Part shown: positions 1 through 39,941 of the stretch, piece after piece | How the letters are laid out: the number at the start of each line of letters is the position of its first letter | Position numbering within the stretch: the first letter of the stretch is position 1 | NCBI GenBank assembly: GCA_020536535.1 | Contig: JAHLWZ010000237.1 | Location: 1-39,941 of the forward strand | Origin: Pelomyxa schiedti | Lineage: Eukaryota; Protista; Evosea | Direction: 5' to 3' | Length of the DNA stretch: 39,941 nucleotides | The notes under the pieces: generated by a model | Databases searched by the model: none | Seen by the model: the letters and a program-made list of their open reading frames with translations, nothing else | What the model was told of the DNA's origin: nothing | Translations under genes and position numbers: made by a program

Positions 1-737
1 ACAATTGCTAGCTCCCGTTTGTTTGCAAGGCATATAACACAATCTGTATCCTCTGTTGTGGTGGTTTCTGTTGGAGTTGAGGTTGATGGTGCTGTTGGGG
101 ATGTTGTTGAGGTGATGGTGCTTTGGTGTTGGGTGGGAGGAGAATAAAATGTGTTGAATATCTTTGAAAACCAGGAGGAAGTTGTTGGTGATGCAGATGG
201 TGATACTGCAGCGGGTGGTGCGTGCACCTTGGGGGTCTTACCCAGTGTTGTAAAGAAGTCCACCGCATAGTTAACATATTTCATATCCGGCGTGGAACAA
301 CTTGTAAGGTCAATTTTATCATTCAGGTAAACAGGCGGCCAAACCTAGGAAAACATTGGATGATGATTCAACAATTTACATCGGTTCGCATACACCCAGG
401 CCTAAGACTCTTTGGGGATGTGGTGGAGGAAGCTCGCTGCCTATTGAATCTACATAGTTGTAACTTCCAACAGCAGCTGTACATATCAACATGCAAGAAT
501 TGATATTCGGTGTGTACACTACAGCCTTTGCAACCATATTCTTTTTTACAGTCACATCCTCAAGAGTAGCAATGACAAGACAAGTGGAGGCTTTTGTAAG
601 CACAGTGTGCAGGGGCAGAACTTCAATCCTTCCCAAAGCCTCTGACATGGTAGTTTCATTAAACAGATGTGCCCTCATATCAACTTGTATAAGCTCCTTG
701 ATGTTAGGAACTATTTTTGTGTGTATGTGTTATTTTT
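1..737 (-). repeat. Near-identical second copy (probably the other haplotype) of 10670-11424, an internal part of the RING E3 gene
   Basis: Colinear with 10670-11424 apart from an 18-bp indel, two 3-bp indels in the Thr/Ser-rich tract and a handful of SNPs. It is followed directly by a 100-N gap. Confidence 0.9.
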
Positions 738-837
738 NNNNNNNNNNNNNNNNNNNNNNNNNNNNNNNNNNNNNNNNNNNNNNNNNNNNNNNNNNNNNNN
801 NNNNNNNNNNNNNNNNNNNNNNNNNNNNNNNNNNNNN
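738..837. other. Scaffold gap (100 N)
   Basis: Run of N. Confidence 0.99.
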
Positions 838-954
838 CAGAACGGAAACTTTTGTTTTATCGCCAGCTTTCGATTTATCAAAAGCTGTTGCGTGAAGCCG
901 ATTTCTGCCAGATGGATGAGAAAACGCTGATTAATGATTTTTAGGGTAAGTCTA
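838..954 (+). repeat. 117-bp repeat, exact reverse complement of 39824-39940; probable terminus of a dispersed DNA transposon that extends into the gap
   Basis: CAGAACGGAAAC...TTTTAGGGTAAGTCTA matches the reverse complement of the window end base for base, and identity stops abruptly after ...GTCTA. Confidence 0.9.
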
Positions 955-1260
955 TTCGGGAGCAAGTGAAAAGAAAATAAAAAGAAGCCAAAAGAAATTT
1001 CTCATCACCAAGATAAAACTGATTGTTTTCTATGTCAGTGACAGGCGCAATGAACACAAAATTTGCGACACAACAATTAAGATTTTTCGGTCAGCTCTTT
1101 GTTGGATTCTTTTCCTTCCTGGGTTGAGGTTAGGTAAGAAGAAAAAAGGTAAGTGCATACAATATGGAGAGTTGTAGAGGCACGATCAACAGCGGCACTA
1201 CTGCGGTTTAACTTGATAATAAAAAAACAACAACACACCAGATACTCATCAAATATCGTA

Positions 1261-2159
1261 CTACAGCCGCACAGCTTTGACTACCAAGTTTACCACGACC
1301 CAAAAGAAAGTTTGAGAAGTTTCCTGTGAAGTGTTATCGATTCACAAATCAGAAGGGTGGCATACCTGAATCAATTCCATACTGCTTCGCAAATCTTCGT
1401 TGTCCTTGTTTACAATGTGTTTTCCATAGTGCAACCAGCTCCTCGATTGTGGGATGATTAAGACAAGCACTGATTCTGGTAATCTCTTCAGCTAAAAGGG
1501 CAATGTCTAGTGCAGGTAAAACAGTATTTGCATGTCTATGTGGGGAAGATGAAGGTGAAAGGGGATATTTAATTTGGGATCTACATCGTATTTGGTGGAA
1601 AACTGCCTTGGTCTTTCTACATTTCTATTTAATATTAAATGACACTTGGGACAGATACCACTGTTTTTTCGATTGCTTTACAATATGATTCAGTGAGGCT
1701 GTGGTTAGGATCGACTGAATAAACAATTGTGGGAGCTCCATCACTAGATCTGAATATTAAAGGTTGCTCTTGTGGCTCAGCTGGAGTAGGATAAAAAGAA
1801 GGCAGAGCCGTAGCAGCTTCTGTCCCCCATACAATCACCACTTGGAGAGTCTTCTTCAGTTTACGAAACTAATAATTCTTAATATGTTTATGAGAATCTT
1901 TTTTCAGAGAAGTTACCAGGTATTCAAGCCATTTCTTTGCATCACTGTAGTGAGAGCCTTTTGTGTTGCGCCATGGATATGCATACACCACAGATTGCTG
2001 ACCCAACCAGTTATTCAATTTCACAATTTTCTTGTGTGTTCTGGACTCCCGAATCGACTGAAATTGTCTTCTAGGGCTTCCCAAAATGTTGAGAATGTTG
2101 GCTGCGGCAAGTGGCTGTGCCCCATAACAATCATTTACACTCTCAGCAGCATTAAACCA
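1261..2159 (-). other. Coding exons for a divergent uracil-DNA glycosylase (family 1)-like domain plus a helical tail; probably the C-terminus of the aconitase gene
   Basis: The spliced translation NILNIL...[54 protein letters not shown]...[12 protein letters not shown]...YCKAIEKT follows the UNG motif order NI..EL / L..W..QGVLLLN / SH...W / VFLLWG..A / HPSPLS / C.HF.K. Confidence 0.5.
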
Positions 2160-5110
2160 CTGTAAAACCTGAGCTTTGAAGTATTAAACAAGCTACCTCT
2201 GCGGGGAGACTGTCCCTGGCCATCTGATTGAGAGCACTTCCGGAGCGGAACCACTGTGCCTGTAATTCATTGAAGGTGTTGTTGAGCTGTAAAGGTGTTT
2301 GTTGTGAGAACTGGGTGAAAACAAGGAGAGGGCCGGATGAGTATTTACCTGAATATCAAACGGCACGGAACCGTCAGCTGGTTTCACGTGGAGTGAAAGG
2401 GGTTTCCCTGACCCAAGGGTTTCTAGACCAACAATGCTGACTTTGTCGTCGCCTCTAAAACGTACAGATTACTAACTGGGAAACAGCAAAGAAGGAAGCA
2501 CACGTTAGTCTGTTATAGTCATCAGGGTTGGCAAAAGTGAGTGGGAGGACACCCTGCTTTTTGAGGTTGGATTCGTGAATGCGAGCGAAACTCTTCACGA
2601 TGATTGCCACTGCACCAAGGTGGCGGGGCTACAGGTGGTGATAAGCACTTTGTTGTCAAAGGTAAGTCAAGACATACCTCCAAGGCTGCGTGTTCGCGGC
2701 TACTTCCTTCACCGTAGTTGTTGTCACCTATGGCAACCCATCTGATTCCCCTGCTCTTGTAGAATCGAGCAACATTGGGCACGGTATCAAACTCCCCCGT
2801 GATCTGATTCTTAACCAAGTTTTTTCGGCCGTTCATTGAATTTGTGGCACCTAAAGAATGTTAAGTCTGCAATACTTGCGCTCCACTCACCAATGAGCAT
2901 GTTGTTAGAGATATTATCAAGGTGTCCTCTGTACTTTAGCCAGGGACCAGCCGCACTGATGTGATCAGTTGTGCACTTGCCCTCGACTTTGATTAAAATT
3001 GGCAGATCAGCAAACGCTTCTGGTCGGACATTTTCCCACGGTTCGAATGGAGACAGCCTCTGAAGCCTCTCGCTTGTGGGGCTAATGACTACTTGAACAG
3101 AAGCGCCGTCTACAGCGGGTGGCTCGTAGACAGTGGCTGTAGTAGAGGAATCATAGCCATGTGATGGAAGGTCCATCCCAGTGGGTGGCGCAAGTCTCCA
3201 TGGACCAGTAGGTGACTCCAGTTCATTGCAGGCTGGATGGAAACGAAGAGTACCAGCAAGGCCAAGGGCGACAACTATCTGGGGGAGTGGTGAGATATTT
3301 TGGAAAAGAAATCACTCCATACCTCTGGAGATGTTACAAAGGCCATTGTTGCGGGATTGTTGTCCGCACGAGCGGAAAAGTTTCTGTTATAGGAGTGCAC
3401 AATTGTGTTCTTTCCAGAGGTTATATCTGTTCTCTGCCACTGCCCAATGCAAGGTCCACAAGCATTAGCCAAAACAACGCCGCCGACTGCTGTGAACAGA
3501 TCTTCAAGTCCATCTCTCTTCATTGTAGCCCTAAAACAAGAATAAGGGGATAAATACACCAAATACGGCAGTTACCTCACTTGTTCAGACCCAGGAGAGA
3601 TGTAAAACTTCGCTTTCATCTTGATACCATGCTCAAGGGCTTGCTTGCATACATTAGCTGCCCTTGTCAAGTCTTCGTAACTGCTGTTAGTGCAGCTGCC
3701 AATCAAGGCAGCGCTAACTTCGAGAGGCCATCCATTGGCCTCTGCAGCAGTGCTAACCTCAGAAAGAAGGTGATTGCGATCAGGTGAAAGAGGACCGTTA
3801 ATCTGGGGTTGGAGTGTGGAAAGATCCAACTCTACTACTTTGTCGTAAATTGCCTGAAAGGGGTGGCTGAGAACAAGAGGGAGATTTCAGATATACCTTG
3901 TCTGTAGAATCTGCGCTGAGGAGGTCGGCAAATTGTTCAGCGAGAGCCGCAATTTCTGCTCGGCCAGTAGCTCTAAGGTAATCCGCTTGCCTTCTGGTGA
4001 AGGGGAAAATGGAAGCTGTGGCACCAAGTTCGGCTCCCATGTTGCATATGGTGGCTGCTCCCGTGCAAGAAATGGATTCAGCACCAGGACCAAAGTATTC
4101 AATAACAAACCCAGTGCCTCCCTCAACGGTTAAGCTACCAGCTAGGCGAAGAATAATATCTTTTGGTGCTGTCCAACCTTTGCGGGGGTTATCGAACCCA
4201 GGAATGTTGGATGGTTTCTTTACCAGAAAGTGCCCCAGTTAGTTTCACTCCCAAAACTTTAGGCGCTTTAAGCTCCAACGCCAACCCAGCCATCACATCA
4301 ACAGCATCTGCACCGCCTACACCAACTGCAAGCATTCCCAAACCTCCAGCATTTGGGGTGTCTAAAGAACATTAATTCAAAATCTCAAGGAAATAGTCAT
4401 ACGGCTGTCAGTCCCAATAACCATGCCTCCAGGGAATGCGTAATTTTCCAGAACTATCTTTGGAAGAGTGTTACGATAAAAGAGGGAGAGTGAGATTTAT
4501 CACCTGATGTATAATTCCACTTCCTGGTTTCCAGAATCCCATACCGTATTTATTTGCAGCACTTCGGAGGAAGTCGTAGACTTCTTTGTTGGTTGTGCAT
4601 GCAGCAGCAAGATCGGAAACAGCTCCCTTATCTTGAGCTTGAATCAAGTGGTCACAGTGAACTGTTGAGGGCACCACAGTCCTCTTCATTCCAGATGACA
4701 TAAATTGAAGAACTGAAAGGAAACGTGAATAATTTACATGGAGAACAGGAGGCACCGACTAGCCATTTGAGCAGTGGCATCTTGCATAGCAACACGGTCG
4801 GGTTTAAGGTACAAATAACTCTTTCCCTTGACGTACTACAAAAAAAAAGCTGGTTGTGAGGAGACCCACATGGAAGGAAACAAGTGCTCACTTCTTGACG
4901 AACATCCTCGAGATGTGAGACAATGACCTTCTCTGCGAGAGTCATAGGAGCCGTGTGTGTGCGGCGGAACTTCTGCACCACATTATTAATACGAGTGAAA
5001 AAAAACCAAGAGATGTTGCACACAGCAATAACGTCAGCCATGCGTGGGTAATCCACAAACACGTTTGCGTCGAACTTGCTTATCGCGACTCGTGCCGTTG
5101 CAGCAGACAT
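1261..5110 (-). CDS. ACO2: Aconitate hydratase, mitochondrial (ACO2) type, multi-exon. The aconitase core is 2197-5110, probably extended by spliced C-terminal exons down to 1261.
   Basis: Motifs [68 protein letters not shown] (the 4Fe-4S cysteines), [44 protein letters not shown] and the terminal [17 protein letters not shown]. If the 2160-2196 intron is not spliced, the protein ends at 2152. Confidence 0.93.
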
Positions 5111-5458
5111 GGTCTGAATCGCCTTGTGGGTTTTTTTTGTTGTTGTTTGCTTTTCTGTTTTGTTAAATATACAGAAGGGCGAAAAGGAAAAAATTGTGGA
5201 AGCGGCGAACTTCCAGAAGCACGTTTATACTTTCCTCAGTCCATGAATTTCAGAGGAATTTATTCATGATGAAGCTGGAGGGAAGTGTAATTGGTGCCAC
5301 GCATGGTTCAGATCTGGTGACATCGTTCCATTTGAGTGCCTCTGGGACCTTCACAAGGGAAATTTCCTCTGACACTCAATTAGCTGAAACCCAATTTAAC
5401 AAAAACCAAAAAAAAAGACACAGCCGCAGCACACAGATCCACACCGAATAAGCGACAA

Positions 5459-7332
5459 ATGACGTCGGGAGGACCAAACATGTCCGCGAATGGTAGTGCG
5501 TCTTCCGTGACGATGGTGCAAGGAATGGGCGGAATGGGGATGCCCGGGATGGTAGGAATGTCACCCCCCGCAATGCCTGGAATGCTCGGGATGCCTTCTC
5601 CAGCGATGTACATGGCGCCCGGCGGATTCGGCGTGTCACCAATGGGCATGCCCGGAATGCCGCCGATGGGCGCTGCTGCGAAACCGCCTTTTGGAATGGG
5701 GGGCCCGGGACAGCCTCAGATGCCGCCGCCGGCTCAGACAGCTACTTCTAACACCACAACGTCATCGGGCGCAACGACTCACATGGGGGGGAACCAAGGG
5801 CAGGTTTTAGCTTTGACCCACAGTTCGTCGCACCCGCCTTCGCTGCCGCCGCCGCTGGCCCCAAAGGACAAGAGGCCTCCATTACCTACTATTTACGAAG
5901 GGGGAATTATAGAGCCCTCACTGCGAACAAGCAGAAGGAGATCGAGGTGGGATACTGCAACTGTTTTCCCCATTCCAGGTGTTCCGAGGTTCTTACCCTC
6001 AGGCTTGGATCCAGATCAAGTTGAAGCATTTCTTTGTATGTCCCGTTTTTTACTTCTATCAATTTTTCTGACTTTACCTTCAGTGCGTGTAAGAATCGAG
6101 GAAATCTCGTATGCAATTAGCACAGGTCAACTTGGCTTGAACACTGGGAGAGAAAGGTCTCCATCCCCTGAACCTGTTTATGACAAAGACGGCAAGCGTG
6201 TGAACACAAGGGAGCAACGTGCTAAAGACCGCTACATTCGTGAGAAACAAAGGCTTTTAGAACAGGCTATTCATACATGTCCCTCTTTCAAGGTAATCTT
6301 ATCTCTGTTTATCACGTTTTCTCACAGCTTTTCCCATAGCCACCCAGTGATTTCTCTAAGGCATCTCTCAAGAAAACAAGGAAAGTGCCTATCCCAGAGA
6401 AGGACTACCCAGACTACAATTTCATTGGTCTGATTATTGGACCGCGTGGTAATACACAAAAAAGACTGGAAAAGGAGTCCGGTGCCAAAATATCTGTTCG
6501 TGGAAAAGGATCCGTTAAAGAGGGTAAAATCAAGAAAGGCGTGTCACAACCAGATGATGATGAACCTCTGCATGTTCTTATCACTGGAGATACTGACGAA
6601 CAAGTGGAGAAGGCCTATCAACTTGTAATGCCCCTGCTTACTCCTATGGACGAATCGCAGAACGAATGGAAAAAACAACAGCTCCGAGAACTTGCTGAGA
6701 TCAATGGTACACTTAGAGACCGTACATGGATGCAACCCCTTCCCGAATATGACGCCCACGTATCATGCGTAATCTGTGGTGATGCCAGTCACCCAACTTC
6801 CGATTGTCCTTTCAAGGGTAAAGGCGTTGTTCCACCAAATAAGAAGCAGAGGATGGACTCTGAGTACGACTCCTTCATGCGAGAGATAGGTGAAGCACCT
6901 AAACCTGCTGAGGATAAGACATATAAGGAGTTTCTAGCAGCAATTGGCGATGGAAATCCAAACGCAATGCCTATGGGTGGTCCAACCGGCATGCCCTCTC
7001 ATGTTGGACCCCCTATGTTTATGCCGTATGGTTACCCACCAGTGCAATCCCCATTTGGTATGCAACCTGGAGGACCACAAGGGATGCCCCCACCCATGGC
7101 GCCACCAATGGCTACTGGATGGCCCCCCATGCAGATGCCGCCTCATGGAAGTTTCCCGCCACCAGGTGGGCCCGGAATGCTCCAAGAGGCACCACCCCCG
7201 GTATGCTTTCCATTACTTCACTTTGAGCAACACTAACATCAATAATTACAGTGGGCAGCAACTTCGAATCCACCGACTGGACAGGTATACAATAACGTGC
7301 CTCCCCCGTGGACTGGATCCTCAAGCAACTAG
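5459..7332 (+). CDS. SF1: Splicing factor 1 / branchpoint-binding protein (KH-QUA2, Zn knuckle, Pro-rich), multi-exon
   Basis: RRRSRWD ULM motif, RSPSPEPVYD, KH domain PDYNFIGLIIGPRGNTQKRLEKESGAKISVRGKGS, QUA2 KKQQLRELAEINGTLR and knuckle CVICGDASHPTSDC. The last exon ends PPPWTGSSSN* at 7332. Confidence 0.95.
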
Positions 7333-7679
7333 GTTGGTGTGGTTACCCAAGGTTTAACTTTTCGTCTCCTAGCGGCTTGAAATTACGCACCTCGCTTCTT
7401 CCTCTCACTCTTACAACATAACACCTCCCCCTTTTTTTTCTCTGTCTCACGGATATGCTATGCATATGTTCCCCCTTTTTCCCCTAGAACTAACCCCACT
7501 GACGTTGAGGATGCCAACTAACTCCAGAATGATTTCTTGCTGTTCCGCTGCTACTGTTGTCATCAAAGAGGTTTGTGGCAAAAAACAAACACAGCAGGAG
7601 AAAAAAAAAACCCTTCTCCAACAATCACCATATTTGTTTGCTTCCAGATGGAAGTTTTCATCCAAAAGAAGTTTGGTGA

Positions 7680-10507
7680 ATGGACGTTAGGCAAACGGTG
7701 TATGAGCAGTTGGTCAGCAGAAACAAACGGGACGTGGAGCCGTTCAAGGATTTGGTACTATCAAGTTTGTGGTGCCACCTTAAAACCACCTTCCAGCCAC
7801 TGACGGATTTTTTTTTGTTTTTTTTTTTGTTTTGTTTTGTTTTGTTTTGTGGGTTTGGGTGTTCAGTGGGGAAACTGTATGGTGAGAACGAATTATTGAA
7901 AGAAAAGTGCTCCGCCCTGCAGAGGGAAGTCGAGTCTTTGTCACAGGAAAAGGATCAACTGCAAGGTGACAAACAGGTTCCAGAGCAAATTTGCAACTCG
8001 GGGTTCATGTACTCGAGTCTTACCAGTTGCTAGGTCCTAGAGAGTCAAATAGCAGCTTTGAGGGAGGTGGCTTCAGTCCCTTCCAAGTGCGTTGGGAGCA
8101 TATTTGTTCTAAATACTCATTTTACTTATCGGAAGTGTTGATTTGGCATACCTGGAGGAAACCCTTGCAAATGAAAAACGGCTTGATTTAGTTGCCTCTG
8201 AGCTTAGCAAACAGCTTGATGCTACCAAGATGGAAGTAATAGAAGCGTACAAAGAGAAGTCCGATATTCTACAGGATTTATCCTCACGCAACATGGAGCT
8301 GAAAATCATGATGGGATCACTGGAGGCAAAAGATCAAGGGTAAAGTGTGATGGGGATAGGATCACTGTTATTGACTTTATGGTAGCCTCTCTAAGGCTCA
8401 TGACTTCATATCTGATTTGGGCAACCAGAACACCTCTTTGAGGAGCAAACTTGACCAAGCAACGGAGACAATATCGATTCTCCAAGGCGAACTAGCCAGT
8501 GCAAAAGTGGGTATCTTATGGAAATACTGCCTCTTTCACATTGCTTCATGCAGAAACACATATCCACCTTAAGCAAGCAACTTTCAACACAACAAGCCTC
8601 GAACAGGTCCGGATTGCTGCATAGTGCGGATTCGGTGACCAATTATGGTGGAAGCACTGCACCGATACCCTCTTCACTGCTGGAATCCCCTGTTCTGTCG
8701 CACGCTTCAACACAACTTAATACACCCCCTGCAAATCACGCTATAGAAAGCCTTGAGTCTCTGCTTGGCTCTGTTAGTCTTCTTCAAGTCCCCTTGTTAT
8801 CACAACCGCTAGATGTCCCAAAACCTGCATCTGCATCACCTGGCTCACACCAGGGATCGCCGTCAAAGGATTCTCCTACCCGACAAGCTATACAACAGTC
8901 ACCACAACTCACTCGAGTATCAGCTAGCGTACTCACTAGGAAAAATAGTGCTCCTGCTTCAAGTTTGTTTCATTCTTCTCCTCAGTTATTTCACTTCATG
9001 TTACTAGTTGAAACAAATAAAGGCCTATCTTCAAAAGACCAACCACCCGTTGGAGTACCTGCCAAATTCGTAAATCCAATTACACTGCTGGATCAAATAG
9101 AAATGAGGCAGTACAAAGAGGTCCAGTGAGTTACTTATTTTTCTCTTTGAATTATTCAATGACTCTAAACTGCTTAGACCCGAGGGAGGAGAAGTTAGTA
9201 CTCGAATACCAACATTTTGCTTGCCTTTACCAATAACTGGCCCAAGACACCAACAAGCCGTCAATTGTTTATGTCAGCTGAATCATCGTCCAATACTTTT
9301 ATTCACTGACTTTAGGTTACAACAGTATGGGCACCTTCCTAGCCACAGGATCAGATGACACAAGTATCATTCTCTGGAATATGCATTCAAGTAAGCTTAG
9401 AAAGTCTGTGCTCCAATGTGAAATGAGACTTAGGAAAATACAAATGCAGGGACCCCTTCCGCACGTCTCACTGGAGCTGTTCGTGGGGTAATGTCTGTGG
9501 CATTTTCTCCAGATGATTTACTTGTTCTTGGTTGCTCTAATGACCGATGCGCAAGAATCTGGTCCGTTTCGGGTGACCTAAAGGTATTCCTTCTTCCTTG
9601 TCATTACGAAACTAACAAACAACTAGGAAACGTTTTCTGGCCACCTGGATCAGGTGGTTACAGGAGGATTTCTTACACACGAAAAAATAATTACAGGCAG
9701 TATAGATAGGGCATTGAGAGTTTTTGATTTGCACTCTCGAAAATGTAGAATAGATTCTTTTTCGCAAAACTTATAGTAACTAAGGTGACAAGACGATCAG
9801 ATGCCCAAGTGCTTGTCACGACCTATGTGTGGCTACTGGGCTCCTTATTTCAGCTCACGCAGATAGGACAATTAGATTCTGGGATTACAGAACAGGTTCA
9901 CATGCAATAGAACAAAAAATTCTCCAATTAATCTTAAATAGGAGATTTTGCTTTTTCCATTGATGACGCCCATAGAAACCAAGTAACCAGTGTTTGTGCA
10001 TCACCTGGTAAATTGGACAAGTTTTTTTTTTAAGTTGACACTGGTCAAAATAGATGGCCGCTACATTTTAACTAATGGTAAAGACCACGTATTGCATTTG
10101 TTTGATGTAATGTCATGCCAAAAGTTGCACACATACCAGTTAGTTTCCTTTCGCTCGATCCCAAAATAATCATGTATAGAGCGGCGGAATACTGTAACAT
10201 GAGAAAATGGACCAAAGCTTGCTTTAGGTTTTGTATTACACCACTGATGCACGACTAACATTTCCGTAGTAGTGGCGGAAACCATGTATTATCAGGAACC
10301 ACTGGTAAAGTTTGTATTTGGGACAGGGATTCAACAAAACTTTTAACAACACTCCAAAGCAAATTTTCTTCACCGTGTGTACATGAAACTTTATCACGCA
10401 ACTTTTAACCTACAAAAAACAGAAACCCGGTGCTGAGTTGTGCATGTAATCCAAGAGAGAACCAAATAGTATCATCAGAAGGAAGTTTTTGCCTCCTATG
10501 GGAATAG
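7680..10507 (+). CDS. ATG16: ATG16L-like autophagy protein (N-terminal ATG5-binding helix, coiled coil, S/P-rich linker, WD40 propeller), multi-exon
   Basis: N-terminus MDVRQTVYEQLVSRNKRDVEPFKDLV, coiled-coil exons at about 7870-8500, and WD40 repeats FLATGSDDTSIILW, VMSVAFSPDDLLVLGCSNDRCARIW, IITGSIDRALRVFD, SAHADRTIRFWD, QVTSVCASPDGRYILTNGKDHVLHLFD and NWTKAC. Confidence 0.8.
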
Positions 10508-10566
10508 TGAGCCGAAATACAACCTTTGTATTTTATTGCCAAGAACTTCTTTGTTTTTGTTTCTAT

Positions 10567-11776
10567 TTAGCCAAATACACGTAAAGTGGTTGTGATAGGG
10601 CCTCTACAAATGGGGCATGTTTTGACACTTGGTGCGCATGTGGAACAGAGGCACCTATGTCCACAAGGCACAATTGCTAGCTCCCGTTTGTTTGCAAGGC
10701 ATATAACACAATCTGTATCCTCTGTTGTGGTGCTTGTTGTAGTTGTGGTGGTTTCTGTTGGAGTTGAGGTTGATGGTGCTGTTGGGGATGATGTTGTTGA
10801 GGTGGTGCTTTGGTGTTGGGTGGGAGGAGAATAAAATGTGTTGAATATCTTTGAAAACCAGGAGGAAGTTGTTGGTGATGCAGATGGTGATACTGTAGCG
10901 GGTGGTGCGTGCACCTTGGGGGTCTTACCCAGTGTTGTAAAGAAGTCCACCGCATAGTTAACATATTTCATATCCGGCGTAGAACAACTTGTAAGGTCAA
11001 TTTTATCATTCAGGTAAACAGGCGGCCAAACCTAGGAAAACATTGGATGGTGATTCAACAATTTAGATCGGTTCGCATACACCCAGGCCTAAGACTCTTT
11101 GGGGATGTGGTGGAGGAAGCTCGCTGCCTATTGAATCTACATAGTTGTAACTTCCAACAGCAGCTGTACATATCAACATGCAGGAATTGATATTTGGTGT
11201 GTACACTACAGCCTTTGCAACCATATTCTTTTTTACAGTCACATCCTCAAGAGTAGCAATGACAAGACAAGTGGAGGCTTTTGTAAGCACAGTGTGCAGG
11301 GGGAGAACTTCAATCCTTCCCAAAGCCTCTGACATGGTAGTTTCATTAAACAGATGTGCCCTCATATCAACTTGTATAAGCTCCTTGATGTTAGGAACTA
11401 TTTTTGTGTGTATGTGTTATTTTTACAAACACAGGTTTTATTACGCCAGCTATGGTATGACGTCGCATTATAAATAGCAATTGGGCATGAAAGTACAAAC
11501 AATTGTCATCCCAGGTGAAGACACGACACCCCAAAAGTGCCAATTCACCCGTAATCCTCCTTCCCACCTACGAAAATTGAATCAAATTTCAATATCCGTC
11601 CTCTGTGTGGTCCCATAATAACCCCACCCAAGCAGTAGCAGGGGTGAGTGTGGTACCTTTCCAGCCCCAACGACTCCGACGTTGTACCCCTTGGCCCTCA
11701 CCTTGGCACACACTCCACGTCTGACGTCCACCTCCCCGGTGCACGTCGACAAATCAGGGGGCGCACTCGCTGACAT
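10567..11776 (-). CDS. Putative E3 ubiquitin ligase with a C-terminal IAP/MUL1-type RING (C3HC4); 5' structure uncertain
   Basis: CVICLANKRELAIVPCGHRCLCSTCAPSVKTCPICRGPITTTLRVFG* preceded by a Thr/Ser linker. Upstream ORFs 11063-11365 and 11582-11776 are on the same strand. Confidence 0.75.
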
Positions 11777-12039
11777 CTAATATTTGAGTTCGGTTGAGAA
11801 AAAAACGGCGCCCGGCTCTTTTTGGGTCCTCTGAGACGATCTGAGCGATCAATTTCTCAGAAGGACTCACTGGGCGTTGGTACAAGTGCGGCCAAGGGGA
11901 CTAAAGCGATGAAACACAATCAAATGATGCATTTTGCACAAGTCAACATTAGCAGTCGGAATAAAACGTCGTGAAATGTGAAACAAACGCCAAACGCACA
12001 TTTTTCCTTTTATTCTTCGCCCCAGCCAGTTTTCTCCCA

Positions 12040-15000
12040 ATGCACTGTGCCTCTACGGTCTCTGTGGCTTCCACCCATAATGGCGATTTTGAGACCACTC
12101 CTCTGCTGCACAGCGGGGATTGTTCCACCCATCCCACAATGCAATCCGCTGCCTCTGATTCCGCTGCTTACAATACAACAAGATTTTCCCCACCTCTTGG
12201 AAGGAATCATATGCCTCAGACTCAGTCCTTTGGCGTTGGATCCGAAATTCAACTCGGTCTCCTTGTTCAAGGACAAGACCGACATCAAAATCTAACAAGC
12301 ATTAGTTCCAGCTCAATTACTAGTACTGCAAAGAAAAATACTCCCATCTCTACCTCTACGTCTACGTCTACTTCTACTTCTGAGTGGCCCGCATTCAATT
12401 CTGATTATGACATGAAGTGCTATTCAACTTGGCAGGTTTTCTTGAGGCCTATACTGACCCCTGAAGTCGGTGCCGCTCGGCCGGTTGAAAATAAGGCGAG
12501 TGCCGCTGCGATTCCTTCTAACAGGGATGGGAATAATTCCACCGTATCCGACACTACCCAAACCACGACTACATCATCATCATCAACCACTGACCTTAAC
12601 ACCACGACATCAACAACAATATCTAACAACACTTCCGTACCAGTGGAGGCTCTAAATTTGGGGTCCAGTCAAAACACAGCTCCACTTATCGAAGATGATA
12701 CTGAAGAGTACGAAAATCTTGACGAGACCTTGGATATGATTGGACTGGTTGCAGGGCTGCCAACAACAACCATGAGGAGTGGCTCTAATTTCGACGTATT
12801 AAGCTGCTGCTCCAAGGAGATGTACGCACATGGTACGCACTTTTCGGGAGACTCTCTCATTCCAAGGAACGTGGACATCTCTGAAAATGAAAGCACTACT
12901 GTGAAGTTCTCCTTGAGTGAATCATGGGAATACTTCCTTGGATTTTACAAGGTTTGCGCCTTTCATTGTTAATATGCTTGCCCACATATTAAATCAGTGC
13001 GGGGCAGCTATCAGATTTGGGGGTGGCGTGGCAATGGAAACACCAGAGTCCGACATCAGGGTTCACATTAGTTCAGATACTAAGCAAGGGTACGTTGTTT
13101 CATTTGAGTCTTCATTGTTCCCTGGCACTTGGGTTGCGGCTCCCACTCTCAGTGCAAGTGAAGAGAAATCTCCATCAATCCCCCTCTGCACGACGCAGGA
13201 TCACTCACAGAGAGCTTTCTTTTGTATGTTTACCAGTTTGGCTCAAATCCAGCTGACTCAGTGGCCTTAGACATCTCCCTATGTGACAACCGTAAAAAAC
13301 TGGAAGACTCCCGCAATACTATTCGTAAACTGAAGAAGTGGTTGATTCCAGGTTCAAATTCCTTTTTTTTTTTTTTTTGTTTTAACAACTAACTAAACAC
13401 AAAGCATTGCAGTTTGCGGATATTCCTTTGGAGAAAAGTATGGTGTTCCGTGCACTAACCAAAATGGATATCTATAAATGGGCATTACCTCTTGACACGG
13501 TGCTTGCCCTTCCTCATCGCTTGCGGGCTCCAAAAAAAACGTTGATCCTGCAAAGTCTTTTTAGGATTTAATTGAACCTTAGGGAAACCCAGACCTTTCT
13601 TTATGCACTGGAATTCCTTGACGTTAAACCAGGGCAATCACTTCTTCAAGTGAATGTCGGAACGGGAAAAATTGCTCAAATTCTGTGCCATTTACTTCGA
13701 GACGACTCCTGTTCATTCAGATACACCGGGTGGGATATTGATGCGTGCCTAAATTCATGGATAAAGTACGCCCTTTTTATCCAACTTTCCCTGAACACAA
13801 ATGAATGATCACAATCGTTGTTAGGTACACCTTTCGGCACCGCTTCAGTGAGGCACACAGAGTCTCAATCACTGTTCAAAATTGTTTTACTTTTAGTACG
13901 TCGTATAAGGAGAATTTTGATCGGATTCTTTTGCGTGGAAAAGCCCCACAAGGGAGATATTATCAAATAGCCTCACTTCTCAAACCGGGTGGAATCCTTG
14001 TGGTGATCCCTTTAATTTAAATCAACAACTCCCTCACAAAATTCGAAGGGTTCATTTGAAACCTTGTCTGGTGGCAAGTTGTTTCAAGTGCGAAAAGCTT
14101 TAGATGGAACATTATCAAGAACCATTATTCCTGTTTATGATGGTAAAATATTATCCCCTCCTTCAAAAGTAACACCATTGAGTCTCAACGCAGGCATTCA
14201 AATGGAAATTCGTAACCTGTTAGCTCCACCTGTCATTGCTGAAATAAAAGATAGGGTAACCCTTGAAGTTAGGTTTTTGTGGTTTTCTCCTTACATGTCA
14301 TTTAAGGTTGCACAGTTTGCAGGCGACTTAGATGACGAAGAAGGTGTGTTTAAGTAGTCTTGTATAGTTCCTCTTCCTGAAATCTTTCAGAATTACGGCA
14401 ATGGTTGTGTTATTTTGGAGATGCATACAATATGAATTTGAGTAAATATGCCTCTATCATACTCAGTAATGGCTATCCACTTCCCCTCATCAGAGAAGGT
14501 TCTTTGTGGAAATGCATTTGCGGCATCTCAAAGCACCTTCTTTCTTTCTACAGGTGGTATTGCAGTTGAAGATCTGACCCAGCTAGGGATTCCAATGTGC
14601 GATGCCACTGGTCTTGCATTTGCTGTGTCCAAGTACGCCAAATTCATGGAGGATCGAGCGGAAGCGTCTTCTTCTGACACAAAAAGTTCAAGCGCCAAAT
14701 TTCGCTCTTGCGGATCTTCTAACTATGAGTCCAGAGAAGGTCAAGGCCATTGATATTTCCGTGGTAAAGACTCTTGTCAACCTCCTGCGTGTGGATTCAG
14801 TGTTGTCAGAATTTGAAGTCATTCTCGAACTCACGCTGCATTACCATGACTACATCCAGTGGAGAGCTCTAATGGTGGAGTCATTAATTTCGGCCATTAA
14901 TAACGAATTGACTCCTCTCAGGCCAAGGAAATATTTGGCACAGTAGAACAACCAATCAGCGTTCAAGAACTTTCAATTGCACCAATGTTGACTTTTCCAA

Positions 15001-16224
15001 ATAGCAAGTCTCCTGTGACACTCATTTCAGAGGTTAATTGATAACATTTCTTTTGTTTTTTTATATTTATGCAGAGTGCATCTATCGTGCCTCAGACTGG
15101 AATGGTTGATCATTCTTTTGTCTTCTCAGGTGTGTTCTTGGAAATAATGGAGCTGCAGAGGTTTCCGTTCGACAGACAGGTACCGAAATTTCTTTGTTGT
15201 GGTCTCACATTTGTCTGAAGGTCTTGCACATTGAAATGGCTCATGATAGAAAGCATCAGCAAAACATCAGTGTCACATGGAGAGAACTACCAACAAAAAA
15301 TCCGTGAGCCTCCATGCACTTTTGAATTTACCCTTACAACACAAAAAAGAAATGAAGATGATTTAGCCATGATATCTCATGACCGTGAATGGGAAGAAGC
15401 CCATGTGTCGATATACTACCCCCGAGATACAAAATCCAACCTGGTTTGTCCTCTTCCTTAGTAGATTAGGGTTCACAACACGTAAAAGGTGATTGCCGGC
15501 AGAGTTCAAAGTTGAGTTTTCCTCCAATTATGATTTTGCACTTATTTTTTGGACATTCCAGGATACTCGTCGTATTTCATGTGGAATGTCGTGTTTGTGG
15601 TAAACTAAAGCACCTAAATTCTTTTTCTCCACTAAACACAAGGCAGATGTTACTGATTGTTTCCATGTCTTTTCTCACATGGGCTCTCGCTCCTGAAGAG
15701 GGTGGAGACAGACTCAGCCTGAACCTTACCCTTCTGCTCACATCTGTTGCCTACAAGGTAATTCTAAAACATTTCCTTTTCCATTCTAACTGTGTGCAGT
15801 ATGTTATAGCAAGCTACTTGCCTAAAACAGCATATCTAACCATCCTGGACCTCTATGTGCTTTCCTCATTTGTGCTCCTGGTTTTTGTCATTATCGAAAA
15901 TGCAATTGCAGCCCTCTGTGACTCCCCAGCAAATAGAAACCTTGACAAAATATCAGCCATAATCCTTGTCACGGTAAGATAAGCCACTTTCAACTACAAG
16001 TTGCTCACAACTTACTATTTTCACAGACATGGCTCTCAATCAACGCACTTATGGTTCTAGGTTGCATGTTTGGATTCTTCCGGTTGCCGTGGTGCCAGGT
16101 GGATTCACAGCAGGTCATAATGAGTGCCAAAAAGACCAAGTTCCTTGGCTTCCTCTCACGCAGCAAGGCATTCCTCAGTCCCTTCAACCAACAACAGGAA
16201 CAAGAACAGGAACAAACACCATAA
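12040..16224 (+). CDS. Chimeric Cys-less (Pro-loop) pentameric ligand-gated ion channel subunit with N-terminal S/T-rich region, PCMT-like methyltransferase domain and sterile-alpha motif; multi-exon
   Basis: MTase: ALEFLDVKPGQSLLQVNVGTG...GWDID...FDRILL...LLKPGGILV. Sterile-alpha motif: ELRQWL...LSKYASIILSNGY...EDLTQLGIP. pLGIC: LRVDSVLSEFEVILELTLHYHD, PMLTFPNS, Pro-loop MELQRFPFDRQ (15147-15179), M1, M2 GDRLSLNLTLLLTSVAY, LPKTAYLTILD-M3 and M4. The exons from the start through the Pro-loop join in frame via short GT-AG introns; the two junctions just before M1 were not fully resolved. Confidence 0.85.
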
Positions 16225-16410
16225 TTAAAGTGGGTTTTTGTGAGATACCCTTTTGCCAGAGAATACCCTTTTTGGTGGTCACCACCGCAGTAGCGAGATA
16301 TTACGTCGATCTGCTACACTTTCGGTAACGAAAGGGACGGGTGTGGAGGACTAATAAGAGGCAATAAATTCAGGAATTATGGCCATGAAGTTTAATGGTT
16401 ACTGTACATG

Positions 16411-18232
16411 TTATGACGAGGTCTGTACTATGATGTGGTCGTGTGGGAAGTTGTCCTGCAGAGCTTTTTCAATGAACATCAAGGTGTTGGTGGTGGCACT
16501 CGGGCAGCCGCAACAAGCTCCCGTGTATTGCACAAATACCTTCCACATGGGCTTGCTCTCTGTTTTGAGTTAGTTACAACTGCAGCTGTGTTTTTGGGAG
16601 GAGACTTACCGGGATTGGTTGTTGTTTCATCAGCAGCAGGCTGCACAAGCTCCACGCCTGTGATGCCAACACTGCCGCCATCAGCAGCGAGTGTGGGAAG
16701 GACCTTCTCAGTCAATACACTTGACAAGGTTGCCTCGCGCTGGTTCGATGGAATTTGCATGAGGCTGGGTGGGAATGTTGTGGAGTGCATTGCTGAGCTT
16801 GAGTCGTGGTGAGGTGGTTGTAGTGGTGGCGTGCTGTCCGGCTCTTCTTCCCGCATAGATTTAAGGATATCCACGAGATATATTTTCCTCTTGTCGTGGC
16901 CGCCTGGGGCAATGCATGATTTACAGTAGCCTACAGATTATTAAGGCTTCATTCATATTAAGACACTATTGAATGTGTACCTCCCGCTTTTGTGAATTGG
17001 GTAATTTCTTCCACAGTCTTCAGGTTATTTAACCTGAACATGCTTTATTTAAAATGGGAAAGATAGGTGAATGGAACTTATACCGAATTGCATCCTTGAT
17101 GGAATTTAAACTGACACGAGCGCACTCACAAACTATCTTTTGAAGTGTTGTCAGAGAAAAACACTGTACAAAAACTTATTACGCACATCTTCATCTTCCA
17201 GAGAATTCACCGATGCTCCATTAGCACTGGCGACTGCCCGTTTTATGACATCATGAGCCATCACACTGCAGTGCATTTTCTGTGGTGGGATTGCAGGCTT
17301 GTCGGGGCTGTCTCGAAGATAATTTTCCACTGTTAAATTCTAGTGAAGCCTTGTTGAGAAGAAAGATAGGAAACGGAGCCAATAAACCGTTATCTTAAGA
17401 GCTTCTTCTGGAGTTTTTCCAACACAAAGTTCAGCAGCCGCATCACTAGACGCGATTGCCGTACCACAACCAAATGTCTGAAGTAATATTTATACTCTAA
17501 AAATGAACGAATGCGCACATACCTGAAATTTTGCATCTTTGATAACATTTGTCTTATTATCCACAGCCCAGTACAATACAACTTTATCACCACATGCCTC
17601 TGCCCCGTATGAAGCCACTATTATTGTTACCAAACAAAAAACAACCAAAGCAACAACAAATCGCAATCCAAATCACAACCACCATCTAATGCAAACACCA
17701 AGGATTGCTATTTTGCCTCGCGGCCCTCGGCGGAATCACAATNNNNNNNNNNNNNNNNNNNNNNNNNNATTCTCAGCACTGGAGCTTTCACAAAAAAAAA
17801 AAAAAAAAAAAAAAAACCTCAAACCCACACACAACTCGAACAAATAGACAAGCCACAGTCAGGCGTACCAACCAAATGGCAACCAATGGCAGTGGCGTGA
17901 TCCTCGGTTATTGCACCCCTGTGCGCGGGTGCCTCCATCCTCCTCAGCACCTTGTCGCTGTACTGCGACCACAGCGACCCCCCGACCAGCGCATCCCCCC
18001 CTCCCTCCCTCTCCCTCCCCCTCATCTCCACGCCCCGCCTCTGCCGCCCCCCTCCCGTACCCGTGCCCGTACTCGCAGCAGCAGTGGCGGCCCCCCGCAG
18101 CTGCCCCTGCCTCGCGGTAGCCACGTGCGACACCCACGCCGTACCAAGCGACGTCCCCAGCCCCTTGCTTGTTGTGCTCATGCGCACCATCGCCATTCCC
18201 CACGTGTCTCTCGCAATTCCCCCCCACATCAT
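16411..18232 (-). CDS. nifU: NifU Fe-S scaffold, epsilon-proteobacterial type (IscU + central 2Fe-2S + Nfu domains), with an N-terminal extension; start may be at 18232, 18196, 18190 or 18181
   Basis: [114 protein letters not shown] and [11 protein letters not shown]. The first intron contains a gap and an artefactual insert. Confidence 0.93.
17645..17791 (+). repeat. Inverted copy of a ~121-bp piece of the P5A-ATPase 3' region, interrupted by N, inside the NifU intron (probable assembly artefact)
   Basis: Reverse complement of 18554-18674 and about 18775-18894, with an internal N run and a poly-A junction. Confidence 0.8.
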
Positions 18233-18398
18233 TTTTTCCCCTTTGTTGTGTGGCTTTGGACAAAAAAAAACAGCAAAAAAACAAGGAATTCAAGCGACTT
18301 TCTGCTCTCAATCGCGGCACTCGAGGAGAAAAAAGTTCCACAAGGGTTCGAGTAAAGTCATGTAATGCCTGTCCCAATTGAGGAAGTAATTCCGGGTA

Positions 18399-21300
18399 TT
18401 AATTCAATCGGGTGTTGTTGCGTGTGAAAATGAGCCTGGCTAGCCAGTCTGCAAGGAACGAGAATATGCAATCACTCAGCATTATACACACTAGGGACCA
18501 CCGGTGGGCCGGCGTTGGAAGTGGTACTAGCTGGAAGTATTTATTCCAGTCCGGTGAAAGCTCCAGTGCTGAGAATATTGTGATTCCGCCGAGGGCCGCG
18601 AGGCAAAATAGCAATCCTTGGTGTTTGCATTAGATGGTGGTTGTGATTTGGATTGCGATTTGTTGTTGCTTTGGNNNNNNNNNNNNNNNNNNNNNNNNNN
18701 NNNNNNNNNNNNNNNNNNNNNNNNNNNNNNNNNNNNNNNNNNNNNNNNNNNNNNNNNNNNNNNNNNNNNNNNNNGTGAAAGCTCCAGTGCTGAGAATATT
18801 GTGATTCCGCCGAGGGCCGCGAGGCAAAATAGCAATCCTTGGTGTTTGCATTAGATGGTGGTTGTGATTTGGATTGCGATTTGTTGTTGCTTTGGGCAAA
18901 AAACAAATACCTTTGTTTTCAGTGAGGCTTTGCATGAATGGGTGTCCCTCGTAATTCACGGCAAATGTAGCAAGTTGCATGGCACATGAGACAAGGAATA
19001 CGGCTGTGTTGACCAAATTGGGCTGAAACACTGAATCAGGAGACGGGTGCGGCGGAATTACTCCCGGTTCGACGGGGGCTGTATCCCAGGGAAAGGTGAT
19101 AGTACTGGCCCGGGCAATGTGGAGTGACAGAACGAGGCACACAAAGTGAACCACAAACTGAAGGAAGACGGAAACAGGAATGACTGGATGGAAAAGAGTT
19201 TTGATGGGTCGCTGTTTGGATAGCTCTTCGAGTGGCTGGGAGCGGGATATCTAAATTGCAATTAATGCCTTATCCTGAACTATAGACACATACAAAGAGA
19301 AAGCAGAAGGCAATCAACATTCCAATTACCATAGCTTGGAAGTCACCAAGTTTCACGCCATCAATATACAGAACACTCAGTGTATATGCTTCAAAAAATT
19401 AGTGACGATGTGAGAGGTGTGGGCATACCTGATATTAGACAATTCATTGCCAAAATTTTGTACATTTGCAACGTTGTCACAAGTGTGCACCTCCCTTGCT
19501 TGACGATGTGACATACAGGAGACACACTTGTCGACTTGCAAGTGAAGGGGCTAGCAATAGAGGCATCTCCCAATTGAACTAATGGAGCATCTGCTTCTGC
19601 AATTTCCGCCATTAGTTGTTGGCGGTACCTTTCAGCGGGAGTTAGGGTAGGGGAAGCAGGGGTGTTTAGTTTTTTCGTGGAAGTACGATGAGAAGATTGT
19701 GGGGAAGTGTTCGGCGATTGTGTGGCAGCTGTTGGGGATGATGTAGCTGCTTTTTGAGTTTGCGTCGACGGTGCTAGAAGAGCAACCCCCACATGTGCTT
19801 GCTTCAAACCACCTACATCATTCACACCATCGCCACACATCAAAGTTACTGTTCCAAGTGCATTCAGCATGGTAATTGCGGCTTCTTTTTGCTCAGGTGA
19901 AACGCGAGCAAAGACTCTCACACGAGGAAGAAGTAAGCGGAGGTGTGGAGTGTCACTGAAAGCAGTAAAAGTCTCCCCACTCACACAGAGATTGTACTTG
20001 CCTTTTCCGACATTCTTTAGGGCCTCTGGTGTTGCAGGTATCCTGACTATCTCGTCAACACTGACCCATTCCAACTCTCCTGAGCCCTCCTGCCGGGTGA
20101 GTACTAGAATTGTATGGCGAGCAATCCCAACGTCATGTGCAACATAGCAAGAGGTTAGCGTGCTATCTCCAGTGATCATCACAACTTTATGTGACGATTT
20201 TCTGAGCTTTGTGATGGTGGAGCGAGTGTGTGGCTTGAGAGAGCAAGCAAAAAGAGCGAATCCTGCAAACTCGAAGCCAGTTTCTATGGTTTCTCTTGCT
20301 GAGGATAATGATGTTTGTCCAATACCCGAGTTACTAGATATTTTGTGGTAACCTAGGGCTAGCACACGAGTTCCTTGGCGTGCATGGTACCGGTAAAGGT
20401 TGTCATAGTTTGGAGGAAGTGTCTCCGGAACGAAGAGAAGTTTCATAACTTCTGGTGCGCCTTTTGAGACAACCCATGTAGATTGTTGGTGATGATGCCC
20501 GCTTTTGTCTTCCACAGTGATAATAGTAGACATACGTTTTAATTGGGAGGTAAATGGGAAACGATGGGTGACGGTGACACTGACACCAGAAATGTGCGAC
20601 TTCTTTTCTGGGAGAGGAGTGGCAACGTCATTCTTCACACTCCATCCTATTCCAGAGAGTGCCGCAACTTCCAGTGGATCACCTACAATCTGTTTCTCCA
20701 CTCTGACTAGGGAATGGCAACCAGCAAGTACATATAATGAAGGAAACCCCATTTCATTAGGTGGAGTAAGGAGACCGCCATCAATGTTCTCATTGGTATC
20801 CTCGACCTCTTTCTTGGCTTCAAGGTTATCCTCACCCTTCTTGGGTTCTGGGTGCTTCCCCTTACAACACCCCACGACGCCTTGGAAAACCAATTCGTCG
20901 CTAGTCAGTGTTCCGGTCTTATCAAAGCAACACACATCAACAGCTCCAGCAAATGGGATGCGGAATGGCTCCGTACAAAAAACTCCCAGCCGCTTAAGTG
21001 CCAATAGAGAGGTATTCACAGCAAGACTCAGCTCCATAGGAAGTTCAGGTGGTACAACCTATACAAAAATCAGCTCTAATCAGCACTGAAATGATGCATA
21101 CCGAAGTAAGAATGAGAGTGCAATTGAGCAACAATTTGTATCTATTCCTATTCTCCTCGAGCCCTTTGTGTAACACATATCCAGCAGCGGCAATAGCAAA
21201 CACAAGCAGGAACGCAATGAAAATAAGAGCGGATCCTCCTGTATCCACAGTGACACGCTCACAGCCATATAGAATTGTACGCATCAAACTTCCTTGACTT

Positions 21301-23127
21301 GTTTCAAATCCAGTACGTAGAACACAGGCAACACAACCGCCATCAACGGGTCTAGAAAAGCTTGCTGTGGATTGATGTTTTTGAGGGGGTCCCATGTGCT
21401 GAACAACAGTGGTGCCACCAAAAAGGATGTGCTGTTTGTGGTGAACAAGCGAGAGAGGTGTGGCCGGTGGAAGGGTATTGATTGATTCCTTCAGGTGTGG
21501 AGTGGATTCACCTGTGAGCATTGCTTCATTAAGGACACATGAGCCACTGAGAATGACCGCGTCGCAAGGCATAACCTAATGTTCACTCAGTGGGGGGGAC
21601 AAGCGAAATAACTCGGAGACTGCCACTCACAAAAGGAGCTTTGGTGCTTCCTCTGACCACCGAGATTATATCCCCTGGTATAAGCTGATCAGAAGAGATG
21701 GGTGTCCACTTGCCAAATCTAAGTGTATTCAGGTTCTAAAATTGAGTTTAATGATTCCAAAACTCGTCGTGACAATAAACCTGAGGAGGCTTGTTAACCA
21801 TATCTCGTAGGGTAGCTAAATTTCTCATTCTAGATTTTACAACTGTGGCCTCAAAGACCTGAGCACTAGTTATCAAGGGAATCTAGTGTAGAAACTTCGT
21901 ACCATTAACAGAACGAGCATGAACAATGCATACTGAGGGTACTCATCAAGACACCATAAGCCAACACAAAATACTTGAAACACAAAGAAAGGGGCGAGAG
22001 CTTGCTCTTTGTATAACTCAAAGAATCCACGTACAGGGAAATCGAAGTGATTTTTCCCGTGTTTTTCCTTTCCACAGTGTGAAATGAATGTGGAGAAGGG
22101 AATGGAGCATACAGTTGCCGCTGCCAAGTGGGATTGACTAGTGTGACCTGGGTGAGACAAATATGTTCCCACTGGAAGGTCGATAGGTTGTCTAAGAGCC
22201 TGGAATGTACATAATCTGGGATGGAAATAAAATTTCGTCTGGGTATAATAAGTCAATGGGGAGAATGAAATTAGGCTGAACAACTTTCTGGTAGACAAAA
22301 TAGCAAGACCAGTCCCCAGGGTCTTCAGTTTCACAAGAAAACGGAAATTCGCTGAGTCTTGGTATCGGCGCGCTCGAATCGGGAGATACATGCACTATGG
22401 GACACAATTCCACAAGACCCTTGTGTATCACAGGGTCCACCTTCACATGTGTAACACCAAGAGAAGAAAGAGAAGGAACTTTTGCTCCCATAAGTTCTGC
22501 TGACGGCTGTGGTAGCTTGATAGGGGTGTACGCAATCCAGCAGCGAATCCGCACGGACCAGTACATGGCCAAATGGAAGCCCGCGTGAAGCAGCATAACG
22601 GCGATTATGGGAGACAGCGAGATTATGACCTCCACGGGAAGATATCCCCCGGCGATTTTGACCTCGTCCGACGTGGTGCCGTTGGCAATGTCGCTCAGGT
22701 TGGTCCCATAATCCGGCACCCCACTGGCGTTTCCCCCTTCTACTTCGCCTTCTCCCTCGTAATTCCCCAGCTCCACCGAGGCGGCGTCGCTCCCATTCCC
22801 AGCCCCTTCGCCTCCCACAACTGCGACGGCGGCAGCCCCGTCGCCGCCGTAGTAGCCCATCAGCAGCGACACCGCCACCGCCACCGCGGCGCCGTAGAGC
22901 GCGACGAACGGCCCAACGTTGAGCCTCGCCAGCGACCCCCGCCGCCTGTACAGCCTCACGCCCTCCACGATCCCCCCGCCTCCCGCTCCCTCTCCCACGC
23001 CCGCGCCCGCGGCCACGCCCACGCGCGCTCCGTCGTCCCCGTCCCTCCGTGCCCCGGCGCCCCCCAGCTCCAACTTTGGAGTGGCTATCTCAGCGCCGCT
23101 GTGCCCCTCGGCCACATCACTGTGCAT
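18399..23127 (-). CDS. ATP13A1: P5A-type ATPase (Spf1/ATP13A1), multi-exon
   Basis: [131 protein letters not shown] and [11 protein letters not shown]. Confidence 0.95.
18554..18894. repeat. Direct duplication of ~121 bp on either side of a ~100-N gap (unmerged contig overlap)
   Basis: GTGAAAGCTCCAG...TTGCTTTGG occurs identically before and after the N run, and collapsing the two copies restores the ATPase intron and last exon. Confidence 0.85.
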
Positions 23128-23293
23128 TTGCTAGATTCGCTTGATTATGGAAAAGCTCTGTGATGGGACCAATTTTTCGAGGTGCAGACCCTTTTCTCTC
23201 CCCCTTGGCTAAAAAGCTCTGCATCTTCCCTGCAGAGCAGGGTTTCCGGAAACACATTTTTTGGTGCCTCCTTTTTCTCATCGGGATTCTTTC

Positions 23294-26200
23294 TCAGGAA
23301 ATCCCAAATACTAGTGCTGTAGTGAAGGTCGGTGGCGATTCTGGTGAACCTGTTGCCGTCGGCGATGTCGTCGCCGTTGCCGTCGTTGCTGCTCTCTGGT
23401 GTACTGTACCAGGATGGCTTGACTTGTACTTTTTGAACCTCGCAGACAGCTCCTTGGCAGCAGCACCGTGGCCCAGGGAGTAGTAGATATCACACAGAGA
23501 CTGCATGGCACGGGAGCACAGGGGGTTCTGCTCCAGGCACTGCAGAAGAACCCTCTCGGCGACGGCCGGGAGCCCAAGGGCTTTGTTCACGTAGTCCCCG
23601 TACTGGTACAGGGTCTCTGAGTCACCTGGGTCGACAATCAGTGCCTTGAGGAAGTAGCGGTAAGCATCCTCGTTCTGGCAGGAAGCGAAACAGAAAAAGT
23701 GAGTTATGGGTTTGGGGTTTTGGGTTGTGTGGTGCATTTGTTTGTTGAGTTTGGGGAGTGATGAAAAATGGGAGAAAAAATACCAGTAGTTCAGTACCGG
23801 AGAAGAAGCTGAGAGTTATTTGAGCTAGGTTCCGAAGTGTAATTTTGTTATTTGGGCAGCACTCGAGGGATTTGAGGAAGAATCGTTTGGACTGGGACAT
23901 AGAATATAGAGGAGCAGCTGTGTATCGGGCCTGTGCGGTTGTCGGTTAGTTAGGTGTCAGTGCTTTGAGAAGTGGGATAGACTTCAAGTTTCAAGAAATA
24001 GCCTCTGGAATGGTTGATAATGCTCATGTGCTTAACTCTTGGCTTGATAACCTGCGTGTGCCAAGTGAGTGATTATCAAGTGCCACCCACTTTCCACTGC
24101 TGGCTTACCTGGATATCTCCTTCGTATAGCTAAGTGAAAATTAGAAAATAGGAAATGGGATTGAACTTTGAAACTTTTTCAAGAAAATCGAGAGTTGAAT
24201 CTTTGGATTTTTGCATAAATGTCATTAAAGTTGGTGCTAGTTTACATCCTGTCAAACGTAGTATTCGTTTTAGAAGAAGAACCATGGCTGGAGTGTGAGT
24301 GCGTTCCTAATATTAGTCAGGTGTATTTTCAGAAGGAAAAATTAAACGAAACCTCTATAAGGAACAGTTTCTGGGGCAGTTGGGATGCTTTTCCACTTCG
24401 TAGAAGAGACACTATATCAACTTGGAATTTTGATTTCACACTATTTGTGATCTTTATAGGGTGTTACCCCGTTAAAAAAAAGAAAAATCACTCACTTCAG
24501 TCCAGCATTGAAGATTTGCCAACTCTCGGAACTTGGAGACAAATATATTTACAAAAGGAGTTTCAGCAGGCTGATCTAACATTTTCTGAAATAAAGCAAA
24601 TACGTTGAGCAACAATAGGGCAAATAATGCACAAGGAAACCATTAAATTTCGCTGCTGGGCGTATATGTTCAGCCGAATTGCCCTGGCAATCATCTCGAT
24701 ACATAGCAGTACCAGTGTATTATGTAATCCATCAGAAAAGAAAGGTTGTCCAGCATAGATTTCATTAGCTGCGATAGCAACTTTACCAAGATGCCGGAAA
24801 TTGACACCCCTTGATAGGTGAATTGAATGGATAAGGAAGAAAATCATTTACCAAGAATGGACCACAGTTTTCAGAGGAAAATCCCACGCAGACTCTTCAA
24901 ATATTTTCTCAACAAGCTGTCGTGCACACTAATTAAAGTCGGACATCACTGTTCAACTCTTACAGTCGTGTAAAAAGCGTACATTTGGGATTGCTTCCTT
25001 GTGGAGATACTCACTGGCACAAAGAACATCATGGTTGAGTTTGGCTTCATTCTCTGAATAACACTGATGTTAAAATGTCCGAATAGATTTCCAGGAAAAC
25101 CTTGGTCGTGCATAAACCTACTCCATGCATCTGAACAAAGAGGAGTTGAAAATTGACGCACAAGCTCTGGTCTGAGAAGCTCGAACAAGTGTGATCGGCT
25201 TCAATAGTGTGAGATCGGAAAAGAATAGTGTGGAACTACGTCTTAGATGCTGATGGTGGAGCTTCTGGGGGAAAGGTGCGGCTGAAATCCAACAGGTAAA
25301 ACCGATTATCTGGAGCAATGTGCCCCTCTGTGTCAGCACAGGTAAATATCAAGGCGTCGTTGATTTTATGTGGAACTAAGTTCAATTTTGATGCCAAAGA
25401 TTCAAGAATCTGTACTGAACCACAGTTATATTGTTGGATGTTCGTACCATTCAAACCTGTGATGGAACATGTTCGTCAGTGTGGAAATGTTGCCCAGCAT
25501 CACTGGTTCCCAGAACAATAGTGTTCTCAGTTATTGGTAGTAAGGTCATGGCAATTAATCGGAACCCTCTATAACCAATAAGCCTTTCTCAATGTGGTGT
25601 GAAAAAAAACCTGTAATCAACAAGAGCCATAAGAGGGAGTGACAATCCATATGTCTCTTCTTTGTAAATGTTTACTAAAGACTTTTCTTTTGTTATTGAC
25701 AGATTTATCTCCACGCAAAAAACCTTCAGTTCATGCCCAGCTACTTTCGCAGCATCCCAGTCATCACTGAAGAGTCCCTATGCCATTTAAGGTGGAGGTA
25801 GAAAAGGGAAAGGAATAACATGTCTATCAACAGCAAATTTGAAAAGTATATTGTTCACAATGTACCTAGTATTTCAATGAATCAATATATCTGATAACTT
25901 AGAAGGTACTTATCCCCTCCAGCAATTCCCCCCAAAGAAAGAGGCTTTACAGTCTTTTGAGAGACTGGTAGATAACGTTCATTAATTATAATGACGCCAT
26001 ACCTACATTACAAGTAACCATTTGTGGAGAAATTTTATAAAATGTCAAAGGACATGCATTCTAGCAATATGGATAAAGTCTGAAGCAAGATTTGAAAGCT
26101 CTTGGTTAATTCCAAGTTTATCATCAAATTTTCCTTCAGAGAATCTTTCATTTATTTGTTTTAATATAAAAAAGGAGAAGAAAAATGGGGAGTACTTGAG

Positions 26201-27927
26201 ACAGTGGATTCTTTCCGTAATAGACTGGAACCTGGCATTTAAATCAGAACTGACATTACACAGATGTGAAGGCGGCAAAAGAACTGGTGCATCATCCAGA
26301 GAGGTCAATTGATTCACAAGGTGTCGATGAGGCATGAAGGCTTCTGGGGTAGACACTCGGTCCGCCTGGGTTACAGGTAGAGATAATTTTCCTTGGAGTG
26401 GGGAATCTTCATAATTTCCATTTGCGGATGGGGCGCCCTGTTCATAACTTCCGTTGGCAGGTGGTGCCCGGCGAAGGGATGGAAGATATGAGTAATTATT
26501 ACCGGGTGTTGTAGTGTTGGCGGGGGCGGGAGGTGGAGTAGTGGAAGAAATGGGAGAAGAAATTGTTTCTGGTTTGTCAGAGCCAATAGTGGTGTCCCTT
26601 TTGTGACTCAGTTTTAATGTGGAAGGGAAAAAAGGAGAACCAGGAAGTCTGAAGTGATTTGTGCTTATCTTTTACATCACTCATTGATACTACACTTTCA
26701 TATCGTGGAAGTGGAGAGCAAAAAAGTGGTGGCTCTTCCTTTGAGAAGATCTACATATTGGGAGGTTAAATGTGGGCAGGTGGTCAAATCTTACTTGATC
26801 AATTCTTGATGATAAATTGTTCTGTAGCACACTATTGTTTGAGATAGCCCTCACCAGCAACTTTGCGTTTATGCACGTTCCAAGAGAAACATAAGACCAA
26901 TGCAACAGGTCATTATCATCTAGTATGTCAGATACTCGTACACAACAATTGCCAACCAACTGACGCCGAGACAGTAAACCTTTCTGGGAGGAGTAGTCAA
27001 TACACAACTCCCAAGGTAGAGAGTTGGAGCATGAACCTTTGTATAAAAAACTGTAACACTCAGTATCAGCAGCCTGGCGCTAGCTCCTGACACAGTGCAC
27101 ACAAACTCAGGCGAGAAAGCGGTGCTCGTGTTGGTCTCATTTGGCCACGCAGCCAGGCCATTCCAACGCCTTGCTGCAGCTGTCACATTTGCCACAGCAG
27201 CCAAATAGTCCTCATCCCTCTCCAAATCAATGCCACAAGCATTGGAATTATCATTATCGTTAAAATTAGCATTAGCATTCGCCTTAACACTGTCACTGGC
27301 AGTAGCATTTGAACCAGTCGCCGAAGAACACGTAGTGCCAACACCACAAACAGACGAGGCCTCAGCGTCTGAAGTACAACACGAAGGTGTAGTAGTAGGA
27401 GCACAAACAGCCTCGACAGCAGAATTGCAACAACTAGCACTAGCGTTGGTGCTCCTACTAGTAGCAGGAGCAGGAGCAGGAGCAGGAGCAGAGGTGAGAG
27501 CGCGGGGAGCCCCCCACAGCGGCCCAAACCCCGACCCATGAGACAGCCTCATTATTCCCCTCTCCGTCCCTGGCTGCTGCTCCTGCCTCGCGGGGCTACT
27601 GGTACTACTACTAGTAGCAGTAGCAGTAGAAGAAGAAGAAGAAGAAGTCGTGGCCGCCGTGCCGCCGGGGCGGGGCTGGGGCTGGGGCTGGGGCTGGGGC
27701 GAAGGCGAAGAGGGGGCGGTGGGCGTGGGCGTGGGCGGGGAGGGGGGAGCCACGAGCGCCACCTCCGCGGTTACCGCCCCCACGCACGACGGGTCGACCA
27801 GGTGGCACCACGGCATGATCTTCACCCTGCATATCCTCACGTCCACCTGCGGCTGATGAGGTTGTTGTTGCTGTTGCTGTTGCATTTGCTGCTGCGTCGT
27901 CGTGGCGGTAGCAGTCCCTCGGTTCAT
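23294..27927 (-). CDS. Clu (eIF3-p135-like) domain protein with a probable split N-terminal C2-like domain and C-terminal TPR repeats, multi-exon
   Basis: LSLGGIAGGDKY, IVNNILFKFAVD, AAKVAGHELK, LPLMALVDY, GFRLIAMTLLPI, DTEGHIAPDNRFYLLDFSRTFPPE, FELLRPELVRQFSTPLCSDAWSRF and GVNFRHLG. TPRs include YRYFLKALIVDPGDSETLYQYG. Confidence 0.8.
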
Positions 27928-28232
27928 GTGCCTGGTGGGAGGGCTTATGGGTTGGTGCGACGCTTGGGCCTACGAACTTTTTGATCAACAACGGAGGGGG
28001 AAAAAAAACGAATCTCGAAACAGAAGAGATCTCATAGGATCCGCAATAACACAAAGAAAAACAAAAAAAAAACAAAACCACAGTGGTGTGGGTGGGGTTG
28101 CCGGATTTGCGTGCTGCAATAAGTTGCGACAAACACAGAGCTATTTGTATTACACTACGATTGTTGTTGTTATAAAACTATTTGCACCTGTATACTTCAA
28201 ATACTCCACCGCCCCCAAACATCATTTACGCG

Positions 28233-29279
28233 ATGCAACAAGACTATTGTTGTATATGCCTCAGCGTGGTAGCTGACGAGCATAAAAAAGGTTTGTTTGT
28301 CTTCCTCTCTTTCTCCTTGCTATAGTAATTCCGGCAGGCACTGTTGTTGATTGCTCTCACGCTTTTTGTGAGAGTTGTTTGAGCCAGTGGGTAACCCGTA
28401 AGAGGGTGTGCCCCCTATGCAAGGGACCCATAACAGCAATTCGCACAATGTCAGAGCATGGTGTCGTGGTGTGTTACTGAAGCCTTTTTTTTTTCCCCTA
28501 GGTTCTTATCTTCTATGGTTTTTCCCCTCCACCACACTGCAGGAGACACCCTGCAGTTCGATGGCAGAGCCTAAGCCTGCCACTGAAGCTGACTTGGTAT
28601 CATCCTCTTTGCACAATAACACTTTGTGCCTCACCAAATACAGGGGTGCCTTGATCAATCCTTCTTTCTTCCGGAAGTACAACGATTAGCAGTTTTTGTT
28701 TCTGAGACCTACTCATCTTTCATGACTGAACAACGACAACCTGGTCCAGGTGATGCCCAGGTGCCTTTTGGTTTCTTGCTTTATCTACCATTAACATCAT
28801 ACATTCTAGCACCTTCGACTAACGAAACTTTGTGGCGAGATTACTGAAGAGCTAGATGAATATCAGTGTGCCCTGGCATCTGATGCATGCCTTCACTTTG
28901 ACCCAAACATGTTTCTTTCTCGACTGTATGACCTGCAGTCATGCGTTGTTACCATGAGGAGAGGGCGCTACCCTTCTTCCTACCATGCTCCCAAGTGAGT
29001 GGGGCCAGGGATTTAAAAGGAGATACGTACCTCTGCTAACTCAATTTTAGGAATGTAGATGGTGCCTATCCACATCTACCCGTAACCACCACCCGAAGTA
29101 CGCACAGTACCCATAGGACGCACACAGGCTACAACAATGAGGAAGATTACTATGATGAGGCCGACTACGACTATGACTTTGATGGTGAAGGTGGTTATGG
29201 ACTTGTGGGCAAGAAGAAGAACAGGAGAACAACCACACGCGAGGCCAGGAAACCACCCAAGTCAACCAGAAGGGTGTAA
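28233..29279 (+). CDS. Small N-terminal RING (C3HC4) protein with an acidic then basic tail, multi-exon
   Basis: MQQDYCCICLSVV...DCSHAFCESCLSQWVTRKRVCPLCKGPI. The last exon reads EEDYYDEADYDYDFD...KKKNRRTTTREARKPPKSTRRV*. Confidence 0.75.
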
Positions 29280-29449
29280 GTACGCTGAGCACACACCAAC
29301 CAAAACAGTAAAACCAAGAACTGTGCCAACATAGAGCTTTTCCAAGAAACAATGGAAGAAAAGAGAATGCTCTGACACCAAAAACATTTTATGAATTTTT
29401 TTTTTTACTATTCTCTGTTCTGTTTGGAATGGTGCGGAAGGGTACAGGC

Positions 29450-30110
29450 TTATGAAGAGGTGTTCATTGGTGTGGGGGCAGTGGTTGTTGTGGCTGGAGG
29501 GGGTGCTGTTGGGGGTGGTGCGGTGGGTGCTTGATCGGGCCGAAGGGGGTTCTTCACTATGAGAATGACAGAATCTCCTCTGAGAAACATCTTGCTGATA
29601 AATCGTTCTCTGTTGACAGCTTTGGCTTTCTTTTTGCCCTTACCGGTTTTTGGTAGTTCAGTCCAATTTTCTTGGTTGTGGACAAATTAGAACAAGAAAG
29701 GTTATGAAGGAGGAGGGATTTTGTTGTTGTTTGGGTAATAGTGCAAATTCGGCTAGAGGGAAAAACACACCCTGGACGTTTTCCAGAACCATATTGCAGT
29801 GCCTATCAAAAGCTTTCACTCGTCCAAGGAGTTTTTTGTTGTTGCGTACATTTATCAACACCTGTGTGTGGTCTCTTACGCTGTCAGTGAGGACAGAAAG
29901 AGGCCCCTTCTTGAATGCCTCTTGTTCCTCTTTTTCCTTTTTTTTTTTGTAATGGTTTGTTTTTATTTAGGTGATACATAAGCATTAGAAAGTTAGAGAG
30001 ATACTCTTTCTTCAGGCGTCTTGTCGGGTTCTTTTTCTCGTAGTGGTCTTCGGCTGCTGGGGAAAAAAAATCACACTCGGAAGTAGTGATGCTATTTTTA
30101 CAAACCTCAT
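29450..30110 (-). CDS. SNRPD2: Small nuclear ribonucleoprotein Sm D2, multi-exon
   Basis: [83 protein letters not shown]. Confidence 0.95.
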
Positions 30111-30433
30111 CGTGTCGCGATTCCCAACAAAACAAATAAAAAAAAATGCGGCAGGCACAGCACCTACGATGGGTTTTTTTTTCTTTTTTCTTCTTGGTTA
30201 ATTTTCCATTTCTGAGGGGAGGTGTGATCGCAGTATCCCCAGAAAAGTTTCTACTGTGAGGTCTACACCCCAAGTGTACCGCGATAAGAGTTGCCTGAGT
30301 CTTGCTAGACTGAGAACAGCTGTATGAGGACGATTAAGACCTTTCCGAGAATAACCTTACTACTTCTACTCATTCAGATCGTACTGTTAAAAAACAAACA
30401 AAAGGGACCAAAATCCGCGACGTCTTGCGGCTC

Positions 30434-33400
30434 ATGTCCAGCGACAAGGAAGATCTGCAGCGCGAAACCCGCGGGGGTGGTACCCCCTCGTCAGCGGAGA
30501 CAAAGCTAAGATCTCGCTCGCACTCCTCGACATCTTCAAAAACGATGGTTGCGATAGCGATGGCGGCGGCCTCACCGCCGCCAAATCCGCCTCCCCCTCT
30601 TCCTCATCCACATCCGCCCCCGAGTCACCCGCCGCCGCCGGTTCCTTCTTCCGCCTCCGGAGATCTGACGCCGCGGCGCAGCGGCGGAAAAGTAATAATC
30701 ACCAGCGGCGGCAAAACGGCGAGTGCGAGTGCGGGAGTGGCGGCGGAATCTGGAAGCGGATCGTCGCCACGTGGATTGAGAGTTCCTGACGACCGTGGCA
30801 GGTCTCTGTCTCACTCCCACTCGCGGTCTCGCTCGCGCTCGCGCTCGATGCCGCGCTCGGCGCCTCGCTCAAGGTCACGATCGAGGTCATTGTCACTGTC
30901 TCCGCCTCGTTCTCAGTCTCCGCCTCGGTCTCGGTCACGGTCACATTCGCCGCGCTCAAAGATGAGAACTAGGCATAGGTCAAAGTCAAGGAGCAAATCC
31001 CGGCCAAGGCATTTTTCTAGATCCCCATCACAGTCACCTTTGAGGTCGAGGTCTAGAGAGAGAACTCGATATGACAGGGATAGAAGGCCACGGGACAGAT
31101 ATGACAGGGAGAGATACGACCGGGATAGGAGATACAGAGATAGATTTGACAGGGATCATTACAGAAGCCGCACTGAACGAGAGAAGCCTAGAGTTAGGGA
31201 CAAGGCTACAGACGAGAAACGGGCACATCACCGATCTCCAAGTTGTACATAGAATATTCCTGAACTCTGTGTTAATCAACCTGTAGGTGATAGCCATGTG
31301 GCTCTTTCTGGTACACCTCATCACCGAAGGAACAGAAGTTCAAAACTTCCAGCTGCCAGCAATACTTTATCCAAGAAGATTGGACACTATGTATGCCTCC
31401 TCATCATATTATCACTTGACTCTGTTTCAGCAATGTGGCACTTTACTTGGAGTGTCCAGCACTTGTCGGATTTATTCCGCCGTTAATGTAACATCTGGCG
31501 ATAGTGCTATTGTTAGGCAATTTGATATGCTCAAAATTCCAGCTGCAATGATGAAACCCATTAAAGTGCACGTGAGACCATGAATTTCTTTCAATAACAC
31601 AGGCTTAGATAAACTATCCTCGTATACGGACACTAGCACACCCAAATCTGGTCAGTTTGAAAGAAGTCCTTTTTGTTGATGACACTCTCTATGCTGTGAC
31701 TGGTAAGTTTTATTCTATTTCCATTTTCCCTTAAGAACACCAACAAGATTTCATTGAGGGGTCACATTCACTCACCACTCTCCTCCATAAACACAAGTCA
31801 TTTCCCCCAAACTTGGTATCTCGCTGCATTTTCCAGGTTGACCACAGGTTTTAAATTCGTTTTCTGAAAGCCCCCAGATACTTGCAGTTCTCGAGTATTT
31901 ACACAAGGCTGACTATATGTGTGGCGGAATACATAGCACCAATGTTATTGTAGATCCCACAGGCACAATAAAGATCGCCCATGTGAACCCACTTGTAAAT
32001 CTACAAGCTCCAGGGCCCGTCGGGGTTGTCTATGAGACTCCAGCATATGGCACGTACTTTTTCCTATTGTATTTCTTCTTATGTTGTCCCAGTACCCCTA
32101 GAAGTGGTTGCTGGAAAACCTCATTCTAAGTCATCAGATATCTGGTATGCACAGCCGTTGTGGTATTGCACTTTAATTCGTATAGGGCACTTGGATGTCT
32201 TTGCATTGAGTTATTGACTGGCATGGAGCCCTATGCGGACTGCGCTAACCCTTTTGAAGCCTATGCCAAAATACTTACAGACAAGCATCCAACATTTCCA
32301 TCCACCATTTCTGAGGTACAGACAAAAAAAACACTTTACTGGAAGTAAGTTGACTCTGCCCAGGACTTGAACGATTTTTTGCTGAGGTGTTTCACCCCAG
32401 ACCCAGAAAGTAGACCTTCAGCAAGCAATCTGAAGAGTCACCCATGGCTTACACTTGGCCAAGTTATCACACTTCCTCACCTCACCACACCACTCAATAT
32501 CTAAATTTCTTCCAGACATGTGAATCTGAATCTGTGTTGCGCACTTTTATTACAGCCACAGCTACCTCTGATGACTCAGGTTTATTGTTTTACGAATGTC
32601 CTATAATGGTAACATTTTTCTCTTCTCCATTCAGTGGCAAAGCCAAACAGCGAACCAGTGGTGTTGATTCGTCAAACCGGCTCAGTAGAGGAAGATATTC
32701 TCCATTTCACAGAAGTTGCAGCACAGCATCAACTCATATTTGAAAAAATATCGAGGACACCAGAGGGACAGGCCCCTGGTGAAGTCCTAGCAGTCCTTAA
32801 GGAAAGTTGTCATTGGCAGCAACAAATTCTGAAACTCTTAGCACAGTACCACACAATTATATAGGTTCCTCTAATCCCATTAGGTTACAAAAAACCATTT
32901 CAGAGGAGCAACGAAGGAACACTGCTCTCATTTTAGACAAATCCCTTGTTGACCGCATGCTTGTTGAATACCAACAAGAAATCGGGAAAGCTGATTTAAT
33001 TGTCGCAAATATTTGTAAATTAGAAGATTTACTCATTCAATCAGGCAAATTCACTCTTTTCATGAAAACCTCCTTATATGAACAAGGTGGTGTAGAAAAA
33101 CTTGCATCAGTGCTTTATGGTAAATTATCACTGGACGCCTTCACAGGCGCTAGTCTTGCAGGGTTTCTCAACCACTTCGAAGGTTTTTTTTTTACATTCC
33201 CTCTGTAGCTTGATTGACTGAATTTCAGATACAAAAAAATGGAGGAAAAAATACTGTGTTCTCAAGGATAATTTTTTGCTAACATTTAAATCTTTCAAGG
33301 TTTAACTATGATTTTTATTAGCTTCAGCTCACTTTCCACAGCTAACTGAATTGGCTTTGAATGCATATTACATTGCCGAAAAAACTGTCGAAATAATTGG

Positions 33401-34951
33401 GGAAACAGCAATTCATGGGCACTGCTTTCGGTGTAACTCCCAAGTATTTTTTTTTCCCTTCCCGTCGTTTCTTCTCCCACCACGTCACACTGGTTGTCAT
33501 TTAAGGGATTCCTATTCCCAGTTGTTTGCTGCAGATGACGAAGAAACTATGGCTAACTGGATATCCGCAATAAAAAGTAGTACCTATTGGTATGAAAGGA
33601 AAGAAGACGAGCTCAGCAAGGCTAAGGTTTGGAGTCCCCACCTATGCCCCCATCATTTAACATGGCACACCTTTAAAAGAAATCGTTAAGATCGCAACAG
33701 AGTCCTATCAAAAGAACTGAGAGTAGATCATTCTTAACCCAGGAGACCAAAGAGGCTATAGCTACTCTAACACACACAACTTCAATGTCACCACTGTCAA
33801 ATAACAGCACACTGGCCCCAAACACCCGTATCAGAGTAAATAGCGCATCTGCAATTACCGAATCGGTACCTGCAACACGCACACGAGGGAACAGCAGCAC
33901 AATAGAGTCCGCACCAAGCCCCTCTATACAGGCTGTACCCGAAGCAAAAACACCGGAGTCAGTTGACACCCGAACCAAATCGGAGACAAAACTTACTTCC
34001 TCAAAAGTGAAACTAGACTCCAAACCTCCGGATACAAAACCAAAAGTCGAGGTTAAAACTGCAGAATCCCCCAAGCTTGAACCAAAACCGAAATCTCCCA
34101 ACGAACTTGATGACCGTGTATGCTGAGACACAAAAATGATTTGCCTAACCCACAACCAGTTACCAATGTTTGGTCTCTCCCTTGAATACTTAGCACAACG
34201 TGAGATGGTGGTAGTACCCTCCGTCGTCGAAACACTAATTGATCACCTTCTGAAATATGGTGATTCTTTTCCTACTTTTCTTTGCTGGAGGGGGTTAATG
34301 AAGTTCAACAAGTTAATTTTAAAAAGCTATTGCTGAGGAAGGAATTCTTCGCGTTCCAGGCAGTTACACAGAAATTAATGCTATCAAAGACGAGATTGAA
34401 AGAGAGCCGTGGGATATTAACTTAAAGCCACATGAGCTGCATGCTATTGCCGGACTTCTGAAAGTAAGTGTCGCACTACCTTCCTCTCAGGGTTTAATAA
34501 ATATAAGGTTTTTTTTCGGGAATTGCCAGTGCCACTCATCCCCCCTGAAGTGAATATGCGTTGCCAGGAACTTCAAAGTTGTCAAACAAACTTTCAATGC
34601 CTCTCTAAACTTTCTTCTCCGTAGATGAAGCCAGTGCACAAAATTTGGATGAAAGCATCCTAGCTGTATCAATAGCCCAAGTTCTACAGAATGAAATTCC
34701 CGTTGTACATTTTGCTGTACTGCAAGTCAGTCCCTACATCCCAAAGCAATACTCACCCTGTAACACAGAGATTAGTCGACCTAGTTATTGCTATTGAAAG
34801 TAATGCCGCAGTAAACCGCATGACCCTCGACAATCTATTGACATGCCTGGTCCCCTCTTTGAGCTGCAGCCCCGTAATTTTCGTTATGGCAATGCAACAC
34901 TATGATACATTCTGGCCACATGACAAAGACAAACCCAGAAAAGGCTCTTGA
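30434..34951 (+). CDS. RS/RD-repeat region + STE/Cdc15-like pseudokinase + PH-like domain + RhoGAP, multi-exon
   Basis: RS/RD repeats at 30800-31240. Kinase-fold motifs KIGHYQCGTLLG, HPNLV, ETPAY, SDIWALGCLCIELLTG and RPSASNLKSHPW. PH C-terminal helix FAADDEETMANWISAI. RhoGAP motifs MFGLSLEYL, VPSVVETLIDHL, EEGILRVPGS, IAGLLK.FFRELPVPLIP and NRMTLDNL. Confidence 0.8.
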
Positions 34952-35119
34952 GCACGACACTCCTATACAAAACTCAACCATACCAATAACCAACTAAGTT
35001 TTGAGGTGTACACATTACGAAATAAAAAAAAAATAAAAAAAGAACTCCCAATTCGTTCCTCGAAGTAGATACTTCGGGCAACTCCTCAAAAAAGAAAAAA
35101 AAAAATAAAACTACACGAA

Positions 35120-35978
35120 ATGAAGTGCTGCACCGAAGCAACCTCCACAACTACGACAACTGGCCCAGAATGCTGCAATAAAAAATGCACAAGTAAGTCG
35201 TTTCTATTTCGTGTGAGCGGCGCTGCGGGCGGTGTTTTTTTTTTTTTTCCCCCTTCTTCTCCCCGAGCGAACGAACATCGAGTAACGAGAACGACTAGTG
35301 GGCCACTTGTTATTGTGGGAGTCCAAACTGCGCACTGGTTCGGTGTTCTTATTTGGTCACGCTGCATTCTACTTTGCCACACATAGTCACTTTACAGTTT
35401 TGACTTTGATGTCCACCGTGGCGCTTCTGGTCATGTTGGCATTCGCTGTGCACGTTTACGGCAAGAAATTCTGTGCACATTATCTGGGAGTAGACACGCC
35501 AGTACCCACTTACAAGTTGATGAAGCTAACTAAATTGTAACTACACAACTCACACGGGACTACAGGGCAGAGGAGTGGACACTTACAGAAGAGCGAATTT
35601 CGGTTGTGGCCAAGATTCTTACCCAAGTTATAAATCAGTTCGTCTCTAGTGTCTCCCAAGTTTTCAACTTCAACCCACCATCCAAATCAATAAAGGTATG
35701 ATAAAGTCTTTCGCCCAACCCACAGGAAATAATCTCACCAATAGTTTGCCTTTTTCATGTTTATACTCGCCTCCGTTGGGAAAGTATTCAGCGGCACAAC
35801 TCTTGCATACCTTGTGTTTTTGGGTGCATTCACTGTTCCAGCACTTCTACATCACTACCGCGAGAAAATAAGCACCACACGAACCAAAGTGGAACAAAAG
35901 ATTACCAACACACTGGCCTCCTTGTTTATGCGCATTGCTGGGGCTGGGGACAGCAGACCCAAGGCCCACAAATCCTGA
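35120..35978 (+). CDS. Reticulon-family ER-shaping protein, multi-exon
   Basis: LLLWESKLRTGSVF followed by a long hydrophobic hairpin, and a second hairpin ILASVGKVFSGTTLAYLVFLGAFTVPALLHHYREKI. Confidence 0.85.
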
Positions 35979-36138
35979 AAACCAAATGTAAAGCGAAAAA
36001 CAACATAAAAGGAGAAAACCACAGCACCCAAGAACACAAAAATACAGCCGAAGGGGAAAAAAGGTAACCACCCAAAAGGGGGAGCAAAGCGAACCACTTT
36101 TGGGTGGGGTACAACTACGCAGCGCCCCATACACAAAA

Positions 36139-36220
36139 GTGTTCGTGGCCGAGCGGTCTAAGGCGACAGATTAAGGCTCTGTTCACTTCGGTGGCGTGGG
36201 TTCAAATCCCATCGAACACA
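36139..36220 (+). tRNA. tRNA-Leu(AAG)
   Basis: Acceptor stem GTGTTCG/CGAACAC, anticodon arm ACAGA-TTAAGGC-TCTGT, long variable arm, GGTTCAAATCC and a downstream T-run. Confidence 0.95.
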
Positions 36221-36326
36221 AGGTTTTTTCTTTTTTAGATTCCACGCGTTTTCTCCCCTTTTCCTTGCGGTGGTGTTTTGGCGCTCCTTAAAAAAACCAA
36301 CACTGTTCTCCCACTTTTTTCTGAAA

Positions 36327-36413
36327 CCTCGCTTAGCTCAGTTGGTAGAGTAGTGGACTGTAGTGCAAAGCAAAGTAATCCATTTGTCGCTGGTTCGATT
36401 CCGGCAGCGAGGA
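36327..36413 (+). tRNA. tRNA-Tyr(GTA) with a ~14-nt intron at 37/38 (36364-36377)
   Basis: Acceptor stem CCTCGCT/AGCGAGG, GGA-CTGTAG-[intron]-ATCC, GGTTCGATTCC and a T-run terminator. Confidence 0.93.
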
Positions 36414-36567
36414 ACTTTTTTTCCCCCTCTCACACATAGCAGCGTTTCGTTGCTGTAGTAAACACACCACTCGCAATATTTTTTCCCCTCCCAACAACAA
36501 CAGGCCAACAGCACAAACAAACCACCTTTAAGCATGCCTTGAAAGCGATCCAAAACTTATAAAAGAA

Positions 36568-36650
36568 GACACCATGGCAGAGTGGTCTAATGCGAGTGAC
36601 TAGAAATCACTTCTCCGTTGGAGGCGCAGGTTCAAATCCTGCTGGTGTCG
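36568..36650 (+). tRNA. tRNA-Ser(AGA)
   Basis: Acceptor stem GACACCA/TGGTGTC, anticodon arm AGTGA-CTAGAAA-TCACT, variable arm and discriminator G. Confidence 0.95.
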
Positions 36651-36750
36651 ATTTTTTTCTCCCCACTCCCAAACAACAACACCACAAGCACAACAAGAGG
36701 TTTTTTTCGATAGGGATAGGAAGAAAACAGTTCACTTAACGTTATTGTAT

Positions 36751-36824
36751 GCCTACTTAGCTCAGATGGCATGAGCGCTTGACTTTTAATCAAGTGGTCC
36801 TGGGTTCGAGCCCCAGAGTGGGCG
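36751..36824 (+). tRNA. tRNA-Lys(TTT)
   Basis: Acceptor stem GCCTACT/AGTGGGC, anticodon arm CTTGA-CTTTTAA-TCAAG and GGTTCGAGCCC. Confidence 0.95.
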
Positions 36825-37168
36825 GTCTTTTTATTATTGAAAGAGGATTTTTTTTTCTGTTTTTTACCCCACTTTTTTTTCACTTTGGCTAAGCCAAAGA
36901 ATGGCAAGAGAGTACAAAAGACAAACAGAGCTAAATAACAAAGAATCACAAATCAAAAGCAAAAGCAAAAGCAGTGTAACTACAGCAAAAAGACCCTATA
37001 AGAAGATGCCGTGCGTGTCACACAGCTGCACATATATTCATGAAGGTAAAAGCATCAAAAAAAGTCATAGAAACAAGCAACAACTCAACATATTTTGAGT
37101 AAAACAAAGGCTTCTTCTATACAACCAAAAGCACCACTCAAAAAAAAAAAAGAGAGAGAGAAAACATA

Positions 37169-37239
37169 GGGCTCTGCCCGGAATCGAACCGGGGCCACTT
37201 GTACCCAAAACAAGTATTCTGCCACTAAACAACAGAGCC
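37169..37239 (-). tRNA. tRNA-Pro(TGG)
   Basis: On the reverse strand: acceptor stem GGCTCTG/CAGAGCC, anticodon arm CTTGT-TTTGGGT-ACAAG and GGTTCGATTCC. Confidence 0.92.
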
Positions 37240-37391
37240 TGACGGTAGCCAACTTTTGGGGCCTATCCCCGGCATTCCCTCCCCCTTCTCCTTATCTGTC
37301 TGTAAATAAATAAAAACCAAAAGAGGGAAAAAAAAACCGAACAGAGGAGAGCAGTCCAAGGAATACACGCAGGCTCTCAGTCATTCTGCAA

Positions 37392-37463
37392 GCCCCATTA
37401 GCTCAGAGGAAGAGCACCGGATTTCTAATCCGGGAGTCGCAGGTTCGACCCCTGCATGGGGCG
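37392..37463 (+). tRNA. tRNA-Arg(TCT)
   Basis: Acceptor stem GCCCCAT/ATGGGGC, anticodon arm CCGGA-TTTCTAA-TCCGG and GGTTCGACCCC. Confidence 0.95.
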
Positions 37464-37556
37464 GAATACCTTTTTTCCTTGCCTGCCCTGGTCCTCTCCT
37501 CTTCTGTACTGAAAACTCTTTTTTTTAAAAAAAAAAATGAAGTAAAGAAGAGAAAC

Positions 37557-37639
37557 CGACACCAGCAGGGTTTGAACCTGCGCCTCCAAAGGAGAGTAGA
37601 TTTCAAGTCTACCGCGTTAGACCACTCCGCCATGGTGTC
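37557..37639 (-). tRNA. tRNA-Ser(TGA)
   Basis: On the reverse strand: acceptor stem GACACCA/TGGTGTC, anticodon arm GTAGA-CTTGAAA-TCTAC and variable arm. It is a close paralogue of the Ser(AGA) gene. Confidence 0.95.
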
Positions 37640-38229
37640 TTCCAATAAAAACTACCTGGAACATCCTGAGGGCAATGAAAGTGCCTCATCAAACACAGCA
37701 CACAATAAAAAACAAATTATTATTCGTGCCTCCTAACTGTTTGCGGCACAACTTTTCCTGAGGAAAGACTGAGAAAAAGTTGGTTTTGATCATGGAGGAG
37801 GAGGGTTGAAGGGAAAAAAAGAAACCTATACTTTTTCTTTACAACTCATTTTTACATGACACACCCAAAAATGCGAATTATCCCATGGCTGCAACGTTGC
37901 TTAACTCTCTGTAGATACATAGAGACCACCACACACTTTGATGACTCCCTTTGGCTTTCCCACAAAATTGAAGGTGATGCCTAGCTCCTCTCATTTAGAA
38001 CTCAATGGTAAGTAAGGTGAGCCACATGGCACTACTACAAAGCAAGCAAGCCAAGCAAGTAAGTTCCAGGGTTGCTTGGGCTGCTTGCTGCTGCTGTTGT
38101 CCACACACAGACAGTGGGCAACAGAGGCCTTTGCGCAGTAACCCCCCCCAAACCGCAACACAAACACTAAGTCTTCTGGCTGTGGATTGGGTAAAAAAAG
38201 AGCAGAGCTGACAATCAAGCCCATGGTTA

Positions 38230-39420
38230 TCCAATTACTCTCTACTTCATGCCGCTCATCTTCCCTTTAGATGACCTAATCCAGAGGACCACAGATGACA
38301 GCTGAGGTCACTGTTCCTGTCCCTTTGCGTTGGCATACCACACTCAGGGCAATTAGATACAGACAGTGCATGCCAGGTCCTGGAAACATGCTCCTCCACC
38401 ACATCCTTTCTGCATTTCCACACCTTGTCACACTGGTATGTGTGGCTTCTTTTTTCTTTCTTCAGTCTGATGTACTTTATTTAGGTTGTGGGATTTCTGG
38501 CTGAGAATAGGATGTCTGGTGGAATCTCACACCCCAATCCTGCTCTAAAGTGGGAAAAAAACACTACCAATTTGGAGACGGTGGAGTTAGGTACTTTAAT
38601 GATGCTTTTTTTTTTTTGCCTGAAGTCAAAAATCGACTTCAGGCCAGGGCACATCAGGGGAGAAGTGTACTCCAGGTGAGGCCATACTCGGGGGACACTG
38701 AAAGTGAAAACCTGAGGAACACGGAGCAGAGCTACACACCATTCTCCTGGGCAGTGTCAGTCCGGGGTACCTATTATGTTTGAGTGGGGTGATGATGAAA
38801 AGGGAGAGGGGGATTTACCATGGTTCCAGTAGGACAAGGTGAAACAAGGAAAAGAAGAAACATACCAGAGGCCAAGCTGCTGGAAGTCAACGGGCTCTGA
38901 TGCCAGCACTCTCCATGGGAGTGTTGAGTGTGGGAAAGGATCTAGAGATTGGAGGTGAGTACCCAGTAGACTGGGTAACTCCAAGCTGCACACGTTATCA
39001 AATGTGAGAAGTTGAAAAAGAAAAACAGAGTGAAAAGGTGTTAAGAAGGGATGTTGTAAATTGTGCAAGAGGGAACAATGGATATCTAGGCTCCCAATTT
39101 GATGAGACAATAGAGAGGTTGCAAACTCTGGACATCCAAAAGGAGAAACACCTTTGGTTTCTCAGACAAGACCTCTCATATTGAATTCCTGAATTCCCAC
39201 TCTCAGGCAGGGAATAGATTGGTTGCCTGTTGGGATGATCACCATAATGTGATGCATCACCCTGATGGTTCTAAACAAACGGAAACAGCAAGAATCTTGG
39301 ATGACTCCGAGAAATCCCTTGTGAGGGGGGTTTATTGCAAGACAGAAGGGTATATCCAACAACAGCACTGCCACCACAAGAGGGCAGCAACACCTCTCAC
39401 TCAGTCACAACACTTTTAAA
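38230..39420 (+). pseudogene. Possible decayed coding sequence of unknown family
   Basis: Purine-rich, coding-like composition. A + frame through about 38780-39420 reads protein-like but has scattered stops that are not bracketed by obvious introns. No motif was recognised. Confidence 0.25.
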
Positions 39421-39823
39421 CATTATACCTCACAATTACAAACACAATGAAAGACAAACCCGGCTGCTGTCCCGCCATAGAGTTACCCCAAAAAACACTT
39501 TTAGCATGTTCCGCGCTTGTAGCACATTCTGGTGCAGCTGGCATTTATGCTAGCTGCACCAGCAGATGCTAGCAGATCGTTTTCTTGTTTGCAGTGCTTT
39601 CTGGCTTTCTGCAGGAGATTGCAACAAAGCTGCCTGACCAGCTGCCCAAAAAACGCAGCACACAGTTTGCAGCAGAATGTGGTGCTGCTGCAGAAAAAAA
39701 GCAGGAAAAAAAGAAAAGCAGGAAAAGGAATATATAATAATAATTCCCGAAAAATTTGTATTAAATTCCCATCCAGATTAGGTACAGATGCTCTAATAAT
39801 GAGGGGTTTTTTTTGGGTGAGAT

Positions 39824-39940
39824 TAGACTTACCCTAAAAATCATTAATCAGCGTTTTCTCATCCATCTGGCAGAAATCGGCTTCACGCAACAGCTTTTGA
39901 TAAATCGAAAGCTGGCGATAAAACAAAAGTTTCCGTTCTG
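39824..39940 (-). repeat. 117-bp repeat, reverse complement of 838-954; probable transposon terminus running off the window end
   Basis: TAGACTTACCCTAAAAATC...TTTCCGTTCTG is an exact inverted match to 838-954. Confidence 0.9.
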
Positions 39941-39941
39941 G

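Follow-up and report, generated by a model that had tools for sequence, protein, structure and literature searches.

A single gene of the anaerobic amoeba Pelomyxa appears to encode a Cys-less pentameric channel subunit in which four elements cap the beta-sandwich: from the N-terminus, a probably disordered tail rich in serine and threonine (S/T), a beta-trefoil, a pseudo-methyltransferase of likely PIMT/PCMTD descent and a sterile-alpha motif (SAM)-like domain. The gene lies in the window analyzed here, positions 1-39,941 of Pelomyxa schiedti contig JAHLWZ010000237.1. We read its product as an inverted pentameric ligand-gated ion channel (pLGIC) subunit with a cytosolic regulatory cap, a reading from sequence to which we assign a probability of roughly 0.6.

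The whole coding region (12040-16224, forward strand; Table 1) comprises 21 exons and 20 introns of 41-59 nt. In a 1661-nt poly(A) RNA contig from single-cell run X1, which spans 13891-16243 and has 15 introns spliced out, the C-terminal half of the methyltransferase, the SAM-like domain and the Cys-less pLGIC are joined in one open frame; the spliced contig holds 539 open codons up to the TAA at 16222-16224, and its other two frames contain 29-30 stops. The RNA thus shows one spliced, fused gene product that begins within the methyltransferase, at its C-half, and ends with the stop codon of the channel. A first-pass annotation had proposed such a single-frame fusion of methyltransferase, SAM domain and channel, with a 49-nt intron carrying a CTAAC branch point at its key junction, and had reckoned with use of the stop at 14753 to end a separate methyltransferase/SAM transcript. 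The RNA from 13891 onward, the paralogues and a second-species cDNA bear the fusion out, the intron is removed in the X1 RNA, and the stop (~14751-14753) is bypassed in the X1 transcript.

Further upstream, RNA covers 12105-12284 and 12376-12949, and none of the RNA contigs covers 13381-13890. This gap would suit a separate gene for the 5′ part (S/T tail, trefoil and first PIMT helices), with only the methyltransferase core, SAM-like domain and channel joined; we consider that highly improbable, since a T-rich repeat (13351-13391) cuts the contigs there, the intron phases yield a single open frame across the 5′ part, and the PIMT fold requires helices from both sides of the 13352-13404 intron. 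The 5′ join is based on that fold straddling the junctions together with five complete paralogues of the same domain order, a cDNA of a second species, Pelomyxa sp. JSP, whose ORF runs from motif I into the channel, and the GenBank model; four GenBank proteins are fused likewise. We regard the fusion of methyltransferase, SAM-like domain and channel as confirmed and its extension over the whole N-terminal stack as very probable. The GenBank model, KAH3765081.1 (1054 aa), skips 13825-13896 and keeps 14256-14267; the X1 contig starts at 13891, inside that GenBank intron. The protein would have ~1074 aa from the ATG at 12040, where the first pass put the start and from which the frame is indeed open, or 1041 aa from the ATG at 12139, the first in frame after the cDNA adaptor, which may be the start because that adaptor lies downstream of 12040.

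Table 1 Features of the fused gene, in positions of the window.
Feature	Position	Strand	Basis or remark
S/T-rich, poorly conserved N-terminal region	12040-12890	+	31% S+T; no hydrophobic leader-like stretch
cDNA 5′ end with template-switch adaptor	12105	+	loose end in X1; one molecule, may be truncated
Beta-trefoil-like domain	~12898-13287	+	split by introns 12952-12997 and 13224-13270; fold search and paralogues
PIMT/PCMTD-fold methyltransferase-like domain	~13306-14246	+	model of closest paralogue, P0154; profile match to PCMTD1
Degenerate motif I	13641-13673	+	Gln and Asn replace the Asp/Glu and first Gly of PIMT
Exon, strand beta3 to motif III	13825-14002	+	whole exon matches paralogues at 44-73%; first 72 nt absent from GenBank model
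SAM-like helical domain	14340-14654	+	profile to Caskin-1 SAM, E 1e-5
49-nt intron, SAM-like domain/channel junction	14686-14734	+	GT..AG, CTAAC branch; spliced in X1 RNA, 134 letters on short side
pLGIC beta-sandwich ("extracellular") domain	14735-15570	+	PF02931 (Neur_chan_LBD), E 1e-5, 25.5 bits (cut-off 26)
Cys-less Pro-loop (F/Y-P-x-D)	15147-15179	+	invariant proline; invariant in family alignment
Helices M1-M4	15573-16071	+	PF02932 (Neur_chan_memb), E 2e-7, above cut-off
Poly(A) site	16243	+	19 nt past stop codon; loose poly(A) end in X1; X2 ends at 16242

By its sequence, the C-terminal portion is a genuine relative of the pentameric ligand-gated (Pro-loop) channels. The Cys-less pLGIC with four transmembrane helices recognized in the first pass is recovered by PF02931, PF02932, the Pro-loop and a family profile whose best PDB match is ELIC (E 5e-20). 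The GenBank name implies a Cys-loop receptor of the GABA-A/Gly/nACh kind, an assignment that we rejected: residues 691-880 contain zero cysteines and no disulfide pair flanks the loop. M2 carries Asp at -1′, Arg at 0′ and Leu at 9′ in the register of the ELIC alignment, and the M3-M4 loop is short and mostly acidic. With this Asp and a Leu 9′ gate as in ELIC, the pore would probably conduct cations, possibly as a heteromer of paralogues. The predicted selectivity is read from one residue, which varies among paralogues. Variation at -1′ and the neighboring pore-mouth residues, an already degenerate methyltransferase and the lack of a known agonist for any member of the clade (PMC4795631, PMC9874803) would fit a protein that uses channel parts as a membrane scaffold, assembling without conducting or doing no more than modulate other subunits. 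Four features, however, do not vary within the family, namely the Pro-loop, the Arg before M1, the pore register of M2 and the proline between M2 and M3, and we think such a scaffold quite unlikely.

The methyltransferase-like domain has the full PIMT fold, including the N-terminal helical subdomain, as judged from the model of paralogue P0154 (Z 18.6 over 197 residues, rmsd 3.1, versus Z 12.5 for the next methyltransferase family); Foldseek matches a paralogue model to PIMT with E 1e-9. The fold named in the first pass is thereby confirmed, over a wider span than the 13430-14150 given there. The nearest sequence is PCMTD1, the best profile match (E 1.6e-4), and the cDNA orthologue P0152 exceeds the cut-off of the PCMT Pfam family; when exons were run singly, Pfam yielded no more than weak PCMT/methyltransferase hints. 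The glycine motif I (D/E-x-G-x-G-x-G) is broken in six copies, where Gln or His replaces the acidic residue and glycines are lost, and its degeneration differs between paralogues. The isoaspartate (isoAsp)-site motifs (T-I-S-A-P before motif I and the C-terminal Y-V-P-L type) are missing in all fused copies inspected, as are the pre-motif I Thr/Ser and the post-motif III isoAsp pocket, but they are intact in Pelomyxa's own stand-alone PIMT genes. The motif losses thus contrast with PIMT and PCMTD-like genes that the same genome keeps intact. Because the isoAsp-site motifs are missing and the glycine motif is broken, the domain is probably a catalytically dead pseudo-enzyme. A word-index search, an insensitive method that missed the known paralogue P0009, found no stand-alone relative of it.

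The first pass had suggested gating by AdoMet/SAH or isoaspartyl peptides, with the methyltransferase as a true ligand sensor or enzyme; this would fit either orientation of the channel and be more natural in an inverted one. The paralogues examined all retain the PIMT fold in full, five of the six copies examined have the acidic residue that follows strand beta2, and the nearest relative, PCMTD1, is non-catalytic yet binds AdoMet and isoAsp (PMC12590147). PCMTD1 keeps motif I, however, whereas the fused copies have lost its glycines, not in the same way in all paralogues, and the isoAsp motifs are gone; the proposal is weakly supported and we judge it improbable, although residual AdoMet/SAH binding by the pseudo-PIMT is possible.

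Every domain that the first pass listed was matched, the SAM domain as a SAM-like one, and a beta-trefoil-like domain at ~12900-13290 had been missed. The SAM-like model has five helices at a pLDDT of only 50-63, and Pfam returned no SAM match; the top-scoring SAM-domain match, IcmE, was set aside as a repeat artefact with no single significant stretch. In the trefoil-like model two of the three foils reach pLDDT 63-80 and the first stays below 50. Beta-trefoils dominate throughout the top 50 of its fold search, with a best Z of only 7.1, and the Atlas neighbors (ricin-B, AbfB, fascin, FRG1) point to no single family within the fold. The domain is matched in five paralogues and Pfam gave no trefoil family match; the top Foldseek match, the IP3-receptor trefoil, was dropped as not significant (E 0.02). 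Beta-trefoils are found on either side of membranes.

To our knowledge, all characterized pLGICs hold the sandwich outside the cell. SAM and PIMT domains normally work inside the cell. By hydropathy, the stretch before the ligand-binding domain contains neither a signal peptide nor a membrane helix, and no hydrophobic 19-mer above 1.5 occurs before the Pro-loop in four full paralogues. The leader score was at least 2.47 in 14 of 14 bacterial pLGICs and at most 2.2 in all 55 eukaryotic Cys-less relatives, counts in which database proteins may have wrong starts. The K+R bias, an alignment-based count of (M1-M2 + M3-M4) over (M2-M3 + post-M4), was +4.15 in bacteria, -1.9 in Archamoebae and -2.7 in other eukaryotes, the sole control being one bacterial family whose members are closely related (43-64% to the query). 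For the protein of the KAH3765081.1 gene itself the bias is 0 over the chosen windows, and a basic cluster lies further downstream of M4. The positive-inside rule is weaker in eukaryotes, and the topology is read from hydropathy and charge heuristics only.

Together these features suggest that the "outside" sensor domain faces the cell interior. The first pass saw a neurotransmitter-receptor homologue, and the family assignment holds; three usually intracellular kinds of domain on the side of the "extracellular" domain, with no signal peptide, nevertheless favor an inverted channel over a receptor of the usual neurotransmitter type. Inversion by itself we consider likely, more so than the complete reading. 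In the conventional orientation an unrecognized signal would move the N-terminal stack outside or into a lumen, as with the periplasmic domain of DeCLIC, and the trefoil would be a lectin. The precedent of every characterized pLGIC known to us, the lectins ricin-B and AbfB among the trefoil's Atlas neighbors and the mucin-like look of the S/T-rich tail with its five sequons favor this arrangement; the four full paralogues and 55 relatives without a leader or upstream membrane helix, the reversed loop charge bias and the normally intracellular SAM and PIMT domains speak against it and make it rather unlikely.

If the channel is inverted, M1 would serve as a signal-anchor, since a signal peptide is missing, and the ~880 residues before it would stay cytosolic, with the channel upside down in the plasma membrane or in that of an organelle. 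We hypothesize that it is opened or tuned from the cell interior, the pseudo-PIMT, trefoil and SAM-like domains acting as binding and scaffold modules coupled to the gate through the sandwich. It is conceivable, but doubtful, that the eukaryotic Cys-less clade as a whole is upside down with its sandwich cytosolic and that the Pelomyxa pseudo-PIMT gates the pore as a cytosolic sensor of AdoMet/SAH or of a protein partner; inversion combined with gating through the PIMT module is less likely than inversion alone.

Channels of flatworms, echinoderms and many protists belong to the eukaryotic Cys-less pLGIC clade, for which neither a ligand nor a role is known. If the clade is inverted, screens with transmitters applied outside would miss its ligands, agonists belong on the cytosolic side, and the inversion would bear on the origin of animal Cys-loop receptors; the Pelomyxa fusion supplies natural markers of sidedness. 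A nerve-receptor scaffold would have been re-used as a channel for intracellular ligands, and the ion channel would add another instance of a PIMT fold recruited for non-catalytic regulation. Literature searches on the trefoil-PIMT-SAM-channel architecture, Pelomyxa ligand-gated channels and inverted pLGICs found nothing relevant, and the family alignment, run as a profile against prokaryotic genomes, drew no match. Word-index searches detected no trefoil-PIMT-SAM cap outside Pelomyxa; as they are insensitive (P0009 was missed), its restriction to Pelomyxa is tentative.

In a quick version of the tree, the channel groups with protist and invertebrate Cys-less sequences, and its sister group consists of the SAM-capped Cys-less channels of Pelomyxa (KAH3763826.1) and Mastigella eilhardi, which also have a SAM-like domain immediately before the sandwich but lack the PIMT and trefoil domains. 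The eukaryotic Cys-less Pro-loop receptors surveyed by Jaiteh, Taly and Henin in 2016 (PMC4795631) share the Cys-less Pro-loop, beta-sandwich and four helices; that survey discarded the termini and makes no mention of "signal peptide", "amoeb", "methyltransferase" or "sterile alpha". ELIC and sTeLIC, the best PDB sequence matches (E 5e-20), share the M2 register and acidic -1′ residue, but bacterial pLGICs have leaders and basic M3-M4 loops (seen on other bacterial pLGICs), which the present channels lack. PIMT, PCMTD1 and the PIMT subunit of Paracoccus complex I, a non-catalytic PIMT fold used as a binding module (PMC11522691), offer the same fold and strand order and a precedent for non-catalytic use, and PCMTD1 also shares the PCMTD-type signature before motif I; the Pelomyxa domain differs in its motif I, more degenerate than that of PCMTD1, in lacking the isoAsp motifs and in being fused to a channel. 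DeCLIC, described as the only pLGIC of its kind with a solved structure as of 2022, likewise has its sandwich fused to a modulatory domain at the N-terminus (PMC9897478, PMC12664993); its extra domain is periplasmic and binds calcium, whereas the Pelomyxa channel carries three other domain types that are probably cytosolic.

The fusion is real, expressed and present in multiple copies. In the eukaryotic 52-Mb host assembly introns measure 40-60 nt, and a 1661-nt contig from the single-cell RNA run X1, which ends in poly(A) and spans 13891-16243, has 15 GT-AG introns removed, giving by intron phase bookkeeping a 539-codon open frame down to the stop at 16222-16224. None of these joints appears in two further runs spanning the whole stretch (run type not on record). 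The first-pass annotation had proposed a PCMT-like methyltransferase, a SAM domain and a Cys-less pentameric ligand-gated ion channel (pLGIC) in one frame, to be weighed against separate transcripts using a stop near 14753. Because the C-terminal half of the methyltransferase, the SAM region and the channel lie on one spliced contig with the frame open and 14686-14734 removed, the fusion is confirmed for these parts and separate transcripts are not what the RNA reveals.

Upstream of 13381, RNA covers 12105-12284 and then 12376 onward, while no RNA contig covers 13381-13890. The depth of 6.36 in bin 12868-13038 equals 8.7 × 125/171, which fits removal of a putative intron at 12952-12997; further putative introns at 13224-13270, 13352-13404, 13541-13582 and 13766-13824 would yield one open frame. 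RNA adaptors lie at 11689 and 12105, the latter in one molecule that suggests ATG 12139 as the start codon. If the transcript at 11501-11689 belongs to the neighbouring RING-finger gene, the two adaptors would flank a divergent promoter some 415 bp long. At 15931 the X1 contig reads G for the A of the assembly, a change absent from the comparison runs X2-X4 and probably an allele or strain difference.

Genes flanking the channel gene and introns absent from the X1 contig, numbered along the contig
Feature	Position	Strand	Remark
RING-finger gene	10567-11690	-	C3HC4; PF13920, E 7e-15 at 10570-10971; head-to-head with channel gene
Introns 1-5	14003-14048, 14143-14193, 14256-14306, 14344-14390, 14499-14553	+	
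Introns 6-10	14686-14734, 14875-14921, 15033-15074, 15180-15220, 15304-15349	+	
Introns 11-15	15444-15488, 15511-15561, 15600-15646, 15758-15799, 15974-16026	+	
Spliced gene	16350-17600	-	Convergent; seems to terminate just 3' of channel gene; longest ORF piece (16482-16874) without Pfam match

Searches used single exons of the window or database proteins, and the joined window model was checked for frame by script only. A search with the M1-M3 stretch retrieved the window's own protein (KAH3765081.1, Pelomyxa schiedti, 1054 aa); therefore, the fused gene model is already in GenBank, under the uninformative name 'GABA receptor subunit gamma-3', and Pfam labels only its channel half. Compared with paralogues and RNA, this model appears to be wrong at two junctions. 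Within 13766-13896 it omits 13825-13896 (24 residues), a stretch that the paralogues show to be coding, and within the 14256-14306 intron it retains 12 nt (4 residues) that the RNA splices out.

The channel half bears out its assignment as a Cys-less pLGIC. The family profile matches ELIC, sTeLIC, GLIC and GABA-A subunits with E down to 5e-20; the Pro-loop, the pre-M1 Arg and the M2-M3 Pro are invariant in the family, and the sandwich contains no cysteine. M2 aligns with that of ELIC without gaps, placing Asp at -1', Arg at 0' and Leu at 9'. An acidic residue at -1' is typical for cation channels (PMC9874803), but this position differs among the paralogues.

The methyltransferase fold was taken from a model of the closest paralogue, P0154, which has an exon part absent from KAH3765081.1. 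This model matches PIMTs with a Z of 18.6 (next family, 12.5) along some 200 residues, N-terminal helices included, in agreement with the PCMT-like fold first proposed, and the best sequence match of the domain is human PCMTD1. In the fused copies Gln or His takes the acidic position of motif I, and between one and several of its glycines are gone, in a pattern that differs per copy. Neither the pre-motif I Thr/Ser segment nor the C-terminal substrate motif is present, and the acidic residue following strand beta2 is the one catalytic feature that is largely retained. These motifs are linked to isoAsp binding and catalysis (PMC12590147, PMC11522691). The domain is probably a dead pseudo-enzyme, judging by its sequence, and may retain some cofactor binding. 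The stand-alone PIMTs of the same genome retain motif I, the Thr/Ser segment and the C-terminal motif. The interpretation originally attached to the fusion is partly supported, gating by AdoMet/SAH or isoaspartyl peptides being its weakly supported part. Non-catalytic uses of the fold are known from PCMTD1, an AdoMet-dependent receptor (PMC12590147), and from the PIMT subunit on Paracoccus complex I (PMC11522691).

The domain preceding the sandwich is likely SAM-like, short of proven, because a nine-sequence profile matches Caskin SAM domains (E 1e-5) and the model of the region is helical but weak. A conserved all-beta domain occupies residues 287-385; its fold matches are beta-trefoils (best Z 7.1), with only two foils confidently modelled.

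Six further channel loci are found in the P. schiedti genome. Five carry trefoil, methyltransferase, SAM, sandwich and membrane exons in identical order within about 3 kb, with exon identities typically of 30-90%, and the sixth is interrupted by a contig end. A cDNA ORF from Pelomyxa sp. JSP (P0152) begins shortly ahead of motif I, continues to the channel end and scores above the Pfam PCMT cut-off. In a quick tree the sequences from Archamoebae group together in a single branch (SH-aLRT 95), within which two SAM-only channels, of P. schiedti (KAH3763826.1) and Mastigella eilhardi, are sister to the branch with all PIMT-fused copies. We infer that the SAM cap predates the Pelomyxa-Mastigella split and that trefoil and PIMT joined later. 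The PIMT addition probably derives from a PCMTD-like gene, because the best matches of the fused-domain profile are Pelomyxa PCMTD-like loci (E 1e-4, ten loci tested), not canonical PIMTs. P. schiedti has at least three PIMT-type and two PCMTD-like loci (L023-L032, on contigs C937, C805, C965, C676 and C867 of genome G000), and C676 holds two PCMTD-like motif I segments spaced about 900 nt apart.

In bacterial pLGICs the M1-M2 and M3-M4 loops are cytoplasmic. SAM and PIMT domains are usually intracellular. Across the roughly 880 residues upstream of M1, four full paralogues have neither a leader nor a membrane helix. A hydrophobic leader lies some 103 residues ahead of the Pro-loop in all 14 bacterial control pLGICs, which come from one related family, and scores 2.47-3.14 over 11 residues. 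In the 55 eukaryotic Cys-less relatives whose sandwich is complete, this score does not exceed 2.2 at any upstream position (median 1.55). Subtracting the lysine plus arginine content of the M2-M3 loop and post-M4 tail from that of the M1-M2 and M3-M4 loops gives a bias of +4.15 for bacteria, -1.9 for Archamoebae and -2.7 for other eukaryotes; the corresponding net charge biases are +4.0, -3.9 and -5.6. In the window's own protein the lysine plus arginine bias is zero over the sequence windows used. The missing leader, the reversed loop charges and the usual intracellular location of SAM and PIMT domains together point to an inverted insertion across the eukaryotic Cys-less clade, as judged by hydropathy and charge heuristics with uncertain start codons and one related control family.

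The missing leader and the reversed loop charges are also seen in animal and algal Cys-less members, among them P0026 (Holothuria), P0159 (Durusdinium) and P0156 (Nonionella); many such members are annotated as glycine or GABA receptors, P0026 as glycine receptor alpha-3. Three Cys-less channels of 719-779 aa (P0047, P0048 and P0110) have extensions of about 350-400 aa after M4 with no clear Pfam domain, which an inverted orientation of the clade would likewise place in the cytosol. Bacterial pLGICs at loci L033-L046, which served as control, come from MAGs, many labelled Myxococcota or Deltaproteobacteria; they are about 810 aa long and have PF00496 (solute-binding-protein family 5) fused after M4, a C-terminal rather than N-terminal sensor.

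Cys-less protist pLGICs were already known, and the survey that defined them cut off the termini and asked for a study of architecture (PMC4795631). The channel family is known and the cap architecture is new to it. Our literature search, covering few subscription journals, returned no paper on the trefoil-PIMT-SAM-channel architecture, on Pelomyxa pLGICs or on inverted pLGICs. The fusion is of interest mainly for marking a possible cytosolic orientation of eukaryotic Cys-less channels. An N-terminal module on a pLGIC has its structural precedent in DeCLIC, where it lies on the periplasmic side.
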